A DNA stretch of 64,000 nt from an uncultured Candidatus Saccharibacteria bacterium (GTDB taxonomy: Bacteria; Patescibacteriota; Minisyncoccia; Phycocordibacterales; WO2-35-19), in NCBI GenBank assembly GCA_964464975.1, contig CAYXKV010000001.1, forward strand, positions 457-64,456. The letters run 5' to 3'. The notes beneath the pieces were generated by a model. It worked only from the letters and a program-made list of their open reading frames with translations. It had not been told where the DNA came from and did not search any database. Shown one piece after another: positions 1 to 64,000 of this stretch (within the stretch, counting starts at the first letter, position 1; the number at the start of each line of letters is the position of its first letter). A program made the translations under genes and the position numbers.

Positions 1-2862
1 GATAAAGCAGAGAATAAAGATAACTACTATACGCTTGTAGAATTTCCTTATCCGTCCGGAAATCTACATATTGGGCACTGGTACGCCTTTGCCGTGCCGG
101 ATATTTTTGCCCGAATGAAGAGAATGCAGGGTTACAACGTCCTATTTCCAATAGGTTTCGACGCTTTCGGACTACCGGCTGAAAATGCCGCCATCAAGCA
201 CGGCCTTGATCCAAAAAAATGGACTTATGAAAACATCGCCCATATGGAGAAACAGCTCCAGAGCATGGGAAACTCTTTTGATTGGTCGCGCAAAGTAATT
301 ACCTCGGATCCAGAGTATTACAAGTGGACACAGTGGCTCTTCCTCAAGTTTTATGAAAAGGGGCTAGCATATAAAAAGAAGGCATCGGTCAACTGGTGCC
401 CCAAAGACCAGACTGTTCTCGCAAACGAGCAAGTGGTTAGCGGTAAATGCGAAAGGTGTGGCACTGAAGTAGTGCAAAAGGATCTTGATCAGTGGTTTTT
501 CAAAATCACTGATTATGCGGAGCGCTTGCTCTCTGGCCTTGATAGCCTGAAATGGCCGGAGGCAATAAAGGAAGCCCAGAGAAATTGGATAGGGCGTTCT
601 GAAGGAGCAGAGATCAGTTTTAAGCTGATTTCAAGTAGCGAGCATCAAGTGACGAGCATCAAGGTGTTTACGACGAGGGCGGATACTTTGTTTGGGGCGA
701 CATATCTTGTATTGGCGCCAGAACATGAAATAATCTCAGAACTAAAAAATCAAAACGCAAAACAACATCTTAAAATTCAAAATTGGGAAGAAATAGAAAA
801 ATATGTTAAGAGCGTGAGAAACAAGTCTGATATCGAGAGGATTTCAGACACCAGAGAAAAAAGCGGAGTTGAATTGATAGGAGTAAGAGCGATTAATCCA
901 GCAACAGGGGAAGAAATTCCTGTCTGGGTTGCAGACTATGTTTTAGCAAGCTACGGCACTGGGGCGGTCATGGCCGTACCATCCCATGACGAGCGCGACT
1001 TCGAGTTTGCAAAAAAATTTGATTTGCCTATAAAGCAGGTGATAGCTCCTCATATAATTGACCTTGATAACCCACCTAAAGAAGGGAAGAGGTGTGCCCC
1101 AAGGATAGTGGTCCAGGGAATTGTAAGGCATTGGGAAAAAGATGAGGTCATACAAATTGTTTGGAAAAAATTCCCATGGAAGACATTTGTCATAGGCGGA
1201 GCCGAAGAAGGGGAAGACCTTGTTGAGGCGGTAAAAAGGGAAGTCAGGGAAGAAACAGGTTACAAAAATTTTAAAAATGTAAGGCCCCTTTCATATGAAA
1301 TGAGATCTGAGTGGTATGCAAGCCATAAGGACGAAAACAGATACGCCCACATGAATATGTTTGAAGTAATTCTCGCAGATGGAGAAAAAGAAGAGATTGA
1401 TCAAGAGGAAAAAGAAAAGCATGAAGTGGCGTGGGTGCCTTTCGCTTCAATACCAAAGAGCTACGCTCACGTAGGGGAACTAAAAGATATTTGGGAAGGA
1501 CTCAACATAGAGGATTATCCGAGATGTTTTCAGGGAGACGGCATACTCATAAGTTCTGGAGAATTTAGTGAAATGAAATCGGAAGTAGCAAGAGAAAAAA
1601 TTGCGGAGAAGTTCGGAAAGAAAGCAGTCAAATATAAATTGAGGGATTGGCTCTTGAGCCGCCAGAGGTATTGGGGGTGTCCCATACCGATAGTGTACGA
1701 TCCCGAAGACAAACCGCACGCAGTGCCGGAGGATTATCTTCCGTGGCTTTTACCTCAAGATGTAAAAGATTTTGCACCCAAAGGGGAGTCGCCTATCGCA
1801 ACTTCGCTAGAGTTCAAAGAGAGGACAGAGAGAATTTTTGGAAATGGCTGGAAGCCGGAGTATGATACCATGGACACTTTCGTAGACTCCTCATGGTACT
1901 TCCTTCGATATTGCGATCCTCACAACAACAAAGTGCCCTTCGACAAGCTCAGGGCAGTAAACTGGATGCCGGTCAAGAGATATTCGGGCGGAGCGGAACA
2001 CACTACCATGCATCTTCTCTATTCCAGATTTTTTCACAAGGCTCTTTTCGACATAGGCCTTGTCAGTGAGCCGGAACCTTTTGCAGAGAGGATGAATCGC
2101 GGGCTTATTCTCGGCCCCGACGGGCATAAAATGAGTAAGAGCAAAGGCAACGTCATCGATCCGGATGAATGGGTGAGGAAAGTAGGGGCGGATACTGTGA
2201 GGACTTACCTTGCATTCATCGGACCTTTCAATGAGGTGGGGCAGTATCCGTGGGATTTGGGCGGAATTGCAGGTGTACGCAGATTCTTGGAAAAAATTTG
2301 GAGAATCAGCTTAGAGCTTGAAGCTAAAAGCTTAGAGGAAAAAACAAACGGAAAAAACCTCCAAGCTAGAAGCTCCGAGCTAGAAGCTTTGTTGCACAAA
2401 ACAATAAAAAAAGTTACCGAAGATATTGAGACTTTTAAATTCAATACGGCAATTTCATCTATGATGATTTTCGTAAACGAACTTGAAAAAAATATTATAC
2501 CACACGAAAAAAGCCAAGGGTTCCCCTTGGCAATGGAGGAGATGGGGATGTTTTTGAGGATACTTGCACCTTTCGCTCCGCATATGACGGAAGAGATCTG
2601 GTCTAAAAATTTTGGATACAAAATTTCAATTCACCTTGAACCTTGGCCTGAGTATAACGCAACAAAGATTTTGGATGAAAAAATTACAATAGTTGTACAA
2701 GTGAACGGCAAAGTCAGAGCGAGCTTCAAGGCAGAAGTGGGAATTTCGGAAAAGGAGGCGCGTGAAGTCGCCCTTGAAATGCCAGAGGTCAGTAAGTGGC
2801 TAATTAAAGCCATAAAAAGGGTGATATTTGTGAAAGACAAGGTCATTAATTTTATAGTTTAG
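1..2862 (+). CDS. leuS: Leucyl-tRNA synthetase, 5'-truncated at the window edge, carrying an internal Nudix-domain insertion
   Basis: Frame 1 is open from nt 1. The HIGH motif (FPYPSGNLHIGHW) is at the window start. The editing domain (TTRADTLFGATYLVLAPEH, VMAVPSHDERDFEFA), KMSKS (HKMSKSKGN) and the zinc knuckle (CPKDQ...CERCG) are all present. Confidence 0.9.
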   Translation, partial: DKAENKDNYYTLVEFPYPSGNLHIGHWYAFAVPDIFARMKRMQGYNVLFPIGFDAFGLPAENAAIKHGLDPKKWTYENIAHMEKQLQSMGNSFDWSRKVITSDPEYYKWTQWLFLKFYEKGLAYKKKASVNWCPKDQTVLANEQVVSGKCERCGTEVVQKDLDQWFFKITDYAERLLSGLDSLKWPEAIKEAQRNWIGRSEGAEISFKLISSSEHQVTSIKVFTTRADTLFGATYLVLAPEHEIISELKNQNAKQHLKIQNWEEIEKYVKSVRNKSDIERISDTREKSGVELIGVRAINPATGEEIPVWVADYVLASYGTGAVMAVPSHDERDFEFAKKFDLPIKQVIAPHIIDLDNPPKEGKRCAPRIVVQGIVRHWEKDEVIQIVWKKFPWKTFVIGGAEEGEDLVEAVKREVREETGYKNFKNVRPLSYEMRSEWYASHKDENRYAHMNMFEVILADGEKEEIDQEEKEKHEVAWVPFASIPKSYAHVGELKDIWEGLNIEDYPRCFQGDGILISSGEFSEMKSEVAREKIAEKFGKKAVKYKLRDWLLSRQRYWGCPIPIVYDPEDKPHAVPEDYLPWLLPQDVKDFAPKGESPIATSLEFKERTERIFGNGWKPEYDTMDTFVDSSWYFLRYCDPHNNKVPFDKLRAVNWMPVKRYSGGAEHTTMHLLYSRFFHKALFDIGLVSEPEPFAERMNRGLILGPDGHKMSKSKGNVIDPDEWVRKVGADTVRTYLAFIGPFNEVGQYPWDLGGIAGVRRFLEKIWRISLELEAKSLEEKTNGKNLQARSSELEALLHKTIKKVTEDIETFKFNTAISSMMIFVNELEKNIIPHEKSQGFPLAMEEMGMFLRILAPFAPHMTEEIWSKNFGYKISIHLEPWPEYNATKILDEKITIVVQVNGKVRASFKAEVGISEKEAREVALEMPEVSKWLIKAIKRVIFVKDKVINFIV

Positions 2863-2890
2863 TTTGTGGTATAATTTTTGTTTGACAAAA
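2863..2890 (+). promoter_or_regulatory. Putative sigma70-type promoter: extended -10 TGgTATAAT at 2866-2874, with a TTGACA also at 2883-2888
   Basis: Direct sequence read upstream of the CDS at 2963. Confidence 0.3.
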
Positions 2891-2962
2891 CATAGGCTTG
2901 TGATATTGTAAACGTGCAAAATAGTTATATTTCGTTTGTAAAAAATTAACAATAATAAAAAT

Positions 2963-4018
2963 ATGAAAAAAGAAAACTCGAAAAACATGACATTCAGCCT
3001 CTCTTTTAGCCCCAAGCAGGTGGTTAAAAAACTTCTTTCTTCGCTACCAGCGCGCGCGCAGGACGTAGTGGTAGGGCGCTTTGGCCTTAATCCTAACGGT
3101 GAAGAAATGACCTTAGAGGCCATTGGTAAAAAATACGGCATTACCCGCGAAAGAGTTCGACAGATAGAAAATTATGCGATCAATCATATTCGCAAATCTC
3201 ATAATTACGAAAAGGAAAAGGCTGTTTTTGAGGAACTTAAAAACGTGATCAGGAAAATGGGCGCCGTCGTGTCCGAAGAAGATTTGCTTGATTATCTCGG
3301 CAAAGACATAAGCACCCGCAAATCGGTTTACTTCTTGCTTGTTGTGGGGGACGATTTTAACAAGCTCAAAGAAGATGTCGAGTTCAAGCACCGATGGCAT
3401 ATAGATAAGGAGCTCGTGGAGAGGATCCACGACGCTTTGAGGAAGCTTTATCAAAATCTTGGAAACGACGAGATCATTCCCGAGTCGGAAATGGTGTCCT
3501 CGTTCCTAAACCACATCAAAGATCTTTCTGATGATTACAAAAATGACGAGATCGTTACGCGATGGCTCTCAATTTCAAAAAATATTTCCAAAAACCCTCT
3601 CGGCGAGTGGGGCAAGACCGAGTCCTCAAATATTAAAACCAAAGGAGTCAGAGATTACGCATACCTTATATTGCATAGACACGGGTCGCCGATACACTTT
3701 CGCGAGGTAGCCAAGCTAATAAGTGACGTCTTCAAGAAAAAGGCCCACGTAGCCACCACCCACAACGAGCTTATCAAGGATCCGCGCTTCGTACTCGTTG
3801 GGAGAGGACTTTATGCACTCAAGGAATGGGGTTATGAGACCGGAGTAGTGCGCGATGTAATAAAAAACATCCTAAAAAAGCACGGCCCTCTTTCCAAAGA
3901 GGATGTCCTTGAGAAAGTTTTGAAAGAGAGGTATGTGAAGCCAAACACGGTCATGGTAAATCTCCAGAACCCCAAGCACTTCAAGAGAAACAAACAAGGC
4001 TTATACACTGTGGTCTAA
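2963..4018 (+). CDS. DNA-binding protein with an N-terminal sigma70 region-4 HTH and a C-terminal HARE-HTH domain
   Basis: The N-terminus (ARAQDVVVGRFGL...TLEAIGKKYGITRERVRQIENYAINHIRK) matches a sigma-70 region 4 HTH. The C-terminus (RDYAYLILHRHGSPIHFREVAKLI...RFVLVGRGLYALKEW) matches the HARE-HTH signature RFVRVGRGLYGLxEW. Confidence 0.6.
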   Translation: MKKENSKNMTFSLSFSPKQVVKKLLSSLPARAQDVVVGRFGLNPNGEEMTLEAIGKKYGITRERVRQIENYAINHIRKSHNYEKEKAVFEELKNVIRKMGAVVSEEDLLDYLGKDISTRKSVYFLLVVGDDFNKLKEDVEFKHRWHIDKELVERIHDALRKLYQNLGNDEIIPESEMVSSFLNHIKDLSDDYKNDEIVTRWLSISKNISKNPLGEWGKTESSNIKTKGVRDYAYLILHRHGSPIHFREVAKLISDVFKKKAHVATTHNELIKDPRFVLVGRGLYALKEWGYETGVVRDVIKNILKKHGPLSKEDVLEKVLKERYVKPNTVMVNLQNPKHFKRNKQGLYTVV

Positions 4019-4042
4019 ATCCTCCTGTGATATAATTGATAC

Positions 4043-5278
4043 ATGCTTGATTTTATTCCCGGCGAAATCTGGGACAGCTTCTGGCTTGCAGTCCGTTACA
4101 TCATCGTATATTTGCCCCTGTGGCTGCCCGTCGCATTTCTTTATGCGGCTTTTAATGCGTGGATAAATTACCGCCGCGAAGTCTTTTGGTCGAAGCAAAA
4201 TCCAGTTCTACTTGAAATAAAGCTACCGAGAGAAATCGCCAAATCGCCGGCGGCTATGGAGATAGTGCTGGGCGCTTTTTTCCAGACCGGCGGTGAAGGT
4301 ACCTGGATAGACAGGATCTGGAAAGGCCAGACAAGGGCGTGGTTTTCACTTGAGATCGTCTCCCAAGGAGGCAGGGTACGATTTTTCGTATGGACATGGA
4401 CCAAATTCAAAAACCTTATTGAGTCGCAGATTTACGCCCAGTACCCCGGGGTCGAGGTCTATGAAGCCGAGGATTATACCATTCCCGAATATTATCATCC
4501 GGAAAGGAAGGAGATCTGGGCTTGCCAATATGCCCTGACTCAGCCGGACCCGTATCCGATAAAGACATATATTGATTATGGGCTGGACAAGGACCCCAAG
4601 GAGGAATACAAGGTCGACCCTATGACTGCAACCATTGAGTTTCTGGGATCCATCACGGAAGGGCAAAATATATGGGTGCAGATACTGGTGCGGGCGCACA
4701 AGAAGAGGAGGTTTGCGGATATTTTCGGTGAAAAAGAGGATGTTTGGAAGGACGAAGCTAAAAAACAAAAGGATGAGATTATTGAGAAATTAAAAGTTAA
4801 AAAAGAAGAAGGTGGGTTTCCAAGAATTCCATCCAAAGGTGAAGCGGAGGTGATAGCGGCGCTTGAAAGAAGCATTACCAAATTGCCTTTTGACTGCACC
4901 ATCAGAGCCCTCTACATCACAGAGAAGGACAAGTTTAATTCGGCAAATATCGGCGGCATCACCGGAGCTTTCAAGCAGTACGGCTCGCTCAACTTAAACG
5001 GCTTCAGGCCTGCCGGATGGATGACCATCTTTGATTATCCGTGGCAGGAATGGTTCGGAGCGAAGGAGAAGCTCAAGCCGAAAGTTTTGGAGGAATACAA
5101 ATTAAGGAGGTTTTTCTTTTCTCCCTACAGAGGCAAAAAATTCTATTCCAAGCCGTTTGTTTTAAATACCGAAGAGCTTGCTACGATTTTCCACTTCCCC
5201 GGAGCAGTCGCTGCTACCCCGACTTTGGGAAGAGTGCCTTCCAAGAAATCCGAGGCTCCGGCAAACCTTCCAGTATAA
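4043..5278 (+). CDS. Hypothetical membrane protein with two N-terminal TM helices
   Basis: 411-aa ORF with good codon continuity. TGATATAAT lies 7 nt upstream of the ATG, suggesting a leaderless transcript. No recognisable family. Confidence 0.5.
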   Translation: MLDFIPGEIWDSFWLAVRYIIVYLPLWLPVAFLYAAFNAWINYRREVFWSKQNPVLLEIKLPREIAKSPAAMEIVLGAFFQTGGEGTWIDRIWKGQTRAWFSLEIVSQGGRVRFFVWTWTKFKNLIESQIYAQYPGVEVYEAEDYTIPEYYHPERKEIWACQYALTQPDPYPIKTYIDYGLDKDPKEEYKVDPMTATIEFLGSITEGQNIWVQILVRAHKKRRFADIFGEKEDVWKDEAKKQKDEIIEKLKVKKEEGGFPRIPSKGEAEVIAALERSITKLPFDCTIRALYITEKDKFNSANIGGITGAFKQYGSLNLNGFRPAGWMTIFDYPWQEWFGAKEKLKPKVLEEYKLRRFFFSPYRGKKFYSKPFVLNTEELATIFHFPGAVAATPTLGRVPSKKSEAPANLPV

Positions 5279-5282
5279 ACAT

Positions 5283-6374
5283 ATGATTGACAGACTTAGG
5301 CGATACATAGAGCGCTTTGTGGGGCTTCTGATGCGTAGCAAAATTGCGGAACGATTTGTCCCGAAGTATTCAAAACTAAATATTAGGCTTTTCGTAAACA
5401 AATCGCATTTTATAACCATCGATCTAGGCAGAGTGATTTCGATTTTACTTCCGATTATCTTTTTTTTGCTTCTGTTTTACGTGTCTATCTGGAAAGCTCC
5501 GAGTCCGTTCCCGGACCATGCGCTAGTAACGGTCGAGCGGGGCGAATCGCTCGGAAACATTGCGAAATCTTTTAAAGAGAAGAGAGTGGTCAAAAGCGAC
5601 CTTTGGCTTCGAGCCCTCATCATCCTCATGGGAGGAGAAAAAAAAGTCATTGCCGGGGATTATTATTTTCCCGAACCGAAAAATGTTTTTCGCGTCGCTT
5701 ACATGCTCCACAGCGGTAACTTTGGTCTGATACCGGAGAGATTTACCATTCCCGAAGGGCTTTCTTCTTACGAGATAGCCAAAATCCTAAAGGACAGGCT
5801 ACCCTCGTTTGATGAAGAAGCTTTCGTAAGCGAAGTTCAAAGTAGTAAGAGCGAAGGATATCTTTTCCCGGACACATACTTTTTTATGCCAAACATCAAA
5901 TCAAGCGACGTGATTCTCACTATGCGAGAGAATTTCGCCCGGCAGATCAAGACATATGAAGCCGATATAGAAAAATTTGGCAAGACTTTAGACGAAGTGG
6001 TCATCATGGCCTCCATAATCGAGGATGAAGCGAACGGCACTCTCGAATCAAAGCGCATCGTTTCCGGAATATTATGGAAGCGGCTGCGGCAGGATATGCC
6101 TCTTCAGGTTGACGCGCCATTCATCTACTACAACGGTAAAAATTCTTACACTTTAACAAAAAATGATCTGGGGGAGGATCATGAATACAACACCTATGTC
6201 CGCAAAGGGCTCCCCCCGACGGCTATCACCAATCCGAGCATTGATTCCATCCGAGCGGCCGTCGCCCCGACCAATAACGATTACCTATACTTCCTTTCCG
6301 ATAAGAAAGGCAACCTCTATTACGCGAGAACTTTCGAGGAACATAAACTGAACAGGGAGAGATACCTAAATTAG
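5283..6374 (+). CDS. mltG: Endolytic murein transglycosylase MltG/YceG family
   Basis: Single N-terminal TM followed by a YceG-like domain (GLPPTAITNPS, YLYFLSD, EEHKLNRERY). The start is placed at the ATG after the upstream stop rather than the ORF-track start at 5178. Confidence 0.8.
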   Translation: MIDRLRRYIERFVGLLMRSKIAERFVPKYSKLNIRLFVNKSHFITIDLGRVISILLPIIFFLLLFYVSIWKAPSPFPDHALVTVERGESLGNIAKSFKEKRVVKSDLWLRALIILMGGEKKVIAGDYYFPEPKNVFRVAYMLHSGNFGLIPERFTIPEGLSSYEIAKILKDRLPSFDEEAFVSEVQSSKSEGYLFPDTYFFMPNIKSSDVILTMRENFARQIKTYEADIEKFGKTLDEVVIMASIIEDEANGTLESKRIVSGILWKRLRQDMPLQVDAPFIYYNGKNSYTLTKNDLGEDHEYNTYVRKGLPPTAITNPSIDSIRAAVAPTNNDYLYFLSDKKGNLYYARTFEEHKLNRERYLN

Positions 6375-6506
6375 TTATAAAGTTATAAAGGCAAAAGTTT
6401 TTAAAGATAAGAAAAGACCGGACCAACGAGGATCCGGCTATGAGTGCCTGACTTACTCAGACTAGTTTTCTTGCAGAGATTTATTTTTTATAATAACCTG
6501 GGCTCT

Positions 6507-7760
6507 ATGAAAAGTCAAACGATAAAAAATCATGAATCTGGAATCTCAAGTCCCAAATCTAAACCTAGAGTCTTTGTCGGTCTTTCTGGGGGGGTGGATA
6601 GCGCGGTTAGTGCGGCGCTTTTGAAGAGGCAAGGTTTTGACGTGACCGGAGTTTTCATTAAGGCTTGGGATCCTGAAGGGGATACCCTTGCCCCGCGAAG
6701 CTTCAGCGGAGTGGGGTGCGGATGGCGCGAGAACAGGCGAAGCGCGATGAGGGTGGCGGCCATTTTGGACATACCTTTCATTACCCTCGATCTGGAGAAG
6801 GAATACAAAAAAGATGTGGTTGACTACATGATCGAAGAGTATAAAAAAGGAAACACCCCTAACCCGGACGTAATGTGCAACAAGGCAATCAAATTCGGGC
6901 ATTTCTTGAAGTTTGCTCTGGATAATGAGGCGGATTTCGTAGCTACGGGACACTACGCACAGAAAGCAGCCAGTAGCAAGCAGCCAGTAGCCAGGAGAGG
7001 AGGAAAAAAGAATCTTGATTCCTCGATGCTAGATACTAGCTACTGGCTACTAGAAGGAGCCGATAAAAACAAGGACCAATCGTACTTCCTCTGGACCTTA
7101 ACTCAAAGGGAGCTTCGTCACACTCTTTTTCCCGTCGGACATCTAAAAAAAGAAGAGGTGCGCAAGCTCGCAAAAAAATTCGGCTTGCCCCAAGCCGTCC
7201 GAAAAGACAGTCAAGGACTTTGTTTTTTAGGCAAAATAGATATGAAGGAATTCCTGAAGAAATATGTAAGTTCAAAAAAAGGGAGTGTGCTGGACGAAAA
7301 GGGAAATGTAATCGGTCGGCATGAAGGGGCAGTTCTCTATACCACGGGCGAGAGGCATGGATTTACAATTACTAAAAAGACGGAAAGCGACTCGGCCCTT
7401 TATGTAGTGGGCAAAAATGTAGAGAAAAACACCATAACGGTAGCAAGCAAACAGCAACTAGCATCAATGGAAGAAAGGAAAGAAACCGAAAAGCCCTTCC
7501 CCCTGACCCCCTCCCCAAAGGATAGGGGGATAGGAGGTGGGCCCGTCATATTTATCAAAAACATAAATTGGATTTCGGGCAAAACTCCCGACTTAGACAA
7601 AAAATACTCTTGTCGGCTAAGATACAGGCAGGAAAAAATTTCCTGCAAAATAAAATCAGAAAAAGAAATTGAGTTAGACTCTCCTGAGCTTGCTTCAAGC
7701 GGACAATCGCTTGTAATTTACGATGGCGAGACCTGTCTTGGAGGAGGAGTAATATCTTAA
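6507..7760 (+). CDS. mnmA: tRNA-specific 2-thiouridylase MnmA
   Basis: PP-loop VFVGLSGGVDSAVSAALL plus the conserved MnmA core. The C-terminus contains an unusual Pro/Gly-rich insert. Confidence 0.85.
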   Translation: MKSQTIKNHESGISSPKSKPRVFVGLSGGVDSAVSAALLKRQGFDVTGVFIKAWDPEGDTLAPRSFSGVGCGWRENRRSAMRVAAILDIPFITLDLEKEYKKDVVDYMIEEYKKGNTPNPDVMCNKAIKFGHFLKFALDNEADFVATGHYAQKAASSKQPVARRGGKKNLDSSMLDTSYWLLEGADKNKDQSYFLWTLTQRELRHTLFPVGHLKKEEVRKLAKKFGLPQAVRKDSQGLCFLGKIDMKEFLKKYVSSKKGSVLDEKGNVIGRHEGAVLYTTGERHGFTITKKTESDSALYVVGKNVEKNTITVASKQQLASMEERKETEKPFPLTPSPKDRGIGGGPVIFIKNINWISGKTPDLDKKYSCRLRYRQEKISCKIKSEKEIELDSPELASSGQSLVIYDGETCLGGGVIS

Positions 7761-7783
7761 GCGCCCCTGCTTTCGCGGGGCGC
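7761..7783 (+). terminator. GC hairpin gcgcccc-N9-ggggcgc after mnmA, with no T-run
   Basis: Inverted repeat immediately after the stop codon. Confidence 0.3.
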
Positions 7784-7911
7784 TCCATCACATCCTTCCC
7801 GCTGACAGCCGCGCAGAAATGATGAGTCTGATCGGTGCCAGAAAAAACAAGAGAATTTTGACTAACATGCTAGTTTGATTCAATCATAATTCGCTGATAC
7901 AATCAACTTTT

Positions 7912-8748
7912 ATGAGAGATGCCGTATATATTCTCAAAGCCACGGGAGAGAGGGAAGCTTTCGACTCCCAAAAGCTCTTTGATTCGCTTACGCGTTCAAG
8001 CGCAAGCGGGCCTGTTGCCGAAAAGATCGTAAGCCATATCGAATCGGAGCTCAAAGACGGCATGAGCACCAAGGAAATTTATAAGCACGCATTTGAGCTT
8101 CTTGACAGAGAGGAGAAACCGGCTGCGGCGAGATATTCTTTGAGGCGAGCCATCATGGATATGGGGCCGACCGGATTTCCGTTCGAGCAGCTTGTGGCGG
8201 AAATCTTTCGGGCAAGGGGGTTTGAGACCACCACTGAATTTATCGCCAGAGGGGAGTGCGCCGAGCACGAGATAGACATCACCGCATGGAATGAGAACAA
8301 GCTTGTTTTTGTAGAGGCCAAATTCCACAACGAACTGGGCCTCAAATCGGATCTCAAAGTAGTGTTATACATCAAGGCCCGATGGGACGACCTTTTGAGC
8401 ATGAAGTTTGAAGGCTTCGGAGAAAACAAGCGCTCTTTTGACGAAGGCTGGCTTGTTACCAATACCAAATTCTCGCAGGCAGCGATCGACTACGCCCTCT
8501 GCCGCAAGATGCGCCTTATAGGATGGAATTATCCGAGCAAGGATAATCTTCAGGATCTTATCATAGACGCGGGGCTTCACCCCATCACATGCCTCAATTC
8601 TTTGAGCCACAAGGAGAAGCAGACACTTATGGGTTTAGGGCTGATACTCTGTAAGCAAGCCAAGGAAAACCAAGATATCGTAGCTCAGGCAGTATCTCAA
8701 AATAAAATCATCCGCATGCTTGATGAAATCAATTTGATGCAGAAGTAG
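7912..8748 (+). CDS. ATP-cone domain protein fused to an Mrr-like (PD-(D/E)XK) restriction endonuclease domain
   Basis: N-terminal ATP-cone-like segment (VYILKATGEREAFDSQKLFDSL...). Then an Mrr_cat-like core (FEQLVAEIFRARGFE...EIDITAW...VFVEAKF). TGATACAAT sits 8 nt upstream of the ATG. Confidence 0.6.
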   Translation: MRDAVYILKATGEREAFDSQKLFDSLTRSSASGPVAEKIVSHIESELKDGMSTKEIYKHAFELLDREEKPAAARYSLRRAIMDMGPTGFPFEQLVAEIFRARGFETTTEFIARGECAEHEIDITAWNENKLVFVEAKFHNELGLKSDLKVVLYIKARWDDLLSMKFEGFGENKRSFDEGWLVTNTKFSQAAIDYALCRKMRLIGWNYPSKDNLQDLIIDAGLHPITCLNSLSHKEKQTLMGLGLILCKQAKENQDIVAQAVSQNKIIRMLDEINLMQK

Positions 8749-8749
8749 A

Positions 8750-9508
8750 ATGGCAAATTTTTACAGGAAAAAACTTTATGATCCGAATGCGGAGGAAGCA
8801 TTCAGAGTGAGCCGATCCAAGATCGATCTTTTTTTGGAATGTCCCAGATGCTTTTATCTTGACCGCAGGCTCGGAGTAGCCAGACCACAAGGATTTCCTT
8901 TCAACCTGAACAGCGCAGTCGACATTTTGCTCAAAAAAGAGTTTGACATCCACCGCAGACAGAAGACCCCTCACCCTCTCATGGATTCCTATGGAGTAGA
9001 TGCCGTACCTTTCGGGCATAAAATGATGGATACTTGGAGAGACACGTTCAAAGGAGTGGAGTATTTACATGAGCCTACTAATTTCGTAGTTTTCGGCGGA
9101 GTGGATGATGTCTGGCAGGACAGCAAGGACAATCTCATAGTTGTTGACTACAAAGCCACAAGCAAAGATGCAGAAGTGACTCTCGACGCGGAATGGCAGG
9201 ATGGCTACAAAAGGCAGATGGAGGTCTATCAGTGGCTTTTGCGCCGCAACGGTTTTAGCGTTTCGGACACCGGATACTTCGTGTATGCAAACGGTCGGCG
9301 CGACAGGGAAGCATTCGACGGCAAACTGGAGTTTGACGTTAAGCTTATTCCTTACACGGGCAAGGACAATTGGGTGGAAAAAACCTTGCATCAGATGAAG
9401 GAGTGTCTGGATTCTGATGAAATTCCTAAATCCTCCGCAAACTGCGAATACTGCAAATACATAAGAGAGGTAACTAAAACAAACTCCGCACATGAACACA
9501 AAAAGTGA
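8750..9508 (+). CDS. PD-(D/E)XK nuclease with Cas4-like Cys clusters
   Basis: N-terminal CPRC, a VVDYKATSK...EVYQWLL nuclease core, and a C-terminal CEYCKY. This is the layout of Cas4/DUF83-type Fe-S nucleases. Confidence 0.55.
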   Translation: MANFYRKKLYDPNAEEAFRVSRSKIDLFLECPRCFYLDRRLGVARPQGFPFNLNSAVDILLKKEFDIHRRQKTPHPLMDSYGVDAVPFGHKMMDTWRDTFKGVEYLHEPTNFVVFGGVDDVWQDSKDNLIVVDYKATSKDAEVTLDAEWQDGYKRQMEVYQWLLRRNGFSVSDTGYFVYANGRRDREAFDGKLEFDVKLIPYTGKDNWVEKTLHQMKECLDSDEIPKSSANCEYCKYIREVTKTNSAHEHKK

Positions 9509-10100
9509 TTTCATAGAACACTTGAAAAAAACGCGAGTTTTAAAGACCGAGCAGATTAAAAATGCTTTTGAAAAAATCGACCGTAAAGATTTCGTCGATC
9601 CGGATTATGCCGAAGAGGCTTACGAAGATTATCCGCTCCCCATAAGCTACGGCCAGACTATTTCACAGCCGACAACCGTTGCCTTTATGCTCGAGCTTTT
9701 GGACCTTAAAGGCGACGAAAAGGTACTCGATGTAGGCTCCGGTTCTGGCTACACCACCGCTCTTCTTGCCGAAATCTTAAACGTCGGCGGAGAAGTTTTG
9801 GGGATAGAGCTTATTCCGGAGCTTGCAGAAAAAGGGAAGAGAAACCTCAATAGGTATAATTTTAAGAATGCCAGAATCGAGCATGGCGACGGCAGGAAAT
9901 TCGATAAGGATGAAATGTTCGACCGCATTTTGGTAAACGCTGCATCAGACGACATACCGGCAAATTTTACCAAACTTTTGAAGCCCGGAGGCATTGTGGT
10001 CATACCAGTGAGACACTCGATAGTCAAAATCGAAAAGAATAGCAATGGCGACTTGAGCGGCAGGGAATTCCCTGGATTTTCTTTCGTCCCACTGAAATAA
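9492..10100 (+). CDS. pcm: Protein-L-isoaspartate O-methyltransferase
   Basis: TISQPTTVAFMLELL and the SAM motif VLDVGSGSGYTTALLA. Confidence 0.8.
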   Translation: MNTKSDFIEHLKKTRVLKTEQIKNAFEKIDRKDFVDPDYAEEAYEDYPLPISYGQTISQPTTVAFMLELLDLKGDEKVLDVGSGSGYTTALLAEILNVGGEVLGIELIPELAEKGKRNLNRYNFKNARIEHGDGRKFDKDEMFDRILVNAASDDIPANFTKLLKPGGIVVIPVRHSIVKIEKNSNGDLSGREFPGFSFVPLK

Positions 10101-10142
10101 CTTGTGCTTAGCACGTAGCACCTAGAAACTAGAACTCAGAAC

Positions 10143-10397
10143 ATGAGAGCTTTCAAACAAAATGTGCTCAATATTGTAAAGGGGATACCCAAAGGCAAGG
10201 TGATGACTTACAAGGAAGTCGCCAGAGCTACAGGCTCACCTCGGGCATATCAAGCCGTCGGAAATATTTTGAACCAAAATTATGATCCTCGCATTCCGTG
10301 CCACAGGGTCATCCGCTCCGACGGCAAAGCCGGCGGATACAACCGCGGGAAAAACAAAAAACTAAAAATCCTAAAATCAGAAGCGGTCAAATTCTAA
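10143..10397 (+). CDS. Standalone methylated-DNA-protein-cysteine methyltransferase (MGMT) C-terminal domain protein
   Basis: 84-aa ORF with the PCHRV active-site motif and a DNA-binding HTH, but no N-terminal Ogt domain. Confidence 0.6.
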   Translation: MRAFKQNVLNIVKGIPKGKVMTYKEVARATGSPRAYQAVGNILNQNYDPRIPCHRVIRSDGKAGGYNRGKNKKLKILKSEAVKF

Positions 10398-10546
10398 AAA
10401 TAAAATTACAACTTTTTTACGATCGTAAGGATATTGTAAATGCATTTATACAAAATGTGCGCTTACCCGTCCGAAGTCTTGACGAAGGAGAGGCCGCATG
10501 AAAATAAGCGATTCTAAACCATTAATTTTTTTGGTAAGATTGCATT

Positions 10547-11152
10547 ATGTCGCAAACTATCGAGGAAAGGAGAGAAATGATGAGAAAAATAAGGGACGAA
10601 GTGGTCTCTCTCAAGGAGTCGCCCCTGTATGAATTCAGGATTGAGAACAAAAACCTTCCGGTTATCGGAGAGGGCAGCCATTTTGCAAAGATAATGTTTA
10701 TTGGAGAAGCCCCGGGCAGGAACGAAGCGAAATACGGCAGGCCCTTCTGCGGCCGCGCGGGAGATATTTTGAATGAGCTACTTGCTGGTGTTGCTATAAG
10801 AAGAGAGGATGTTTATATAACAAACATAGTCAAAGATCGACCACCTGCAAACCGGGATCCTTTACCAGGCGAAATAGAAATTTATGGACCTTTTTTGGAT
10901 AGGCAGGTTGAAATTATTGAGCCAAAAGTTATTGTTACACTCGGGCGTTATTCGATGTATTACATAATGCCCAAATTCGGTCTAGAATTTGAATTGGAAC
11001 CAATAAGCAAAAATCACGGCAAAGTTTTTGATGGGCAAGCCAGCTATGGCCCTATTAAGATCGTGCCTCTCTATCATCCAGCTGTCGCTGTCTACAATAG
11101 GCACACCTTGGATTTACTCAAAAAAGATTTTGAAGTTCTCAGGGAATTGTAG
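10547..11152 (+). CDS. Uracil-DNA glycosylase, family 4
   Basis: GEAPGRNEAKYGRPFCGRAGDILNELL matches the family-4 UDG motif. Confidence 0.8.
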   Translation: MSQTIEERREMMRKIRDEVVSLKESPLYEFRIENKNLPVIGEGSHFAKIMFIGEAPGRNEAKYGRPFCGRAGDILNELLAGVAIRREDVYITNIVKDRPPANRDPLPGEIEIYGPFLDRQVEIIEPKVIVTLGRYSMYYIMPKFGLEFELEPISKNHGKVFDGQASYGPIKIVPLYHPAVAVYNRHTLDLLKKDFEVLREL

Positions 11153-11164
11153 TATGGTTTTCAC

Positions 11165-12973
11165 ATGAAGTATAAAACTGAGTGGGATCTGGGGTTAATT
11201 TATAAAGGAGATGCTAGCCCGCAGGTCAGAAAGGATTGCACCGCGATAAAGAAAGCATATCTTGCCTTCGCCAGGAAATACCGCAAGGACAAAAAGCACC
11301 TCAAGGATCCGAGGGCTTTGAGGCGTGCCTTTGAGGAATACGAAAGGCTTGGCAAAAATCCGGCAGGAGAGCGCCCGATAATGTATTTCTCCTACCGCAA
11401 GAGTCTCAATTCCCAGGACAATGAAGCGGTAGCAGAGCTTATGAAGCTCTCAGATTTCTTCGCAAATCTTTCAAATGAGCTCGAATTCTTCATGCTCGGG
11501 CTCGGCAAAGTCGGGAAGCCCGTGCAGAAAAAGTTTTTGAAGAGCAAAGAGCTTAAGCCGTTCAGGTATTTTCTTAAAAAGCTTTTTGAGAATGCGCGGC
11601 ACCATCTTTCCGAGCCGGAGGAGAAAATAATGAACCTGAAGAGTCTACCTTCGCATGGAATGTGGGTTTCCGGCTTTTCGAGGCTTCTTAACAAGCAAAC
11701 GGTGGTATTCGAAGGCAAGGAAATACCGGTTTCCGAAGCGGGGGTGCTCATCCCCACTCTCGACACTTCCAGGCGCAGAGCATTGCATCGCGACCTTATG
11801 AGGGTTTTTCAGGGTGTTTCCGACTTTTCAGAAAGCGAGTTGAATGCAGTAGTGACAAACAAAAAAATTAGCGACAAGCTACGCGGGTTCAGGACCCCAT
11901 ACGAGTCGACGGTCAAAACTTATGAGAATGATCTGAAAACTGTGAAAGACTTGGTTAGCGAAGTTACCAAAAACTTCCACATTGCACACAGGTTTTTCAA
12001 GATTAAGTCAGAGATGCTCGGCGAAGCGAGGCTCTCATATGCGGACAGAGCGGCGAGGGTGGGGGAAGCGCTTGTAAGGATGCCTTTCGAACAGGCGGTG
12101 GATAAGGTGATCAGATCCTTCAGGGAAGCTCACAGGGAATTCGGCGATCATATTGAAGAGATGTTCATAAACGGCGAGGTTGACGTCTTTCCAAAAAAGG
12201 GCAAATCAAGCGGAGCATTCTGCTCGTCGAGTTCCACTCTTCCGACATTTGTTCTCCTAAACCACGTGGACGACTTCCGTTCGCTTACTACTCTTGCCCA
12301 CGAGATGGGCCACGCTCTTCACAGCAAATATGCCCAGAAGCAAAGACCGATTTATGAAGACTATACCATTTCCGTCGCCGAAGTTGCGAGTACATTTTTC
12401 GAAAACCTTGTTTTTGAAAGCGCCATGGAGGAAGTGGGGGAGAAGGAGAGGATGGTCCTCCTGCACGACAAAATAAATGACGATATTTCTACTATTTTTC
12501 GCCAAATCGCCTGTTTCAATTTTGAAGCGAAACTTCATGAGACCATAAGGAAGGAGGGTTTCCTTCCAAAAGAAAAAATTGCCGAGATGATGAACAATCA
12601 CATGAAAAGCTATCTTGGACCTCGTTTCGATTTGGAGGCAAGCGATGGATATTTCTTCGTAAACTGGTCCCATATCAGGAGCTTTTTCTACGTTTACTCA
12701 TACGCCTTCGGCCAACTTGTGTCAGACGCTCTCTATGAGATGTACAGAGAGGATAAAGGCAACATCAAAAAGGTGATAAAATTCATGGAAGCGGGAGGTT
12801 CGGAAAGTCCAGAGAACATTTTCAGGTCGGTAGGCATAAATCCGGACAAGAGGTTTTTCGAAAAGGGTCTCAAGAAAATCCAAAAAAATGTGGCGCTCCT
12901 CGAGCGCCTTTGGATCGAAAATGGCCCGGACCCCAAATTTTTGACACCGATTCTGTATAATTATCAGCAATAA
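11165..12973 (+). CDS. pepF: Oligoendopeptidase F (M3B metallopeptidase)
   Basis: HEMGHALH zinc motif in a PepF-sized protein (602 aa). Confidence 0.85.
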   Translation: MKYKTEWDLGLIYKGDASPQVRKDCTAIKKAYLAFARKYRKDKKHLKDPRALRRAFEEYERLGKNPAGERPIMYFSYRKSLNSQDNEAVAELMKLSDFFANLSNELEFFMLGLGKVGKPVQKKFLKSKELKPFRYFLKKLFENARHHLSEPEEKIMNLKSLPSHGMWVSGFSRLLNKQTVVFEGKEIPVSEAGVLIPTLDTSRRRALHRDLMRVFQGVSDFSESELNAVVTNKKISDKLRGFRTPYESTVKTYENDLKTVKDLVSEVTKNFHIAHRFFKIKSEMLGEARLSYADRAARVGEALVRMPFEQAVDKVIRSFREAHREFGDHIEEMFINGEVDVFPKKGKSSGAFCSSSSTLPTFVLLNHVDDFRSLTTLAHEMGHALHSKYAQKQRPIYEDYTISVAEVASTFFENLVFESAMEEVGEKERMVLLHDKINDDISTIFRQIACFNFEAKLHETIRKEGFLPKEKIAEMMNNHMKSYLGPRFDLEASDGYFFVNWSHIRSFFYVYSYAFGQLVSDALYEMYREDKGNIKKVIKFMEAGGSESPENIFRSVGINPDKRFFEKGLKKIQKNVALLERLWIENGPDPKFLTPILYNYQQ

Positions 12974-13003
12974 TGTCTAAAAAATTAATTAACAGAATCA
13001 AAT

Positions 13004-13258
13004 ATGAAAATTCACAAAGTTGCCCGCGAGGTTAAGGAACAGATCCTCAACCGCATTAAAAACGAAGGGGTCTCAATTGCTAAAGCGGCAGAAGAACATG
13101 GCATATCTGACCGAACCATCCATGGCTGGCTCAGGAAAAAAGTTGAAGGGTATCCGGTCATGTCAGACGTGCTCAAGCTCAAACGAGAGAACACCGCTCT
13201 CAAGGAGCTCGTGGGTGAGATCACCTTGAAGCTTTCTGAAACCCAAAAAAAGAATTGA
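13004..13258 (+). CDS. IS3-family transposase OrfA (HTH)
   Basis: 84-aa protein with an HTH (GVSIAKAAEEHGISDRTIHGWLRK) and a coiled-coil C-terminus. Confidence 0.75.
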   Translation: MKIHKVAREVKEQILNRIKNEGVSIAKAAEEHGISDRTIHGWLRKKVEGYPVMSDVLKLKRENTALKELVGEITLKLSETQKKN

Positions 13259-14064
13259 TACAAGAAGAGAGCAAAACTTCCAAAACTCTGAGGGCCACAG
13301 AGTTTGGGGTCTCGAGGCAAGGTTTGTACTACAAACCCAAGAAACCGGACAAGGACTGGCAGCTCAAGTGCCGAATCGAAGAAGTACTTAGAACTCCGGG
13401 CAAACACTCGTACGGCTCCCGAAGAATCGCCTGGGAACTCAATATGAACAGGAAGCCGATCAAACGGATAATGAACCTTTTTGGCATCAAACCATATCGT
13501 CGCAGAGGCGGAAAATGGCTTAATACAAAGAAAATCGAGCACAAGTTCCCTAATCTCTTACTCACTGAATATCCATCGTGTCCCAACAAAATCTGGGTCT
13601 CGGATTTTACCTTAATCCAGTATTACAACCAAAAGATATACCTCTGCACCGTGATGGATTTGTGGAACCGAGAAATCGTTGGTCTCTCCGTTTTGACCAA
13701 CCACAGTCTTCAGCTTGTACTCAACGCTTTCCTCTCCGCTCTCCACAATCATCCGAGACCGGAGATCTTCCACTCCGACAACGGATCCGAATACGATGCC
13801 AAAGCTTTCGTCCAGATGCTAACTGAACTCAATGTTAAAATCTCCCGCTCCAAACCAGGTTGTCCTTGGGAGAATAGCTATCAAGAGTCATTCTACGACA
13901 AATTCAAAATTGATCTGGGAGACCCCAACCGCTTCGATTCCCTTGGCGAGCTCATCTACAACATCTATCATCAAATATATTTCTACAATCACGAGAGAAT
14001 CCATTCTGCTCTTAAAATGTCGCCGATTCAATTCACAGTTTTTTCCCAAAATGCTAAAATGTAA
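13255..14064 (+). CDS. IS3-family transposase OrfB (DDE integrase)
   Basis: IWVSDFT..., HSDNGSEY and WENSYQESF form the DDE triad. The frame is -1 relative to orfA. Confidence 0.8.
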   Translation: MIQEESKTSKTLRATEFGVSRQGLYYKPKKPDKDWQLKCRIEEVLRTPGKHSYGSRRIAWELNMNRKPIKRIMNLFGIKPYRRRGGKWLNTKKIEHKFPNLLLTEYPSCPNKIWVSDFTLIQYYNQKIYLCTVMDLWNREIVGLSVLTNHSLQLVLNAFLSALHNHPRPEIFHSDNGSEYDAKAFVQMLTELNVKISRSKPGCPWENSYQESFYDKFKIDLGDPNRFDSLGELIYNIYHQIYFYNHERIHSALKMSPIQFTVFSQNAKM

Positions 14065-14127
14065 TCATAGAATCAGTGTCTAAAGAAAAGGGTCCACTAC
14101 AAAACAAGAAATCCTTCTGAACAAGAA

Positions 14128-14748
14128 ATGAAAAATAAAAGAAATAAAAATTCGAAAAACGACATAAAGAAAATCGCGAACTTTCTTTTTGAAGTAGGCA
14201 TCTTAGCCCGTACCCCGCGCAGCGGCTTTCACTTTTTGGGAACCGGACACCAGACTGTTGCGGAGCACATAAACCGCGTTTCTTATATCGGAATGATGCT
14301 TTCCTTCATGGATGGCGGCGTAGATGTTTCAAAAGTCTTGCAGATGTGTCTGCTCCACGATATCTCTGAAACGCGCATTTCGGATTTAAATTACGTCCAC
14401 CAAAAATACGTCGAGCGCAAAGAGCGGGAGGCTCATGTCGATATTGCCAAAGCCGTGCCTTTTGGCGATAAATTCCTTTCGCTTATCGACGAATATGAGG
14501 AGAGGGGGAGCAGGGAAGCTATTTTAGTCAAAGACGCTGACAATCTGGAGTGGATTCTTGCCCTCAAGGAAGAGGTAGATACAGGTAACAGCCGCGCTCT
14601 CGACTGGATTGTCCCTGCAATAAAGAGGCTCAAGACTAAGGAAGGGAAAGCTATCGCAAAAGAGATAATGAAAACCGACTCCAACGACTGGTGGTTCGAT
14701 AAAAAGAGCCAAAAAAGCAGTTGGTGGGTTAATAGAAATAAAAAATAA
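14128..14748 (+). CDS. HD-domain phosphohydrolase (YfbR-like 5'-nucleotidase family)
   Basis: H...HD motif (AEHINRVSYIGMML...LLHDISETRISD). Confidence 0.7.
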   Translation: MKNKRNKNSKNDIKKIANFLFEVGILARTPRSGFHFLGTGHQTVAEHINRVSYIGMMLSFMDGGVDVSKVLQMCLLHDISETRISDLNYVHQKYVERKEREAHVDIAKAVPFGDKFLSLIDEYEERGSREAILVKDADNLEWILALKEEVDTGNSRALDWIVPAIKRLKTKEGKAIAKEIMKTDSNDWWFDKKSQKSSWWVNRNKK

Positions 14749-14751
14749 AAC

Positions 14752-15036
14752 ATGAAAATTTTTCAAATATTCGTGACAATTATGGGAGTAGTTATGTCTC
14801 TCGGATATTTCCCGCAAGCCTATAAAATATGGAGAAGTAAGTCTTCTGAAAATATTTCTATTCCAACTTTTGTAATATTCGCCATTGGAACATTAACTTG
14901 GCTCATTTATGGAATTTTGATAGATGACATCATTGTCATACTAGGTTTTGTAATAGGTGTGATTGGTTCCTGGTCAGTGTTGTCCTTGTCTATTTTTTAT
15001 AATAAGAAGAAAGAAAAACTAGACGATATTTCATAA
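14752..15036 (+). CDS. SemiSWEET / PQ-loop sugar transporter (3-TM)
   Basis: 94-aa protein with three TM helices and a PQ motif (YFPQAYKIWRSKSSENIS) in TM1. Confidence 0.6.
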   Translation: MKIFQIFVTIMGVVMSLGYFPQAYKIWRSKSSENISIPTFVIFAIGTLTWLIYGILIDDIIVILGFVIGVIGSWSVLSLSIFYNKKKEKLDDIS

Positions 15037-15107
15037 ATTGATTTTTGGCCCTATTTTTGCTTATTTCTAAGGCAAAGATATACGAAAAATATGCTATCTT
15101 AGTAGGT

Positions 15108-16916
15108 ATGAAATCGGAAGAAGTAAGAAAAAGATTTTTGGAGTTTTTCCGGAAGCGGGGGCACACTATCTTGCCCAGCGCCTCCCTTGTGCCCGAAAAT
15201 GATCCGTCTGTGCTTTTCACTACTGCCGGCATGCAGCCTTTGGTGCCCTTTCTTATGGGCGAAGAGCACCCCGGAGGCAAAAGGCTTGCAAATGTCCAGA
15301 AGTGCGTCCGAACAGGAGACATAGACGAGATCGGCGACAACACGCATCTGACTTTTTTTGAAATGATGGGCAACTGGTCGCTTGGCGATTATTTCAAAAA
15401 AGAAGCCATTCTGTGGAGCTTCGAACTTTTAACTGACAAGAAGGACGGCTTCGGGCTCGACCCGAGAAGGCTTTATGTCACCTGTTTCGAGGGCAATTCG
15501 GATGCACCCAAGGATGAGGAGTCTGCCGGAATTTGGAAAGACATTTTTGAAAGGAAAGGGATAAAAGGGGAGAGGATATATTTTATGCCTGCTAAAAACA
15601 ACTGGTGGCAACCCGGACCAAACGGCCCTTGCGGTCCGGATACCGAGATGTTTTATGATCTTACGGGCAAGCTCATAGAGGGAATGAACAAAGAGGAGTT
15701 CCTGAAAGCAGACGAAGATCAGAGAATCGTTGAGATCTGGAACGACGTCTTTATGGAATTTTTGAAAAAGGACGATCAAGTGGTCGGCAAACTTGAGGTC
15801 AAAAACGTCGATACCGGATCCGGGTTGGAGCGGGTAACTGCCGTGCTTCAAGGTAAAAGAAGTGTTTTTGAGACCGATCTTTTCGAGTCCATCATTTCAA
15901 AAATCAGGGAGCTTTCAGGAGTGTCAAAGGTGCCCTTTGACACTACGAAAGCGGAGAGAATAATTGCCGATCATATAAGGTCTGCCGTGTTTATGGTGGC
16001 AGACGGTGTAGCTCCTTCAAACACTGATCAGGGGTATGTGTTGCGCAGGCTCTTGCGCCGCGCCGTTAGATACGCAGATATTTTAGGATTTGAAAGGGGT
16101 GGGTTGAGTAAAATTGTCGATCCGATTGCAGAAAAGTACGGTGGAATTTATCAGAAAATCGAAAACCAAAAAACGAGAATTAAAATTGAAATTCAAAACG
16201 AGGAGGAAAAATTCAAGAAAACTTTAGAAAAGGGAATGAGGGAGTTTGAAAAGATCGTAAAAAACAAAGGCGGAATTTCAGGCGAAGACGCTTTCAATTT
16301 ATATCAAACTTACGGATTCCCGTGGGAGCTGACTAAGGAACTTGCCCAGTCAAAAGGGATTTTACTGATTGGGATCGGCTCCGGATTTGAGACAGAATTT
16401 AAAAAACACCAGGAGTTGTCTAGATCCAGGTCGGAACAGAAATTTAAAGGGGGACTGGGGGGGACTGGAGAAATGGAGACCAAGTACCACACCGCTACCC
16501 ACATCTTGAGACAAGCACTGGAGGATGTATTGAATGAAAAAATTACTCAGAAGGGAAGCAACATCACGGCTGAGCGGCTGCGGTTTGATTTCACCTTTAG
16601 TCGCAAGATGACCGAGGAGGAAAAGAAAAAGGTTGAAGACTTGGTAAACCAGAAAATTTCTGAAAATCTGCCGGTTAAAAAAATTTTGATGAAAAGGGAA
16701 GAAGCCGAGAAAACCGGAGCAGCTCACGTGTTCGGAGAAAAGTACGGTGATGAAGTGAGTATATACTATATTGGGGACACTCTCCACACCGCTTGGTCAA
16801 AAGAATTTTGCGGCGGCCCACATTCTCGCAATACCGGCAATTTAGGGAAATTTAAAATTTTGAAGGAAGAAGCGGTCGCCTCCGGCGTTCGTCGCATTAA
16901 AGCAATTCTCGAATAA
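15108..16916 (+). CDS. alaS: Alanyl-tRNA synthetase, short form lacking the C-terminal C-Ala domain
   Basis: Catalytic core (FTTAGMQPLVPF). The editing domain has HxxxH (HTATHIL) and CGGPH. The start is set at MKSEEV. The protein ends after the editing domain, at about 600 aa. Confidence 0.85.
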   Translation: MKSEEVRKRFLEFFRKRGHTILPSASLVPENDPSVLFTTAGMQPLVPFLMGEEHPGGKRLANVQKCVRTGDIDEIGDNTHLTFFEMMGNWSLGDYFKKEAILWSFELLTDKKDGFGLDPRRLYVTCFEGNSDAPKDEESAGIWKDIFERKGIKGERIYFMPAKNNWWQPGPNGPCGPDTEMFYDLTGKLIEGMNKEEFLKADEDQRIVEIWNDVFMEFLKKDDQVVGKLEVKNVDTGSGLERVTAVLQGKRSVFETDLFESIISKIRELSGVSKVPFDTTKAERIIADHIRSAVFMVADGVAPSNTDQGYVLRRLLRRAVRYADILGFERGGLSKIVDPIAEKYGGIYQKIENQKTRIKIEIQNEEEKFKKTLEKGMREFEKIVKNKGGISGEDAFNLYQTYGFPWELTKELAQSKGILLIGIGSGFETEFKKHQELSRSRSEQKFKGGLGGTGEMETKYHTATHILRQALEDVLNEKITQKGSNITAERLRFDFTFSRKMTEEEKKKVEDLVNQKISENLPVKKILMKREEAEKTGAAHVFGEKYGDEVSIYYIGDTLHTAWSKEFCGGPHSRNTGNLGKFKILKEEAVASGVRRIKAILE

Positions 16917-16988
16917 TTTTCTTTTAAGAATTTCAATGGTTTCCACAATTTGATTGAGGAAAGAGTAAAACGGCGCTATAATCGTAAT

Positions 16989-18416
16989 ATGCCAACAAGA
17001 ATCAAATTTGACGATGTCACTCCTCCTGAGAAAAGAAGTATTCGCAACATTCCCATACCCAAATCAAGCAAGCGCAAGCAGCCCATCATCATTACTCCGG
17101 AAAATCAGGTACAGCTGGAGCCGAAAAAGGATTTCATACCACTTAATCAGGTCAGGGAAGATATAGTGGAAAAGAAGGATCAGGCGGTCTACCAATATTA
17201 TTACCCGCAGGCTGAGTCGCCGGTCACAGAGAAGATCAACGAGTATGTAGAGAAACCAAAGAAAAAAAGGCGTTTTCTTTATGCTTCCATTGTAGTGCTT
17301 GCCGTCTTAGCTTTTATTTTCGGTATGATGACGGTTTTTGCCTCTGCCACAGTTGAGGTCACCCCGAAAACTCTGATTGTATCCGTTTCCGACCCGTTAG
17401 TCCTTGCTCTCGACAATACAGTCACCGGTGCGCTGCGTTATGAGGTCGTAAGGCTATCGAAGACAAAGACGGTCTCCCTCAAAGCCACCGGAGAAGAAGC
17501 CGTGGAAACCAAAGCAAGCGGTAAAATAATTATCTACAATAATTTTTCCGAAGAGCCGCAGAGGCTTATTGTCCGTACGAGATTTGAAACTCCGGAAGGT
17601 TTAATTTATAGGATTGCCGAATCAGTGGTAGTACCAGGCAAAACAGTCAAAGGCACCGTTGAGACTCCGGGGAGCATTGAGGCAGTGGTTTATGCGGATG
17701 AACCGGGAGAAAAATACAACATAGGTAAGACTGATTTTACAATTCCAGGCTTTAAGAATGATGCTTCGAGATTTAAATCATTTTATGCAAGATCGGCTTC
17801 AGATATGACAGGCGGCTTTATTGGCAAGCGTAAGACTGTTGAGACTTTTGAGAAGGAGGCGGCTTTCAAGTCGATCGATGAACAGCTGCGGTCTGAGCTT
17901 ACAATGGAGATGGATACTAAGGTACCGGAAGGGATGGTCATGCTTGACGGTTCCCAGATATTTGAGTCTTTTGAGTCATCTCAAAATGACGACGGCTCGT
18001 CAGTAACGCTAGGCAGGGAAGGCATACTTTATACTTTGATTATAAACGAAAAGGATCTTTCTGATAAATTAGTGGCTACTTATATGGCCTCTTTCCCCGC
18101 CTGGCAGGGCATAAATGCTAAAGTTATGGAATTTTCCGGATTAAAAATCTCAAAAAAGCCCGACTCCTTCGGTTCAGGAGGCAAAATAGACATTGAGGCT
18201 TCTGGGAGCGTAAAGGTAACTGCAGATTTGGCTACTGACTCAATAAGCGAAATACTTTCCGGCAAACCCAGAAGAGAGGCCGCTATGCTTATTGACGAAT
18301 TTGGAGGCATCTCAAGCGTCAAGACCACCATAAGACCTATGTGGAAGAGATCCTTCCCCGGTAATCCTTTGAAAATACACACAATTCTTACCTATCAGGA
18401 GTCTTCCCAAAATTAG
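16989..18416 (+). CDS. Hypothetical membrane-anchored protein
   Basis: Long ORF with a single TM (FLYASIVVLAVLAFIFGMMTVFA). TATAAT lies 6 nt upstream of the ATG at 16989. Confidence 0.5.
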   Translation: MPTRIKFDDVTPPEKRSIRNIPIPKSSKRKQPIIITPENQVQLEPKKDFIPLNQVREDIVEKKDQAVYQYYYPQAESPVTEKINEYVEKPKKKRRFLYASIVVLAVLAFIFGMMTVFASATVEVTPKTLIVSVSDPLVLALDNTVTGALRYEVVRLSKTKTVSLKATGEEAVETKASGKIIIYNNFSEEPQRLIVRTRFETPEGLIYRIAESVVVPGKTVKGTVETPGSIEAVVYADEPGEKYNIGKTDFTIPGFKNDASRFKSFYARSASDMTGGFIGKRKTVETFEKEAAFKSIDEQLRSELTMEMDTKVPEGMVMLDGSQIFESFESSQNDDGSSVTLGREGILYTLIINEKDLSDKLVATYMASFPAWQGINAKVMEFSGLKISKKPDSFGSGGKIDIEASGSVKVTADLATDSISEILSGKPRREAAMLIDEFGGISSVKTTIRPMWKRSFPGNPLKIHTILTYQESSQN

Positions 18417-18469
18417 CTTGACACACAAGGCTCAAATATGATAGCTTTGTCTTGTTGTTTTATTTTTAA

Positions 18470-18718
18470 ATGGCAGATAAAAAAAGGCAAGATGTAACGA
18501 TAGGCACGGTCACGGAGACGTTTCCAAATGCGCTTTTCCGTGTCAGAATCACCGAAAACGGCGACGAGAAGGTTATCTTAACTTATCTGTCAGGAAAAAT
18601 GAGGCTCAACAGGATCAAAGTCATTATCGGCGATGCTGTTGAGGTCGTGCTTGATCCGTACGGCGGGAAAGGCAGGATTGTAAGAAGACTCGACAACAAA
18701 AACACGGCCGTTAGTTAA
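18470..18718 (+). CDS. infA: Translation initiation factor IF-1
   Basis: S1-like fold; [34 protein letters not shown]. Confidence 0.9.
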
Positions 18719-18835
18719 ATGAAGGTAAAGGCTTCGATCAAGAAGATGTGTTCGAAATGCAAACTCGTGCGTCGACGCGGTGTTTTGTTTGTTATATGCG
18801 AAAGCAACCCCAAACATAAGCAGAGACAGGGTTAA
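18719..18835 (+). CDS. rpmJ: 50S ribosomal protein L36
   Basis: Not in the ORF track (<60 aa). Translation [38 protein letters not shown] shows the C-x2-C...C-x4-H zinc ribbon. The start codon directly abuts the infA stop. Confidence 0.85.
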
Positions 18836-18850
18836 AACAATATCAGAAGA

Positions 18851-19231
18851 ATGAGAATTTTAGGTATAACATTGCCGGACAATAAGAGAGCGGAGATCGG
18901 CCTTACGACCCTTTTTGGCATCGGACGTTCCAAGGCACAGCAGATTTTGAAACAGGCAGGTGTCGATTTCGGACTAAAGATAAAGGATTTAAATGAAAAC
19001 CAGGAAAAGGAAATAAAAAAAATTATTGAGACTATAAAGATAGAAGGTGATTTGAAAAGAGAGATTTCGGGCAACATAAAGAGGCTCAAGGATATCAAAT
19101 GCTACCGAGGAACAAGGCACGAAAGGGGACTGCCAGTGAGAGGTCAAAGGACCAAGACCAATTCCAGGACCAGGAGAGGCAACGTAAGAAAGACCATGGG
19201 CACAGGAAGAAGAGCCGTGGAGAAGAAGTAG
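18851..19231 (+). CDS. rpsM: 30S ribosomal protein S13
   Basis: [33 protein letters not shown]. Confidence 0.9.
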
Positions 19232-19287
19232 CCCCACCACTAGCACCTGCCCAAAGAGGAGGGGATAAAAATATAAATTCAATAAAA

Positions 19288-19719
19288 ATGGGAAAAAAGA
19301 GAATCGTTAAAGCAGAAGAGAAGGTGACCGAAGGGGAGGTACAAGCTCCCAAGCGTTCTTCGAGCAAGAAGTACGTTGATTCTGGTGTACTTTATGTCCA
19401 GTCCACCTACAACAATACACTTCTTACTCTGACCGATAAAAAGGGCAATGTCCTCGGCAGTTCATCGAGCGGAGCCTCAGGCTTCAAGGGGGCTAAGAAG
19501 GGCACTCCGTTCGCAGCAGCCAAGGTGGGTGAGACTTTGGGAACCAAGGCTCAAGACTTAGGCCTTAAAGAGGTCTCAGTGGTGGTCAAAGGAGTAGGAT
19601 CGGGAAGGGAGTCGAGTATCAGAGGATTTATTTCTAAAGGCTTCAGCATAACTTCTATAAAGGACGAAACACCTGTGCCTCATAACGGGCCTAAGCCTAA
19701 GAAACCGAGAAGAGTGTAA
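19288..19719 (+). CDS. rpsK: 30S ribosomal protein S11
   Basis: YVQSTYNNTLLTLTDKKGNVLG...TPFAAAKVGE...PVPHNGPKPKKPRRV. The start is placed at MGKKR within the longer ORF. Confidence 0.85.
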   Translation: MGKKRIVKAEEKVTEGEVQAPKRSSSKKYVDSGVLYVQSTYNNTLLTLTDKKGNVLGSSSSGASGFKGAKKGTPFAAAKVGETLGTKAQDLGLKEVSVVVKGVGSGRESSIRGFISKGFSITSIKDETPVPHNGPKPKKPRRV

Positions 19720-19766
19720 ACGGCTCAAAAACTAATTAACATCGATAAAGCGAATAATCATCCAGT

Positions 19767-20366
19767 ATGAAGATCGGACCAAAATACAAAATTGCCAGAC
19801 GGCTTAGAGCGCCAATTTTTGAGAAGACTCAATCTCAGAAGTATTCTCTACGTGAGGCAAAAAAGCTCAAGAACAAACCCATGAGACCTAAAACGGCCTT
19901 CGGGTTGCAACTTACCGAAAAACAGAAGGCAAGAATGTTTTATGGAGTTACCGAAAAGCAGTTTGCAAAGTACGTTAAGCTCTCCCTTTCCAAAAAAGGC
20001 GAGTCCCCGGTTCAAAATCTTCTTTCCATGCTTGAGCGCAGGTTGGACAATGTAGTATGGAGGGCGGGGTTTTTGCCCACCCACTTGGCTGCAAGACAGG
20101 CCGTAGCTCACGGTCATTTCAAAGTTAATGGCAGGAGAGTGTATGTACCATCCTATGAAGTAAGGCCAGGAGACATGATATCAGTAAGGGAGGGAAGCGA
20201 CAAAAGTAAGCTATTTTCTGATGACGAAACCAGGGCAGAATCAAGGACTCTTCCAGATTGGCTTTCCTTGAAAGGCAAAAGAGAGATAGAGGTCAAGAAA
20301 ACTAAAGTGGCGGCCTCAGAGCTCCTTTTCGATCTTGGACAAGTGATCGAATACTACCAAAGATAA
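19767..20366 (+). CDS. rpsD: 30S ribosomal protein S4
   Basis: MKIGPKYKIARRL... and an S4 RNA-binding domain. Confidence 0.9.
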   Translation: MKIGPKYKIARRLRAPIFEKTQSQKYSLREAKKLKNKPMRPKTAFGLQLTEKQKARMFYGVTEKQFAKYVKLSLSKKGESPVQNLLSMLERRLDNVVWRAGFLPTHLAARQAVAHGHFKVNGRRVYVPSYEVRPGDMISVREGSDKSKLFSDDETRAESRTLPDWLSLKGKREIEVKKTKVAASELLFDLGQVIEYYQR

Positions 20367-20417
20367 TTTGATTTTTTATAAAAAATATTATAATTTATAG
20401 GCTCTAAATTTAATAAT

Positions 20418-21398
20418 ATGACCGAATATTTGGAAAAATCCATAGTGCTACCTTCGAAACCTAAAGTCGTACACGAAGATGAAGTCAAGGGCGTCTATGA
20501 AATAGACGGCTTTTATCCGGGCTACGGCTTCACTATTGGTAACAGCCTCCGAAGGATCATTCTTTCCTCACTGCGAGGCGCTGCTATTACCTCCGTCAAG
20601 ATAGACGGAGTGGATCACGAGTTTTCTTCGATTGAGGGGGTCAAGGAGGACGTGATCACTATTATACTAAATATCAAAAAGCTCAGAATCAAGATGCTTA
20701 CAGACGAGCCGCAGACACTTTCAATCAAAGCTAAAGGTGCCAAAGTGGTGGTTGCAAGCGATATCGAGGCTCCGGGACAAGTTGAGATAGTAAACCCGGA
20801 TTTGGTAATTGCCACCTTAACTGACAAAGATTCTGAACTTAAGATCGAGATGACAGCAGAGAAGGGGATCGGCTTCGTATCCAAGGACAATCTTTCCAAG
20901 CAGAAAGTCGATATAGGCAATATAGTTTTGGACGCCAACTTCACACCGATCAGGCGAGCAAGCTACGAAGTTGAGAACATGCGGGTTGGGGACAGAACGG
21001 ACTTCAACAGGCTTCGAATGACTATCGAAACTGACGGCAGCTTATCTCCAAAGGAGGCCATGGAGAAATCCATAAATATAATGATTGAACAACTCAAGGC
21101 TATCACCGGTTTTGAGGAAAAGGAAAATTATGAGGAAGAGAGGATAGACAACATAGACGAAAAAAAACCTGACCATGAACCGAAACAAAAAATCGATCCG
21201 GAATTTTTGAAAACAAGAATTGAGAGTTTGGGCTTTTCCGCAAGGACTCTTAACGCTCTTTCGGGAGCGAACATTCGCACCATCGGAGGGCTCGCCCGAA
21301 AGAAGGAGAAGGATATCCTTGAGATCGAAGGCCTCGGAGCCAAAGGCGTTGCTGAAATAAAGAGAGTTTTAGGAGAGCACGGGATAACCTTAAAGTAG
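20418..21398 (+). CDS. rpoA: DNA-directed RNA polymerase alpha subunit
   Basis: N-terminal dimerisation domain plus a C-terminal domain (GFSARTLNALSGANIRTIGGL). Confidence 0.9.
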   Translation: MTEYLEKSIVLPSKPKVVHEDEVKGVYEIDGFYPGYGFTIGNSLRRIILSSLRGAAITSVKIDGVDHEFSSIEGVKEDVITIILNIKKLRIKMLTDEPQTLSIKAKGAKVVVASDIEAPGQVEIVNPDLVIATLTDKDSELKIEMTAEKGIGFVSKDNLSKQKVDIGNIVLDANFTPIRRASYEVENMRVGDRTDFNRLRMTIETDGSLSPKEAMEKSINIMIEQLKAITGFEEKENYEEERIDNIDEKKPDHEPKQKIDPEFLKTRIESLGFSARTLNALSGANIRTIGGLARKKEKDILEIEGLGAKGVAEIKRVLGEHGITLK

Positions 21399-21465
21399 GA
21401 AGGCTGATGATTTAAGATTCAAGAATTTTCATAAACCCTAAATCAATAATCTTAAATCTAAACAA

Positions 21466-21813
21466 ATGAAACATCACAACCAAAACAGAAAATTAGGAAG
21501 GGTTAGGAAGCAAAGGAGAGCGCTTCTTAATTCTCTTGCCCGCTCGCTCATTCTCAAAAAAAAAATAAAGACTACCGAACCCAAAGCAAAAGAATTGCGC
21601 CCGTTCGTCGAGAAGCTCGTAACCATGGGCAAGAAAAATGACGCCGCCGCAAGGAGGCTTGCGAGCGAAAAACTTGACCGCATTGCTGTCAAGGCTCTTT
21701 TTGATAACGTTGCCAAAAAATATATTGATCGAAAGGGTGGTTATACTCGGATTACCAAAAGCGGCAGGCGACTTTCTGACGGCAGCCGAATGGCTATTAT
21801 CGAGTTTGTGTAA
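21466..21813 (+). CDS. rplQ: 50S ribosomal protein L17
   Basis: MKHHNQNRKLGRVRKQRRALL... Confidence 0.9.
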   Translation: MKHHNQNRKLGRVRKQRRALLNSLARSLILKKKIKTTEPKAKELRPFVEKLVTMGKKNDAAARRLASEKLDRIAVKALFDNVAKKYIDRKGGYTRITKSGRRLSDGSRMAIIEFV

Positions 21814-21831
21814 TTACTACCTTAGGGAATT

Positions 21832-22197
21832 ATGTCTAAAGAAATCAACAAAATGGAATACGAGATAGATGCTCAGGGCAAAAAACTTGGAAGGATTGCA
21901 AGCGAGGCTGCCTCTTTGCTCATGGGTAAGAACAGAGCAGATTTTGTTCGCAATAAAGTTTTTGACGTAAAGGTAAAGATAATTAACGCCGGTAAAATAT
22001 CGGTAACCAACAGAAAGATGGAGAACAAGGTCTACAAGAACTACTCCGGATACCCGGGCGGACTTAAGGAAAAGAGCATGAAAAAGCTTGTTTCCGATAA
22101 CAGTATGGGAAAGGCTTTGGCTATAGCTACACGGGGAATGCTTCCAAAAAATAAGCTCCGTGACAGAATGATAAAAAACCTTATTATTACTGAATAA
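21832..22197 (+). CDS. rplM: 50S ribosomal protein L13
   Basis: DAQGKKLGRIASEAASLLMGKN... Confidence 0.9.
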   Translation: MSKEINKMEYEIDAQGKKLGRIASEAASLLMGKNRADFVRNKVFDVKVKIINAGKISVTNRKMENKVYKNYSGYPGGLKEKSMKKLVSDNSMGKALAIATRGMLPKNKLRDRMIKNLIITE

Positions 22198-22219
22198 TTT
22201 TTTGCTAAATTTTGCAAAA

Positions 22220-22633
22220 ATGACCACAATGAAAGAAAAAAACAAAGATCGATATGTTGAGGCGGTCGGCCGAAGAAAGACTTCGTCCGCGAGAGTGCGC
22301 ATCACACCGGCATCCAAGACAAGCTACATCATAAACGGACGTGATCTGGCTTCATATTTCCCAACTGAAGATTTGAGAAACATAGTTGAAGAAGCTATAG
22401 GCAAATCAAAAGCAAAAAATTTTGCGGTATCAGTCAAAGTCGCTGGCGGAGGCATACACTCCCAAGCGGAAGCGGTGCGCCACGGCATAGCCCGAGCTTT
22501 AGTGGAACATGACGAAACCCTCAAAGAGATAGTCAAAAAATCAGGTTTTTTGAAGCGTGATCCACGTGCCAAAGAACGCCGCAAATTCGGCCTGAAGAAG
22601 GCAAGGAAGGCCCCGCAATGGTCTAAGCGTTAG
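22220..22633 (+). CDS. rpsI: 30S ribosomal protein S9 (start uncertain between 22202 and 22229)
   Basis: GRRKTSSARVRITP...GGGIHSQAEAVRHGIARAL...KAPQWSKR. Confidence 0.85.
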   Translation: MTTMKEKNKDRYVEAVGRRKTSSARVRITPASKTSYIINGRDLASYFPTEDLRNIVEEAIGKSKAKNFAVSVKVAGGGIHSQAEAVRHGIARALVEHDETLKEIVKKSGFLKRDPRAKERRKFGLKKARKAPQWSKR

Positions 22634-22816
22634 TAAACAAGAACAATTCGGCTATTGTTTATTGTCAGTATACGTTAAGCTTCCGTAGTCCCGCACCAAG
22701 CTTTGCTTTGGTGCTGGGGCAAGAAAAGCGCCGCAGTGGAGCAAGAGGTAATACTTTCAATTGAAGTCGAATTTTAGAGAATAGATCTGCTTGCACTCTA
22801 TTTTCAAAATTGATAA

Positions 22817-22846
22817 CATTCCAATATTCTGCAGAATATGAGAATG
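22817..22846. promoter_or_regulatory. 30-bp palindromic operator-like site, copy 1 (cattcCAATATTCTGCAGAATATgagaatg), overlapping the regulator's start codon
   Basis: Near-perfect dyad centred on CTGCAG. Also found at 23121-23150 and 35826-35855. Confidence 0.5.
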
Positions 22847-23128
22847 AAAAGAATTAACGTAACTAAAACATCAAAACAGCTCGAAAGACACATAAAAGGA
22901 GTGTCGAATCATTGGCGTATTGAGATTTTAGTCCAGGTAGCAAATGAAGAGGGCCTGTCACTCGACGAAATATGCGAACGGGTAAAAGGTAATATCAAGA
23001 CTATATCTGAGCACACCAAAAAACTTCAAACGGCGGGGCTTTTGAACAAGAAATATCATGGAAAATCAGTTTCCCATTCACTTTCGCCGTACGGCAAGGT
23101 TTTTATTGATTTTCTGAGTTCATTCTAA
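22838..23128 (+). CDS. ArsR/SmtB-family winged-HTH transcriptional regulator (96 aa)
   Basis: HTH segment EICERVKGNIKTISEHTKKLQTAGLL matches the ArsR recognition helix pattern. Located directly upstream of grpE-dnaK-dnaJ. Confidence 0.6.
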   Translation: MRMKRINVTKTSKQLERHIKGVSNHWRIEILVQVANEEGLSLDEICERVKGNIKTISEHTKKLQTAGLLNKKYHGKSVSHSLSPYGKVFIDFLSSF

Positions 23129-23150
23129 TATTCTGCAGAATATTGGAATA
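23121..23150. promoter_or_regulatory. 30-bp palindromic operator-like site, copy 2 (cattcTAATATTCTGCAGAATATTGGAATa), between the regulator gene and grpE
   Basis: Dyad symmetry; 13 of 15 half-site matches. Confidence 0.5.
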
Positions 23151-23181
23151 TTTTATTAGATTTATTTGAAATTTATACGTC

Positions 23182-23778
23182 ATGAAAGACAAAGAAGAAA
23201 AGGATCAAAAAAATAAGAGCGAGGATAAGAGTTTCGATGATGTGGTTTTTGAGGGTGAAGAGGAACAGGGCAATCCAAGCTCTCTCATAAAAAAACTAAG
23301 AGTAAAGGTAAGAGAGCTTGAGGAAAAAAACCAAGAATATTTGACCGGATGGCAGAAAGAGAGGGCTGAGAGCGTCAATTTGCGCAAACGGCTCGAGGAC
23401 GAGAAGAAGGAGTTTGCCAAGTTCGCCAAGGAGGACATAGCCACGGAAATCATACCCGTCCTTGATTCTTTCGAGTCGGCCTTTAAAAACAAAGAAACGT
23501 GGGAGAAAGTTGATAAGAACTGGAGAGTAGGGATTGAGTACATACACAGCAAGCTTGTAAATGTTCTATCAAACCATGGGGTAACGGTTATTTCACCTTT
23601 GGGAGAGAAGTTTGATCCACAAAGAGACGAAGCGGTCGAGATGGTGTACACGGACAACAAGGACGACGACCAAAGGGTGCTTGAGGTCATAAGTTTGGGT
23701 TATAAACTGCAAGACAAAATCATCAGAGCACCAAAAGTAAAGGTTGGGCAATGTGACAAAAATCAGGTAAAAATTTAA
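23182..23778 (+). CDS. grpE: Nucleotide exchange factor GrpE
   Basis: Coiled-coil N-terminus plus the GrpE core (IPVLDSFESAF...). Confidence 0.85.
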   Translation: MKDKEEKDQKNKSEDKSFDDVVFEGEEEQGNPSSLIKKLRVKVRELEEKNQEYLTGWQKERAESVNLRKRLEDEKKEFAKFAKEDIATEIIPVLDSFESAFKNKETWEKVDKNWRVGIEYIHSKLVNVLSNHGVTVISPLGEKFDPQRDEAVEMVYTDNKDDDQRVLEVISLGYKLQDKIIRAPKVKVGQCDKNQVKI

Positions 23779-23802
23779 AAATTATAATTTAATTTTAATA
23801 CA

Positions 23803-25668
23803 ATGAGTAAAATAATAGGAATCGATCTAGGTACTACAAACAGCGCGGTTGCAGTGATGGAAGCGGGTAACCCGAAAATCATAGAAAATAGCGAGGGAGC
23901 TCGCACCACACCGTCGATAGTAGCCATTTCAAAAACCGGAGAGAGACTGGTAGGCCTTCTCGCCAGGCGCCAAGCAGTCACCAACCCGAGGAACACCGTT
24001 TTCGGCATCAAGAGATTCATAGGACACAATTTTGACGAGGATGCGGTGCAAAAAGACATGAAAACAGTACCTTTCGAAATATCCAAGTCAGAAACCAACG
24101 GAGTATTAGTCAAAATGAATGATAAAAATTATAGGCCTGAGGAGATTTCAGCAATGATTTTAGGCAAACTCAAGGCTGATGCCGAAGCCAAGCTTGGCGA
24201 AAAGATTACAGAAGCCATCATTACAGTACCTGCATATTTCAACGACGCTCAAAGGAAAGCTACCAAGGACGCTGGCCAAATCGCCGGCCTTGACGTGAAG
24301 AGGATCATCAATGAACCTACGGCAGCCGCCCTCGCATATGGATTTAATAAAAAAAAGGACGAACAGATAGCGGTTTTCGATTTCGGAGGAGGCACATTTG
24401 ATATTTCAATTCTCGAAGTTGGAGATGATGTCGTAGAAGTCAAAGCGACGGACGGCGATTCCCACCTTGGAGGCAAGGATATCGATCAAAAGATTATCCA
24501 CTGGCTCGCCGATGAGTTCAAAAAGGAAAGTGGCATTGACATTACTAAAGACCCTCTTGCTCTTCAGCGACTTGATGAGGCTGCTGAGAAAGCAAAAATA
24601 GAGCTGTCAACCGCGATGGAATCTGAAGTAAACATTCCGTTTATCACCTCCGATTCTTCCGGTCCAAGGCATCTCCTTATCAAGATGTCACGCGCAAAAC
24701 TCGAGGAGCTTGCAGAGGAGTTCATAGAAAGAGCCATGGAAATCACTAAGCGAGCCATCGAATCATCGCCGTTCAAAGTCGAAGATATTGACGAAATTGT
24801 GCTGGTTGGCGGGCAGACAAGGATGCCGAAGATTGCGGAAGAAGTTAAGAAGTTTTTCGGCAAGGAACCCAACAAGTCGATCAACCCTGACGAAGTGGTA
24901 GCTCTCGGCGCAGCCATCCAGGGCGGAATCATAGCCGGAGACGTCAAAGATATTTTGCTACTTGATGTCATACCGCTTTCACTCGGTATCGAGACCATGG
25001 GCGGAGTGGCGACCAAGCTCATAGACCGCAATACCACTATTCCAGCTTCCCGCTCACAGATTTTTTCTACTGCGGCTGATAACCAGACAAGCGTAGAGAT
25101 CCACGTTGTTCAGGGCGAGAGGCCTCTTGCCATAGACAACAGAACTTTGGGCAGATTTATCCTCGACGGCATACCTCCTGCTCCGCGCGGCGTGCCGCAA
25201 GTTGAAGTCACTTTTGACATTGACGCAAACGGCATCCTAAACGTCAAAGCCAAAGACAAATCAAGCGGCAAGGAGCAGTCAATAAAAATTGAGGGCAGCT
25301 CTGGCTTATCAAAAGAGGAAATAGAAAAAATGAAAAAAGACGCCGAGGCCCATGCCGAAGAGGACCAGAGGAAAAAAGATCTTGCTGAAGCGCGCAACGT
25401 AGCCGAGCAAACTGTATATACCGCTGAAAAGGCACTAAAAGACGCTGAAGGCAAAATTACTGATGAAATTAAGAAGGTGGTTCAGGAGAGAATTGATGAG
25501 GTCAAAAAAGTAAAGGACGGCTCCAACTTGGATGCCATAAAGACTGCGATGGAAAACCTCTCCCGCGAAATGCAAAAAATTGGCGAGCACATGCAAAAAG
25601 GGAACAGCGAACAAAAAGAAACCGGAAGTGAGGATAAAAAAGCCGGGGAAGACGAGACAAAATCCTAA
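23803..25668 (+). CDS. dnaK: Chaperone DnaK (Hsp70)
   Basis: [26 protein letters not shown]. Confidence 0.95.
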
Positions 25669-25688
25669 AAATTTGCTATAATAAAGCC

Positions 25689-26771
25689 ATGAAAGACTAT
25701 TACTCAATACTCGGAGTAGACAAAAAGGCTTCAAAGGATGAAATCAAGAAAGCTTTCAGGAAGCTTGCTCACGAGTACCATCCTGACAAAAAAGGAGGCA
25801 ACGCTGAGAAATTCAAGGAAGTGAACGAGGCATACAGTGTCTTATCCGATGACAAGAAGAGGTCTCAGTACGATACTTTCGGTAATGTTTATGGGCAGGC
25901 ACAGCGAGGCGGCTTTCAGGGCAATTGGGAGGATATCTTCAAGCAGGCCGGGTTTGGGCAGGGCGGGTTTGATTTTACCCAGGGTGAAAACGACTTCGGA
26001 TGGGACCTTGGCGACATTTTCGGCGAATTTTTTGGAGGCAGGAAACAAGCAAAGAGAGGCAGGGATATTTCGATTGATATAGAGCTTTCATTTGAGGAAT
26101 CGGTCTTTGGAGCCGAGCGAAACATATTGCTTAACAAAGTTTCGGTCTGCGAGGTTTGCAACGGAAGCGGTGCCAAAAAGGGTTCCGAGAAGATTGAATG
26201 CAAAACCTGCAACGGCAAAGGAAAGATCAGAGAGGTGAAGCGGTCGATTTTTGGCTCTATAGAGATGAGCCGAGGTTGCGAGACTTGCGGCGGGGAAGGC
26301 AAGGTTCCGAAGGAAAAGTGCTCGTCCTGCGGAGGTTTGGGAATTTTGAAAAAGGAAAAGGAAGTAAAAATTAAAATTCCTGGAGGCATTGATAACGGCG
26401 AGATGATCCGCCTCTCCGGCGAGGGCGAGGCCCTTAGAGGCGGAGTAAGCGGCGACCTTTACATCAAGGTTCATGTTAAAAGGCACAAGATATTCAAGAA
26501 AGAGGGCAGTGACTTAGTCATGTTCCTCGAGGTCAAGCTCTCCGACGCCCTTCTCGGTGCTGAACACAAAATAGAAACTTTAGACGGCCCCGTCACTATA
26601 AAAATTCCAGAGGGCACAGAGACGGGCGACGTTCTTTCGATCAAGGGCAAAGGTGTCCCGTTCGGATCAAAACGTGGCGACATATTAGCGAAGGTTCGCG
26701 TAATTATGCCGAAGAAACTCTCCAAATCCTCCCGCGAGGCCATAGAGAAGCTCAAGGCTGATGGAATTTGA
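25689..26771 (+). CDS. dnaJ: Chaperone DnaJ
   Basis: J-domain (DYYSILGV...HPDKK), G/F region and four CxxCxGxG zinc repeats. TGCTATAAT sits 6 nt upstream of the ATG. Confidence 0.9.
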   Translation: MKDYYSILGVDKKASKDEIKKAFRKLAHEYHPDKKGGNAEKFKEVNEAYSVLSDDKKRSQYDTFGNVYGQAQRGGFQGNWEDIFKQAGFGQGGFDFTQGENDFGWDLGDIFGEFFGGRKQAKRGRDISIDIELSFEESVFGAERNILLNKVSVCEVCNGSGAKKGSEKIECKTCNGKGKIREVKRSIFGSIEMSRGCETCGGEGKVPKEKCSSCGGLGILKKEKEVKIKIPGGIDNGEMIRLSGEGEALRGGVSGDLYIKVHVKRHKIFKKEGSDLVMFLEVKLSDALLGAEHKIETLDGPVTIKIPEGTETGDVLSIKGKGVPFGSKRGDILAKVRVIMPKKLSKSSREAIEKLKADGI

Positions 26772-26783
26772 TATAATCTTCTT

Positions 26784-26918
26784 ATGGATAAAAAAAGTAA
26801 AATTTTTTTTGTAATTGTCCTGCTAGCCCTTACAGTTTCTGTCGTGCTCACTTACGTTAGGACGATGGTGTCAAATGATTATCGAATAATTGGAGTGGAA
26901 GAAAATTCGGGAAAATAA
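26784..26918 (+). CDS. Small (44 aa) single-TM protein, not in the ORF track
   Basis: MDKKSKIFFVIVLLALTVSVVLTYVRTMVSNDYRIIGVEENSGK. TGATATAAT sits 7 nt upstream of the ATG. Confidence 0.3.
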   Translation: MDKKSKIFFVIVLLALTVSVVLTYVRTMVSNDYRIIGVEENSGK

Positions 26919-26925
26919 ATTAATT

Positions 26926-27519
26926 ATGGAATATGTAAATATCCTAGGTATTACAGCGGCGATAATAGCTGCTTTTTCTCATATCCTTTATGTTAGAGCA
27001 ATACTCAAAGGAGAGACCAAACCTAGCAGAGTTACTTGGTTTATATGGTCAATTTTAGGCATCATCGTTGCCGCAAGTTATTACAAATCAGGCGCTAGAA
27101 GCACTCTTTGGATCCCGATTGGAGAAGCCTTTTGGTACAGTCTATTTTTTTTGCTTTCAATTAAATTTGGTGTGGGGGGATGGACCAAAATTGATCGAGT
27201 AGCAATAGTCGGAGCAATATTTAGCGGAGTGGTATGGTACCAAACAGGTTCGGCTTTAGTCGCCCTACTTTGCGGCCTTGGAGTGGATTTTATGGCCGCC
27301 ATACCCACGGTGTATAAATTATTCAGGAATCCTGACACTGAAGACCGTTTAGCGTGGGTATTTACCGTAGTTGGAAGCACTTTAAACCTAATAGCGATAA
27401 ATCAGTGGTCGTTTAGTATTGTGGTTTATCCGGCTTATATGTTTATTATGAATGGTTTTATTACTCTTCTTCTTTTTCGAAAGACAGAGAAGACAAATCC
27501 ACAAAATCGCGTTCTATAA
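26926..27519 (+). CDS. Hypothetical polytopic membrane protein
   Basis: Around six predicted TM helices. The start is chosen at MEYVNIL to avoid overlapping the small upstream ORF. Confidence 0.45.
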   Translation: MEYVNILGITAAIIAAFSHILYVRAILKGETKPSRVTWFIWSILGIIVAASYYKSGARSTLWIPIGEAFWYSLFFLLSIKFGVGGWTKIDRVAIVGAIFSGVVWYQTGSALVALLCGLGVDFMAAIPTVYKLFRNPDTEDRLAWVFTVVGSTLNLIAINQWSFSIVVYPAYMFIMNGFITLLLFRKTEKTNPQNRVL

Positions 27520-27892
27520 GGCCTCTTTTTTCAAACCAATTTGGTTCGTAATGATTGTAGTTGCATAAAAGCTCTTCACCGGGTTTGATGTCGCGGCAGG
27601 CAACATCGCGATCTGGAGAAGAGATTATGTTGTAATGCCTGCTTGAATGGTTTATAAACCTCTGATCGTCAGTACAAACTATAAACAACTCGAGCAAATA
27701 GTCATAATAGCCGTATTTGAGAAATATATTTTTGTACTGCTGAGGCAATTTCTCAAAATCCTCAAAGGTAAAGGAGATATCCAACCTCGGATCATACTCC
27801 CATGTTGTTGCCCCCTCCTTTATATATTGATCGGCAAACAGCCCTATGCCATGCATACCGCTTGGCTTTAATACAGTTTTTATTCTAAGCAT
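27461..27892 (-). CDS. SET-domain protein (putative protein lysine methyltransferase)
   Basis: GIGLFA (GxG motif), RFINHSSRHYN (NHS/C motif) and GEELLCNY (ELxxDY-like) are present. Confidence 0.65.
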   Translation of the reverse strand: MLRIKTVLKPSGMHGIGLFADQYIKEGATTWEYDPRLDISFTFEDFEKLPQQYKNIFLKYGYYDYLLELFIVCTDDQRFINHSSRHYNIISSPDRDVACRDIKPGEELLCNYNHYEPNWFEKRGLIERDFVDLSSLSFEKEEE

Positions 27893-27928
27893 ATTTAATT
27901 TGTTAAAATTTGATTATATAGTAAAGTA

Positions 27929-28879
27929 ATGTTAATGAAAAGACCTGAAACGCTTTACAAAGTAATGTCCTTTTGCAGGAAAGAGGGATATTTTAGGGAG
28001 ATAAAGAATGAGGATTCAGAGCCCGAGGCGGTAAGATTCGAACACAAAAACATAAAGTCCACGGGCCTCGGCGTATTGGACGCAGTCAGGTGTATTCAGG
28101 ATATAAACAGGACAAATTTTTTTCTAAGCGAAATAAAAAAACTAATAAAGAAAGGTGACGAGGTGCTCGAAGCAGGCGTTGGTACAGGTATTCTGTCTTT
28201 TGCAGCCGCAGAACAAGGCGCTCAAGTTTTAGGGATCGAACTCAATAAGGCAATACTAAAACTTGCAAAAAAAATAAAAGATAGCAAGAATCTGAGCTTT
28301 TTAAAAAATTCTACGCACTTCTTGCACAAAAACGCCCTGAAATTTAAGCCGGATCAAAAATTCGATTTCATAATATCAGAAAACATTTATACTGGGATGC
28401 TTTACGAGAAGCAGGTCCAGATAATGAATCATCTTCTGCAATTTTTGAAGCGAGGCGGAAAGGTTTTGCCAAGCGAATTGCTATCCTACATATCATTGTG
28501 CGAAGTTCATACTTCCTTGTTGCAAAAAAAGCTTCCCTTGATTGTGGTAAGCGACATAAAGGACAAAAACCTCTACAAAAATCTTTCAGACGAAGCGTTA
28601 TACAGCCATTTGAAGTTTGACAGGAAAAACAAAGAATACTTAAACGAAACAAAAGTTGTAAAAATTTTGAGATCCGGGAATATAAACGGCCTCTATATTA
28701 CTGCGCAAATCAAAATGCCTTCCGGCAAAATGCTCTCCGGATCAAAGACATCTTTTTTTGGTAACGACATAATTATTCCTATAAAGTCGACAAAAAAAGT
28801 TAAAAAAGGTGATAAAATTACAATTAGGATTTCCTACAAACTCGGAGGAAGCCCCAAAAAAATCAAGATTTTAATATAA
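27929..28879 (+). CDS. Class I SAM-dependent methyltransferase with PRMT-like motifs
   Basis: Motif I VLEAGVGTGILSFAAAEQGA. Post-I motif VLGIE. A double-E-loop-like segment FDFIISENIYTGMLYEKQ resembles PRMT DIIISEWMGYxLLYESM. Confidence 0.55.
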   Translation: MLMKRPETLYKVMSFCRKEGYFREIKNEDSEPEAVRFEHKNIKSTGLGVLDAVRCIQDINRTNFFLSEIKKLIKKGDEVLEAGVGTGILSFAAAEQGAQVLGIELNKAILKLAKKIKDSKNLSFLKNSTHFLHKNALKFKPDQKFDFIISENIYTGMLYEKQVQIMNHLLQFLKRGGKVLPSELLSYISLCEVHTSLLQKKLPLIVVSDIKDKNLYKNLSDEALYSHLKFDRKNKEYLNETKVVKILRSGNINGLYITAQIKMPSGKMLSGSKTSFFGNDIIIPIKSTKKVKKGDKITIRISYKLGGSPKKIKILI

Positions 28880-30540
28880 TGCTTACATGTAATTTTGATC
28901 CACCTTTTTATTTTTTATTTTCGGAAAATATTCCGGGGCTGGTTTATTATTCTCATTTTTCGGCAATTCTGATCGGCCTTTCGCTTATTTTTTATCTTTT
29001 AATTAAGGCAAAAAAGGAGCTGACCACAAAAGCTCTTATTTTGATGCTTGTACCATTCAGTTTGTGGGTACTTTTTGATTCTGTCTTTTGGGCAAGCAAT
29101 AGAAGCGACATAATTATGTTTGTCTGGTCGCTCCAGATCTTGTTTGAGCCTATCACTTACCTAGGTGCCGTTTACCTCATGTATATATTATCAAAAAAAA
29201 TGGACATGCCTTTCCCTGGGAAACTGACCTTGGGAATAATTTTTTTGCCCTTAATTATTTTTAGCCCAACAAGGTATTTCTTACCTGCATTTGACATATC
29301 AAGCTGCTTAAGCGTGGAAACAATATGGTCGTATTACACCTATGTGATAGAGACCATCGCAATAATCTGGATAGCTATTTTTGCCATAAGGGAATACAGG
29401 AAGAGAACATCTTTCAAAGAGAGGGGCCAGATTTTGTTTATGTCTATCGGCCTCATTCTGTTTTTGCTTGCTTTTGCGTCAGGCAACATTATCGGCAGCC
29501 TTACTGGGGATTGGAACGTGGCTCAAATCGGTTTGATCGGTGCGCCGCTTCTTATGGGCTTCCTCTCTTATGCCGTATCGAGATTTCAGGCCTTCAATGT
29601 AAAACTTCTTTCAACAGAAATACTCGTGCTTATTTTGTGGATTGTGCTCTGTTCGGTGCTATTTGTGCAAAATATAGAAATTGCCAGAGTTATAGTTTCT
29701 TTTACCCTTATTGTATTTATTATAGCCGGCATACTTTTGGTAAAATCAGTTAGCCGTGAAGTTGAACAAAGGGAACGCATCGAAAAGCTGCTTGAAAAAC
29801 TTGAAATAGCAAACATGAGGCTCAAAGAGCTTGACCAGATGAAGTCCGAATTTCTATCGCTTGCGACCCACCAGATACGAAGCCCGCTTACGGCTATCAA
29901 AGGCTACGCCTCTATGCTTTTAGACGGCGACTACGGCGAGCTTCCGAAGGAAGCCAAAAATTCTGTGAACATCATCATGCGCTCTTGTCAAAACTTGGTA
30001 AATATTGTCAACGATTTCCTGAACATTTCGCGCATTGAGCAGGGCAGGATGGTTTATGACAAAAGCGTTTTCAACATAGGCGATCTGGTATCCGAAGTCA
30101 TAAACCAATACAAGCCCAATCTCGAGGACGCCAAGCTGTCCTTATCGGTAAACATTCCAGAAAGCCCTATTCCTATTGAGGCCGACAAAGACAAGCTCAA
30201 GCAGATAGTGGGCAATATCGTAGACAACGCTATCAAATACACTAAAAAGGGCGAGGTCAGGGTGTCCGTTTCGGAGTCGGGGAAGGAAGTGGTAATTGAA
30301 GTAAAAGATACAGGCATAGGCATCGAACCTTTTGAAATTGAAAACCTTTTCATGAAATTTTTTAGAACTCGCGAAGCCCATAGAAAAAACATTTCAGGGT
30401 CAGGATTGGGCCTTTATATAGCGAGAAAAATTGCCGAGGCCCATGGGGGCACCATAGAGGCTCACTCCGAGGGTATAGGCAAGGGTAGTACTTTCAAAAT
30501 TATTTTGCCCAAACTAAATACCCGCTTTGCGGGTATTTAG
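28879..30540 (+). CDS. Sensor histidine kinase with a multi-TM N-terminal sensor domain (orphan)
   Basis: HisKA H-box SEFLSLATHQIRSPLTAI. HATPase_c motifs (VDNAIKYT, DTGIGI, GSGLGL). ATG overlaps the upstream stop (TAATG). Confidence 0.75.
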   Translation: MLTCNFDPPFYFLFSENIPGLVYYSHFSAILIGLSLIFYLLIKAKKELTTKALILMLVPFSLWVLFDSVFWASNRSDIIMFVWSLQILFEPITYLGAVYLMYILSKKMDMPFPGKLTLGIIFLPLIIFSPTRYFLPAFDISSCLSVETIWSYYTYVIETIAIIWIAIFAIREYRKRTSFKERGQILFMSIGLILFLLAFASGNIIGSLTGDWNVAQIGLIGAPLLMGFLSYAVSRFQAFNVKLLSTEILVLILWIVLCSVLFVQNIEIARVIVSFTLIVFIIAGILLVKSVSREVEQRERIEKLLEKLEIANMRLKELDQMKSEFLSLATHQIRSPLTAIKGYASMLLDGDYGELPKEAKNSVNIIMRSCQNLVNIVNDFLNISRIEQGRMVYDKSVFNIGDLVSEVINQYKPNLEDAKLSLSVNIPESPIPIEADKDKLKQIVGNIVDNAIKYTKKGEVRVSVSESGKEVVIEVKDTGIGIEPFEIENLFMKFFRTREAHRKNISGSGLGLYIARKIAEAHGGTIEAHSEGIGKGSTFKIILPKLNTRFAGI

Positions 30541-30560
30541 TGAGAACCTTACAGCCTGTT

Positions 30561-31556
30561 TTAATTCTGGGTCGTAAAAGTGAATTCAGGAGACCTGCTT
30601 ACATTGTTTGAGCTGTCTTTGGATTCAACAAGTGCAAAGTATGTGGTGCTTGTATCCAGGTTTACAAGTTCGATCATATTGGTAGTGGTTGTGGCAGGTT
30701 TTTCCACAGACAAAGTTGAAGAACTTGTAATATTTACAGGAGTAGTCGTCGAGTAATAGACCTTTGAAGTTGCCAGTTCATTGGTGCCCCACAGGATTTT
30801 TGCCGAAGTTGTGCCTACAAGAGCCACGACTGTCGATATGACCGGAGGAGTGGTATCGGAGATAACGGGGACATCTTTGGTCTTAAATGAGAATTCGCTT
30901 GAGACAGATGTGTTGTTCGATGAGTCAGTCGACTTCACTTTTGCGTAGTATGTAGTGGTAGCACTAAGGCCTGTGAGGGTCATAACATGGTTTTTGACCA
31001 TATTGCCGTTTACAAGCTTTGAAACAGTGCTGCTTGATACGTCAATTCCCGAAAGGACGCTCCAGCAAATTGTGCTGTTCGAATTTTCGTTTGTAGTCCA
31101 GCTAACAGTAGCGCTATTATGGGTGGTTGAAATCACAATATTAGATATTACCGGCGCGGAAGTGTCAGGGGTTGAGGTGCCGTGGGTAGTGCCTCTAAAT
31201 TTTTTTGCAATGCCGAAAGGCAAGACACAATCTTCGCTCACAGATAATGAACCAAAATTCTTTATCCACCCGGGAGCTATGAGGTGCCCTAAAGCTTTGA
31301 AGCACTTCTTTGCGCCACCGTTTCCATTTTCTGAGGAAACATTAACGCCGGAGATGATCTTTTTATCATCATCTTCATTTTCATTTTCGACTTCAATTTC
31401 TATTTTTTGGGATTTGCCTATTTTTTGTTCTAACTTGACCTTGCCCTGCACCCCTTTGCCGTTGCTTTTGTCGCTTTTGGCAAAAGCGAAAGCCGGAGCA
31501 AAGGCGAAAGACATAACTGTCACAAAAACAATGATACCCTTGAATACGTTTTTCAT
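30561..31556 (-). CDS. Secreted protein with two fibronectin type III-like repeats
   Basis: Signal peptide MKNVFKGIIVFVTVMSFAFAPAFAFA. Repeated ...TTHNSATVSWTT... and YYAKVKSTDSSNN Fn3 signatures. Confidence 0.55.
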   Translation of the reverse strand: MKNVFKGIIVFVTVMSFAFAPAFAFAKSDKSNGKGVQGKVKLEQKIGKSQKIEIEVENENEDDDKKIISGVNVSSENGNGGAKKCFKALGHLIAPGWIKNFGSLSVSEDCVLPFGIAKKFRGTTHGTSTPDTSAPVISNIVISTTHNSATVSWTTNENSNSTICWSVLSGIDVSSSTVSKLVNGNMVKNHVMTLTGLSATTTYYAKVKSTDSSNNTSVSSEFSFKTKDVPVISDTTPPVISTVVALVGTTSAKILWGTNELATSKVYYSTTTPVNITSSSTLSVEKPATTTTNMIELVNLDTSTTYFALVESKDSSNNVSRSPEFTFTTQN

Positions 31557-31684
31557 AAGCCTTTTTTATCTAAATTACCTTGTAATACAATGTAAGACGC
31601 TGGGCTTTGCCGACTCTTTCATGGACAAATTCTTTAGTTCATTGTATTATATGAAATAAACGCGGCACTTGCGCGTCTAAATAT

Positions 31685-32215
31685 ATGGTGGATAGGGAAA
31701 TCGAAAGCCGGTTCTCGGCTATATACGGCAAGGAGGCGGACGCTCTTTTCAGATATGTTTTGCTTAGAGTTTCCGACCGCGAAGAGGCTCTGGATATTAC
31801 TTCCGGTGTATTTGGCAAACTCTGGGAGCTTCTAACGGCAGGAGAGAAAATACGAGACCATAGAGCTTTCATTTTTACCGTTGCACGCAACAGGGTGATC
31901 GACTGGTACCGCAAACGCAGGCCTATCTCCCTAGATAAGCTCATGGAGCCGGACGAAAATGAAGATGGGCCGGCATTCCAGGTTCCTGATGATTCGGCAG
32001 ACGGCAAGATAGAGGCATTTTCAGAGGGAAAGCTGGTGCTCGAAGCCTTGTCCAAAGTCCCAAGAAGCCTCGGAGATACCCTTTACTTAAGATTCGTAGA
32101 AGGGCTTGAGATAGAAGAAATCGGGAAGATAATGGGTATCACGAGCAATGCCGTATCGATACGGATAAACAGGGGGATAGAGGAACTTAAAAAAATACTT
32201 AGAATAGAAAAATAA
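31685..32215 (+). CDS. ECF-type RNA polymerase sigma factor
   Basis: Region 2 (FIFTVARNRVIDWYRKRR) and region 4 (LYLRFVEGLEIEEIGKIMGITSNAVSIRINRG). Confidence 0.75.
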   Translation: MVDREIESRFSAIYGKEADALFRYVLLRVSDREEALDITSGVFGKLWELLTAGEKIRDHRAFIFTVARNRVIDWYRKRRPISLDKLMEPDENEDGPAFQVPDDSADGKIEAFSEGKLVLEALSKVPRSLGDTLYLRFVEGLEIEEIGKIMGITSNAVSIRINRGIEELKKILRIEK

Positions 32216-32223
32216 ATTTTGAG

Positions 32224-32910
32224 ATGGACGACAAATTTAAAAAAGGAATAGGAGAGATTAAAAAAATCAAACTTTCAAAAAGCGAAAAGGAGATGATTTT
32301 GATGCGGGTGATGAGGGCAGGCAGGAAAAGCAAGCCTTCTAGCCTTTATCCATTTTTCGGGTTTTGGCAATCGTTTAGCGCAAACCATCATATCTTCGCG
32401 TATGCGGTAACTCCGCTTGTTGTAATAGCCTTGATAGTAGGCACCTCATCGTACGGCGCCGAGGCTTCGCTCCCTGGCGACACCCTGTACCCGCTCAAAC
32501 TCAATTTGAACGAAGAGGTTCGGGGGCTTGTGAGCATGACTCCGGAAGGCAAGATTTCCTGGGAGGCTCAAAGGGCTGTGCGCAGGATCGAAGAAGCGGT
32601 CTCTCTTGCCTCAGACGGTAAACTGGACGAGGAAAGCTTTAAAGAGATCGAGAAGAATTTCGACAAGCATTTTGATAAAGTTGAGAATTCCTCTGGCAAG
32701 GCGGACGGAGCGACATCGACTGAAAAGGTGATTGAAATAAAGAAGGAGCTAGACAAAAAACTTGAAGAACAGGCAAAAAAACTCGGAGAGATAAGCGAGA
32801 AAGAGGATGACGGCAACAAAGAGAGAGCTAGAGCTCTGGAGAAGAAAATCAGAGAGAAAATAAAGGATAAGGAAGGGAAAGGAAGAGAGGATTCAAGTAA
32901 AGAAGATTGA
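32224..32910 (+). CDS. Putative anti-sigma factor / single-TM membrane protein with a charged C-terminal domain
   Basis: Directly downstream of the ECF sigma gene. One TM helix followed by an extracytoplasmic K/E-rich domain. Confidence 0.4.
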   Translation: MDDKFKKGIGEIKKIKLSKSEKEMILMRVMRAGRKSKPSSLYPFFGFWQSFSANHHIFAYAVTPLVVIALIVGTSSYGAEASLPGDTLYPLKLNLNEEVRGLVSMTPEGKISWEAQRAVRRIEEAVSLASDGKLDEESFKEIEKNFDKHFDKVENSSGKADGATSTEKVIEIKKELDKKLEEQAKKLGEISEKEDDGNKERARALEKKIREKIKDKEGKGREDSSKED

Positions 32911-32911
32911 A

Positions 32912-33076
32912 ATAAAAAAACGCTGCCCCTCTGGGGAGACTGCGCTTAAACCTCGGCTCTGGCCGGAGGAGTCACCTCGGCCAAGGTCTAAGCGAGTCTA
33001 CGACCCAGAGGGCGGTGCTTGCGGGAAGTCTGCACCCTATCCACCCCCCGCAAACTGATTAGCTTTTTCAGCTCTA
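32912..33076 (-). ncRNA. Unclassified ~165-nt GC-rich structured small RNA with its own promoter and intrinsic terminator
   Basis: On the minus strand, CTTGACA (33105-33111), a 17-nt spacer and TATACT (33082-33087) form a promoter. The body is strongly GC-rich and self-complementary. The 3' end is a hairpin ccccagagggg followed by UUUUUUU at 32913-32936. Confidence 0.4.
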
Positions 33077-33179
33077 ATAATAGTATAAACCCATCGAGCC
33101 GTCCTGTCAAGCCTCCAATCCACAGCTTATCGGAACCTCTTTTGTAGTGTTGGCTTATATGATTTTGTAAAATAAGCCT

Positions 33180-34814
33180 ATGACCCAAAAAGAGGCGCTT
33201 GATATTTTAAAGACTGGGAGGAATGTTTTCCTGACAGGTGCGGCTGGTAGCGGCAAAACCCATGTCATACGCGAATATATAAATTTTCTCAAAGGACTTG
33301 GGGCGAACATAGGAATCACCGCTTCGACCGGCATAGCCGCGACCCACATGGGCGGCATAACTATTCACTCCTGGTCAGGCATAGGCATAAGAGATTCTCT
33401 CAAAAAAGAAGAGATAACAGAGATTGCAGAAAAGCAGCACGTCAAACGGAAAGTCCGGGACGCTAAAGTGCTTCTGATCGACGAGATCTCGATGCTTCAC
33501 CATTTCCGGCTTGATATGGTTGATGTAGTGCTTAGGGAAATCAAAGGAGTAAGCGAGCCTTTTGGCGGTATGCAGGTTGTTTTGGTCGGAGATTTTTTTC
33601 AGTTGCCGCCTGTATTCAGGCGCGGAGAGAGAGGGGGGAGATTTGCGTACCACTCAAACGCCTGGAAAGATCTTTCCCCTAAGGTCTGCTACCTATCCGA
33701 ACAGCACAGGCAAAATGATGCTCAGTTTATCAATATTTTAAATTCCATAAGGCTCTCCAAATCGCCGGATGAAATTTTAAAATCCCTCCAAGTGAGGCTC
33801 GGTGTTAAGCCCCGCGACATCCACACCAGGCTATATTCGTTGAACAAGGACGTTGATTTTGAAAACGAAATCGAGCTTCAGAAAATCAAAGGTCCAGCCA
33901 CAGAGTTTCAAATGATGAGCCGCGGCAGGAAGAGTCTTGTCGAAGCACTCAAGAAAAGCTGTCTCGCCCCAGAAAATCTGCGATTGAAAGGGGGGGCTAA
34001 GGTGATGTTCGTTAAAAACAACTTTGAGGAAGGCTATGTGAACGGCACTATGGGCACAGTCGTAGAGTGCAGAAGCAAAAGCATAAAGGTAAGAACCACT
34101 TCGGGAGAGACTATAGACGTCGAGACAGCAAGCTGGGCCATTGAGGAGAACGGCAGAGTGCTCGCTGAGATCATACAATACCCTCTACGGCTCGCCTGGG
34201 CCATTACCATTCACAAGAGCCAGGGTATGTCTCTTGATTCGGCCCTTATTGATCTGTCAAATTCTTTTGAGAAAGGTATGGGCTATGTCGCCCTGTCGAG
34301 AGTGCGTTCGCTTGAAGGACTTTTTCTTAAGGATATCAATCCTAAAGCCCTTGAGGTCGACCCTGATGTGCAGACGGTGGATGTCAAATTCAGGGAAGAT
34401 TCAAGCGCCAATTCTTTCCATGTTAGGAACATGAGCAAAGAGAAACTGCGCAGACTTCATAGCGAATTTGAAAATAATGTAAGGGTCGAGAAGAAAGACA
34501 GGAAGCTAAGCACAGTGGAAGAAACCAAACTCATGCTCGACTCTGGCGCCAGCGTCAAAGATATCGCCAAGGCGCGCCGCCTCAAGCCGGGCACCATTAT
34601 CGAACATATAGAAGAAATCAAAAGAGAAGAGCCCGGATACAATATAAGAAACTTGCATCGCACCATCCCAGAGGCCAAGTTCAGGCAAATTTACAGCGCT
34701 TTCCGCAAGACCGGGATTTCGCCGGGTGGCGAGTATCGCCTGTCTCCGGTTAAGGAGCTTTTGGGCTCCAAGTACTCCTACGACGACCTCCGCCTAGTCC
34801 GGTTGTTTTTGTAG
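33180..34814 (+). CDS. PIF1-like ATP-dependent DNA helicase with a C-terminal HTH
   Basis: Walker A (GAAGSGKTH), Walker B (LLIDEISM), and the Pif1 signature GDFFQLPPV. Confidence 0.75.
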   Translation: MTQKEALDILKTGRNVFLTGAAGSGKTHVIREYINFLKGLGANIGITASTGIAATHMGGITIHSWSGIGIRDSLKKEEITEIAEKQHVKRKVRDAKVLLIDEISMLHHFRLDMVDVVLREIKGVSEPFGGMQVVLVGDFFQLPPVFRRGERGGRFAYHSNAWKDLSPKVCYLSEQHRQNDAQFINILNSIRLSKSPDEILKSLQVRLGVKPRDIHTRLYSLNKDVDFENEIELQKIKGPATEFQMMSRGRKSLVEALKKSCLAPENLRLKGGAKVMFVKNNFEEGYVNGTMGTVVECRSKSIKVRTTSGETIDVETASWAIEENGRVLAEIIQYPLRLAWAITIHKSQGMSLDSALIDLSNSFEKGMGYVALSRVRSLEGLFLKDINPKALEVDPDVQTVDVKFREDSSANSFHVRNMSKEKLRRLHSEFENNVRVEKKDRKLSTVEETKLMLDSGASVKDIAKARRLKPGTIIEHIEEIKREEPGYNIRNLHRTIPEAKFRQIYSAFRKTGISPGGEYRLSPVKELLGSKYSYDDLRLVRLFL

Positions 34815-34884
34815 TTATCGCCAATAAATCTCATTTTTCCATATTAAGGACAAGAGGGATAATTTCTGGTACCTTAGAAGAGCC

Positions 34885-35808
34885 ATGGAAAGCATAAAAA
34901 TTCAGTTAGGGGAGCTCAAGGGTTACAAGCTTTTGGATTGCGGTGAGAAGCAAAAGCTTGAAGAAGTCGGAGGTATAAGGATAGTAAGAAGCGAGCCAAG
35001 AGCGTGGTGGAAGAAGAGCCTGCCGGAGAATGAATGGGGGAAGGCCCAGGCGGCCTTTGAATCTGAAAATCAAAAGTCCTGGAAGTTTGCACAAGACTTA
35101 GCCTTGAACGAAGCAGTTGTTAACATAGGCATAGAAGGTATAAAGGCCAAAGTAAGGTTTGGTGGAAGATCCAAACATATAGGGATTTTTCCTGAGCAGG
35201 CGGGGCAGTGGAGGTGGATAAGGGATAGAATTATGAATCATAAGTCAGGAATTATGGGAGAAAAAAAAGAGGAAAGGAAATTGAATATTTTAAATTTGTT
35301 TGGATACACTGGGATAGCGAGCCTGGTAGCGGTCGCGTCAGACGCGGCAGTCAAAGTTACTCACGTGGACGCCTCCGCGCAGTCAATTAATTGGGCTAAG
35401 GTGAATCAGAGGATTTCAGGGCTAGAAAACGCGCCCATCCGCTGGGTTGTTGATGATGTTTTGAAATTCATAAAAAGAGAAATTAAAAGAGGCGAGAGGT
35501 ATAACGCCATCATACTGGACCCGCCAAGCTACGGCAGGGGGCCAAAAGGCGAGGTTTGGAAGGCAGAGGAGAAGCTCGGAGAACTCTTAGAGAGTTGCGG
35601 AATGCTTTTAACCGATAGGCCCCTTTTTGTTTTGTTCAATATGTATTCGACCGAGCTTTCATCACTATCGTTGCGAAATATGCTTGTGGATATGGTTCCG
35701 CAGAGTATCGCAAAGGAAGGTCATTTCGAGTGCGGAGAGCATGCAATCAGACAGGCAAATTCGTCCCGCCTCCTTCCAATGTCCATCTTTGCGCTGTGGA
35801 CCGAATGA
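34885..35808 (+). CDS. Class I SAM-dependent RNA methyltransferase (RlmI/YccW-like)
   Basis: PUA-like N-terminus, then a Rossmann MTase domain (LNLFGYTGIASLVAV...ILDPPSY). Confidence 0.6.
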   Translation: MESIKIQLGELKGYKLLDCGEKQKLEEVGGIRIVRSEPRAWWKKSLPENEWGKAQAAFESENQKSWKFAQDLALNEAVVNIGIEGIKAKVRFGGRSKHIGIFPEQAGQWRWIRDRIMNHKSGIMGEKKEERKLNILNLFGYTGIASLVAVASDAAVKVTHVDASAQSINWAKVNQRISGLENAPIRWVVDDVLKFIKREIKRGERYNAIILDPPSYGRGPKGEVWKAEEKLGELLESCGMLLTDRPLFVLFNMYSTELSSLSLRNMLVDMVPQSIAKEGHFECGEHAIRQANSSRLLPMSIFALWTE

Positions 35809-35825
35809 TAAGCAGAATACTACAA

Positions 35826-35855
35826 CATTCTTATATTCTGCAGAATGTTGGAATG
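35826..35855. promoter_or_regulatory. 30-bp palindromic operator-like site, copy 3 (cattcTTATATTCTGCAGAATGTTGGAATg), upstream of trpS
   Basis: Same dyad as at 22817 and 23121. Extended -10 TGCTAATAT follows at about 35900-35917. Confidence 0.45.
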
Positions 35856-35923
35856 AGAATAAATGGCGGTCGAAGTATGGGTAGAGTGTTATGAATAAGC
35901 GTTATTTGTGCTAATATTGTGGC

Positions 35924-36940
35924 ATGGGAAAAACTTCAGACAGCAAGAGTGCCCGAACTATACTTTCAGGGGTAAAGCCAACGGGTAGGCCCCACTTGGG
36001 AAATTATTTTGGAGCCATGAGGCAGTTTGTGGAGCTTCAGAATGGCAGCAACCCTGACGTCGAGGTCGGCACTTCATATTTTATGATAGCCGATTATCAT
36101 GCTTTGAATTTCGTCCAGAATGCAGAAGAGATGCGCAGACTCTCGCTTGGAGTAGCTCTCGATTTTTTGGCTATCGGCCTCAATCCGGAGAGGTCAGTTA
36201 TTTTTAAACAGTCAGAAGTTCCCGAGCACACCGAGCTTGCTTGGATCTTCGACTCGATCACAACTATTCCTTATCTCAAGCGCGCCCACGCTTACAAGGA
36301 CGCGACAGCAAAAGGCGGAGAAGAAGATGTTTCCGCAGGCACATTCACGTACCCCATGCTTATGGCTGCAGATATTTTGCTATACGACACCGACCTTGTC
36401 CCTGTGGGTCAAGACCAGAAGCAGCACATCGAATACGCTCGTGACACCGCCGAGAAGTTCAATAGGATTTTTGGCGCTTCGAATTCACTCACCGCAGGCA
36501 ATATTTTCAAATTACCTGATGAATATATATTGAAAGATGTCGAAATCGTACCCGGCACAGACGGCCGCAAAATGAGCAAAAGTTATGGCAACACCATAAG
36601 CCTCTTTGCGGAAGAGAGCGAGATCGAGGAGAAGGTTATGGGTATTGTTACGGACTCAGAGGGGGAAAGGCCAGAAAATGTTTATAAGATCCATAGGCTG
36701 GTAAGGGACGAGGCGGAGCTTCAAAAAATCTATGAGGAGAACAGGGGCAAGTATAAAATGATCAAAGAAATACTCATAGACGATCTTAAAAACTTCATCC
36801 GACCACTCAGGGAAAAGAGGGGGGAGATTTCAAGGGATTTGAGTTTTGTGGAAAGAGTGCTTAAAAAAGGCAGTGAAAAGGCCCGCGCAGCGGCGGGCCT
36901 CAAAATGGGATTGGTTCGGAGTGTTATCGGCGTTCGATAG
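35924..36940 (+). CDS. trpS: Tryptophanyl-tRNA synthetase
   Basis: Class I fold: GVKPTGRPHLGNYFGA, KMSKSYGN. Confidence 0.9.
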   Translation: MGKTSDSKSARTILSGVKPTGRPHLGNYFGAMRQFVELQNGSNPDVEVGTSYFMIADYHALNFVQNAEEMRRLSLGVALDFLAIGLNPERSVIFKQSEVPEHTELAWIFDSITTIPYLKRAHAYKDATAKGGEEDVSAGTFTYPMLMAADILLYDTDLVPVGQDQKQHIEYARDTAEKFNRIFGASNSLTAGNIFKLPDEYILKDVEIVPGTDGRKMSKSYGNTISLFAEESEIEEKVMGIVTDSEGERPENVYKIHRLVRDEAELQKIYEENRGKYKMIKEILIDDLKNFIRPLREKRGEISRDLSFVERVLKKGSEKARAAAGLKMGLVRSVIGVR

Positions 36941-37102
36941 TCTCCTCGTCCTTGTCTTCTTGCCGCCAGTACTTGTATGTAGCGATAGCGGCAATGACAA
37001 AGGCGATAGCTATCGGTGAAAAGATCCGTTCGATAAAAAAAGCAAAATCTTCTTCCATATCCGCAAAATAGTATAGTTTAAATAAATCATTTTGTCAATT
37101 TT

Positions 37103-38905
37103 ATGCCCCAGAAGGTATTTAGATTTAGCGAGTTTATAAACAACATAAGGACTGCTCTCGGCTATTCGTTCAGAATTGCGAAGTGGGAGACGGTAGGAAA
37201 TTTTACTCTTTCAACCATTTATGCAGTTTTGCCTTATGGCACAGCATTTCTTTTAGGAACCTTGGTTAACAGGTTGACTGTGATGGTAAATGCTCCTACC
37301 CAAATAGGGGTAGGCATCTTAGGACTTTTTTTGAGTTACGCTATGGTAAGCTCCCTGCCAAATCTAATTTCAGGAATCAATCTTTTTATAACTAAGCTTT
37401 GGAGATTCAAATACCAAGCCGAAATGGAAGTCGAGATCCTGAGGAAAAGGGCGCAGATGGACATCGCCCACTATGAAGATCCTAAATTTCAGGACCTGCT
37501 TCAGAGAGCGTTCCAGAGGAGCCATTGGCCGCTCCTAGAGTTAGCCGATATTCAGTTTGATATTTTCAGAGGACTTGTTGCGCTTATCGCCGGGTCAGTT
37601 TTGTCAGCGGCGTTTAGTTGGAAAATTTATATAGTAATAATCATATGCTCAATACCGAAATTCGTTACGGAATACAAATACGGCTACAACATCTGGAGCA
37701 TATGGATGAAAGATAGCCCTGAGCAGAGGAGGTTCGTTGATTTGAGAAGATACTTCATGTCGAGGACAAATGTTACCGAAACCAAACTCTATCAGTCGGT
37801 TGAGTATCTTTTATCATGGCTTAAAAATATACTGATAGATTTCAATAACAAGCAGATCGATGCAGAAAAGAAAAAACTCTTGCGTGTTGTTTTGTCAGAA
37901 ATTCTGGCTTTCGGCGGTTTTGTGTTTGGGGCCTTCTTCATTCTTCAAGATGTATTGTCAGGCGCGATTATGATAGGCTCAATGGTCTTTCTCCTAAGCA
38001 CGCTCTCAAACGTTCAGCACTCTTTTGGAGATCTTCTCTACAACATCGCAAGACAGAACGAACGTCACCTTATAGTCAAAGACATTCTTGAGTTCATGAA
38101 TACCAAACCTTTCGTAGACATACCCAAAAAGCCTAAAAAACTAAAACTAAAATCGCCACCGGAGATCGAATTTGAAAATGTAAGCTTCAAGTATCCAAAC
38201 TCAGACAAGTGGAGCCTCAAAAACTTGAACTTTATCTTCAAGCCCGGGCAGAAAATAGGACTTGTTGGAAACAATGGCGCCGGCAAAACTACGCTTGTCA
38301 AACTTATATGCAGGATTTATGACCCTACTAAGGGCAGAATATTGATAAATGGGATTAACTTAAAGGATCTTGATTTCAATGAATGGTGGTCTTATTTGGG
38401 AGTGATGTTCCAGGACTTTTCCAATTATGACTTTGTTACCAAAGAGGCAATCGCCATGGGCAGGCCTGAAAAAACACTTTCCATAAAGGAGGTTATAAGA
38501 GCCGCAAAAATCAGCGAGTCTCACTCATTCATTGAGGAGTGGAAAAGGAAATATGATGAGCCCATTGGCGTTGAATTTGACGGCGTAGAACCCTCGAAAG
38601 GCCAGAGACAGAAGCTTGCTATATCCAGAGTAATTTACAGGAATCCATATGTGATGATCCTTGATGAGCCAACTGCATCTGTTGACGCAGAGTCGGAGGC
38701 GAAGATATTTGATTCACTCGATAGCCTTCCAAACTCTATGACAGCCATTCTGATTTCGCACGATTTTTCGACGATAAGGGAATGCGATGAGATCTTCGTT
38801 TTCGATCACGGCGAACTTGCAGAGAGCGGCAGTCACGATGATCTGATGAAAAACAACACTCTTTACTCTGAGCTTTTCAAGCTTCAAGCCAAGAGATTTG
38901 TATAA
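37103..38905 (+). CDS. ABC transporter, fused permease/ATP-binding exporter
   Basis: Six TM helices plus an NBD (GNNGAGKTTL, LSKGQRQKLAISR, ILDEPTASVD). Confidence 0.85.
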   Translation: MPQKVFRFSEFINNIRTALGYSFRIAKWETVGNFTLSTIYAVLPYGTAFLLGTLVNRLTVMVNAPTQIGVGILGLFLSYAMVSSLPNLISGINLFITKLWRFKYQAEMEVEILRKRAQMDIAHYEDPKFQDLLQRAFQRSHWPLLELADIQFDIFRGLVALIAGSVLSAAFSWKIYIVIIICSIPKFVTEYKYGYNIWSIWMKDSPEQRRFVDLRRYFMSRTNVTETKLYQSVEYLLSWLKNILIDFNNKQIDAEKKKLLRVVLSEILAFGGFVFGAFFILQDVLSGAIMIGSMVFLLSTLSNVQHSFGDLLYNIARQNERHLIVKDILEFMNTKPFVDIPKKPKKLKLKSPPEIEFENVSFKYPNSDKWSLKNLNFIFKPGQKIGLVGNNGAGKTTLVKLICRIYDPTKGRILINGINLKDLDFNEWWSYLGVMFQDFSNYDFVTKEAIAMGRPEKTLSIKEVIRAAKISESHSFIEEWKRKYDEPIGVEFDGVEPSKGQRQKLAISRVIYRNPYVMILDEPTASVDAESEAKIFDSLDSLPNSMTAILISHDFSTIRECDEIFVFDHGELAESGSHDDLMKNNTLYSELFKLQAKRFV

Positions 38906-38930
38906 TATGTTGTGTTTTCATATCCAGATT

Positions 38931-38985
38931 AAACGAAACGCGCCCCGAAGAGCGCGTCAGTTTACGTAAACAAGAGTGTTTCGTT
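38931..38985. terminator. Nested inverted-repeat hairpin between convergent genes
   Basis: acgcgc-cccgaaga-gcgcgt nested inside aaacgaaac...gtttcgtt. Confidence 0.4.
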
Positions 38986-38986
38986 G

Positions 38987-39343
38987 TTATTTCCTCACAT
39001 TGTTTAGACTTCGGAACTTACCTTCTGGACCAAAGACGATGTCTGTGTCTGCGAATCGCAGGACAAAGCGATCATTTCCGGTTATGATAACTTCCGCATT
39101 CTCAAGGATTGCAAGTATGCTTGTTAGCCGAAGATTTTCGGCTTCAAGAATCTTGATTCGGACTCTCAATCGGCCTGCTTCTGGAGTTTCGCCGGAACCC
39201 CACCACCTCCCGATAAGGTATGCGGCTACGATAGCCGCAATTATCCCAACAACTAAAGGTATGTTCCACACCGCCTGTACCTCCATTAAAACAATAATAT
39301 ACAAAAAACTATTGGTCAAACCGCTAAACGGCTTTTTCGGCAT
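38987..39343 (-). CDS. FtsB/DivIC-like septum formation initiator family protein (TM plus leucine-zipper coiled coil)
   Basis: TM helix IPLVVGIIAAIVAAYLIGRWW followed by RLRVRIKILEAENLRLTSILAILEN. The true start may be the internal M at 39286. Confidence 0.4.
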   Translation of the reverse strand: MPKKPFSGLTNSFLYIIVLMEVQAVWNIPLVVGIIAAIVAAYLIGRWWGSGETPEAGRLRVRIKILEAENLRLTSILAILENAEVIITGNDRFVLRFADTDIVFGPEGKFRSLNNVRK

Positions 39344-39367
39344 TCAAAATACTGCTATAATTGCGCC

Positions 39368-40789
39368 ATGCAAAGAACTTATATAAAGGACTTAAAAGGT
39401 AGTGAGGGCAAGGAAGTTTCTATAAAAGGCTGGGTGAATGTGAGGAGGGACCAGGGCAAAATGGTCTTTATCGACATGAGGGACATGACTGGCATCGTCC
39501 AGTGCGTTGTCTTGCCAAAAAGTAGAGCTATAGAGAAGGCAAAAGAGATCAGGGACGAATGGGTATTAGAAGTGAGGGGGGTGGTAAACAAAAGACCTGA
39601 CAAAAACGTAAACACAGATGCCCCAAACGGCGACATAGAGATTGAGATAGGGCAGATAGAAGTATTAAACAAAGCAGAAACCCCTCCTTTCGACGTCTCT
39701 GCAGATACCAAGGAAGTAAATGAGGACATCCGCCTAAAGTACAGGTACCTAGACCTTCGAAGCACAAGAATGCAGAAAAATATAAGGATGCGCCACCATA
39801 TAATCAAGCATATTCGCGATTATCTCGACCATGAGAATTTTACAGAAATTGAGACTCCCATTCTTACCAAATCCACACCTGAAGGCGCCCGCGACTACGT
39901 AGTGCCATCTCGGCTTTACAGAGGAGAGTTTTACGCCCTCCCCCAATCCCCGCAGCAGTACAAGCAGCTCCTGATGACAGGGGGGATTGAGCGGTATTTT
40001 CAGATTGCCAAATGCCTTCGCGACGAAGACACCCGCGGAGACCGACAGCCGGAATTCACACAACTTGATATGGAAATGAGTTTTGTCGAGAGAGAGGATG
40101 TGATGAAAATAAACGAGGGGCTCTTGATTTCAATCGTAGAAAGCCTCTATCCGGAAAAGAAAATCCAGGAAAAACCTTTTCCGCGTATTTCTTACAAAGA
40201 AGCGACTGAAAAGTACGGCACCGATAGGCCGGATATAAGGAAGGATAAAAATGATCCGAACCTTTTAGCCTTCTCGTGGGTTATTGATTTCCCGTTTTTT
40301 GAGAAGACAGGCAGCTCCGACAACAAACAGACAAAGGGAGAGTGGACATTCACTCACAATCCGTTTTCAAGACCCATACCGGAGCATATGAAAAATCTTT
40401 TAGAGAAACGCGAAATAGGCGAGATCATTACTTCCCAGTATGACGTGGTGCTTAACGGTTTTGAGATCGGGGGTGGTAGCGTAAGAAATCATCAGTATGA
40501 AGCTTTAGAGAAAGTTTTTGAAATCCTTGGTTATGAGAAGGATGCTATCGAAAAGGACTTCGGTCACATGCTCTCTGCCTTCAAACTCGGTACTCCGCCT
40601 CATGGTGGCATTGCATGGGGCCTCGACAGGTTGGTAATGCTTTTGCAGGACGAACCAAACATCCGTGAAGTCATTGCCTTTCCCAAAACAGGGGAGGGTA
40701 AGGATTATATGATGAATTCCCCAAGTCCCATCTCCGACCGCCAGCTCCGTGAGCTCGGCCTCCAAATCGTAAAACAAGATAAGAAATAA
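39368..40789 (+). CDS. aspS: Aspartyl-tRNA synthetase, short archaeal/eukaryal-type lacking the GAD insertion domain
   Basis: OB-fold N-domain, then class II motifs (FRDEDTRGDRQPEFTQLDMEMSF, GGGSVR). 473 aa. Confidence 0.9.
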   Translation: MQRTYIKDLKGSEGKEVSIKGWVNVRRDQGKMVFIDMRDMTGIVQCVVLPKSRAIEKAKEIRDEWVLEVRGVVNKRPDKNVNTDAPNGDIEIEIGQIEVLNKAETPPFDVSADTKEVNEDIRLKYRYLDLRSTRMQKNIRMRHHIIKHIRDYLDHENFTEIETPILTKSTPEGARDYVVPSRLYRGEFYALPQSPQQYKQLLMTGGIERYFQIAKCLRDEDTRGDRQPEFTQLDMEMSFVEREDVMKINEGLLISIVESLYPEKKIQEKPFPRISYKEATEKYGTDRPDIRKDKNDPNLLAFSWVIDFPFFEKTGSSDNKQTKGEWTFTHNPFSRPIPEHMKNLLEKREIGEIITSQYDVVLNGFEIGGGSVRNHQYEALEKVFEILGYEKDAIEKDFGHMLSAFKLGTPPHGGIAWGLDRLVMLLQDEPNIREVIAFPKTGEGKDYMMNSPSPISDRQLRELGLQIVKQDKK

Positions 40790-40837
40790 GGAGCGACTTT
40801 CCGCAGAAAAAAAGGTAGTTTGTGGTAAAATAGAGCC

Positions 40838-41569
40838 ATGAATGGAGGGTTTAAGGTCAGGGTGGGACAGTTTGAAGGGCCGCTTGATTTGCTGCTCGAC
40901 CTCGTTGAGAAAAGGAGGCTTCATATAAGCGATGTCACCCTATCGCAGGTTGCTGATAATTTTATAAATTACGTTAAGTCGTTTGATGAATTTCCAATGA
41001 AGGACTCTGCGGATTTCATCTTGGTGGCATCGACCCTGCTTCTTATCAAGTCCAAATCCCTTTTGCCCGGCCTCAGCCTCACCGAAGAGGAGCAGGAGAG
41101 TATCGAAGAACTTGAAAGGAGGCTCGAGTCTTACAAGACATATAAAGAGGCAGCGCAGGTTCTTTCTAAAATCTTTGGAAAATTTCTTTATTTTCCAAAA
41201 GAGAAAAGGTGGCAAAAATCAGTATTTTACCCAACTTCTGAAATAACAACTTCGAATTTGAAGAACGCTATCCTTAGTGCTATCGAGAGCATGCCGAAAA
41301 AGGCTGAGCCTCTTTCAAAGATCGGCGTCCGAAAAATAATTAGTCTTGAAGAGATGATTGAGAGACTGAGAGAGAAAATAGAGAGTTCGCTTAAAATGAG
41401 CTTCCGCGAATTTTCCATGATGAACAAGGCGGAGAGGATCGATGTTATCGTGAGCTTTCTCGCCATGCTTGAGCTTGTAAAGCGCGGCTTGGTGCGAGCC
41501 GAACAGCACAGCCACTTCGAGGATATCAACATTGAGTTGGAAAGAACGGGAGTGCCAACATATAATTAA
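40838..41569 (+). CDS. scpA: Segregation and condensation protein A
   Basis: GPLDLLLDLVEKRRLHISDVTLSQV. Confidence 0.85.
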   Translation: MNGGFKVRVGQFEGPLDLLLDLVEKRRLHISDVTLSQVADNFINYVKSFDEFPMKDSADFILVASTLLLIKSKSLLPGLSLTEEEQESIEELERRLESYKTYKEAAQVLSKIFGKFLYFPKEKRWQKSVFYPTSEITTSNLKNAILSAIESMPKKAEPLSKIGVRKIISLEEMIERLREKIESSLKMSFREFSMMNKAERIDVIVSFLAMLELVKRGLVRAEQHSHFEDINIELERTGVPTYN

Positions 41570-41582
41570 CAATCGGATAAAT

Positions 41583-42131
41583 ATGATGAATATGGAGCAA
41601 CAAATAGAGGCGGTACTGTTTTATGAAAACGAGCCGGTAGAAATTAAAAAACTCTGCAAAATTTTGGACACAAGCGAACATGACATCAATGACGCCCTCA
41701 TTGCGTTAAGCGGTAGCCTTGAGGGCAGGGGGATATGCCTTATTAACAACGGTAGGGAAGTCGCACTCGCCACCTCCAAGGACATGGAGAGCATAATAGA
41801 TAAACTTGCTAAGGACGAAATGAGTCGGGAGATTGGCAAAGCGGGTTTGGAGACCCTTGCAATAATACTTTATAATGGGGATGTATCCCGTCGGGAGATA
41901 GATTTCATTCGGGGAGTCAATTCGACGTTCATTTTGAGGAACCTCTCCATGCGAGGGCTTATAGAACGGGAACACAAGGAAGGCGATAGGTCCTACAAGT
42001 ACAGGGTAAGTTTGCCACTTTTGGCTCACTTAGGGATAAGATCGGTGGACGAACTGCCTGAATTTGATAGTTTAAGTAAAAAGGTAGCCGAAATTTCAAA
42101 GAATTTGGAGGATCAGGACAATAATGAATAA
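41583..42131 (+). CDS. scpB: Segregation and condensation protein B
   Basis: IEAVLFYENEPVEIKKL plus two winged helices. Confidence 0.8.
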   Translation: MMNMEQQIEAVLFYENEPVEIKKLCKILDTSEHDINDALIALSGSLEGRGICLINNGREVALATSKDMESIIDKLAKDEMSREIGKAGLETLAIILYNGDVSRREIDFIRGVNSTFILRNLSMRGLIEREHKEGDRSYKYRVSLPLLAHLGIRSVDELPEFDSLSKKVAEISKNLEDQDNNE

Positions 42132-43071
42132 AATTAATATGGACATGGAAAGAAGAACAAAATATTTCGTTCATGTTGTGGCGATACTTTCGCTTATTTC
42201 CATATTTATTTTCGCAATTTTGGTGAACGGGGACAAAAATCCAGAGAAAGCCGAGGCTTCGGAAGTAGAGGCAAGTCCTCAACCTTTCACGGATATAGCA
42301 CTTGAGGCCAAAGCGGCAATAGTGGTAGATCTAGTAAACGGCAGAGAGCTTTTTTCCAAAAATCCTGACGAGCCATTGCCTCTCGCGTCACTTACCAAAG
42401 TTATTACCGCGCTTACTGCAGACTTGAAGCTTCCCAATTCTCTGAGCGTAAGGATAAGGGATGAGTACCTTGCACCCGAGGGTGATTCAGGGCTTATAAG
42501 TGATGATGTATGGCAGGCTCGGGATTTGAGGGATTTTACCTTGCTTACTTCGTCAAACGACGGGGCTTTCGCTCTAGCGGCTGCAGCAGAGTCTTTGGGC
42601 AGGGAAGCTGTCTATGACATAGGTTCACGTGATCAGTTTGTAAAAGCCATGAACGACACCGCCCTCGAGATTGGACTCCTGAGCAGCAAATTTTACAACG
42701 AACACGGACTCGACAGGGAAGCAGACAAAGGCGGTGCATATGGCAGTGCTCGGGATATGGCCACACTTTTTGAATACATTATCAAAAATCGCCCAGCAAT
42801 CCTCGAAGCCACACGTTACGACAGCCTGAGTTTCAAAAGCTCGCTCAAAAATTATCTGGCGGAGAACACCAACCCATATATAAACGAGATACCCAACGTC
42901 ATTGCTTCCAAAACGGGCTACACCGATCTTGCCGGTGGAAATCTGGTAGTGGTTTTCGATGCTGGGGTCAATATGCCGATTGCAATCTCAGTACTTGGAT
43001 CTTCGCAAGAAGGAAGGTTTTCTGATACCTTAAAGTTAGTAGAAGCGAGTTTGAAAGCTATTTCTAATTAG
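42124..43071 (+). CDS. dacA: D-alanyl-D-alanine carboxypeptidase (S11 family PBP)
   Basis: N-terminal TM, SLTK (SxxK), SSN (SxN) and KTG motifs. Confidence 0.8.
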   Translation: MNKINMDMERRTKYFVHVVAILSLISIFIFAILVNGDKNPEKAEASEVEASPQPFTDIALEAKAAIVVDLVNGRELFSKNPDEPLPLASLTKVITALTADLKLPNSLSVRIRDEYLAPEGDSGLISDDVWQARDLRDFTLLTSSNDGAFALAAAAESLGREAVYDIGSRDQFVKAMNDTALEIGLLSSKFYNEHGLDREADKGGAYGSARDMATLFEYIIKNRPAILEATRYDSLSFKSSLKNYLAENTNPYINEIPNVIASKTGYTDLAGGNLVVVFDAGVNMPIAISVLGSSQEGRFSDTLKLVEASLKAISN

Positions 43072-43077
43072 AAATAT

Positions 43078-44154
43078 ATGATGATCGATATTGTAAAGGT
43101 GTTTCTGCCGGCGGTGGGGGCGTTTGTTCTCGGTATTTTGCTTACTCCTTTTCTCACCGGTTTCCTCTACAAGCACAAAATGTGGAAGAAAAAAGCCGGC
43201 AAAACGGCTCTTGACGGAAGCGAGGCAGTCATTTTTAACGAACTGCACAAGGAGAAAGAGGTTAACACTCCACGAATGGGGGGAGTGGTCATTTGGTTTA
43301 GCGCATCGCTCGTCATGTTCATCATCTGGTTATTGTCGCATCTGTTACCGACAGAGAGCACCATCAAGATGGATTTCCTTTCCAGGAGTCAGACCTGGGT
43401 GCCTCTTGCCACACTTCTTTTTGGCGCTCTTGTCGGCCTTATCGATGACTACCTTGAGGTCAAAGACTCCGTAAACGGACAAAGAGGTGGGGGGCTTTCT
43501 CTCATCATCAGGCTTTCGGCAGTAGGCTTTATGGCGCTTCTCACTGCACTTTGGTTTTACTTTAAACTTGATGTGAATTCAATCGGCCTTCCTTTTGGTT
43601 TTCAAGAATTTTATCTGGGGCCTCTGTTTATGTTGCTCTTTATCATTGTGGCTCTTTTCATTTATGCAGGCGGAGTCATCGATGGGCTTGATGGTCTCGC
43701 AGGCGGTGTTTTTGCCACCATATTTGCCGCCTATGCCGGCATTGCCTTCTATCAGCAACAGATAGATCTGGCCGCCTTCTGTGCCACACTATCCGGCGGA
43801 ATCCTTGCCTTCCTCTGGTTCAATATTCCTCCCGCACGGTTTTATATGTCGGAGACAGGAAGCATGGGGCTTACCATCACTCTTACGGTTGTCGCCTTCA
43901 TGACCGACAGGCTAGGGGAGGGTTACGGACTTTTGGTCCTGCCGGTTATTGCCATGCCTTTGGTCATAACAGTCCTTTCAAACGTTATCCAGGTTTTTTC
44001 CAAAAAATTCAGGGGGAAAAAGGTCTTTTTAGTCGCTCCATTGCACCATCATTTCGAGGCAAAGGGTTGGCCATCTTACAAGGTCACCATGCGCTATTGG
44101 GTATTCTCCACCGTATGCGCCATCCTGGGCATTTCCCTCGCCCTCATTGGGTAA
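43078..44154 (+). CDS. mraY: Phospho-N-acetylmuramoyl-pentapeptide transferase
   Basis: Polytopic; NTPRMGGV, DDYLEVKD. Confidence 0.9.
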   Translation: MMIDIVKVFLPAVGAFVLGILLTPFLTGFLYKHKMWKKKAGKTALDGSEAVIFNELHKEKEVNTPRMGGVVIWFSASLVMFIIWLLSHLLPTESTIKMDFLSRSQTWVPLATLLFGALVGLIDDYLEVKDSVNGQRGGGLSLIIRLSAVGFMALLTALWFYFKLDVNSIGLPFGFQEFYLGPLFMLLFIIVALFIYAGGVIDGLDGLAGGVFATIFAAYAGIAFYQQQIDLAAFCATLSGGILAFLWFNIPPARFYMSETGSMGLTITLTVVAFMTDRLGEGYGLLVLPVIAMPLVITVLSNVIQVFSKKFRGKKVFLVAPLHHHFEAKGWPSYKVTMRYWVFSTVCAILGISLALIG

Positions 44155-44202
44155 CTTATTTAACAAACCAGAAAATATTAAATCGTGTGCTAAAATGATG
44201 AT

Positions 44203-45309
44203 GTGGCCGGAAAAGTTTCTAGGATAAGCAAGCCGTTTCTTCTCTGGACCGTGGTGCTCACGGTCGGCGGTTTTTTTATTTTCAGCTCCGCATCTCTCGG
44301 CGTCTTGGCTCGTGATGAGGTCAAGTTTTCTAATGTCGCCTTCAACCAGCTTTTTTACGGACTGTTTTTCGGCTCGCTTGCCTGCTTGTATTTCTCAAAG
44401 CTTGACTACCACGTTTGGAAAAAGAGCGCTTTTTACCTTTTTATAATTTCTCTTGTTCTCACTCTTTTGGTTTTCGTCCCCCCACTCGGCATGGAGCACG
44501 GCGGGGCAAAGCGCTGGATAAATTTGAGGTTCATCACTTTTCAACCGGCAGAATTTCTGAAAATTTCTTTCATTGCATATTTTGCGGCATGGCTTTCGGC
44601 CATTAAATCCAAAGTTTCAACCTTTAAATGGGGTCTTTTACCATTTATGATTTTCATGATTATAATCGGGGGAACGCTTCTGTCCCAACCTGATACCGAC
44701 ACTTTCGCAGTCATACTTTTCGCGGCAACTGCAATGTTTCTCGCCGCCGGGGCAAGCTGGAAACATTTGTCTGTGCTGTTTATTGTAGGCCTCGTCGGTC
44801 TAGCAGGCCTTGCCTACACTCGACCTTACGTCAAGCAGAGGATCGAGGTTATGCTCAACCCATTGGCAAACCAGCAGACAAGCGGTTACCAGCTTACCCA
44901 ATCTCTTATCGCTGTCGGATCAGGAGAGCTTTTCGGCCGAGGTTTTGGGCAAAGCGTCCAGAAATTTCACTATCTGCCGGAACCTATCGGGGACTCGGTT
45001 TTTGCCGTCGCCGCTGAGGAGTTCGGTTTTATCGGCGCCTCTATAATCATGTTCATTTTTGTTATGTTTTCTCTCGAAGGCCTCAAGATATCGGCGGGCA
45101 CCAAGGATGATTTTGGAAGGTTATTTTCCCTTGGAATTGTTATACTTATTGTGTCCCAGGCATTTGTAAACATAGGCGGGATGATAGGTATTTTGCCTCT
45201 TACAGGCATCCCTCTGCCTTTTGTAAGCCACGGCGGTACAGCCCTCTTCATCACCCTTATAGAAGCGGGAATCATCATGAACATATCAAGGCACAGCAAA
45301 AAATTATAA
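44203..45309 (+). CDS. ftsW: SEDS-family peptidoglycan polymerase FtsW/RodA (GTG start)
   Basis: FQPAEFLKISFIAY..., PLPFVSHGGTALF. Confidence 0.85.
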   Translation: MAGKVSRISKPFLLWTVVLTVGGFFIFSSASLGVLARDEVKFSNVAFNQLFYGLFFGSLACLYFSKLDYHVWKKSAFYLFIISLVLTLLVFVPPLGMEHGGAKRWINLRFITFQPAEFLKISFIAYFAAWLSAIKSKVSTFKWGLLPFMIFMIIIGGTLLSQPDTDTFAVILFAATAMFLAAGASWKHLSVLFIVGLVGLAGLAYTRPYVKQRIEVMLNPLANQQTSGYQLTQSLIAVGSGELFGRGFGQSVQKFHYLPEPIGDSVFAVAAEEFGFIGASIIMFIFVMFSLEGLKISAGTKDDFGRLFSLGIVILIVSQAFVNIGGMIGILPLTGIPLPFVSHGGTALFITLIEAGIIMNISRHSKKL

Positions 45310-45330
45310 ATTGAAATTTTTTTAAATAAA

Positions 45331-46464
45331 ATGAAGATCATATTTACAGGCGGCGGGTCAGGAGGGCATTTTTATCCGATCATCGCAATTGCAGAATCGA
45401 TACAGAAGATTGGAAGGGAGCGCAAGCTGATTTCCCCAAAAATGTATTTTTTTGCGCCTTCGCCTTACAACCAAGGAATTCTCTACGACCATGGTATCGA
45501 ATTCAACAAGATAAGCGCCGGCAAGTTACGCAGGTATTTTTCGGTTATGAATTTTTTTGACATTTTCAAAACTTTTTTCGGAATAATAGGAGCAATCTTC
45601 GACGTTTTCGACGTCTATCCTGACGTAGTATTCAGTAAAGGAGGTTATGGAAGTTTCCCCGCTGTTCTTGCCGCGCGCCTTTTGCGGATACCGGTGTTCA
45701 TTCACGAATCCGATTCTGTCCCAGGCAGGGCAAATAAGTGGGCCGGCAGATTTGCCGCACGCATTGCCGTTTCTTACAAAGAAGCAGCTGAGCACTTCAA
45801 GCACCAAGACAGAATCGCCTATACAGGCCAGCCGGTAATGGAGGAAAAAACCGTCCCGATAACCGAGAAGGCCCATGAATTTTTCGGTTTTGAGGAGACG
45901 GTACCGACTATTTTTATACTTGGAGGATCACAGGGGGCCGAGGTTATAAACAACATGATTCTTGATGTATTGCCTGAGCTAGTAAAAGATTTTCAAATAA
46001 TCCACCAGACTGGAGACGTTAATTTCCATGTCATCAAGGAGTCCGCCTCTGCAATTCTACTCGACAGCCCTAATCGAGCGAGGTACAAGCCTTTCGGATA
46101 CCTAAACAGCCTTGAGATGCGCATGGCCGCAGGAGCGGCGGAGCTCGTCATAAGCAGGGGAGGCTCAACTATTTTTGAGATTGCCGCTTGGGGCAAGCCC
46201 TCGATCATAATCCCTATAACAAATTCAAACGGTAATCATCAGGTCAAAAATGCGTATATATACGGGAGGGCAGGAGCCTGCTCTGTCATGGAGGAAGAAA
46301 ATCTTAAAAACAACATTTTCCTTGCCGAAATCAGGAGAATATTAGAAAACAAGGAAATAGTTTCAAAAATGAGTGAGTCGGCAAAGGCTTTTTTCAAGCC
46401 GGGTGCGGCCGATACAATCGCTCGCGAAATTTTCTCCATCATTATCTCCCACGAGAAGATATAA
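45331..46464 (+). CDS. murG: UDP-GlcNAc:lipid I GlcNAc transferase MurG
   Basis: FTGGGSGGHFYP; C-terminal GGSTIFEIAAWGKPSIIIP. Confidence 0.9.
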   Translation: MKIIFTGGGSGGHFYPIIAIAESIQKIGRERKLISPKMYFFAPSPYNQGILYDHGIEFNKISAGKLRRYFSVMNFFDIFKTFFGIIGAIFDVFDVYPDVVFSKGGYGSFPAVLAARLLRIPVFIHESDSVPGRANKWAGRFAARIAVSYKEAAEHFKHQDRIAYTGQPVMEEKTVPITEKAHEFFGFEETVPTIFILGGSQGAEVINNMILDVLPELVKDFQIIHQTGDVNFHVIKESASAILLDSPNRARYKPFGYLNSLEMRMAAGAAELVISRGGSTIFEIAAWGKPSIIIPITNSNGNHQVKNAYIYGRAGACSVMEEENLKNNIFLAEIRRILENKEIVSKMSESAKAFFKPGAADTIAREIFSIIISHEKI

Positions 46465-46613
46465 AAAATTACCTCGATTCGTAACACTCCCTTGATCTTT
46501 CTCTTTAAAATAAAGGGGGAAGGTGTTATGAATTATGTCTCAGGGTAAGAGGGGGGTTCTGGGGTGTCATGAAAGGCGTCGAAAAACGATCAATTTTTTG
46601 CTAAAATGTCGAT

Positions 46614-47975
46614 ATGGAAAACACAGGTAAAGTGGTAGTGCGCTACCCTCCAAGCCCCACCGGCCCTTTTCATGTAGGCAACGCGAGGACCTTCCTTTAC
46701 AACTGGCTTTTTGCCAAACAGCATGGAGGTAAAGTAGTTTTCAGAATAGAAGACACTGACAAAGAGCGTTCACGAGAAGAATTTGCGCAAGATATAATTG
46801 AAAACCTGAAATGGTTAAAAATAGAACCTGATTTTTCTACTACTGTCAAACAGTCGGAGAGGGGAGCGGTTTACCGCAAATATATGGAAAAGATGATTGG
46901 CAAAGGCTTTGCGTATATATCCAAAGAAGACGCCCCTGAAGAAGGACAGAGGGACGAGGTCGTCAGGTTCAAAAACCCTAATAAAAAAATCATTTTTGAA
47001 GACCTGATCCGCGGCCAAATAGAATTTGATACGGCAGAGCTCAAGGATTTCATTATCGGCAAAAGCCTAGATGAGCCAATTTATCATTTGGCAGTGGTCA
47101 TAGACGATTTCGAGATGGGAGTGACACACGTGATTAGAGGAGACGATGGGATATCAAACACCCCAAGACAGATACTTATCCAAGAAGCCATAGGAGCCCA
47201 AAGGCCGGTTTACGCTCACCTGCCCCTCATCCTGGCTCCCGACAAGACCAAACTGTCAAAGAGAAAGCATGGCGAACAAGTCTCCGTGACCTTTTATCGC
47301 AAGCGCGGGTACTTGCCAGAAGCCCTTATAAACTTCCTCTCAATGATCGGATGGAACCCAGGAACTAATCAGGAAATTTTTTCAATCGAGGAGCTTGTTT
47401 CTACCTTTAGTATAGAGAAAGTCCAAAAGAAAGGCGCCATCTTCAATATTGAAAAACTTGACTGGCTCAACCGCGAGTGGATGCGCAAACTTCCAAAAGA
47501 CGAACAGATGGCGGGATTCATAAAAGAACTTTCTGAGACAAGATTTTCAAATTCAGATAAGCTCAAAGACCAAAGGTATATTGGCTTGATCTTTAACCTT
47601 GTCCTCGACAGGATACACAAATGGACAGACATCGGAGATCTGGCTCTGAAAGGCGAGTTTGACTGCTTTTTTGAGGAACCAACGCTTCTCAAGAGTTCGA
47701 TTCACTGGAAGGACTCTTCTCCCGATGTGGCCGCCAAAAACCTAAAGGACTTATTGTCTCAGGCATCTCTATTAAATGACGGGGAGGAAGAAAAATTCGC
47801 AGAAATCATGATGACTTTAGCGCAAGAGAGGGGCAAAGGTGATGTTCTTTGGCCAATACGCTATGCTCTCTCCGGGAAAGAGAAGTCACCCGATCCAGCT
47901 TCACTTGTTAGGATATTAGGAATTAGCAGGTCGAGAGAGAGGATCACCAAAGCAATCGAAACTTTAAAAACTTAA
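46614..47975 (+). CDS. gltX: Glutamyl-tRNA synthetase
   Basis: RYPPSPTGPFHVGNARTFLYNW, KLSKRKHG. Confidence 0.9.
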   Translation: MENTGKVVVRYPPSPTGPFHVGNARTFLYNWLFAKQHGGKVVFRIEDTDKERSREEFAQDIIENLKWLKIEPDFSTTVKQSERGAVYRKYMEKMIGKGFAYISKEDAPEEGQRDEVVRFKNPNKKIIFEDLIRGQIEFDTAELKDFIIGKSLDEPIYHLAVVIDDFEMGVTHVIRGDDGISNTPRQILIQEAIGAQRPVYAHLPLILAPDKTKLSKRKHGEQVSVTFYRKRGYLPEALINFLSMIGWNPGTNQEIFSIEELVSTFSIEKVQKKGAIFNIEKLDWLNREWMRKLPKDEQMAGFIKELSETRFSNSDKLKDQRYIGLIFNLVLDRIHKWTDIGDLALKGEFDCFFEEPTLLKSSIHWKDSSPDVAAKNLKDLLSQASLLNDGEEEKFAEIMMTLAQERGKGDVLWPIRYALSGKEKSPDPASLVRILGISRSRERITKAIETLKT

Positions 47976-47982
47976 AACTGAA

Positions 47983-48612
47983 ATGAGGAAAGAAGGCGAA
48001 AAAATTTTTTTGGTTTTGATTTTGCTTTTCTTTTTGGTGGGATCAGAAATGGCACTTTCCCAGTCTGCAGACGAGCTCAGACAAAACATAGACTCCCATA
48101 ATGAAAAAATCAAACAATTAGATGAGGAGATTGAGGCTTACACAAAACAAATCGAGGCTGTAGGCAGCGAAGCCAAGAACCTGCAAAGCGCGGTCAAAGT
48201 TTTAGATATTAACCAAAGCAAAATCAAAACTGAAATCAAAAAGACCGAGACCAATATCAGCAAGACCAATTTGACTCTCAAAGAACTTGTAGACGAGATA
48301 GGGGATATCGAAATAAAAATTGGCTCCAATGTCGGAGCTATAGCAAAAACCTTGAGCAGTATGCGTATGAAAGATGACGAGTCCTTGATTGAGAGTTTGC
48401 TTGTAAACAAAAGCATCGCCGAAGTCCTCGACGAATACGAGACCATCAGAGAGTTTCAGGAGAAGGTGCGCGGCAAGACTTTTGAACTTGACATTTATAA
48501 AAATGAATTGTTAGGTAAAAAATCTGCCGTGGAATCAGAAAAGAAAAAGCTAGTTTCTTTAAACGACAACCTAAAAGATCAAAATCAAATTCTTACCAAC
48601 AATAAGCAATAA
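47983..48612 (+). CDS. EnvC-like coiled-coil domain: N-terminal fragment of a frameshifted M23 peptidase gene
   Basis: Signal/TM segment followed by about 180 aa of heptad-repeat coiled coil. The ORF ends at a TAA with frame +1 open downstream. Confidence 0.5.
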   Translation: MRKEGEKIFLVLILLFFLVGSEMALSQSADELRQNIDSHNEKIKQLDEEIEAYTKQIEAVGSEAKNLQSAVKVLDINQSKIKTEIKKTETNISKTNLTLKELVDEIGDIEIKIGSNVGAIAKTLSSMRMKDDESLIESLLVNKSIAEVLDEYETIREFQEKVRGKTFELDIYKNELLGKKSAVESEKKKLVSLNDNLKDQNQILTNNKQ

Positions 48613-49267
48613 GAAGGAGAAAACAGGGCTTCTCAATGCCACCAAAAACAAAGAAGCTGAATACAAGAGAATTTTAGCAGTGCGCCAGGCCGAGAGAGAA
48701 AGGTTTGAGAAGGAGCTCTTTGAGTACGAATCTAGGCTGAAGAGAATAATCGACCCAGACAGCTTTCCTTCGGCTAAAAAGGGTGTTTTGTCATGGCCTT
48801 TAGACAACATCTATATAACCCAACCCTTCGGAAGAACCGTAGATTCTGTAAGGCTATATGTTTCCGGCACCCACAACGGTGTTGACTTCAGAGCTAGCCG
48901 TGGCACTCCGGTCATGGCGGTTTTGGACGGAGTGGTAGAGGGGGTTGGTAATACTGATGAACAACCGGGCTGCTACTCATATGGAAAGTGGGTGCTTATA
49001 AAGCACGACAACGGCCTTTCAAGCCTCTATTCGCACCTCGACCTTATCAAGGCGCCCCAAGGAGCCAAGGTCATGACTGGCGATGTGATCGGCTACAGCG
49101 GCCAGACCGGATATGCCACGGGCCTGCACCTGCACTTGACACTTTTTGCAAGCCAAGGAGTTACGGTCCAAAAATACTCTTCGAGCAGAAATTGCAAAAA
49201 TGTTATCATACCGATAGCCGATGTTAGAGCTTACCTTGACCCCATGCTTTATTTCCCAAGTCTTTAA
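48575..49267 (+). CDS. M23 (LytM) peptidase domain: C-terminal fragment; +1 frame continues the upstream coiled coil
   Basis: HNGVDFRASRGTPV...DNGLSSLYSHLD...TGLHLHL. The frame is open from 48575 with no ATG until a GTG at 48680. Confidence 0.6.
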   Translation, partial: KIKIKFLPTISNKKEKTGLLNATKNKEAEYKRILAVRQAERERFEKELFEYESRLKRIIDPDSFPSAKKGVLSWPLDNIYITQPFGRTVDSVRLYVSGTHNGVDFRASRGTPVMAVLDGVVEGVGNTDEQPGCYSYGKWVLIKHDNGLSSLYSHLDLIKAPQGAKVMTGDVIGYSGQTGYATGLHLHLTLFASQGVTVQKYSSSRNCKNVIIPIADVRAYLDPMLYFPSL

Positions 49268-49310
49268 TTATTTTATTTTTTAGTATTTAATTATCCGCTA
49301 AAATAAAAAC

Positions 49311-49568
49311 ATGGTAGATAAACTAAAAACACGATCGCGAGCGACCTCAGGAGGTTTTATACAGTTAGTTTTCATCGTTATCACAGCCCTTATCATACTC
49401 AAATACGCTTTTGAAGTTGATATAGTCGGTTTTTTGACCTCAGGCAAGGTCAAGGACTGGCTTGATAAATTATATGCCTTCGGTTTAGCAGGGTGGAATA
49501 AATATAAGGAAATCATCACAGCAGGGTGGACGTGGTGGTCTGATCTGTATAAAAAAATATTTAATTAG
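49311..49568 (+). CDS. Small hypothetical membrane protein
   Basis: 85-aa ORF with one TM; no family recognised. Confidence 0.3.
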   Translation: MVDKLKTRSRATSGGFIQLVFIVITALIILKYAFEVDIVGFLTSGKVKDWLDKLYAFGLAGWNKYKEIITAGWTWWSDLYKKIFN

Positions 49569-49735
49569 ATTTGCTGCAAGAAAAATTTTTATGGTGGGGA
49601 AGAAGTAGTTGTTTGAAGTAAAGCCTCCTCCGCCTTATTTTAACATAATTAGAGTTTCCAAAGATATATTGTGCGACGTTCATATAGTTTCTGGGCATAT
49701 ATATTACATTTAATTGATAGGTCTTGAAATAAACA

Positions 49736-49773
49736 AAAACTCGTTCCCCTTTTTATGAGAGCGGACGAGTTTT
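49736..49773. terminator. Bidirectional intrinsic terminator (aaaactcgt-N20-acgagtttt)
   Basis: 9-bp stem flanked by an A-run and a T-run, between convergent ORFs. Confidence 0.5.
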
Positions 49774-49789
49774 TGTCTTCTGTAGTTAT

Positions 49790-50245
49790 TTATTTATTTA
49801 CTGCGAGATCCTTATATTCGGAGTAGGCCGCACTTCTCCCCCAGCAGGGCATGGACGATTTCCAAGGACGAACCCCGTACTTTTCATATATGTGCCTTGC
49901 GTAGGCGGCGTTGCCCTCGAGAGTCAGGATATCATACCCGAGCTTATCCGAATCACCTTTGTGATAATACTCGTTGATCTGCATCACACCTCTGTCGAGA
50001 CTGTTGACCTCTCCGCGAAGCACGTTTCCGTTCTCGTCATAGTGCCTGAATCTTGATTCGCACTTCGCAATCTCCACCATTATGGGGATGTCTGAGAAGT
50101 ATGCTTTAACATATTCCTCGACTGTTATTTTTCTCTCTGCGTCAATCTTCCTTGAAGCGGGAATGGTTTCCTTTGCTTCAAACTTCTCTGCGAGTACTGC
50201 CGGAATATTTGTCTGGTTAAATCCGGTAATGCTTGTTGCAAGCAT
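49790..50245 (-). CDS. Rpf/IsaA-like transglycosylase-like domain protein (lysozyme-like cell-wall hydrolase)
   Basis: IAKCES...GVMQIN resembles the Rpf motif IAQCESGGNW...GLQ. There is no obvious signal peptide. An alternative TTG start lies at 50257. Confidence 0.55.
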   Translation of the reverse strand: MLATSITGFNQTNIPAVLAEKFEAKETIPASRKIDAERKITVEEYVKAYFSDIPIMVEIAKCESRFRHYDENGNVLRGEVNSLDRGVMQINEYYHKGDSDKLGYDILTLEGNAAYARHIYEKYGVRPWKSSMPCWGRSAAYSEYKDLAVNK

Positions 50246-50257
50246 GGTTAGACCCAA

Positions 50258-50430
50258 AGCGGTAGCCTGGAAAATAAGCCAATTGTTTAATTTTAATCCC
50301 GGACTTTTACGTCTCTTCTCTCCCCCACCCTTATTGGGAATTATCGGGGGAAGCCGGGGGATCTTTGGGCGAAAGGATCGAGGAGCGAACCCTAAAGTTA
50401 TTACCCCGCTTTAACGGCAAAGATCCTCTT
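50258..50430 (-). promoter_or_regulatory. GC-rich structured 5' leader (candidate cis-regulatory RNA) upstream of the transglycosylase-like gene
   Basis: About 170 nt with multiple G/C runs and long-range complementarity (GGAUCUUUG...CAAAGAUCC). Atypical for the AT-rich intergenic regions in this window. Confidence 0.25.
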
Positions 50431-50625
50431 AAAAACACAAAATCCAGCACTAATTACTACTGGACACAATTCCATTATAGCATTTTTAGACCTAAAAAGT
50501 CAACCCTCTTAAATGAAAAAACAATTAAATATGGCTCAATTTAGCCATATTTTTAATATTTTTATACAACGAAATATAATACTTTTCAATATTTTAGGAC
50601 CTTTGGATGGTTCTTTCTGGTTTTT

Positions 50626-52107
50626 TCAGTATTGGACCGATTCTCCCGGCAAAACTCCGCTTAAAATCTCAATCATTCCGTTATTTCCCGTCAGTCCTAG
50701 CTCCACTCTGGTTTTATTTGTCTTGCCGTTAATCATTTTCTCGACAAAACCTAACTCGCCATCCTTCTTTACCGCATAGGAAGGCAAGACAACGACTCCG
50801 TTCTTTCTTGATGTTTCTATCCTTATATCTGCCGTCAATCCGCTTTTAAGCCTTTCCACCTTATCCATAAGGTCAACCCTCACTTTATAATTTACGACTC
50901 CGTCAATTACCACTTCACCGGGCTCAATATACGAGACTGATCCTGAAAACACCTCGCCCGGGAAAGCATCGAAAGTGATTTGAGCCGGATTGCCTTGAGA
51001 GATTTTGCCTATGTTTATCTCTGAAATATTCGACTCTATGTACATTTTCCCATTACTCGAAATTCTGACAAGTTTGGACCCGGACAATACCGTCTCCCCT
51101 ACTTTTGCATCTTGTCTTATGATAACGCCATCAAAAGGAGCAATTATCGAAGACTTTCCGATCTCGGCCATTATAGCCGAGACGCTCGCTCTCGCTTGCG
51201 ACACCTTGGCCTCCTGTGCGAGTACGTCTTCAAACTCCCCCGTTTCCCCAAGAAGAGGAGCCGAATTGAACTTATCCTTAGCCGTCACTAGACTCGATAT
51301 AGCTGATGATACTTGAGTTCTTGCCGACGCGGCAGTGGTCTTGTATGTATTGACCGTCGAAAGATAAGAGTATTCCGCAGGAGTGAATGTGTTGATAGCT
51401 CCGGCTACCTTATCGAGAAATGATAAAATCTTTTTAAGATCGGTAATGGATTTATCGGCAACTGACACGATGTTTTCGCCATTTATTGCGCCGAGGGAAA
51501 TCTGCCAATCTTTGAGGATTTTTTCAACATCCTTTCTTTCGTTACTTACACTCAGAGAGATCTCGGTCGGTATATCAAAATAGTGCACATAGTTTCCGTC
51601 AGTGAAAGTGACCTCAAATTTAGGATTGGAAGTGTTGTTGGTAAAAAACTGGTCAGCCTTGTTCCGGATCGCGTCATCCGCCGAAGCGAAACCTTCCCTT
51701 ATAGAGGCATCGAGATTCTTCTGGGCATCAGCAAAAGAGATTGGCGCGGTGCTTTTAAGTTCGCGTAAGTTTATCAACTCCTCTTCGAGTAAAGCTTTTG
51801 CCTTTGCGAGATCTGCATTTTCCGACGCCGTTTCAAGCGAAGCGACAACAGCACCTTTTGGTACAACCTCTCCTACGCTAAAATTTACTCTCGACACCCT
51901 GCCGGATTTGTCGAACCCGAGCTCTACGCTTTGATTGGGCTTTACCTTGCCTGCTGCTGTGACTTCTTGAACGATATCGCCTATCTGAGCGGTAGCTGCT
52001 TGCTTGCCATTCTTCCCGTTTCTAACAATAAAAAAACTGCAGGTAACAACTATAGCAAGGCCTATTATGACATATTTTTTCGAAAGGAAAAAAGTGATTT
52101 TTCTCAT
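50626..52107 (-). CDS. HlyD-family periplasmic adaptor (membrane fusion protein) of an ABC efflux system
   Basis: N-terminal TM, long coiled-coil hairpin, then beta-barrel and lipoyl-like segments. Confidence 0.8.
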   Translation of the reverse strand: MRKITFFLSKKYVIIGLAIVVTCSFFIVRNGKNGKQAATAQIGDIVQEVTAAGKVKPNQSVELGFDKSGRVSRVNFSVGEVVPKGAVVASLETASENADLAKAKALLEEELINLRELKSTAPISFADAQKNLDASIREGFASADDAIRNKADQFFTNNTSNPKFEVTFTDGNYVHYFDIPTEISLSVSNERKDVEKILKDWQISLGAINGENIVSVADKSITDLKKILSFLDKVAGAINTFTPAEYSYLSTVNTYKTTAASARTQVSSAISSLVTAKDKFNSAPLLGETGEFEDVLAQEAKVSQARASVSAIMAEIGKSSIIAPFDGVIIRQDAKVGETVLSGSKLVRISSNGKMYIESNISEINIGKISQGNPAQITFDAFPGEVFSGSVSYIEPGEVVIDGVVNYKVRVDLMDKVERLKSGLTADIRIETSRKNGVVVLPSYAVKKDGELGFVEKMINGKTNKTRVELGLTGNNGMIEILSGVLPGESVQY

Positions 52108-52130
52108 CGTAAGCTATTATAACAAAAATT

Positions 52131-52826
52131 CTAAATTATGCTTTCGGGCTTCCCGTCTGCCAAAATCTTGCCATCACCAATCTTGATAGCCCTTTTAGTG
52201 AGCACTGCGTACTCTGGCTCGTGAGTTACCATGATCACTGTCTGCCCTTCTCTATTAAGATCAAGGAACACGCTCATAACGGTGTTTGCGGTCTCGCTAT
52301 CCAAGTTTGCTGTAGGTTCGTCTGCAAAAATTATCTTCGGGTCGTGAGCTATTGCTCTGGCGATTGAGACCCTTTGCTGTTCCCCGCCGGAGAGTTGGTT
52401 TGGGAGATTGTGGAGCCTGTCACCAAGACCGATTCTTGCAAGAGCGGTTTCTGCTTTTTTGTAAGCGGCATTTTTCACAAGTCCCTGCATCAGAAGGGGT
52501 ACTACGGTATTTTCGATTGCCGTAAGCTCAGGCACAAGTGCATAATCCTGAAAAACGTAGCCAAGCTCGCGGAGTCGAAATTCCGTCCTCTCCTCGTGAT
52601 TTAGCGCTACTACCTCGACTCCGTCTATCACTATCTCCCCGGAATCAGGCTTGTCAAGAAGCCCGAGTTGGTAAAGAAGGGTTGATTTGCCCGATCCTGA
52701 CCTGCCCGTGATTGAAAAGAAATCTCCCTGATCTACCGAAAATGACATTCGGTCCAACACCACGAGGCGAGTGTCCCCTGTTTTAAAAGATTTGGTTAAA
52801 TTTTTTACTGAAACTATGTTGCTCAT
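52131..52826 (-). CDS. ABC transporter ATP-binding protein (MacB/LolD-type)
   Basis: GRSGSGKSTLL, LSGGEQQRVSIARA, IFADEPTANLD. Confidence 0.9.
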   Translation of the reverse strand: MSNIVSVKNLTKSFKTGDTRLVVLDRMSFSVDQGDFFSITGRSGSGKSTLLYQLGLLDKPDSGEIVIDGVEVVALNHEERTEFRLRELGYVFQDYALVPELTAIENTVVPLLMQGLVKNAAYKKAETALARIGLGDRLHNLPNQLSGGEQQRVSIARAIAHDPKIIFADEPTANLDSETANTVMSVFLDLNREGQTVIMVTHEPEYAVLTKRAIKIGDGKILADGKPESII

Positions 52827-52881
52827 GTTTTAAATTGCACTGTTGGAAATTTATTGAAAATTGCTAATTGATAATTGAAAA

Positions 52882-54162
52882 TTACCTCCCCAATATTGAA
52901 TCCAAAGTATTTTTTTTGACTACGATGCGGGCGGGAATGTAGCCGGCAAAAAGAGTTGCGACCACAAGGAGCAAAACTCTAAGGGATGTAGCGGACACTT
53001 CGGCCACAAGTATGCCATCGCTAAACGGAAACTTGATCGGATGGGCGGCGATGAAGGGCACCAGGAATCCGTAAAGAATTAAAAGCCCCACGCCGATGCC
53101 TACTATTGCATAAAACATCGATTGGAATACGTAAGCTATCTCTATTGACCTTGAGCTGATGCCGATACCCTTGAGAATCCCTATAAACTTCTTTCGGGTA
53201 ATGGCGTTTACAAAAATAACGATAAATATAGTGATCGAGGCCACCACAAGGCCGATGGAACCGACGACGTTGCCCAGGATGGCAAAGGTGTTTTTGATAT
53301 CTATGACGAATTTCGGCACACCTTCTTCATATGTTTGAACCCTTGCAGTTTCCCCTACTCCCATCTTTATTAGGGCATTCTTAGCAAAATATGGATCGAC
53401 TCCGGGCTTTAACTTCACCGCTATTTCGTCGACATTGTAGTCGGTGCGGTCGATTATGTTTCTAAGCATCGTATCGAGCATATAAATTCTCATATCGACT
53501 TCGTCCGCCTTGCTTCTTATTATTCCTTTGACAGTGAATTCGCGTGTTATGCCGCCTACTGTCACTCTGACTTTTGTCCCGGGCTCAACATTCTCAAGAA
53601 AAGAAAAGCTTGCGGAATCCACCGGTACGTATTTTTTCAGAAGATTGGAGCCTAGCATAACAAAATCCGCATCTCCCGGTGACAAAAATTCTCCCTCAAC
53701 AATTTTGGAAGAGAGGTTGGTGGTCTTATCCTCAAGAAGTGGATCAATTCCAGTCACAGCTCCGCCTGCACTGTTTGGGTCATCGGTAAGGTTTACTCTG
53801 GTCTTGTATCCGGCCTCAACCATCCCCCCCCCCTCAATATATCTGGGAGTGAATGATTCCACTATGGACATAGACTCTAACTTGCTTATTATGGATGAAC
53901 TTCCTTCTATATAATTTTTTTTGGGTAAATTTGATATAAAAATGTCGCCAGTCGATACTTGCTTATACACCTGAGATACCCCTTCTATGAGGCCTACGAG
54001 CACCCCCCGCACTACTATCAGATTTAGGAAAGTAAGAGTCATGACGAAAATAATGAGAAAAGTCGTTGCTTTAGTCGAGCGCTTAATCTGCCTGTATGCA
54101 AGATAAAAGCCTACCTTCACATACAGCCAAAAACTTTTTTTATTGTTCCCGTTAAATCTCAA
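52882..54162 (-). CDS. ABC transporter permease, FtsX/MacB-type with a large periplasmic domain
   Basis: N-terminal TM, periplasmic domain of about 220 aa, then three C-terminal FtsX TM helices. Confidence 0.85.
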   Translation of the reverse strand: MRFNGNNKKSFWLYVKVGFYLAYRQIKRSTKATTFLIIFVMTLTFLNLIVVRGVLVGLIEGVSQVYKQVSTGDIFISNLPKKNYIEGSSSIISKLESMSIVESFTPRYIEGGGMVEAGYKTRVNLTDDPNSAGGAVTGIDPLLEDKTTNLSSKIVEGEFLSPGDADFVMLGSNLLKKYVPVDSASFSFLENVEPGTKVRVTVGGITREFTVKGIIRSKADEVDMRIYMLDTMLRNIIDRTDYNVDEIAVKLKPGVDPYFAKNALIKMGVGETARVQTYEEGVPKFVIDIKNTFAILGNVVGSIGLVVASITIFIVIFVNAITRKKFIGILKGIGISSRSIEIAYVFQSMFYAIVGIGVGLLILYGFLVPFIAAHPIKFPFSDGILVAEVSATSLRVLLLVVATLFAGYIPARIVVKKNTLDSILGR

Positions 54163-54320
54163 TGTAGTAAAAGCTATTGCCCGGCTTCTTTCAAAACAAG
54201 TGAAAACTCGTATTTGTCTATATTTTCATTTGTACCCAAAACCACTTCATGGAGCCCACTTTTTGGAATATTTTCCATCGTTTTAAATTACTAATAAAAA
54301 TAATTTGAGCATAAAAAGTG

Positions 54321-54782
54321 CTATTTCAGTCCTTTGCAGTTGCTTGCCGGGGTATAACCTTTGGCTCTAGCCTCCTCGATTGAATTGAAAACTATGAGGT
54401 TATTTTCGGAAATCTGCTTGGCCCCGGAGCACCACGGGTAATGATACTTGCTACCGTTCTTTGAAGCAACCACCTGCCCGCTGTCAGGTTGAGTCTCTGG
54501 CATTGAGTCTCCAATTTTCTCATCATCTGCGGCGCTTGCTCCGACACTCGCCGCCTGTTCCCTGCTTCCACCACCATATAAATCTCGGCTGATCACCCTT
54601 ACCGGATCTTTCCCATCCTCAAGTCCTGAAATTCTGCCAAGGGAAAACGAGGTTACCGCCACAAGCAAAATCATGACCGCGGTAAAATATTTCCCGCACA
54701 ATAAACTTCTAATTTTATTCCCAAGGCCAACCTTTTGGGGCTTTTCTTCGATTATATACTGCTCCTCGAATGATTCTTGCAT
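54321..54782 (-). CDS. Hypothetical membrane-anchored protein
   Basis: One TM. The C-terminal segment [32 protein letters not shown] loosely resembles Ada-type metal-binding domains. Confidence 0.35.
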
Positions 54783-54869
54783 TTTTGGTTCGTTTTTATT
54801 ATACTATTCGTAACTGATTATATCAGTTTTGTTTTTGTTTTTCTCTTAAAATTTTGCTTTTATTTTACA

Positions 54870-55145
54870 AAAATGGCACATAAAAAGGCGGCAGGAACAA
54901 CCAAAAACGGTAGAGACTCAAACCCGAAATACCTCGGGGTCAAACTCTATGACGGAAGTGTTGCATCCGTAGGTTCTATAATCATCCGGCAGAGAGGTTC
55001 AAAGATTCTTCCGGGCACCGGAGTTCGCATGAGCCGCAACTACACCATCTTTGCCATGAAAAACGGTAAGATCAAGATGTCGCAGAAACGCAAGGCTCAT
55101 TTCGACGGCAAGACCATGCTAAAGAAAGTTGTAAGCGTCGTCTAA
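54870..55145 (+). CDS. rpmA: 50S ribosomal protein L27
   Basis: [24 protein letters not shown]...; the start is taken at MAHKK within the longer ORF. Confidence 0.85.
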
Positions 55146-55149
55146 TTTT

Positions 55150-55563
55150 TTAGTAGGATTTTATAAATGCAAAAAACCACCGCGCCGTCATGCGGTTCGG
55201 TGGTCTGATTTTTTGCTCCCCTCTGCGGAGAATTCTGTATTCCAAAAGCTTTTTCCTCTCTGCAAATGGTAGGCCTGAGAGCCGGCCGTATTTTATGCTA
55301 ATCTCAATGGTCGCAAAGAGGACGGCGTTCCCTGAAACAAACTCCTTAAGATCGCCTATACTATCCCAACCAAGCTCGATCTCAATCCCTCTGTCGTTGC
55401 GGAAAGTCAAAGACTTGGGGGAACCGTTTATTATGTTTAGGGAGTATGCGTCCATTAGCGCATCCTCTATCACAAACGGTTTTCCGGACACTCCGACCCT
55501 GTCCAGAGCGAACAGTGCCAGGAACCCGGCTACAAGTGACGAGAAATATGCAATTACTTTCAC
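55150..55563 (-). CDS. Hypothetical secreted protein
   Basis: Signal-like N-terminus MKVIAYFSSLVAGFLALFA. The 3' end overlaps the terminator hairpin, so the call is tentative. Confidence 0.3.
   Translation of the reverse strand: MKVIAYFSSLVAGFLALFALDRVGVSGKPFVIEDALMDAYSLNIINGSPKSLTFRNDRGIEIELGWDSIGDLKEFVSGNAVLFATIEISIKYGRLSGLPFAERKKLLEYRILRRGEQKIRPPNRMTARWFFAFIKSY
55171..55214. terminator. Bidirectional intrinsic terminator (aaaaa-accaccgcgccgtcatgcggttcggtggt-ctgatttttt)
   Basis: 7-bp outer and 4-bp inner stem with a flanking A-run and T-run, downstream of rpmA. Confidence 0.55.
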
Positions 55564-55604
55564 ACCCGCCTCCTATCATATTATAACACAAAATCGCTTT
55601 TTGG

Positions 55605-56054
55605 TTACTCCGCTTCTATAGTAAGCAGAAACTCTCCTTCCCCGTGATCGGTTTTTACGTTTATTTTGTGGTCGCCGATTTCTTTAATAGGTTTTAAAAT
55701 TGCGATCATATCAACCGGAATTTCAATGTTGGCCTCCTTCTTGAGAGCCTCCGTTATTTCAACCTCATGAATTTTTTCAAAAAGATGCCCCTTTTCGTTT
55801 GCTTTTTTCTTAATTACCACTTTGACTCCGCTCAATAGCTCAAGCTGCTTTTCCAAGAGTTTTTCCTTTATTTCTTGTTCTGTATCATGCGCGGACTTAA
55901 GCATTTCTGCTTTTTTTACAGCATTTACTGTCGCATATTCAGCAAGTTTATTTGGGATCAGATAATTGTTGGCGTATCCATCGGATACTTCTTTTACTTC
56001 ATGTTTCTTACCCAAATTTTTTACATCCTCTTTTAAAACGATTTTCATGGGCAC
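55605..56054 (-). CDS. rplI: 50S ribosomal protein L9
   Basis: MKIVLKEDVKNLGKKHEVKEVSDGYANNYLIP. Confidence 0.9.
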   Translation of the reverse strand: MPMKIVLKEDVKNLGKKHEVKEVSDGYANNYLIPNKLAEYATVNAVKKAEMLKSAHDTEQEIKEKLLEKQLELLSGVKVVIKKKANEKGHLFEKIHEVEITEALKKEANIEIPVDMIAILKPIKEIGDHKINVKTDHGEGEFLLTIEAE

Positions 56055-56092
56055 AATGATAATCTATATTTCTGTTTAAGGCAACGGCTGGG

Positions 56093-57310
56093 CTAATTTT
56101 TATTTTTCAAATATTTAACCGCTTCGTCGAGCACGGGGTCATTGCCATCCTTAGTATTTAGTGCCGTAGATTCGACTTCTATATCCGGAGTCAAACCGCC
56201 ATCAGATATAGAGTTTCCGTTCGGAGTAAGCCAGTGAGCGACCGTTACTTTAAGCGACGTATTGTCAGTTACAGGTATTAGCTCCTGGACCGAACCCTTG
56301 CCGAAAGTAGTTTCTCCGATCAAAACCGCCTTGCCGTACTCTCGCATTGCTCCGGCGAAGATTTCCGAAGCTGAGGCCGAACCTTCGTTCACAAGAATAG
56401 CCATTTTTAAGTTTTCGTTGAAAATATCGTACCCTTTGCTCTTATAAACTTCTGGTTCCTGTTTTTGGCCGAAATCTTCAGTGACCACCACTTTCCCAGT
56501 TGGCAAAAACCAGCTTGCCATATCAATGGCCGCCTCAAGATAACCTCCTGGATTATTGCGCAGATCAACAACAAGCTTATCCGTCTTTGATTCGATAAAC
56601 TCTCGCAACGCTCTTCTGAAAAATCCAGGGGAGTTCGCGGAGAAGTTGTAGAGTTCAATCACAAAGACATCATCGCCTACAATTTTCGTGTTAACGGTGG
56701 GTATGTCTATGGTTGCTCTGGTAATCCTTTTTACCAATGGAGTTTCCTCCCCTTCCCTGCCGAAAGTGATCACCACTTCGGTCCCCACTTCTCCGCGAAT
56801 CAGCTTTATGGCTTCATCGGTAGTCATACCTGCAGTCGCGGTCTCGCCAATAAAAAGTATCTTGTCTCCGGCCTTGACTCCGGCATTGTATGCAGGAGTA
56901 TCCTTAAGCGGAGCGATAACCGTAAGAGCCCCGTTTGCTATGCCCACTTCCATCCCCACCCCACCGAAACTTCCGCTTATGTCCTCCTCGAAAGCTTTTG
57001 ATTCTACCGGTGGAAAAAATACCGTGTAAGGATCGTTGTAAGAAGCCGCCAAACCTTCAATCGAGGTCCAGATTTTGTCCTCAGCGGAAGTAGGTTTTGT
57101 GGTTGAAGAAGATGGAGCAAACCTTTCTTCAAGTATGTTCCAAACCTTCCAATAAGGCGCCATATCCACACCCTCCGTAGAAGTGGCGTTCAGTATGTAG
57201 GCCGGCACTTTTTCGGAGGATCCCTTTTGGCCCGCATGGAAGCCTGCGGCGTATAAGGCCACTATTAAGATTATGGAAATTATTACGCTTTGAAACCTTT
57301 CGTTCCTCAT
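56093..57310 (-). CDS. ctpA: Carboxy-terminal processing protease (S41)
   Basis: PDZ domain plus LVVDLRNNPGGYL and a catalytic Ser/Lys region. Confidence 0.85.
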   Translation of the reverse strand: MRNERFQSVIISIILIVALYAAGFHAGQKGSSEKVPAYILNATSTEGVDMAPYWKVWNILEERFAPSSSTTKPTSAEDKIWTSIEGLAASYNDPYTVFFPPVESKAFEEDISGSFGGVGMEVGIANGALTVIAPLKDTPAYNAGVKAGDKILFIGETATAGMTTDEAIKLIRGEVGTEVVITFGREGEETPLVKRITRATIDIPTVNTKIVGDDVFVIELYNFSANSPGFFRRALREFIESKTDKLVVDLRNNPGGYLEAAIDMASWFLPTGKVVVTEDFGQKQEPEVYKSKGYDIFNENLKMAILVNEGSASASEIFAGAMREYGKAVLIGETTFGKGSVQELIPVTDNTSLKVTVAHWLTPNGNSISDGGLTPDIEVESTALNTKDGNDPVLDEAVKYLKNKN

Positions 57311-57358
57311 TTTCGTCTGTGATATAATAATTCCATTATAACATCCTCGCCTTAAAAC

Positions 57359-58261
57359 ATGCTAAGTATAAGGACTCTATCAGATCATATATGGGCGGAC
57401 CTGAGCTCGCCGACAAAAGACGAGGTTGATTCAGTGATACTTTCCCAAAACATTGATCCCCTGATCGGCAAAGACCTGCTTACCCCTACCCCCAAGCCGC
57501 AGGTAAAAATTGGGCCTGATTATATTTATTCAGTCATGTATATACCGGTATTTCGGCATTCCCATTCTGAAGGCACAAGCCAAGAGATCGATTTTGTCAT
57601 ACAAAAAAATACCTTGACTACGGCTCGCTATGATTCGGTGGACGCCATGCACCATTTTGCCAAGCAGCTAGAGGTCGAGAGCATATTAAATCGGGTGGAG
57701 GAAGAGCATCTTTTTTTTGGGCTGATGCGAGAGATTTATAAAACCATTACAGACGAGATTTTATACACCGAAGACTGGTTAAGCGAGGTCGAAAAAAACA
57801 TTTTTACCGGCAAGGAAAAAGAAATGGTATTCTCGATATCAAATATCGGCAGGAACCTTTTAAATTTCAAGAGAGCCATTGATCCTCACGGCAGGGTTTT
57901 TGAGGTCCTCAAGGAAACAGGCGGTGATAAATTCGGGGAGAGTTTTAAATATGGAGCAGAAGCATTGCACGAGGAGTGGCGCCGTGTGATGAGGGCCGTG
58001 AATAACATGATTGACCTCGTAAACGAGATCCGCGAGACCAACAATGCCATGCTTAGTACCAAGCAAAACGAGATAATGAAAATCTTTACTATACTGGCTT
58101 TCGTGACTTTTCCGCTCTCTCTCATTGCTGCGATTTTTGGAATGAATGCCTCATATATTCCAATCATAGGCATGGCCTATGATTTCTGGATAATAATGGC
58201 AATAATGCTTGCTATGAGCATTGCGATGTATTCATATTTCAAGTATAAGAGATGGATATAG
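57359..58261 (+). CDS. corA: CorA-family magnesium transporter
   Basis: Two C-terminal TM helices with the GMN motif (FGMNASY). Confidence 0.85.
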   Translation: MLSIRTLSDHIWADLSSPTKDEVDSVILSQNIDPLIGKDLLTPTPKPQVKIGPDYIYSVMYIPVFRHSHSEGTSQEIDFVIQKNTLTTARYDSVDAMHHFAKQLEVESILNRVEEEHLFFGLMREIYKTITDEILYTEDWLSEVEKNIFTGKEKEMVFSISNIGRNLLNFKRAIDPHGRVFEVLKETGGDKFGESFKYGAEALHEEWRRVMRAVNNMIDLVNEIRETNNAMLSTKQNEIMKIFTILAFVTFPLSLIAAIFGMNASYIPIIGMAYDFWIIMAIMLAMSIAMYSYFKYKRWI

Positions 58262-59655
58262 GATATATGGAGATAAAACTTTACAATACCCTAACTAGCA
58301 AAAAGGAGGTTTTTGAGCCTTTGGAGCCGGGAACGGTCAAGATGTACAATTGCGGACCTACGGTCTATTCAAGGCAGCATATAGGAAATCTTTCGATGTT
58401 TGTCTTTACTGATATTTTGAGACGCACTCTTAAGACGGCGGGATACAGAGTTGATCAGGTGATAAATATTACCGATTTTGGGCATCTATCCGGCGACAAC
58501 CAAGGCGACGCCGATCAAGGTGAGGACAAGATGACAAGGGGCTTGCGCGAAGAAGGCCTCGAGCCAACCCTTCCTAATATGCGCAAGCTTGCAGAAAAGT
58601 TTGCAGGCCTTTTTTTTGAGGACCTCAAAAAACTCAACATAGAAACTGATGGGGTGAGATTCCCCTATGCTTCCGACTACATCGACGACCAGATAGAGCT
58701 TATCAAGAAGCTTTTTGACAAAGGTCTCGCCTACGAAACCGAAGACGGACTTTATTTCGACACTTCCAAGTTTCCTGATTACGGAAAGCTCGGCAATATA
58801 AACCTGAAAGGACTCGAGGAGGGAGCAAGGATTTCAAGCAAGGCCAAAAGGGGTCCCACTGATTTTATTTTATGGAAGAGTGATCAAAAAACCGGCTGGC
58901 AATCGCCTTGGGGCATGGGCTTCCCGGGCTGGCACATAGAATGTTCGGCGATGATCATCAAACTGCTCGGGGAGCAGATAGATATCCACACCGGAGGTAT
59001 TGAGCACATCCCCGTTCATCACAACAACGAGATCGCTCAATCCGAATCGGCTACGGGAAAGAAACCATTCTCCCGTTTTTGGCTTCACCGCGCACACCTA
59101 AAGACCGAAGGCGCGAAAATCTCAAAGTCTGAAGGCAGAGTCTTTTACCTTGACGATTTGTCTAAGAGAGGCCTTCATCCGCTATCTTTTAGGTATCTGC
59201 TTTTAACTTCTCATTATAAAACTCCGGCAAATTTCACATACGAAGCAGTAAAGGCAAGCCAGATCGCGCTTGAAAAGTTGGTCGCTTCTATGGATAACCT
59301 GCCAGATTCGGACCAGTCGGACGAAATGGTGTTAAAAAAATTTGAGGAGCATATTTTCGACGATCTCAATACACCGCTCGCATTGGCTCTCCTTCAGGAA
59401 ACGAAGTCAAAAAGAGCCTTAAGGAAAATGGATGAAGTTTTGGGTTTCAATATAGATAACCTCTACGAGCAATTATATGAGAGTATTCCGGATGATATTT
59501 CAGAGCTCAAAAGAGAACGCGATCAAGCGAGGATAAACAAGGACTGGGCGAGAAGCGATTCCCTGCGTGAACAGATTGAAAAGCAGGGATATTTAGTTGA
59601 GGATCGTCCTTACGAAACTTATGTCCGCAGAACTTTTTCCTTGTTAGTTAAATAA
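58252..59655 (+). CDS. cysS: Cysteinyl-tRNA synthetase
   Basis: [20 protein letters not shown]. Confidence 0.9.
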
Positions 59656-59657
59656 AC

Positions 59658-62495
59658 CTAAATTTTTGTGACTTCTACACTGCCGCTCGGGGCTGAGAAT
59701 CTGAGTACTCCGCCCGAAGAAGACACGGCTGTGCCTTGGTAGATGCCGTCGACTTTGATGTTATAACTTGCCCCAAAATCCATACCAAAGAGGTAATGCT
59801 CCGCGACTGCTCCTGTATTCGCATTATATGCGACAGAAGCCGGAGCGCTTTGATTTTCATCGGCCCGGAGCAAAGCTACTATTTTGCTTGCACCATCGGA
59901 TACATAAGCTCCGAGCATTCCGCCTTGGCTTACTGTTAGGCTTTGAATTTCAGGAGCAGACGATACTTTATCTTTTGCCACGATCGCGTGAAGGAAGTTT
60001 TGCTCCATAGCCGCTGTCGATGCGGACGTGTCTGTATAAAACGCTCCGACTTGGGAGATGCTTGCATGCGGAAGAGTAAGGTTTGCGATCGAAGGAGAGG
60101 ACGGCTCAAGCACCTTCAAGTATGCTTTGGAATTGCCGTTTTCGACAGTAATGCTGTTACCCGAAATTGTGGGTTTCTGCGGGTAGAAGAATCTTATCTT
60201 TTTAACATGGTTTGGATCTGTGGACCTGACATGGTCGGCAACAAGGATAATATTCGGTCTCAGGAAAACATACGATCTGACGAAAGACTTGAGAGTTGTT
60301 GAGGTTGGTACGCTCGTTTTCCTGTCATAAGCTCTGGTGTAATCAGCTCGACCAAAAGCGTATTTTGCGGTAGCTTCGTATGCAAGAATATTGTCAACTC
60401 CATTGTATCCCTGTCCCCCCTTATACTGGCTGCTTGTGGGCAGATATTGGCCGAGATCGTCAAAGAACAGAGTGTTTTCTCCCTCTGAAGCTGTTATGAA
60501 GATCCCTTGCGGAGCAGAACCGTAATGCCCTCGCGGATCGTAAAGCGTAGTGCTTGGGATAAAACTCAGGCGGTGGCCGATTGAATGAACAACCAGCGGA
60601 TCTGAAGCCCTCGCCACAAATACACCTCCAGCGTCTCTCATTTGATGACCGGCTATATGAATCTTTCCGCCTATCCGAAACGAGGACCAGACCGCATCAT
60701 CTTGCCAGCTGCCGCGGGAATATACATATTCACTCCCTTGTTCTGTGCGATAGGTTAAAGGATATGTATTCCTGAAATCGGACGAGAATCTCGAGGAATC
60801 ATAATAAAGCACTTTGTCTGACACCGAAGGTTCATAATCTTTTACGGGCGCGGAAACTGCGTAAGAAGTGAGAAATTGAGCAAACGGCCCATCGAAAGTA
60901 CCTTCCAAGACATCTGCCGCAATGCCAGCAACATAAGCTGGAAAAATTCCTGAGATGCTTCCTCCCCATTCGCCGTAATCCATCACCTGCCATCTGCTCG
61001 GTTTGAGCCCGTAAGTAAGAGCTTTGGCTGTCTGCCTTGCAATTCCGGAAGAGCTCTCAAGGTCAACCCCTTTTGCTGTCTTGTACGCAAGTATAAATTT
61101 CATAAACCTACTAACACTGCTTCCATAAGCCCAGCCCTCGGGTTCATCTCCTCCATATTCAGCGCCTCCTGGTTGAAACCCGGGTTTTACAACATTGTTA
61201 AATTCGCTCATAGCCCTCGAAACAAAAATACTTCCCTGCGGGTGATCATTCTCGATAGCAAGACTTCCAAGTCCCAAAGCTCCGAAATAGCCGGCATAAA
61301 AGTTGCTGACAGCCGGACCGTCAATCTCGTATACCCTTTTGCCGTCAGCGGCATAGTTTAGGTATTCTGCTATTTGATTTGCATAGCTTACGCGCTTGGA
61401 TAAAGGCAAAAGGTTATAGAGCCAGTCATACCCAACGGACATTATCTCTCCATAAAACCTCAAAGGATATCCGTTGCTCGCATCTCCATAGCCAGCCGTA
61501 CAACCAAGCTTAAGGAATTGGAATTTTTCTCTGGTTGAACTCATGAACGGGCAAGTACCAGCCAGATCTAGTTTGTCCATTATTTCAATCGCTTTGTTCC
61601 CATATGCAGAATTCCCACTCAAGAGATAAGCGAGCGCCAGTGTTTTCAAAGGGTCAGGGTAACCCGAACCTCTATACCCCTCATTTATGGTTCCGGATGG
61701 CGTCCCCTCGTTATAACCCTTCACCGGCATGGCAAGGTATTCGTCCGCTTTGGCTTTGAGAGCAAGCCAGTCAGGATGATTAGATGTAAATTTTGTCTTC
61801 ATTTCGCCCAGCTTATCTCCTGCCGCGATAATTCTCGGGTGTGCAGATAGAGCGGGGTTAGGATCATAGACAACGACGGTGGCCTTGAGAGTCTCGTATG
61901 TTGCCTGCCCAAGAGGGCGGAAGGTCAGAGTATAAGTCTCAGTCGCCGATGGAGTAATAACTTTGCTGTCGATGAGCGAGACCGTGCCGAATTTATCGAT
62001 CAAGGGATTCTGCGAGCCATCCTTTATATACCAATACAATGTCGCCGACTCCCCCGCTTTAATATGATTAGGGTAAAAGAAAAATTCCGAATACTGCACC
62101 GAAGACGGAGGCTGGGGCGAGGTAACTGTAATCTGAGTATTTGCCTGCATCGAACCATTCGAGTTTTTGGCGGTCAAAACATAAGTCGTCGTAGTGGTTG
62201 GAGCTACGCTTACCGGAGAAACCGTAACCGGCCCCACTCCGGGATCAATAACGATAGAAGTGGCGTTGCTTACTGACCAGTAAAGCTTGGCCCCTTGTCC
62301 CTGTTCTATCTGTGTCGGGCTGGCATAAAAATTGCTGATAGTCGGCGGCTGACTCTTGGGCCCGCCTTTAGCAGCAAAAATTGCCTGCAGGCTGGCAAGA
62401 TCCCACTCCGGCGCGGCCATGTAGCCAACTGAGGTAAACAGTGCTAAGAGCACAAGCATCAGGGCTATGCCCTTTACTGTTAAAAATTCCTTCAT
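59658..62495 (-). CDS. Large secreted protein with N-terminal Ig-like repeats and a heparinase II/III-like / alginate-lyase-like region
   Basis: Signal peptide. Two repeats of about 90 aa rich in T/S/V. A central AHPRIIAAGDKLGEMKTKF...DWLALKAKADEYL... segment resembles the N-termini of PL-family lyases. Confidence 0.45.
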   Translation of the reverse strand: MKEFLTVKGIALMLVLLALFTSVGYMAAPEWDLASLQAIFAAKGGPKSQPPTISNFYASPTQIEQGQGAKLYWSVSNATSIVIDPGVGPVTVSPVSVAPTTTTTYVLTAKNSNGSMQANTQITVTSPQPPSSVQYSEFFFYPNHIKAGESATLYWYIKDGSQNPLIDKFGTVSLIDSKVITPSATETYTLTFRPLGQATYETLKATVVVYDPNPALSAHPRIIAAGDKLGEMKTKFTSNHPDWLALKAKADEYLAMPVKGYNEGTPSGTINEGYRGSGYPDPLKTLALAYLLSGNSAYGNKAIEIMDKLDLAGTCPFMSSTREKFQFLKLGCTAGYGDASNGYPLRFYGEIMSVGYDWLYNLLPLSKRVSYANQIAEYLNYAADGKRVYEIDGPAVSNFYAGYFGALGLGSLAIENDHPQGSIFVSRAMSEFNNVVKPGFQPGGAEYGGDEPEGWAYGSSVSRFMKFILAYKTAKGVDLESSSGIARQTAKALTYGLKPSRWQVMDYGEWGGSISGIFPAYVAGIAADVLEGTFDGPFAQFLTSYAVSAPVKDYEPSVSDKVLYYDSSRFSSDFRNTYPLTYRTEQGSEYVYSRGSWQDDAVWSSFRIGGKIHIAGHQMRDAGGVFVARASDPLVVHSIGHRLSFIPSTTLYDPRGHYGSAPQGIFITASEGENTLFFDDLGQYLPTSSQYKGGQGYNGVDNILAYEATAKYAFGRADYTRAYDRKTSVPTSTTLKSFVRSYVFLRPNIILVADHVRSTDPNHVKKIRFFYPQKPTISGNSITVENGNSKAYLKVLEPSSPSIANLTLPHASISQVGAFYTDTSASTAAMEQNFLHAIVAKDKVSSAPEIQSLTVSQGGMLGAYVSDGASKIVALLRADENQSAPASVAYNANTGAVAEHYLFGMDFGASYNIKVDGIYQGTAVSSSGGVLRFSAPSGSVEVTKI

Positions 62496-62611
62496 CTTGT
62501 TTAATTTATTGGTAATTTACTGGCTCAATTATATAACACCTCATTGCGTTCCATAAGCCATATCGTGGATAATCTTCCCTGCCCCAAAACGAAATGGTAA
62601 TATCAAAATAA

Positions 62612-62639
62612 GCGAAATTAGTTTAGTGGCAGAATGCGA
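62612..62639 (+). pseudogene. Tandem partial copy (5' half) of tRNA-Gly
   Basis: gcgaaatTAGTTTAGTGGCAGAATGCGA matches the first 28 nt of the downstream tRNA at 26 of 28 positions, then diverges. Confidence 0.5.
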
Positions 62640-62656
62640 TTATTATTTAAAGAAAA

Positions 62657-62727
62657 CGCGGGTATAGTTTAGTGGCAGAATGCGACCTTCCCAAGGTTGA
62701 GACGGGGGTTCGATTCCCCCTACCCGC
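62657..62727 (+). tRNA. tRNA-Gly (anticodon CCC), no encoded CCA
   Basis: Acceptor gcgggta/tacccgc. Anticodon stem cgacc/ggttg with loop ttCCCaa. T-arm ggggg-ttcgatt-ccccc. Discriminator A. Confidence 0.8.
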
Positions 62728-64000
62728 ACATTGTAGAACTTTTTGAGTAAAATTTTTTAATATGTTCTTTGTTCGCAACATCTTTTTGAGGTTCTAACGT
62801 TTGGCGTATTTTCTTCTCTTCAGTGGACATTTTTTGAAGCACAATCAATGGCTCTTCCGTCTGGATGAAGATTTGTTTGTCTTTCAAAATATGTTCAGTC
62901 CCTAATGCTGTCAAAATTTGTCTTCTCTTTGCAATATCGCCATTTTGAAACTCCTCACGAGCCCTTTGAGCGAAAGTTAAAGTGCTTTCCAATCTGACGA
63001 GCCAGTCATCTATGCGCTTGTCGTCTCCGTTAAGCAATCCATTCAACGCTTGTTTCTTCTTAAGCAACTCCGTCTCCTTGATTTTATACATCTCATGGGA
63101 AATCCTATCTGCCAGCAAAAGCTCTGCAAATTTGTCCAGTTTTGCTACGCAATCCTCATACTGCTTCCTGTGATTGAAAATTAAGGCATTTCTATCGCCC
63201 TTCTCTCTTTCGTGTAGTAATTTCAATTCCTCAACTGCCCATTCGTGAAATTCTGGTGGAATCTGAAGTCTTGAAAGAAAGTCATCGATTTGCTTTTCCA
63301 GCACTCTAATTTCAACTGATTTTTCAACACAATTTGGATTTTTGCTCCCGCTACAACGATAGTATACATACTCGTGAACGTTGCCATTTTTTTGGTGTTT
63401 GAATTTTTGCTCTGCCGTTACGCGAGCACCACAGCCAGCACATCGCATAAGTCCCGTAAAAGAAAAAACATGAGCTTTCGGTCTCGGAATCCCTTTTCTA
63501 CCAAGAAGAAATTGAATTTTGTCATATTCACCTTTATCAATCATTGGCTTATGGCTTCCAACATACCATTCCCCACCATTTCGAGGGTACTGAAATTCTC
63601 CGTAATAAAATGGATTTGTGAAAATCGCGTAAAGATTTGTCTTTCCCATTGGTTTGCTTTTTCTTGTGCCACTCTCACGAGTGAATAAAAGCAAATCCTT
63701 TTCAGCTACTTTCAAAAGCTCTGGCACGGAATATTGACCCGTAAGCATTAAATCAAAAAGCTTTCTAACTTTAGGAAAACGCTCTGGGTCAGGAAAGATT
63801 GTTTCCATACCTTTTTCTCTAAGCTTAGAGTTCATATAACCCAACGGCGCCATACTTGGTCTAAATCCGCTTCTTGCTCTGTCTTTAAGCCCCCTCGTCA
63901 CATGCTTTGAAAGATCTCTGGAATATTGAGTTGCTACACCCCATTCAACACCAGCAATGACCGCATTATCATCTGGATACCAGTCCCTATCCGTTGCTTT
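62720..64000 (-). CDS. Large serine recombinase (integrase), 5'-partial: the N-terminal catalytic domain lies beyond the window
   Basis: Recombinase domain plus zinc ribbon (CAGCGARV...YYRCSG) plus coiled coil. The frame stays open upstream to nt 64000. The stop codon overlaps the tRNA-Gly 3' end. Confidence 0.8.
   Translation of the reverse strand, partial: KATDRDWYPDDNAVIAGVEWGVATQYSRDLSKHVTRGLKDRARSGFRPSMAPLGYMNSKLREKGMETIFPDPERFPKVRKLFDLMLTGQYSVPELLKVAEKDLLLFTRESGTRKSKPMGKTNLYAIFTNPFYYGEFQYPRNGGEWYVGSHKPMIDKGEYDKIQFLLGRKGIPRPKAHVFSFTGLMRCAGCGARVTAEQKFKHQKNGNVHEYVYYRCSGSKNPNCVEKSVEIRVLEKQIDDFLSRLQIPPEFHEWAVEELKLLHEREKGDRNALIFNHRKQYEDCVAKLDKFAELLLADRISHEMYKIKETELLKKKQALNGLLNGDDKRIDDWLVRLESTLTFAQRAREEFQNGDIAKRRQILTALGTEHILKDKQIFIQTEEPLIVLQKMSTEEKKIRQTLEPQKDVANKEHIKKFYSKSSTMCG

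What the first reader, a model, noticed from the sequence alone, without database searches (positions are those of the whole stretch)
7912..9508. Adjacent ATP-cone/Mrr-like endonuclease and Cas4-like Fe-S PD-(D/E)XK nuclease: candidate two-gene nuclease (defence or repair) module
Gene 1 fuses a nucleotide-sensing ATP-cone to an Mrr-type restriction endonuclease core (D...EAK). Gene 2, starting 2 nt later, is a PD-(D/E)XK nuclease bracketed by Cys pairs (CPRC ... CEYC), like Cas4-family 4Fe-4S nucleases. The genes are tightly coupled and share a leaderless promoter upstream of gene 1. An allosteric ATP-cone on a restriction-type nuclease suggests nucleotide-regulated DNA cleavage. No methyltransferase partner is nearby.
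Basis: partly seen in the sequence, partly recalled or inferred. Interest (0 to 1): 0.55.

Follow-up and report, generated by a model that had tools for sequence, protein, structure and literature searches.

The report
ATP-cone nuclease beside a solo Cas4-like nuclease
Two real, co-transcribed nuclease genes sit in a housekeeping region of a Patescibacteria genome; they do not look like a phage-defence pair, but the first belongs to a widespread, unstudied family of nucleases carrying an ATP/dATP-sensing domain that elsewhere is linked to nucleotide-recycling genes.

Summary
G1 (7912-8748) has an ATP-cone, a Mrr-type PD-(D/E)XK core and the C-terminal domain of the unstudied protein AF1548 (PDB 1Y88). 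G2 (8750-9508) is a RecB/Cas4-superfamily nuclease with invariant CxxC...CxxC. All domain hits pass Pfam cut-offs.

The "two-gene defence module" reading is not supported. G1 sits at a fixed place in a conserved Paceibacteria housekeeping block (DUF8128-MltG-MnmA-G1-[slot]-UDG-PepF). G2 fills the slot in only 28 of 73 species-level loci. The ten G2 homologues found on IMG/VR contigs have no G1 nearby. None of 59 loci of non-CPR G1 relatives has a Cas4-like neighbour. There is no CRISPR array, no DNA methyltransferase and no PADLOC system hit.

Outside CPR, 35 of those 59 loci carry a beta-CASP nuclease immediately downstream. It is often followed by an AMP-phosphorylase-like enzyme and a ribose-phosphate diphosphokinase.

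Best reading: G1 is an ATP/dATP-gated nuclease of nucleic-acid turnover or nucleotide salvage. G2 is a known kind of CPR solo Cas4-like nuclease, possibly its lineage-specific exonuclease partner. The mechanism is inferred, and no biochemistry exists for G1's family.

The parts
7875..7903 (+). Promoter-like site TTGATT-17 nt-(TG)TACAAT, ending 8 nt before the G1 ATG
   Evidence: (9 of 12 matches, TG extension) and sequence. Consensus match only; the transcription start is not shown.
7912..8748 (+). G1: 278-aa protein with three domains: ATP-cone, AF1548/Mrr-type PD-(D/E)XK nuclease, AF1548-like C-terminal helical domain
   Evidence: The start matches homologues.
7927..8151 (+). ATP-cone domain of G1 (residues 6-80)
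   Evidence: PF03477, 32.6 bits above the 25.8 cut-off. Foldseek matches NrdR ATP-cones at rmsd 2.0-2.7 A over about 80 residues. A family profile hits NrdR and NrdD ATP-cones at E 0.01-0.04.
8188..8661 (+). Nuclease core and start of the C-terminal domain of G1 (residues 93-250), homologous to AF1548. Catalytic D122, E135, K137.
   Evidence: phmmer to PDB 1Y88, E 1.8e-25; Foldseek E 1.9e-12. E92, E120, D122, E135 and K137 are invariant from archaea to CPR. D122/E135/K137 have the same D-x12-E-x-K spacing as the catalytic D38/E51/K53 predicted for AF1548 in PMC1821046.
8750..9508 (+). G2: 252-aa RecB/Cas4-superfamily (PDDEXK_1) nuclease with CxxC...CxxC, of the 'solo-Cas4' kind
9492..10100 (+). 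Protein-L-isoaspartate O-methyltransferase; its start overlaps the G2 stop by 17 nt (same transcription unit; context)
   Evidence: PF01135, 194.7 bits; coordinates.
10143..10397 (+). 84-aa MGMT-type DNA-binding domain protein with a PCHRV motif (context: DNA repair)
   Evidence: PF01035, 93.5 bits; translation.
10547..11152 (+). Uracil-DNA glycosylase superfamily protein (context: the most constant downstream neighbour of G1)
   Evidence: PF03167, 106.8 bits. Within 4 kb downstream of G1 in 45 of 73 loci.

Best explanation
G1 and G2 are two genuine nucleases transcribed together from a promoter upstream of G1, inside a conserved housekeeping and DNA-maintenance block of a Paceibacteria (Patescibacteria/CPR) chromosome. 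They are not a self-contained defence system.

G1 belongs to a widespread, uncharacterised family with a fixed three-domain architecture: ATP-cone, AF1548-type PD-(D/E)XK nuclease, AF1548_C. I infer that ATP/dATP binding to the cone switches the nuclease on or off. The likely route is a change of oligomeric state, as in NrdR and ribonucleotide reductases. Nucleic-acid cleavage would then follow the cell's adenine-nucleotide or dNTP status.

The family's conserved gene partners outside CPR are a beta-CASP nuclease, an AMP-phosphorylase-like enzyme and a ribose-phosphate diphosphokinase. They point to nucleic-acid turnover feeding nucleotide salvage or catabolism.

G2 is a stand-alone RecB/Cas4-like metal-cluster nuclease of a kind already noted in CPR. 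It occupies a variable slot after G1 and may serve here as the exonuclease that processes G1's products.

Shown: the domains, the conserved catalytic residues, and the synteny and partner statistics. Inferred: nucleotide gating, substrate, endo-plus-exo cooperation, and the salvage role.
For: 1. Domains and catalytic residues are significant and conserved.
2. G1's nuclease and C-terminal part match AF1548/1Y88 (E 1.8e-25). Close AF1548 homologues carry a canonical ATP-cone N-terminus, so the fusion also occurs in Archaeoglobi-type archaeal relatives.
3. The family has 429 clusters at 50% identity with E<=1e-30, nearly all about 280 aa and full length.
4. G1 has a fixed position in the block DUF8128-MltG-MnmA-G1-[slot]-UDG-PepF across the 80 species-level loci kept, and in the contigs that carry close G2 homologues.
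5. Slot content follows clades of the G1 tree: G2 28, MgtC 14, HD/YfbR-like 13, ExoX-like 2, NTPase 1, out of 73 loci.
6. On the Pontibacter and Criblamydia plasmids the G1 homologue heads an operon with a beta-CASP MBL nuclease, an AMP-phosphorylase-like protein and a ribose-phosphate diphosphokinase.
7. In 59 metagenome loci of that branch (the 80 loci fetched span GC 30-71%): beta-CASP downstream in 35, the phosphorylase in 13, the kinase in 8, and a Cas4-like gene in 0.
8. A Bathyarchaeia homologue sits next to a bona fide AMP phosphorylase (TIGR03327, 622 bits against 535) and an IF-2B-family protein that I take to be ribose-1,5-bisphosphate isomerase. An archaeal-branch homologue lies 2.5 kb from NrdR, RNR and dCMP deaminase.
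9. G2's fold matches the AdnA/AddB, Cas4, RecE, lambda-exonuclease and EXO5 nucleases. Solo-Cas4 in CPR, with mainly vertical inheritance, is described in PMC5704561.
Against: There is no biochemical evidence for any member of the G1 family; AF1548 is a structural-genomics orphan.

In the window itself none of the beta-CASP, AMP-phosphorylase or kinase partners is present, neither in the 64 kb nor within 6 kb of G1 in 80 Paceibacteria loci. The salvage link is therefore carried over from distant homologues at about 40% identity.

The local neighbours (MGMT-like, UDG) fit DNA repair at least as well. The HD/YfbR gene is part of the same syntenic block anyway (window 14128-14748), so its occasional adjacency to G1 is weak evidence.

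Many distant homologues have uninformative neighbours.

The cone has KATG where archaeal homologues have the KRDG that I recall as the canonical motif, and the model is of low confidence there (pLDDT<50 at residues 10-12). Nucleotide binding is not assured.
Confidence: 0.45

Rival explanations
1. DNA-repair operon. G1 and G2 are repair or recombination nucleases that act with the adjacent MGMT-type protein and uracil-DNA glycosylase. Examples would be end resection or incision at damaged or branched DNA. The ATP-cone would tie repair to dNTP availability.
For: The immediate neighbours in the window are an MGMT-type DNA-binding protein with PCHRV and a UDG. UDG is the most constant downstream neighbour of G1 (45 of 73 loci). 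An ExoX-like exonuclease replaces G2 in two loci. G2's nearest folds are the end-resection nucleases AdnA and AddB. PMC5704561 suggests repair or defence roles for solo-Cas4 in small genomes.
Against: Outside CPR the family's conserved partners are nucleotide-catabolic (AMP-phosphorylase-like, ribose-phosphate diphosphokinase), not repair genes. The Paceibacteria block also holds unrelated housekeeping genes (MltG, MnmA, PCMT, PepF, AlaRS), so adjacency may be inherited gene order only.
Confidence: 0.25
2. One reading: a two-gene anti-phage or anti-plasmid nuclease system. An ATP/dATP-sensing restriction-type endonuclease detects infection-induced changes in the nucleotide pool and, with a Cas4-like nuclease, destroys DNA.
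For: The Mrr_cat fold is typical of type IV restriction enzymes. The architecture parallels sensor-nuclease defence effectors such as Can2 and Cdn1, which gave weak Foldseek hits. One G2 homologue at 50% identity lies between an EcoRI-type methylase, a GmrSD/HNH protein and a ThsB-TIR protein (L090). Two G1 homologues are plasmid-borne.
Against: PADLOC gives no system-level hit for G1, G2 or the Criblamydia operon. G1 sits at a fixed locus in a housekeeping block, not in a variable island. Identity across species is high. The G2 partner is dispensable. No G1 was found in IMG/VR. The window has no DNA methyltransferase near the pair and no CRISPR array. The conserved partners elsewhere are metabolic.
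Confidence: 0.12
3. Pure synteny. G1 and G2 are functionally unrelated housekeeping nucleases that happen to be neighbours and co-transcribed in this lineage.
For: G2 is absent from the slot in more than half of the loci while G1 stays. In four loci MgtC lies between them (L027, L038, L068, L080). G2 homologues occur without G1 in the ten IMG/VR contigs that carry one. The whole region is strongly syntenic.
Against: Where both are present they are usually separated by 0-60 nt or overlap. In other lineages G1 is again followed directly by a second nuclease of a different fold (beta-CASP 35 of 59; ExoX 2 of 73), which hints at a recurring endo-plus-exo pairing.
Confidence: 0.18

Closest known systems
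AF1548 of Archaeoglobus fulgidus (PDB 1Y88; Pfam Mrr_cat + AF1548-like_C, PF22357)
   Same: G1 residues 93-250 are homologous (E 1.8e-25; Foldseek E 1.9e-12, TM 0.78 on the target). The D-x12-E-x-K spacing is the same as that of the catalytic residues predicted in PMC1821046.
   Different: The crystallised 199-aa chain lacks the ATP-cone. Close homologues (P0393, 79% identity) do start with a canonical cone, so the deposited gene model is probably N-terminally truncated. Its function has never been determined.
ATP-cone of NrdR and of ribonucleotide reductases
   Same: Same sensor domain by Pfam, by fold (NrdR, rmsd 2.0-2.7 A) and by profile (NrdR and NrdD, E 0.01-0.04). From established knowledge, the cone binds ATP/dATP and switches oligomeric state.
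   Different: The output domain is a PD-(D/E)XK nuclease, not a Zn-ribbon DNA binder or a reductase. G1 has KATG where archaeal homologues have the KRDG that I recall as the canonical motif. Ligand binding is untested.
Can2 / Card1 / Cdn1 (CARF sensor + PD-(D/E)XK nuclease, type III CRISPR ancillary nucleases)
   Same: Same logic: an N-terminal nucleotide-ligand sensor fused to a PD-(D/E)XK nuclease. Weak Foldseek hits (E 4e-3 to 2e-2) and a weak PADLOC CARF_PDDEXK hit (E 0.005).
   Different: The sensors are unrelated (CARF against ATP-cone). The ligand there is a cyclic oligoadenylate. There is no CRISPR context here, and the similarity is limited to the nuclease core.
Mrr-type (type IV) restriction endonucleases
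   Same: The catalytic domain falls in Pfam Mrr_cat above the cut-off.
   Different: From memory, Mrr has an N-terminal DNA-recognition domain for modified DNA; G1 has an ATP-cone instead. G1 is a fixed, conserved chromosomal gene with no defence-island context.
Solo-Cas4 / PDDEXK_1 nucleases of CPR and DPANN (Hudaiberdiev et al. 2017, PMC5704561; M. mazei Solo-Cas4, PMC12501428)
   Same: G2 is a stand-alone RecB/Cas4-superfamily nuclease with four conserved Cys, outside any CRISPR locus, in a small-genome CPR bacterium. This is the situation described in PMC5704561. The characterised M. mazei Solo-Cas4 is a metal-dependent DNA nuclease that binds a [4Fe-4S] cluster.
   Different: The G2 cysteines are arranged CxxC...CxxC rather than one N-terminal plus three C-terminal (the latter from memory). 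G2 scores below the NCBIfam cas4 cut-off. No PDB chain matches it by sequence.
AdnA / AddB / RecB nuclease domains, RecE, lambda exonuclease, EXO5, MGME1
   Same: These are the best structural matches of the G2 model (Foldseek E 5e-6 to 1e-3). G2 has the shared D...D-x-K and QxxxY motifs.
   Different: G2 is a 252-aa stand-alone protein with no helicase partner in the window region examined. TM-scores are only 0.3-0.47.

Membership tests
Pfam ATP-cone (PF03477) | Profile score at or above the gathering cut-off | tested here: met
   32.6 bits against 25.8, residues 6-80. Precomputed PF03477 hits in nearly all of the 120 listed homologues.
Pfam ATP-cone (PF03477) | Binds ATP/dATP and transmits an allosteric signal | not testable with these tools
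   Only indirect evidence: K9, G12, E13, K21, Y75 and R78 are invariant in 24 homologues, and the fold superposes on NrdR cones.
AF1548 family (Mrr_cat + AF1548-like_C) | Sequence and fold homology to PDB 1Y88 across the nuclease and C-terminal domains | tested here: met
   phmmer E 1.8e-25 for query residues 93-250; profile E 6.9e-71; Foldseek E 1.9e-12.
PD-(D/E)XK nucleases (Mrr_cat, PF04471) | Catalytic D ... (D/E)-x-K residues conserved | tested here: met
   D122 and E135-A-K137 are invariant from archaea to CPR. Mrr_cat 32.7 bits against 21.
Type IV (Mrr-like) restriction system | N-terminal modified-DNA recognition domain and a variable, defence-type genomic context | tested here: not met
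   The N-terminus is an ATP-cone. The gene is at a fixed position in a housekeeping block in the 80 loci examined. No G1 on IMG/VR contigs.
CRISPR-associated Cas4 | NCBIfam equivalog TIGR00372 score at or above the cut-off | tested here: not met
   39 bits against a cut-off of 65. Pfam Cas_Cas4 only just passes (24.5 against 22.7).
CRISPR-associated Cas4 | Encoded next to cas1/cas2 and a CRISPR array | tested here: not met
   No CRISPR-like direct or tandem repeats in the 64 kb. The six neighbouring genes scanned are MltG, MnmA, PCMT, MGMT-like, UDG (Pfam) and PepF (named from homologues), none of them cas. Not every window ORF was scanned.
CRISPR-associated Cas4 | Four Cys in a 1 (N-terminal) + 3 (C-terminal) arrangement binding an Fe-S cluster (arrangement from memory) | tested here: not met
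   The invariant Cys are C31-x2-C34 and C232-x2-C235, a 2+2 arrangement. The metal content cannot be tested here.
RecB/Cas4 nuclease superfamily (PDDEXK_1, PF12705; 'solo-Cas4' sensu PMC5704561) | Profile score above the cut-off, D...D-x-K and QxxxY motifs, and a RecB-like fold | tested here: met
   48.9 bits against 22. D120, D133-Y-K135 and Q156xxxY160 are invariant. Foldseek matches AdnA, Cas4, AddB, RecE and EXO5.
Catalogued anti-phage defence systems (PADLOC-DB v2) | Proteins match models of a known or candidate system | tested here: not met
   G1: only a weak CARF_PDDEXK hit (E 0.005). G2: generic Cas4 models only. The Criblamydia operon proteins gave nothing significant.
Obligate two-gene G1-G2 module | The pair is conserved as neighbours across the range of both families | tested here: not met
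   G2 within 4 kb downstream of G1 in 28 of 73 Paceibacteria loci. 0 of 59 non-CPR loci. 0 of 10 looked-up distant G1 homologues plus 0 of 2 plasmid homologues have a Cas4-like neighbour. 0 of 10 IMG/VR G2 loci have G1.

The most novel reading that the evidence does not exclude
The G1 family (ATP-cone + AF1548-type nuclease) is a new class of adenine-nucleotide-gated nucleases. It would control the first step of a previously undescribed nucleic-acid catabolic or salvage route: a gated endonuclease, then a partner exonuclease (beta-CASP, Cas4-like or ExoX-like depending on lineage), then an AMP-phosphorylase-like enzyme, then a ribose-phosphate diphosphokinase. In nucleotide-auxotrophic Patescibacteria it would decide when cellular or imported DNA/RNA is converted into nucleotides, with G2 as the lineage-specific exonuclease.
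Probability: 0.3. Interest if true: 0.75.

Novelty: new variant of a known kind. Interest (0 to 1): 0.5.

Why it matters
ATP-cones are known almost only as the allosteric switch of ribonucleotide reductases and of their repressor NrdR. A conserved family in which the same switch sits on a nuclease would extend dNTP/ATP sensing from nucleotide synthesis to nucleic-acid breakdown. The family is found from archaea to CPR, Bacteroidota and Chlamydiota.

The gene partners found here outside CPR are a beta-CASP nuclease, an AMP-phosphorylase-like enzyme and a ribose-phosphate diphosphokinase. They give a concrete hypothesis that can be tested in a cultivable organism (Pontibacter actiniarum).

For Patescibacteria the question is how they obtain nucleotides, since (from my own knowledge) they generally lack de novo nucleotide synthesis; a regulated nuclease at a fixed core locus is a candidate part of the answer.

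The result also warns against calling any Mrr-like plus Cas4-like gene pair a defence system.

Tried and rejected
1. CRISPR link: no CRISPR-like repeats in the window, and G2 is below the cas4 equivalog cut-off. Rejected.
2. Known defence system: PADLOC was negative for G1, G2 and the Criblamydia operon.
3. Phage origin: no G1 relative on IMG/VR contigs. The ten G2 relatives there have mixed contexts and may be cellular contigs, three of them carrying MltG. PHROGs gave only generic exonuclease hits for G2.
4. Sequence-level PDB relatives of G2: none, with either the single sequence or the profile.
5. Literature: no paper in the searchable library links an ATP-cone to a nuclease, to AMP phosphorylase or to Patescibacteria. 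AF1548 appears only as a predicted restriction-like orphan.
6. A Foldseek search against afdb50 was not available.
7. I tested whether the large ORFs upstream of G2 homologues in L081 and L085 are related to each other or to the window's 944-aa ORF. They are not.
8. I first read the varying slot content (HD/YfbR, ExoX, NTPase) as in-situ functional replacement of G2. I downgraded this after finding that HD/YfbR belongs to the same syntenic block anyway.
Full report
**1. What is in the sequence**

Two same-strand ORFs occupy the stated coordinates. G1 is at 7912-8748 (278 aa) and G2 at 8750-9508 (252 aa). The G1 stop codon and the G2 ATG are separated by a single base.

A promoter-like site, TTGATT-17-(TG)TACAAT, ends 8 nt before the G1 ATG. 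That fits a leaderless or near-leaderless mRNA, but it is only a consensus match.

The G2 stop overlaps by 17 nt the start of a protein-L-isoaspartate O-methyltransferase (9492-10100). Next come an 84-aa MGMT-type DNA-binding protein (PCHRV motif), a UDG-superfamily glycosylase and oligoendopeptidase F. Upstream lie a DUF8128-type protein, MltG/YceG and MnmA.

The 64 kb contain no CRISPR-like array.

**2. Domains**

G1:
- ATP-cone, 32.6 bits against a cut-off of 25.8, residues 6-80; Mrr_cat, 32.7 bits against 21.
- Residues 93-250 are homologous to the structural-genomics orphan AF1548 (PDB 1Y88; E 1.8e-25).
- The AlphaFold model (pLDDT 82) matches 1Y88 best (E 1.9e-12). It matches NrdR ATP-cones locally at rmsd 2.0-2.7 A, and matches the MspJI, Can2 and Cdn1 nuclease cores only weakly.
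- E92, E120, D122, E135 and K137 are invariant from archaeal to CPR members. D122/E135/K137 have the same D-x12-E-x-K spacing as the catalytic triad predicted for AF1548 (PMC1821046).

G2:
- PDDEXK_1, 48.9 bits; Cas_Cas4, 24.5 bits. It is below the NCBIfam cas4 cut-off, 39 against 65 bits.
- Invariant residues are D120, D133-x-K135, Q156xxxY160 and four cysteines arranged CxxC...CxxC.
- Its model (pLDDT 83) resembles the AdnA/AddB, Cas4, RecE, lambda-exonuclease and EXO5 nucleases at modest TM-scores.
- No PDB chain is detectable by sequence.

**3. Organism and conservation**

The named homologues are Patescibacteria: Zambryskibacteria, Taylorbacteria, Paceibacterota.
- G1 has 3522 homologues at E<=1e-5; the best 119 other than the window's own sequence are 62-70% identical.
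- G2 has at least 8000 homologues; the best 119 other than the window's own sequence are 68-87% identical.

Such conservation is typical of housekeeping genes rather than arms-race genes. PMC5704561 reached the same conclusion for solo-Cas4 and reported solo-Cas4 in many CPR genomes.

**4. Is the pair a module?**

G1 always lies in the same block, DUF8128-MltG-MnmA-G1-[slot]-UDG-PepF. Among 73 loci with at least 900 bp downstream:
- G2 lies within 4 kb downstream in 28, and within 300 bp in 23.
- UDG lies within 4 kb in 45.
- The slot otherwise holds MgtC (14), an HD/YfbR-like 5'-deoxynucleotidase (13), an ExoX-like exonuclease (2) or an NTPase_I-T (1).

On a G1 tree, slot content is clade-specific. 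This suggests vertical inheritance with repeated loss or rearrangement.

Close G2 homologues (at least 70% identical) that were looked up are all next to G1 in the same block. The ten G2 homologues at 50-63% identity on IMG/VR contigs have no G1 within 5 kb and have varied neighbours. One lies in a defence-island-like setting, and one between two helicases.

G1 was not found on viral contigs.

The pair is thus a lineage-restricted arrangement inside a strongly syntenic region, not an obligate module.

**5. The wider G1 family**

An exhaustive HMMER search found 429 clusters at 50% identity with E<=1e-30. Almost all of those listed are about 280 aa and align end to end.

Searching with the AF1548 fragment recovered archaeal members (Archaeoglobus, Bathyarchaeia, Nanoarchaeota), many with an ATP-cone. 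P0393, 79% identical to AF1548, starts with a canonical VRKRDGRLEEF cone. The crystallised 199-aa AF1548 is therefore probably an N-terminally truncated gene model.

Full-length homologues at about 40% identity occur on plasmids of Pontibacter actiniarum (Bacteroidota) and Criblamydia sequanensis (Chlamydiota), annotated "ATP cone domain-containing protein".

In both plasmids the gene heads the same four-gene, same-strand cluster:
- the ATP-cone nuclease;
- a 450-aa beta-CASP nuclease (Lactamase_B + Beta-Casp + RMMBL);
- a "thymidine phosphorylase family" protein of the archaeal/AMP-phosphorylase type (PRK04350, 679 bits; TIGR03327, 506 against 535);
- a ribose-phosphate diphosphokinase (PRK07199, 401 bits).

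In Criblamydia the cluster is flanked by phosphoketolase, glucan phosphorylase and acetate kinase.

A metagenome scan seeded on this branch returned 80 loci (GC 30-71%; some contigs of Mb size). Of the 59 with at least 1.5 kb downstream:
- 35 have the beta-CASP gene downstream on the same strand, mostly within 350 bp;
- 13 also have the phosphorylase;
- 8 have the kinase;
- none has a Cas4-like gene, UDG or any other window neighbour.

A Bathyarchaeia homologue lies directly downstream of a bona fide AMP phosphorylase (622 bits against 535) and an IF-2B-family protein that I take to be ribose-1,5-bisphosphate isomerase. An archaeal-branch homologue is 2.5 kb from NrdR, RNR and dCMP deaminase. 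Other contexts are uninformative.

None of these partner genes is catalogued in PADLOC. I found no paper on an ATP-cone nuclease or on this cluster.

**6. Interpretation**

Shown:
- G1 and G2 are intact nucleases by sequence criteria.
- They are co-oriented and almost contiguous.
- G1 is a fixed, widely conserved gene, and G2 is facultative.
- The G1 family recurrently sits next to a second nuclease of varying fold and, outside CPR, next to nucleotide-catabolic enzymes.

Inferred:
- The cone binds ATP/dATP and gates the nuclease, by analogy with NrdR and RNR.
- G1 makes endonucleolytic cuts that a partner exonuclease finishes. The partner would be beta-CASP elsewhere, and G2 or ExoX in Paceibacteria.
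- The purpose is nucleic-acid turnover feeding nucleotide salvage.
- The substrate, DNA or RNA, is unknown. The RMMBL domain of the beta-CASP partner leaves RNA open.

In the window itself the nearest neighbours (MGMT-type, UDG) fit DNA repair about as well. None of the salvage partners lies within the 64 kb. I therefore rate the salvage-gating model at 0.45, a repair role at 0.25, neighbourhood by synteny alone at 0.18, and defence at 0.12.

**7. Comparison with known systems**

- G1 is a member of the AF1548 family and carries a genuine Pfam ATP-cone.
- It works like a sensor-gated PD-(D/E)XK nuclease such as Can2, but it is not a member of that family.
- It fails the tests for a type IV restriction system.
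- G2 is a member of the RecB/Cas4 superfamily of the solo-Cas4/PDDEXK_1 kind already described in CPR. It fails the tests for a CRISPR Cas4: score, context and Cys arrangement.

**8. Verdict**

The genes and domains are real. The "defence module" label is not supported. G2 is an ordinary CPR solo Cas4-like nuclease.

G1 is the interesting part. Its domain architecture is present in databases but functionally unstudied, and this work attaches a testable context to it. Novelty: new variant of a known kind. Interest: 0.5.

Noticed in passing
window 94-2862 (+): The 922-aa leucyl-tRNA synthetase carries an inserted NUDIX domain (PF00293, 48.9 bits, residues 359-454) just after the editing domain. 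This is an unusual fusion.
   Followed up: no
L100 (Pontibacter plasmid NZ_CP021236) 1972-6597; L101 (Criblamydia plasmid NZ_LK031773) 5995-10602; L106-L185: A conserved operon: ATP-cone nuclease, beta-CASP nuclease, AMP-phosphorylase-like protein, ribose-phosphate diphosphokinase. In Criblamydia it is flanked by phosphoketolase, glgP and acetate kinase. I found no description of it in the searchable literature.
   Followed up: partly
PDB 1Y88 (AF1548) compared with P0391, P0393 and P0394: The crystallised AF1548 (199 aa) appears N-terminally truncated. Near-identical archaeal homologues are 222-246 aa, and P0393 begins with a canonical ATP-cone (VRKRDGRLEEF).
   Followed up: partly
L090 2690-6339 (IMG/VR contig): A G2 homologue at 50% identity lies between an EcoRI-type adenine methyltransferase plus a GmrSD-N/HNH protein and a ThsB-like TIR protein, a defence-island-like context. 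In L081 another homologue is flanked by a ResIII/TnsA-like 895-aa protein and a PIF1/RecD-like helicase.
   Followed up: no
window 4043-5278 (+): A 411-aa ORF with no Pfam hit in my scan. Its homologues are recorded as DUF8128 (PF26449) and sit just upstream of MltG in most Paceibacteria loci examined, after a sigma-70 gene where that was visible. It overlaps the listed TTG start of MltG (5178), so the true MltG start is probably further downstream.
   Followed up: no
window 59658-62495 (-): A 944-aa ORF with no Pfam family at E<=0.001. It is unrelated to the large ORFs that precede G2 homologues in L081 and L085.
   Followed up: partly
L015, L017, L027, L033, L038, L072, L080 and others; L097 9601-10026; L163: A small MgtC-family membrane protein is the immediate downstream neighbour of G1 in 13 of 73 Paceibacteria loci. 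One also occurs about 4 kb downstream of the Bathyarchaeia homologue, and there is a weak hit (30% identity) about 3 kb upstream of G1 in L163. I have no explanation.
   Followed up: no
window 7761-7783: A perfect GC-rich hairpin (GCGCCCC-TGCTTTCG-CGGGGCGC) lies directly after the MnmA stop and has no T-run. It may be a terminator or an RNA-stability element separating MnmA from the G1 transcription unit. The terminator scan did not pick it up.
   Followed up: no
window 14128-14748 (+): An HD/YfbR-like 5'-deoxynucleotidase homologue, 67% identical to the one that replaces G2 in L008, lies about 1.2 kb downstream of PepF. It belongs to the same syntenic block.
   Followed up: partly
L104 7380-12208: In an archaeal-branch contig, the G1-family gene is followed two genes later by a PP-loop ATPase with tRNA_Me_trans hits, recalling the MnmA-G1 adjacency in Paceibacteria. 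NrdR, a class II-type RNR and a dCMP deaminase come next.
   Followed up: no

What the first reader, a model, noticed from the sequence alone, without database searches (positions are those of the whole stretch)
22817..23150. ArsR-type mini-regulator flanked by twin 30-bp palindromes sits where HrcA/CIRCE normally precede grpE-dnaK-dnaJ
Seen in sequence: a 96-aa winged-HTH ArsR/SmtB-like gene is bracketed by two near-identical dyads, CATTC-N-AATATTCTGCAGAATAT-N-GAATG, at 22817-22846 and 23121-23150. The first overlaps its own start codon and the second lies 30 nt before grpE. No CIRCE element (TTAGCACTC-N9-GAGTGCTAA) and no hrcA are present. Inference: an autoregulated repressor controlling the chaperone operon, i.e. 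a non-HrcA heat-shock control system.
Basis: partly seen in the sequence, partly recalled or inferred. Interest (0 to 1): 0.7.

Follow-up and report, generated by a model that had tools for sequence, protein, structure and literature searches.

The report
Twin-operator ArsR-like repressor before grpE-dnaK
A tiny DNA-binding repressor gene, flanked on both sides by copies of its own 30-bp binding site, sits in front of the grpE-dnaK-dnaJ chaperone genes of this candidate-phyla-radiation bacterium. The same self-flanked cassette occurs in hundreds of related species next to unrelated genes, so it looks like a portable autoregulatory module recruited here rather than a dedicated heat-shock regulator.

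Summary
A 94/96-aa winged-helix gene (22838/22844-23128) is bracketed by two 30-bp dyads, and a third copy lies at 35826-35855 before trpS. All three score 44-46 bits, against at most 4.3 bits in shuffles.

The protein has a high-confidence ArsR/SmtB fold but none of that family's known sensor sites.

The dyad-gene-dyad layout is found across Patescibacteria (519 species genomes, 80 examined). One dyad lies in the promoter and one on or just after the stop codon. The dyad sequence changes together with the protein subfamily, which is strong comparative evidence that the protein binds it and represses itself.

The chaperone link is local:
- Only the window's closest relatives (regulator 70-74% identical) have rpsI-cassette-grpE-dnaK-dnaJ.
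- None of the 80 other species do, and their downstream genes are almost all different.
- Equally close DnaK lineages have rpsI-grpE with no cassette, no dyad and no CIRCE.
- More distant lineages have CIRCE-hrcA.

In this genome grpE lacks the usual leaderless promoter, so it probably depends on the autoregulated regulator promoter and passage through dyad 2. dnaJ has its own promoter.

Heat responsiveness is untested and is not supported at family level. Verdict: a new variant of a known kind, of moderate interest.

The parts
22810..22837 (+). Promoter-like element of the regulator: TTGATA-16 nt-CAGAAT. It places the transcript start at about A of ATG 22844, which would give a leaderless mRNA.
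   Evidence: 9 of 12 matches. The spacing of -10 hexamer, 6 nt, then ATG is the usual rule in this genome. The -10 hexamer is the inner right hexamer of dyad 1.
22817..22846 (.). Dyad 1 (operator 1): CATTCCAATATTCTGCAGAATATGAGAATG. It covers the promoter spacer, the -10 hexamer, the transcript start and the start codon of the regulator.
   Evidence: 45.9 bits. An equivalent upstream dyad is present in 62 of 72 related loci.
22844..23128 (+). Regulator gene: 94 aa from ATG 22844, or 96 aa from ATG 22838. It is a minimal ArsR/SmtB-fold winged helix-turn-helix protein.
   Evidence: Pfam HTH_5 25.3 bits against a cut-off of 22. PDB profile hits to HlyU, CadC, ArsR and CzrA. AlphaFold2 pLDDT 92.4 with the helix/strand order a1-a2-a3-aR-b1-b2-a5. 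Foldseek TM 0.84 to CadC. Gene call.
23121..23150 (.). Dyad 2 (operator 2): CATTCTAATATTCTGCAGAATATTGGAATA. It overlaps the regulator's last codons and its stop codon, and ends 31 nt before grpE.
   Evidence: 44.5 bits. In 60 of 68 related loci the downstream dyad overlaps the stop codon or starts within 12 nt after it.
23182..23778 (+). grpE. It has no promoter-like or terminator-like site between dyad 2 and its ATG, so it is probably co-transcribed with the regulator.
   Evidence: Pfam GrpE 5.3e-39..
23803..25668 (+). dnaK. A TATAAT lies 14 nt upstream of its ATG, so it may have a promoter of its own.
   Evidence: Pfam HSP70 4e-251. Upstream sequence.
25689..26771 (+). dnaJ, with its own TGCTATAAT-6 nt-ATG leaderless-type promoter at 25674-25688.
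   Evidence: Pfam DnaJ, DnaJ_C and DnaJ_CXXCXGXG..
35826..35855 (.). Dyad 3, a solitary operator copy: CATTCTTATATTCTGCAGAATGTTGGAATG. It lies 17 nt after the stop of an rlmI-like methyltransferase gene and 68 nt before trpS.
   Evidence: 45.1 bits. trpS and the methyltransferase are identified.
35924..36940 (+). trpS, a possible third target. Its own TGCTAATAT-6 nt-ATG promoter lies 56 nt after dyad 3, so direct occlusion of that promoter is not evident.
   Evidence: NCBIfam TIGR00233 246 bits against a cut-off of 177..

Best explanation
The gene encodes a minimal ArsR/SmtB-fold repressor. It belongs to a compact family found across the Patescibacteria.

Binding site. The protein binds a 30-bp 14-2-14 dyad made of four CATTCT-like hexamers, most likely as two dimers (inferred).

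Cassette. In nearly every genome that has it, the gene is bracketed by two copies of this operator. One copy lies in the gene's promoter and one lies on or just after its stop codon (shown by comparison).

Mechanism in this window (inferred):
- Dyad 1 covers the spacer, the -10 hexamer, the transcript start and the start codon of the regulator's leaderless promoter, so the protein shuts off its own synthesis.
- Dyad 2 is the only element between the regulator and grpE. grpE lacks the extended -10, 6 nt, ATG promoter that is typical of this genome.
- grpE, and read-through into dnaK and dnaJ, therefore depend on the autoregulated promoter. They also depend on transcription passing a repressor bound at dyad 2, which would act as a roadblock or a second operator.
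- dnaJ certainly, and dnaK possibly, have extra promoters of their own.

Origin. The cassette is not tied to a fixed position. It reached the rpsI|grpE junction only in this narrow lineage, replacing grpE's own promoter.

Signal. What releases the repressor is unknown. It is not one of the known ArsR-family metal or thiol sites. Heat or protein-folding stress is possible but unsupported.
For: Fold and family.

Operator significance.

Cassette conserved:
- 519 species genomes encode the protein.
- Of 72 loci with a recognisable regulator ORF, 62 have the upstream dyad, 66 the downstream dyad and 57 both.
- The downstream dyad overlaps the stop codon or lies within 12 nt after it in 60 of 68 loci.

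The protein binds the dyad:
- Subfamily A (KTISEHT, ending KTF) goes with CATTCT/YATTCT hexamers. Subfamily B (KTIGEHTRRL, GKFVEH, ending KSFQ) goes with CATCCT/CAAACT hexamers.
- Loci L047 and L074 carry both paralogues in tandem, each flanked by its own operator type.
- The two dyads of one locus share 26.7 of 30 positions, against 21.8 of 30 between loci.
- Among window, L163 and L164, the dyads are islands of conservation in otherwise diverged intergenic DNA.

Repressor geometry:
- In the window, TTGATA-16-CAGAAT lies inside dyad 1 with ATG 22844 six nt downstream.
- In other clades a -10-like box follows the upstream dyad within 30 nt in 25 of 41 loci, against 5 of 41 on the mirrored side.

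grpE dependence:
- No promoter-like or terminator-like site lies between 23129 and 23181.
- 22 of 56 ORFs in the window have a -10-like hexamer 5-8 nt before the start codon; grpE does not, and dnaJ does.

Local recruitment:
- L163 and L164 share rpsI-cassette-grpE-dnaK-dnaJ.
- L083-L088 and other close DnaK relatives have rpsI-grpE without it.
Against: - No binding, transcript or expression data exist. All regulatory claims are comparative or sequence-based.
- dnaJ has its own strong promoter-like site and dnaK has a TATAAT 14 nt upstream. Control of the whole chaperone set may therefore be weak.
- Dyad 3 is centred about 83 nt upstream of the probable trpS transcript start, which is not a classical repressor position.
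- The closest sequence relative with a structure, HlyU, is named a transcriptional activator.
- No conserved ligand or sensor site was found, so how repression would be relieved is unexplained.
- Only the best 80 of 519 genome loci were inspected.
Confidence: 0.6

Rival explanations
1. Dedicated heat-shock repressor. In this lineage the protein has taken over the role of HrcA/CIRCE. Heat or unfolded protein inactivates it and so induces grpE-dnaK-dnaJ, in the manner of HspR/HAIR in bacteria or the ArsR-like Phr in archaea.
For: - Position directly before grpE, kept in three sampled lineages with DnaK 86-91% identical and regulator 70-74% identical.
- No hrcA or CIRCE here, although distant relatives have them at this place.
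- There is a precedent for an ArsR-like winged-helix heat-shock repressor that binds a palindrome: Phr of Pyrococcus furiosus (PMC10746257). A weak profile hit to PDB 2p4w appears; that this entry is Phr is from my own knowledge.
Against: - The family is not linked to chaperones: 0 of 80 other species, and no chaperone family recurs among 69 dyad-downstream genes.
- The third dyad precedes trpS.
- Equally close lineages run grpE-dnaK-dnaJ without the cassette and without any dyad.
- dnaJ has its own promoter.
- groESL, clpB and hsp20 could not be examined because they are not in the window.
Confidence: 0.15
2. Mobile or selfish cassette. The two dyads are primarily ends or recombination sites of a small element that moves around the genome carrying the winged-helix gene. 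Any effect on grpE would be incidental.
For: - The position differs between lineages while the dyad-gene-dyad unit stays intact: rpsI|grpE here, murG|gltX in L167, and many other places.
- Presence is patchy within one tight DnaK clade.
- The two dyads of a locus evolve in concert, including shared asymmetries in the same orientation.
- Arrays of dyad-gene-dyad-gene occur (L012, L064, L065, L072, L076).
- Island-type neighbours recur: RhuM/Fic, S24 peptidase, PIF1 helicase, NYN, a DNA methylase.
- A diverged duplicate of the rpsI 3' end lies at the junction.
Against: - No recombinase or transposase recurs next to the cassette.
- Copy number is low: 3 dyads in 64 kb, and none in 677 kb of DnaK loci.
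- The dyads sit at fixed positions relative to promoters and the stop codon.
- The most conserved residues map to the recognition helix and the wing, and operator variants track protein subfamilies.
- No relatives occur in viral contigs.
- The central spacer is 2 bp and the protein has no catalytic domain.
Confidence: 0.12
3. Activator or anti-silencer. Bound at about -20 to -60 of extended -10 promoters, the protein would help RNA polymerase rather than block it, as its nearest solved relative HlyU is described to do.
For: - HlyU is the best PDB sequence match.
- In most clades the upstream dyad lies over the -35 and spacer region of promoters that lack a -35 box.
- In L167 dyad 2 spans roughly -64 to -35 of the gltX promoter.
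Against: - In the window, L163 and L164, dyad 1 overlaps the -10 hexamer, the transcript start or the start codon. That position is only compatible with repression.
- Dyad 2 lies inside a transcription unit.
- Extended -10 promoters do not need an activator.
Confidence: 0.08
4. RNA-level or generic repeat. The palindromes would act as RNA hairpins (terminators or attenuators), or be a common intergenic repeat unrelated to the gene.
For: - As RNA they fold to -8.9 to -12 kcal/mol (z -2.6 to -3.3).
- Dyad 2 is followed by TTTTATT.
Against: - These stabilities are what any AT-rich palindrome gives.
- The scan found no terminator-like site at these positions and Rfam has no match.
- There are only three copies in the window, and all relatives keep them at the regulator.
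- The recurring asymmetric forms (CATTCCAAC...GTGAGAATG) give C.A and A.G mismatches in the RNA.
- Covariation with the protein subfamily is not expected for a protein-independent hairpin.
Confidence: 0.03

Closest known systems
ArsR/SmtB-family autorepressors with 12-2-12 inverted-repeat operators (SmtB, CzrA, CadC, ArsR; the closest by sequence is HlyU)
   Same: - The same fold, a1-a2-a3-aR-b1-b2-a5 (TM 0.75-0.84).
- Profile E-values of 1e-7 to 1e-5.
- A small protein that is the first gene of the unit it controls.
- A long imperfect inverted repeat with a 2-bp centre overlapping its own promoter.
   Different: - No conserved Cys and no alpha-5 Asp/His/Glu ligands, so none of the known sensor sites is present.
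- The operator is 14-2-14, built of four hexamers.
- A second operator overlapping the stop codon is conserved across the phylum.
- The downstream gene is not a metal or sulfur resistance gene and is not conserved.
- The score is below the NCBIfam metalloregulator cut-off (34.6 against 55 bits).
HspR/HAIR control of the dnaK operon (Streptomyces, Helicobacter, Deinococcus). This comparison is from established knowledge.
   Same: - The repressor gene is physically part of the dnaK-grpE-dnaJ cluster.
- Inverted-repeat operators are used and the system is autoregulated.
   Different: - HspR is a MerR-type protein encoded last in the operon. Here an ArsR-type protein is encoded first.
- There is no HAIR motif.
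- The HspR regulon is made of chaperone genes across species, whereas this family's targets are not.
HrcA/CIRCE
   Same: The regulator occupies the slot directly upstream of grpE-dnaK-dnaJ. More distant Patescibacteria have CIRCE plus a short HrcA in that slot.
   Different: There is no HrcA domain and no CIRCE. The protein family and operator are unrelated, and there is no evidence of GroEL dependence.
Phr, the archaeal heat-shock regulator of Pyrococcus furiosus
   Same: An ArsR-like winged-helix repressor that recognises a palindrome and negatively regulates heat-inducible genes (PMC10746257). There is a weak profile match to PDB 2p4w (E 6.8e-4). That 2p4w is Phr is from my own knowledge.
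   Different: - The PDB 2p4w chain is about 200 aa (that this chain is Phr, and that it carries a C-terminal dimerisation domain, is from my own knowledge). This protein is 94 aa.
- Phr has a coherent heat-shock regulon, which this family does not show.

Membership tests
ArsR/SmtB family | Winged helix-turn-helix fold a1-a2-a3-aR-b1-b2-a5 | tested here: met
   The AlphaFold2 model has pLDDT 92.4 and exactly this order of elements. Foldseek finds CadC at TM 0.84, followed by HlyU, ArsR, CzrA, SqrR and SmtB.
ArsR/SmtB family | Sequence match to the family profile above its curated threshold | tested here: met
   Pfam PF01022 HTH_5 scores 25.3 bits against a cut-off of 22. The PDB profile search gives HlyU at 8.9e-8. 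The narrower NCBIfam NF033788 'metalloregulator' model is not reached: 34.6 bits against 55.
ArsR/SmtB family | Binds an imperfect inverted repeat overlapping its own promoter (autorepression) | tested here: inconclusive
   The comparative evidence is strong. The dyads are conserved at the gene in most of 72 loci and covary with the protein subfamily, and dyad 1 overlaps the -10 hexamer and the start codon.
ArsR/SmtB family | A known inducer-sensing site: alpha-3 or alpha-3N Cys, alpha-5 Asp/His/Glu, or the HlyU/BigR Cys pair | tested here: not met
   No Cys is conserved (at most 31 of 117 sequences at any column). Alpha-5 has no conserved His, Asp or Glu. The conserved His residues are at positions 16, 23, 57 and 78.
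ArsR/SmtB family | Homodimer formed through a1/a5 | not testable with these tools
   Only a single-chain model could be made.
HrcA/CIRCE heat-shock system | HrcA protein (PF01628) | tested here: not met
   The regulator has no HrcA hit. tblastn with ten Patescibacterial HrcA sequences finds nothing in the window (best E 0.28). One of those queries was confirmed as HrcA by Pfam.
HrcA/CIRCE heat-shock system | CIRCE operator TTAGCACTC-N9-GAGTGCTAA upstream of the chaperone genes | tested here: not met
   There are no matches with up to 3 mismatches in 64 kb. The same scan finds perfect CIRCE in distant relatives.
HspR/HAIR system | MerR-type repressor and HAIR operator CTTGAGT-N7-ACTCAAG | tested here: not met
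   There is no MerR hit. HAIR-like matches are at chance level and lie far from the operon (3 found, 2.7 expected).
Dedicated heat-shock regulon (any family) | Operators precede chaperone or protease genes across species | tested here: not met
   None of the 80 other species has the cassette at grpE/dnaK/dnaJ. No dyad occurs in 677 kb of DnaK loci. No chaperone family recurs among 69 dyad-downstream genes.
Mobile repeat or cassette systems (REP/RAYT, MITE, integron-like) | An associated recombinase or transposase, and many dispersed copies | tested here: not met
   No recombinase cluster recurs among 738 neighbouring ORFs. There are three copies in 64 kb. There are no relatives in viral contigs.

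The most novel reading that the evidence does not exclude
The dyad-gene-dyad unit is a portable regulatory cassette of the Patescibacteria. It is a bare ArsR-fold repressor that carries its own promoter-operator in front and a second operator on its stop codon.

Wherever the cassette lands, it imposes negative-feedback control, or a protein roadblock, on the gene behind it. In this lineage it replaced the constitutive leaderless promoter of grpE and so rewired chaperone expression.

These genomes have few transcription factors, few terminators and mostly leaderless genes. In that setting this could be one of the main ways regulation is gained and lost. It would also be the first transcription factor and operator code for this phylum that can be tested at the bench.
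Probability: 0.3. Interest if true: 0.7.

Novelty: new variant of a known kind. Interest (0 to 1): 0.55.

Why it matters
Candidate-phyla-radiation bacteria are mostly uncultured and have very few transcription factors, and I found no regulatory site described for this family. This finding gives a concrete and testable pair: a 94-aa protein and a 30-bp operator.

The pair is conserved and co-evolving across hundreds of species, so it can be checked with synthetic protein and DNA without culturing the organism.

It also shows how a chaperone operon that has lost HrcA/CIRCE can come under a quite different repressor. The layout itself, with operators bracketing the repressor gene and one of them on the stop codon, is not typical of ArsR-family regulators.

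The specific idea of a new heat-shock system is attractive but remains unproven.

Tried and rejected
- CIRCE, HAIR and CtsR boxes are absent or at chance level.
- No HrcA homologue is in the window.
- Rfam finds nothing in the region.
- An RNA hairpin or terminator reading gives only modest stabilities, and no terminator-like site is found.
- Defence and phage libraries give only weak hits to generic winged-helix domains of Csa3/CARF and a few PHROGs. There are no relatives in IMG/VR.
- I looked for a conserved regulon. Of the first 66 dyad-downstream genes, 62 were unrelated singletons, and a motif-variant-aware list gave the same picture.
  - The most frequent neighbour is TspO/MBR, in 10 of 80 loci.
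  - A loose 'damage repair' theme can be read into the list (msrA, uvrB, polA, ogt, radC, nitroreductase, dnaK). It is not statistically supported.
- I considered DNA looping between the two dyads. Their spacing is 299-432 bp (median 333), and I saw no obvious helical periodicity by eye. This was not formally tested.
- I looked for remnants of the cassette in relatives that lack it. None were found.
- Four literature searches on this family or motif found nothing relevant.
Full report
**1. What is in the sequence**

The window carries a ribosomal-protein block (rpsM, rpsK, rpsD, rpoA, rplQ, rplM, rpsI) ending at 22633. It is followed by a small ORF (22838-23128), then grpE (23182-23778), dnaK (23803-25668) and dnaJ (25689-26771).

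The window matches JGI metagenome contig Ga0394875_0000572. There the small gene is called from ATG 22844 and is 94 aa long.

They match each other at 26 of 30 positions.
- The first contains ATG 22838 and ends in ATG 22844.
- The second overlaps the last codons and the TAA stop of the small gene, and ends 31 nt before grpE.
It sits between an rlmI-like methyltransferase gene and trpS.

The element is best written as four hexamers, CATTCY-N2-YATTCT-NN-AGAATR-N2-RGAATG, which is a 14-2-14 dyad.

It is far beyond chance. The 18-nt core gives 3 hits against 0.09 expected. With a weight matrix built from relatives, the three sites score 44.5-45.9 bits, nothing else in 64 kb reaches 8 bits, and shuffles peak at 4.3 bits.

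There is no CIRCE, no HrcA homologue and no CtsR box in the window. HAIR-like matches are at chance level.

**2. The protein**

Pfam places the protein in HTH_5/ArsR, just above the cut-off. NCBIfam's metalloregulator model is matched but below its cut-off.

A profile of 117 family members finds HlyU, CadC, ArsR and CzrA among solved structures, with E-values of 1e-7 to 1e-5.

The AlphaFold2 model is confident (pLDDT 92.4). It shows the canonical a1-a2-a3-aR-b1-b2-a5 arrangement, and Foldseek returns ArsR/SmtB proteins at TM 0.75-0.84.

The invariant residues lie in a1, at the start of a2, along the recognition helix, and in the wing up to the start of a5 (the SPYG motif). No Cys is conserved, and a5 has none of the metal ligands of SmtB or CzrA. 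It is therefore a bare DNA-binding module with no recognisable sensor.

**3. The family and its invariant layout**

Homologues are about 60% identical, 88-100 aa long, and come from Parcubacteria-type lineages and a few other Patescibacteria.
- 519 species-representative genomes encode one.
- At 50% clustering there are 217 clusters with E <= 1e-10.

In the 80 loci fetched, the twin-dyad layout recurs. Loci without the exact ATTCT-NN-AGAAT core carry variant dyads, and the same variant appears on both sides of the gene.

A scan using each locus's own motif covered 72 loci with a recognisable regulator ORF. It found an upstream dyad in 62, a downstream dyad in 66 and both in 57.

The downstream dyad starts 16 or 7 nt before the end of the ORF in 33 of 68 cases. 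It starts within 12 nt after the ORF in 27 more. In many proteins the C-terminal residues (..F stop, or ..FSHS stop) are actually encoded by the left arm of the dyad.

Two protein subfamilies have two operator types:

| Subfamily | Protein signature | Operator hexamers |
|---|---|---|
| A | KTISEHT, ending KTF | CATTCT / YATTCT |
| B | KTIGEHTRRL, GKFVEH, ending KSFQ | CATCCT / CAAACT |

Loci L047 and L074 encode both subfamilies in tandem, each with its own operator type.

The two dyads of one locus are more alike (26.7 of 30) than dyads of different loci (21.8 of 30). This covariation is the main evidence that the protein binds the dyad.

**4. Repressor geometry**

In most clades a -10-like box, often TGnTATAAT, follows the upstream dyad within 30 nt. 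This holds in 25 of 41 loci, against 5 of 41 on the mirrored side. The dyad therefore covers the -35 and spacer region.

In the window, the scan finds TTGATA-16-CAGAAT. The -10 hexamer lies inside dyad 1, and ATG 22844 lies six nt further on.

That spacing is the rule in this genome:
- 22 of 56 ORFs have a -10-like hexamer 5-8 nt before the start codon, often as TGnTAnAAT-N6-ATG.
- Only 4 of 56 ORFs have a Shine-Dalgarno-like sequence.

The regulator is thus probably made from a leaderless transcript whose promoter, transcript start and start codon all lie within dyad 1. That arrangement is only compatible with repression.

**5. Relation to the chaperone genes**

No promoter-like or terminator-like site lies between the regulator and grpE, and grpE lacks the -10-N6-ATG arrangement. 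grpE is therefore most simply read as co-transcribed with the regulator, with dyad 2 acting as an internal operator or roadblock.

dnaJ has its own TGCTATAAT-N6-ATG, and dnaK has a TATAAT 14 nt upstream. The regulator's grip on the whole set may therefore be partial.

**6. Is the chaperone link general?**

It is not.
- None of the 80 other species has grpE, dnaK or dnaJ beside the cassette. One locus has a dnaK fragment about 3 kb away.
- The genes behind the downstream dyad include msrA, gltX, gpmI, uvrB, engB, polA, fmt, metK, ogt, tfoX-like, radC, acylphosphatase, nitroreductase, TspO and many membrane or unknown proteins.
- Of the first 66 such genes, 62 are singletons.
- The most frequent neighbour, TspO/MBR, occurs in 10 of 80 loci.

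The link does hold for the window's nearest relatives. The two closest homologues (74% and 70% identical, with DnaK 91% and 86% identical) have rpsI-dyad-regulator-dyad-grpE-dnaK-dnaJ. In those loci the dyads are islands of conservation in diverged intergenic DNA.

At 68-69% protein identity the cassette is elsewhere. In L167 it lies between murG and gltX, whereas the window has murG and gltX adjacent with no cassette.

The 80 metagenome loci closest in DnaK show the following:
- Lineages with DnaK 70-88% identical have rpoA-rplQ-rplM-rpsI-grpE-dnaK-dnaJ with no cassette, no dyad and no CIRCE. In L083, grpE starts 5 nt after rpsI.
- Lineages with DnaK at or below 69% identity mostly have a perfect CIRCE followed by a short HrcA before grpE.

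No dyad scoring 10 bits or more occurs in 677 kb of these loci.

In a rough neighbour-joining tree of DnaK, loci with the cassette are interleaved with loci without it inside one tight clade. Presence at this junction is therefore patchy, through several losses or gains.

**7. Interpretation**

The best-supported reading has four parts:
- an autoregulated ArsR-fold repressor with a conserved double operator;
- a cassette-like unit whose position in the genome is not fixed;
- recruitment in this lineage to the rpsI|grpE junction, where it supplies the only recognisable control of grpE;
- an unknown releasing signal.

The heat-shock reading remains possible for this lineage. It has precedents in HspR/HAIR and in the archaeal ArsR-like Phr (PMC10746257). 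It gains no support from the family's other targets, and none of it could be tested here.

The mobile-element reading explains the variable position and the concerted evolution of the two dyads. It lacks a recombinase and has a low copy number.

RNA-level readings are weak.

**8. Novelty and limits**

Four literature searches found no description of this family or motif. The fold, the autorepression and the long inverted repeat are classical ArsR/SmtB features.

The unusual points are:
- the phylum-wide bracketing of the gene by two operators, one of them on its stop codon;
- the absence of any known sensor site;
- the unconstrained position in the genome;
- in this lineage, the placement in front of a chaperone operon that has lost HrcA/CIRCE.

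The limits are these. All regulatory statements are comparative. Only 80 of 519 genome loci were inspected. The rest of this organism's genome, including groESL and any hrcA, is not visible. The DnaK tree is crude.

Noticed in passing
window 22704-22751: A second, diverged copy of the last 14 or so codons of rpsI (CFGAGARKAPQWSKR*) lies 70-118 nt after the real rpsI stop (FGLKKARKAPQWSKR*, 22586-22633). Part of it is 85% identical to the rpsI 3' end of relatives L083 and L088. It looks like a rearrangement scar at the junction between rpsI and the cassette, and it is absent from L163 and L164.
   Followed up: partly
whole window, e.g. 25674-25688 (dnaJ), 46599-46613 (gltX), 39353-39367 (aspS): Gene starts in this genome mostly lack a Shine-Dalgarno sequence (4 of 56 ORFs have one). 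22 of 56 ORFs have a -10-like hexamer 5-8 nt before the start codon, often as TGnTAnAAT-N6-ATG. This implies widespread leaderless mRNAs made from extended -10 promoters.
   Followed up: partly
L104-L161 (for example L147 3053-3802, L114 3365-4128): More distant Patescibacteria keep a perfect CIRCE followed by an unusually short HrcA of 230-250 aa, directly before grpE-dnaK. Pfam confirms HrcA at 3e-15 for L147.
   Followed up: partly
L083-L103, L116, L162: In the window's wider clade, grpE-dnaK-dnaJ directly follows the rpoA-rplQ-rplM-rpsI block, with a gap of only 5 nt in L083. No CIRCE, hrcA or dyad is present, so the chaperone genes appear appended to a ribosomal-protein operon or driven by simple constitutive promoters.
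   Followed up: partly
L047 2366-4279; L074 3033-4279; L059: Some genomes carry two paralogous regulators in tandem, one of subfamily A and one of subfamily B, each flanked by its own operator variant. This gives arrays of dyad-gene-dyad-gene-dyad.
   Followed up: partly
window 33180-34814; L005 1257-2822; L025 3665-5029: A PIF1-like helicase lies about 1 kb upstream of dyad 3 in the window. It is the gene directly behind the cassette in two other species and a neighbour in five loci.
   Followed up: no
L009 4315-4716 and nine other loci: TspO/MBR (a tryptophan-rich sensory protein) is the most recurrent neighbour of the cassette, in 10 of 80 loci, and sits directly behind a dyad in at least four or five. 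This may hint at a tetrapyrrole or oxidative-stress connection, which was not tested.
   Followed up: partly
L167 4001-4405 versus window 46465-46613: There is a reciprocal pair of junctions. In L167 the cassette lies between murG and gltX. The window has the same mraY-ftsW-murG-gltX block with no cassette and no dyad, and instead carries the cassette at rpsI|grpE.
   Followed up: yes
window about 13004-14064: An IS3-type transposase pair (HTH_Tnp_1 plus rve) lies about 9 kb upstream of the cassette, between a peptidase M3 gene and an HD-domain gene.
   Followed up: no
L163 5974-6003 and 6278-6307: In the closest relative, both dyads carry the same unusual inner right hexamer, AGAAAC instead of AGAATR. 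This is an example of the two operators of one cassette changing together.
   Followed up: partly

What the first reader, a model, noticed from the sequence alone, without database searches (positions are those of the whole stretch)
32912..33111. Independent ~165-nt GC-rich small RNA of unknown class on the minus strand
Seen in sequence: a near-consensus promoter (TTGACA, 17-nt spacer, TATACT). A highly self-complementary GC-rich body in an AT-rich genome. A canonical intrinsic terminator (ccccagagggg + U7). All on the strand opposite both neighbouring genes. The 5' part (GCGGGGGGUGG...CUUCCCGCAAG) superficially recalls 4.5S/SRP RNA termini. However, the helix-8 GGAA/AGCAG motif is absent, as are the RNase P and tmRNA hallmarks. 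It could be a lineage-specific sRNA, a 6S-like RNA or a divergent SRP RNA.
Basis: partly seen in the sequence, partly recalled or inferred. Interest (0 to 1): 0.6.

Follow-up and report, generated by a model that had tools for sequence, protein, structure and literature searches.

The report
Unclassified small RNA with CUCCUCC motif
This is very likely a real, self-contained small non-coding RNA gene in an uncultivated Patescibacteria (Zambryskibacteria-like) genome, with fast-evolving counterparts at the same spot in a few relatives that all keep a CUCCUCC motif; it matches no catalogued RNA family and its function is still a guess.

Summary
On the minus strand, a TTGACA-17-TATACT promoter (11 of 12 consensus positions) precedes a transcript of about 162 nt (33075 to 32914). 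The transcript has an AU-rich leader, a 13-bp hairpin, and an 86-nt hairpin that ends in GCAGCG plus U7. Its predicted fold is -80 kcal/mol (z = -5). It contains no ATG and lies antisense to both neighbouring genes.

It matches no Rfam 15 family, so SRP and 6S are rejected.

Eight other Zambryskibacteria-like contigs carry a counterpart with the same layout: a promoter, a leader, two hairpins and a terminator. Most lie between a histidine kinase gene and the PIF1 helicase gene. About 160 other helicase loci lack it.

Sequence similarity among the nine is weak. A model built without the window RNA does not recover it. Still, the stems keep pairing through compensatory changes. Eight of the nine carry the exact heptamer CUCCUCC at a hairpin apex, against a 2-6% chance per RNA.

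Best reading: a lineage-specific trans-acting sRNA whose C/U-rich apex pairs with purine-rich targets, like alpha-r14/NfeR1, 6C or RsaE.

Caveat: this genome hardly uses Shine-Dalgarno sequences, so simple ribosome-binding-site blocking is doubtful. No target was found.

The parts
33105..33110 (-). -35 box, TTGACA
   Evidence: TTGACA is also present in all eight counterparts.
33082..33087 (-). -10 box, TATACT, with a 17-nt spacer after the -35 box
   Evidence: (11 of 12 matches).
33056..33075 (-). Predicted 5' end (about 33075) and AU-rich, mostly unpaired leader AGAGCUGAAAAAGCUAAUCA
   Evidence: The start is inferred from its 7-nt distance to the -10 box. It is unpaired or only weakly paired in the predicted fold. 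The transcription start was not measured.
33017..33055 (-). Hairpin 1: a 13-bp stem (GUUUGCGGGGGGU / ACUUCCCGCAAGC, including 3 G-U pairs) with a 13-nt G-rich loop GGAUAGGGUGCAG
   Evidence: The outer UUGC...GCAA pairs are shared with L162 and L010 in the hand alignment.
32927..33012 (-). Hairpin 2: an 86-nt irregular hairpin. Base stem 33012-33004 / 32935-32927; middle stem AGACUCGCU / AGCGCAGUCU at 32999-32991 / 32946-32937; apex 32982-32961. It doubles as the terminator stem.
   Evidence: On the unsupervised alignment A1, the lower and middle stems show 9 of 21 pairs with changes on both sides. The covariation score is 0.388, against 0.236 when shuffled (0 of 500 shuffles as high).
32965..32971 (-). 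CUCCUCC motif at the apex of hairpin 2, within GGCCGAGGUGACUCCUCCGGCC. In this RNA it is about half paired with the adjacent GAGG.
   Evidence: The exact heptamer occurs in 8 of 9 members. The chance per RNA is 0.02-0.06 from dinucleotide shuffles. Mean unpaired probability is 0.50 here and 0.95 or more in L162, L088, L009, L163, L164 and L165. It appears as GGAGGAG on the + strand at 32965-32971.
32914..32926 (-). Spacer GCAGCG followed by a U7 tract: the 3' end of the transcript. It lies 3 nt from the stop codon of the convergent gene, which ends at 32910.

Best explanation
The region is an independent gene for a non-coding small RNA of about 160 nt.

Shown: a near-consensus sigma-70-type promoter, a two-hairpin fold, and a hairpin-plus-U-tract terminator. 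Counterparts with the same layout sit at the same genomic slot in several related Zambryskibacteria-like genomes. Their sequences have diverged almost beyond recognition, but the stems stay paired and a CUCCUCC heptamer stays at a hairpin apex.

Inferred: the RNA acts in trans. The C/U-rich apex serves as a seed that pairs with purine-rich (GGAGGAG-like) stretches of target mRNAs and so alters their translation or stability. The GC-rich hairpins give stability and terminate transcription. This is how C-rich-loop sRNAs work in other bacteria.

Because this genome almost never uses Shine-Dalgarno sequences, such purine-rich sites would be rare. The set of targets would then be small, not a general block on ribosome binding sites.
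For: - Promoter and terminator.
- Stable fold, z = -5.06.
- Non-coding: there is no ATG at all in the window, L162, L164 or L165 RNAs, and no conserved ORF.
- Strand: the promoter strand folds 3-20 kcal/mol better than the opposite strand in 8 of 9 members, and has more G-U pairs.
- Counterparts: L162, L009, L163, L164, L165, L010 and L017 lie directly upstream of, and divergent from, the PIF1 helicase gene. L088 is displaced from the helicase gene but, like L009, L163, L164, L010 and L017, is still convergent with the histidine kinase gene.
- Structure conservation: on the unsupervised alignment A1, 21 pairs are 87.9% paired, and 9 pairs change on both sides. The covariation score is 0.388, against 0.236 shuffled (0 of 500 shuffles as high) and 0.11-0.22 when partners are slid. 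In the hand alignment, 31 pairs are canonical in 192 of 192 cells, and 16 pairs show compensatory changes (this alignment was fitted by hand).
- Weak but non-random sequence links: window-L162 z = 4.9, window-L010 z = 5.0, L017-L009 z = 3.9, measured against block shuffles.
- Motif: CUCCUCC is exact in 8 of 9 members, with a 2-6% chance each. It sits in different hairpins in different subgroups and is unpaired (0.95 or more) in 6 members.
- Precedent: alpha-r14/NfeR1 sRNAs carry an ultraconserved CCUCCUCCC in hairpin loops whose stems vary freely, and they silence mRNAs by pairing. One of their targets is the histidine kinase gene ntrB (PMC10746234).
Against: - There is no expression data.
- No target was found. 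The longest complementarity in the 64 kb is a single 13-mer, about what chance predicts, and it involves hairpin 1, not the motif. GGAGGAG is not enriched (11 sites against 8.6 expected) and none lies at a gene start.
- GGAGG is not conserved at the kinase gene start in six member loci.
- Only 5 of 65 window genes have a Shine-Dalgarno-like motif, and many look leaderless. Many Parcubacteria 16S rRNAs are reported to lack the anti-Shine-Dalgarno sequence (PMC9297842). The classic mode of blocking ribosome binding sites is therefore unlikely to apply widely.
- In the window RNA itself the motif is half buried (unpaired probability 0.50).
- Common ancestry of the nine RNAs is not proven. nhmmer links only L009, L163, L164 and L165. 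A covariance model built without the window and L162 RNAs scores the window RNA at 4.6 bits, E = 6.8.
- The RNA is missing at this locus in about 160 related loci.
Confidence: 0.45

Rival explanations
1. The RNA works by binding a protein or the ribosome. The conserved CUCCUCC apex copies the CCUCC core of the 16S rRNA 3' tail. It would act as a decoy or docking site for a factor that recognises that sequence (for example Era or other KH-domain proteins, or bS21), or as a sponge, and would not pair with mRNAs.
For: The motif matches the anti-Shine-Dalgarno core, yet the genome barely uses Shine-Dalgarno sequences. Part of Parcubacteria is reported to have lost the 16S anti-Shine-Dalgarno motif (PMC9297842). 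The motif moves between hairpins while always staying at an apex, which fits a displayed recognition element. No mRNA target was found.
Against: No partner protein is known, and none is encoded in a conserved way next to the RNA apart from a kinase and a helicase. The GAUCA context that Era recognises in 16S rRNA (my own knowledge) is absent. A single short motif is a weak decoy compared with multi-site sponges such as CsrB. The 16S rRNA of this genome is not in the window, so whether it has lost its anti-Shine-Dalgarno sequence is unknown.
Confidence: 0.2
2. The element acts mainly in cis. The convergent + strand genes (sigma/anti-sigma here, a histidine kinase in relatives) have no terminator of their own. 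The long hairpin and the opposing promoter would then act as a transcriptional barrier, or as an antisense partner for read-through transcripts. This would insulate the helicase gene, or couple the level of the small RNA to kinase-operon transcription.
For: The transcript ends 3 nt from the stop codon of the convergent gene. On the + strand the hairpin has A7 before it but no U-run after it, so + strand read-through is plausible. The convergent arrangement with the kinase gene is kept in L009, L163, L164, L010, L017 and L088.
Against: A barrier needs neither a near-consensus promoter, nor a second hairpin, nor a conserved apical heptamer. The G-U pairs and the energy difference favour function on the minus strand. 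Relatives without the RNA place a DUF167 gene in the same slot and run kinase, DUF167 and helicase genes on one strand with no such element.
Confidence: 0.15
3. The element is a non-functional or decaying remnant: a chance promoter next to a large terminator hairpin, or the residue of a lost gene.
For: It is absent from most related loci. Its sequence turns over very fast: even the relative whose helicase is 76% identical has no nhmmer-detectable similarity.
Against: An 11 of 12 promoter and a U-tract terminator recur at the same slot in nine diverged genomes. The stems are maintained by compensatory changes. An exact heptamer recurs in 8 of 9 despite the turnover. The fold z-scores are -5.1 (window) and -6.6 (L088).
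Confidence: 0.08
4. The RNA is a highly divergent housekeeping RNA: 4.5S/SRP, 6S, or a fragment of tmRNA or RNase P RNA.
For: The evidence is thin: G+C richness in a lower-GC genome, a strong promoter, and a superficial resemblance of GCGGGGGGUGG...CCCGCAAGC to the ends of 4.5S RNA.
Against: There is no Rfam hit at E <= 10 for any of these families in the window RNA, nor at E <= 1 in six counterpart loci. The fold is two independent hairpins. The RNA is absent from most relatives at this locus, and its sequence is not conserved, unlike essential RNAs.
Confidence: 0.02

Closest known systems
alpha-r14 / NfeR1 ('cuckoo') sRNAs of alpha-proteobacteria
   Same: Both are stand-alone sRNAs made of hairpins. 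The stems differ freely in sequence, while the loops carry an ultraconserved C/U-rich heptamer or nonamer: CCUCCUCCC in alpha-r14, and CUCCUCC here. The longer form CCUCCUCC is in L162, L009 and L164, and the full alpha-r14 nonamer CCUCCUCCC is in L165. NfeR1 is Hfq-independent and acts by base pairing; its targets include a histidine kinase mRNA (PMC10746234).
   Different: alpha-r14 has three hairpins, each with the motif. This RNA has two hairpins and one motif. There is no Rfam match at E <= 10. The phylum is different (Patescibacteria). NfeR1 pairs with Shine-Dalgarno regions, but this genome is Shine-Dalgarno-poor. In the window copy the motif is half paired.
6C RNA of Actinobacteria, and RsaE/RoxS and RNAIII of Firmicutes (C-rich-loop sRNAs; from my own knowledge)
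   Same: All are GC-rich hairpins that present C-rich apical loops used as seeds against G-rich mRNA sites. They have their own promoter and an intrinsic terminator, and do not obviously depend on Hfq.
   Different: The motif differs (CCCC or UCCC, against CUCCUCC). There is no sequence or covariance-model similarity. The phyla differ, and their targets are Shine-Dalgarno regions.
Yfr1 of cyanobacteria (from my own knowledge)
   Same: Yfr1 is a small RNA with two hairpins and an ultraconserved ACUCCUCACAC element. The hairpin-2 loop of L009 contains ACUCCUUACAC.
   Different: In Yfr1 the motif lies between the hairpins, not at an apex, and the RNA is much shorter (about 60 nt). There is no Rfam match. 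The resemblance may be coincidental.
Bacterial small SRP (4.5S) RNA and 6S RNA
   Same: Size class, G+C richness and an independent promoter.
   Different: This RNA has no helix-8 GNAR tetraloop or conserved internal loops, no central bubble, and no Rfam match. It is not universally present in relatives.

Membership tests
Bacterial small SRP RNA (4.5S; Rfam Bacteria_small_SRP) | Helix 8 with a GNAR tetraloop and conserved symmetric and asymmetric internal loops; a match to the Rfam covariance model | tested here: not met
   cmscan found no SRP hit at the gathering threshold in 64 kb, or at E <= 10 in 32850-33200. The predicted fold has two separate hairpins and no such loop.
6S RNA | A single long rod with a large central bubble that mimics an open promoter; a match to the Rfam model | tested here: not met
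   No hit at E <= 10. The fold shows two independent hairpins.
tmRNA / RNase P RNA / Y RNA | A match to the respective Rfam models, and the characteristic size (about 350 nt for tmRNA and RNase P RNA) | tested here: not met
   No hits. The transcript is about 162 nt.
alpha-r14 / NfeR1 ('cuckoo') sRNA family | Three hairpins, each with the identical CCUCCUCCC motif in an unpaired region (PMC10746234) | tested here: not met
   There are two hairpins and one CUCCUCC motif (32971-32965), about 50% unpaired in the window RNA.
alpha-r14 / NfeR1 ('cuckoo') sRNA family | Sequence and structure match to the curated family model | tested here: not met
   At E <= 10, none of the five weak Rfam matches in the region is an alpha-r14 or other sRNA family. 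That Rfam holds an alpha-r14 model is from my memory.
alpha-r14 / NfeR1 ('cuckoo') sRNA family | Silences mRNAs by pairing of the motif with translation initiation regions | not testable with these tools
   Only 64 kb of the genome is available and no convincing target was found in it.
Trans-acting base-pairing sRNA (generic kind) | Its own promoter and a Rho-independent terminator, separate from the neighbouring genes | tested here: met
   The same holds in eight counterparts.
Trans-acting base-pairing sRNA (generic kind) | Non-coding | tested here: met
   There is no ATG in the window RNA and no conserved ORF across members.
Trans-acting base-pairing sRNA (generic kind) | A conserved, accessible seed region | tested here: inconclusive
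   CUCCUCC is conserved in 8 of 9 members and unpaired in 6, but only 0.50 unpaired in the window RNA.
Trans-acting base-pairing sRNA (generic kind) | Complementary target sites, conserved across the genomes that carry it | tested here: inconclusive
   None was found in the window or the fetched flanks. Whole genomes were not available.
Trans-acting base-pairing sRNA (generic kind) | Expressed as a discrete transcript | not testable with these tools
   No transcriptome data could be reached.

The most novel reading that the evidence does not exclude
Many genes in this lineage look leaderless or lack a Shine-Dalgarno sequence, and many Parcubacteria 16S rRNAs are reported to have lost the anti-Shine-Dalgarno tail. 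In that setting, a separately transcribed small RNA keeps an anti-Shine-Dalgarno-like CUCCUCC on display. It could act as a trans-encoded surrogate or decoy for the anti-Shine-Dalgarno sequence. It would then control the few remaining mRNAs that carry a Shine-Dalgarno sequence, or a ribosome-assembly or 3'-tail-binding factor. That would be a new kind of translational control, not an ordinary target-specific sRNA.
Probability: 0.1. Interest if true: 0.8.

Novelty: new member of a known kind. Interest (0 to 1): 0.45.

Why it matters
Almost nothing is known about regulatory RNAs in Patescibacteria (the candidate phyla radiation). These bacteria are uncultivated, have tiny genomes, and have no described Hfq- or ProQ-type RNA biology. 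My literature searches found no paper on their sRNAs.

This candidate is concrete. It has a clear promoter and terminator, relatives at the same genomic slot, and one sharply conserved heptamer, so it gives an entry point for study.

The motif is the core of the anti-Shine-Dalgarno sequence, yet it sits in a genome that seems to have given up Shine-Dalgarno-led initiation. That makes its partner a worthwhile question. If the RNA turns out to be an ordinary target-specific sRNA, it is a modest addition to the catalogue.

Tried and rejected
- nhmmer with the window RNA against the 80 genome loci held at that point gave no hit. Repeated later against all 174 loci plus the window, it found only the RNA itself and L161, the same genome, and not even L162. 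Sequence search alone would have called the RNA an orphan.
- Scans of species-representative genomes and of metagenomes with the helicase protein found no relative closer than 66%. The closest relative, at 76%, came from a protein search followed by a contig look-up.
- Covariance model R1, built from all 8 members then known, recovered only its own training sequences, plus a weak hit (E = 0.26) that led to L088. Nothing new turned up in the six extra loci.
- Model R2, built without the window and L162 RNAs, failed to find either of them. I did not build a third model, because MAFFT misaligned L162, L010 and L088.
- Target prediction with RNAduplex on 65 gene starts produced only spurious long-loop duplexes. 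Exact complementarity of 11-14 nt occurred at chance level.
- The idea that the RNA pairs with the neighbouring kinase gene start, as NfeR1 does with ntrB, found only a 7-8 bp match at -35 in the window. That match is not conserved in six member loci.
- Small-protein coding was rejected.
- A repeated or mobile element was rejected: the window holds a single copy. The other CUCCUCC sites checked in the window lie inside apparent coding sequence or in a probable terminator.
- A CRISPR-related reading was rejected. The CRISPR-DR47 hit (E = 0.49) lies on the + strand inside the Lys/Glu-rich 3' end of the anti-sigma-like gene.

Full report
**1. What is there**

Read on the minus strand, window 33110-32912 holds a complete small transcription unit:
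- The -35 box TTGACA is at 33110-33105. A 17-nt spacer separates it from the -10 box TATACT at 33087-33082.
- The probable start is near 33075.
- A 20-nt AU-rich leader follows.
- Hairpin 1 (33055-33017) has a 13-bp stem and a 13-nt G-rich loop.
- A 4-nt linker follows.
- Hairpin 2 (33012-32927) is 86 nt long and irregular.
- Then come GCAGCG and U7 (32920-32914).

The promoter scores 11 of 12 and is the best promoter-like site in 32000-34000. The RNA folds at -80.3 kcal/mol, against -58.3 +/- 4.4 for shuffles (z = -5.06; none of 200 shuffles folded as well). It is 58% G+C in a window that averages about 44%.

It is the 3' arm of the base stem of hairpin 2 (inverted repeat I3).

Both neighbours are on the + strand. 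An ECF sigma factor gene and a DUF5667 anti-sigma-like gene end at 32910. A PIF1-type helicase gene with an HTH_40 domain starts at 33180.

**2. What it is not**

- Rfam 15 finds only one tRNA in the whole 64 kb at gathering thresholds.
- At E <= 10 on the 351-nt region, it reports only miRNA-hairpin, CRISPR-repeat and archaeal sRNA chance hits. There is nothing for SRP, 6S, tmRNA, RNase P or Y RNA.
- Six related loci that carry a counterpart also give no match over the RNA.
- The RNA has no ATG at all.
- The window holds only one copy.

**3. Where it comes from and who else has it**

The helicase protein places the window in Patescibacteria, near Candidatus Zambryskibacteria. The same contig exists in a JGI metagenome.

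No close relative exists in the collections. Helicase identity is at most 66% in species-representative genomes and in metagenomes. One Logan contig reaches 76%.

nhmmer with the RNA found nothing. I therefore looked by position. Seven related contigs have, directly upstream of the helicase gene and on the opposite strand, the same unit: TTGACA-N16-18-TATAAT, an AU-rich leader, one hairpin, then a long hairpin that ends in a U-run. They are L162, L009, L163, L164, L165, L010 (identical to L097) and L017 (identical to L095).

A ninth member, L088, turned up through a weak covariance-model hit. It is separated from the helicase gene by two small ORFs, but it is still convergent with a histidine kinase gene.

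In L009, L163, L164, L010, L017 and L088 the convergent gene is a histidine kinase. In the window and L162, the sigma/anti-sigma pair sits next to the RNA in that position. The window's own kinase gene lies further upstream (28879-30540), beyond one more gene.

About 160 other helicase loci lack the RNA. Where gene calls were available, many of them have a DUF167 (PF02594) gene next to the helicase, in most cases in the same slot. L002 has a 49-codon ORF there instead.

The RNA is therefore patchy at this locus. Only 2.5-4 kb on each side of the helicase gene could be searched, so absence from those genomes is not shown.

**4. Are the nine RNAs one family?**

This is the weak point.
- By sequence, nhmmer connects only L009, L163, L164 and L165 to each other.
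- A covariance model built from the seven RNAs other than the window and L162 does not retrieve the window RNA. It scores 4.6 bits, E = 6.8, ranked 17th in the window.

Evidence for a relationship:
- The genomic slot and orientation are the same.
- The promoter type is the same.
- The architecture is the same.
- There are shared local words:
  - AGAC(UC)GCU...AGCG(CA)GUCU in the window and L162;
  - GGCG(C/U)UCU...AGA(G/A)CGCC in L010, L017 and the L009 group;
  - CAGCAGGCGGCUUU(U)CUUUU in L010 and L088.
- Global-alignment scores stand out against shuffles that preserve local composition: window-L162 z = 4.9, window-L010 z = 5.0, window-L088 z = 3.3, L010-L088 z = 3.6, L017-L009 z = 3.9.

I treat the nine as one fast-evolving family with two subgroups: window/L162/L010/L088, and L017 plus the L009 group. 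Convergent origin of some members is not excluded.

**5. Structure support**

- On the unsupervised MAFFT alignment A1, RNAalifold recovers the lower and middle stems of hairpin 2 (21 pairs).
- Of the cells, 87.9% are paired, against 78.5% when shuffled. Nine pairs change on both sides. The covariation score is 0.388, against 0.236 when shuffled (0 of 500 shuffles as high) and 0.11-0.22 when the partners are slid.
- MAFFT misaligns hairpin 1. In an alignment fitted by hand, the outer stem of hairpin 1 and the base and middle stems of hairpin 2 (31 pairs) are canonical in all 192 cells. Sixteen pairs show changes on both sides. Because I fitted this alignment to the structure, it shows consistency but is not an independent test.
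- With eight or nine related sequences, none of this reaches the power of an R-scape test.
- The promoter strand folds better than its complement in 8 of 9 members, by 3-20 kcal/mol, and has more G-U pairs. This agrees with the direction of the promoter and the U-tract.

**6. The conserved motif**

- Despite the sequence turnover, the exact heptamer CUCCUCC occurs in 8 of 9 RNAs. L017 has CUCCUU.
- The chance per RNA, from dinucleotide shuffles, is 0.02-0.06.
- The motif always sits at a hairpin apex. In the window, L162, L010 and L088 that is the apex of hairpin 2. In L009, L163, L164 and L165 it is the apical loop of hairpin 1.
- It is predicted to be unpaired (0.95 or more) in six members, and partly paired in the window (0.50), L010 (0.58) and L017 (0.70).
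- A motif that stays while its scaffold changes is the signature of a functional recognition element.

**7. How it most likely works**

The closest described precedent is the alpha-r14/NfeR1 family. Those sRNAs have hairpins with freely varying stems, each carrying an ultraconserved CCUCCUCCC in an unpaired region. They silence mRNAs by pairing, and one target is the kinase gene ntrB (PMC10746234). From my own knowledge, 6C RNA, RsaE/RoxS and RNAIII use C-rich loops in the same way.

I therefore favour a trans-acting, base-pairing sRNA whose CUCCUCC apex is the seed (confidence about 0.45).

What is shown:
- a gene-like unit;
- conserved architecture;
- a conserved motif.

What is inferred:
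- that the RNA is transcribed;
- that it acts in trans;
- that it works by pairing.

**8. The complication**

- In this window only 5 of 65 predicted genes have a Shine-Dalgarno-like motif upstream, which is at or below chance.
- In 21 of the 65, a -10-like box lies 4-9 nt before the start codon, which points to leaderless mRNAs. Gene starts in L162-L165 look the same.
- A general ribosome-binding-site-blocking role is therefore unlikely here.
- In the 64 kb, GGAGGAG is not enriched (11 sites against 8.6 expected), and no site lies at a gene start.
- A 7-8 bp match 35 nt upstream of the window's kinase gene is not conserved in other carriers.

So either the RNA pairs with a few rare purine-rich sites elsewhere in the genome, or the motif is read by a protein or the ribosome (rival, 0.2). 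The cis-acting reading, as a barrier or antisense partner for the convergent operon (0.15), and the remnant reading (0.08) fit the data less well. Neither explains the near-consensus promoter or the conserved heptamer.

**9. Verdict**

This is a real feature and a plausible new sRNA family, limited to a few Zambryskibacteria-like lineages. It is not in Rfam 15. It works most like the known C-rich-loop sRNAs, but it is not a member of any of them.

I rate it a new member of a known kind, with interest 0.45. The score would rise only if the anti-Shine-Dalgarno-like motif proves to have a role tied to the Shine-Dalgarno-less translation of this lineage (probability about 0.1).

Noticed in passing
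Whole window (gene starts). Examples: 4042, 25689, 35924, 39368, 40838, 44203, 46614.: Genes almost never have a Shine-Dalgarno motif (5 of 65). In 21 of 65, a TAnn[AT]T box lies 4-9 nt before the start codon, which suggests widespread leaderless mRNAs. The PIF1 helicase gene in relatives has a conserved TTGAAA-N17-TACAAT-N7-ATG arrangement.
   Followed up: partly
L162 3785-4125 (+): The closest relative has a second unclassified unit downstream of the helicase gene. It has a TTGACA-N16-TATCAT promoter, about 310 nt of GC-rich structured sequence, and a terminator just before the gene at 4155. There is no Rfam hit at E <= 1. It contains GGUGACUCCUCGG and CCGAGGUGAGUCC, words that resemble the apex of the window RNA. 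It is absent from the window.
   Followed up: no
L169 3255-3476, L167 626-841, L171 73-330, L172 3118-3366; L002 about 1900-2200 (-): In these relatives without the RNA, the slot just upstream of the helicase gene holds a small DUF167/PF02594 (YggU-like) gene on the + strand. A histidine kinase gene is seen directly before it only in L169. L002 instead has a 49-codon minus-strand ORF with its own promoter and terminator. This slot appears to swap small genes.
   Followed up: partly
window 5279-6442: More than 1 kb contains no long ORF on either strand. The minus strand reads like coding sequence broken by frame changes, so it may be a pseudogene or an assembly problem.
   Followed up: no
window 49596-49646 (+): GGUGGGG...CCUCCUCCGCC followed by a U-rich run lies right after the gene at 49310-49568. 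It is probably that gene's terminator. It is another intergenic CCUCCUCC, but without the sRNA layout.
   Followed up: no
window 33111-33126 and L162 about 2000-2015 (minus strand): The window and L162 share UGUGGAUUGnAnGC immediately upstream of the -35 box, although the RNA bodies have diverged. It could be an UP element or a regulator-binding site.
   Followed up: no
window 62658-62728 (+): This is the only Rfam hit in the window: a tRNA gene at 67.9 bits. The anticodon loop reads UUCCCAA, so it is probably Gly(CCC).
   Followed up: no
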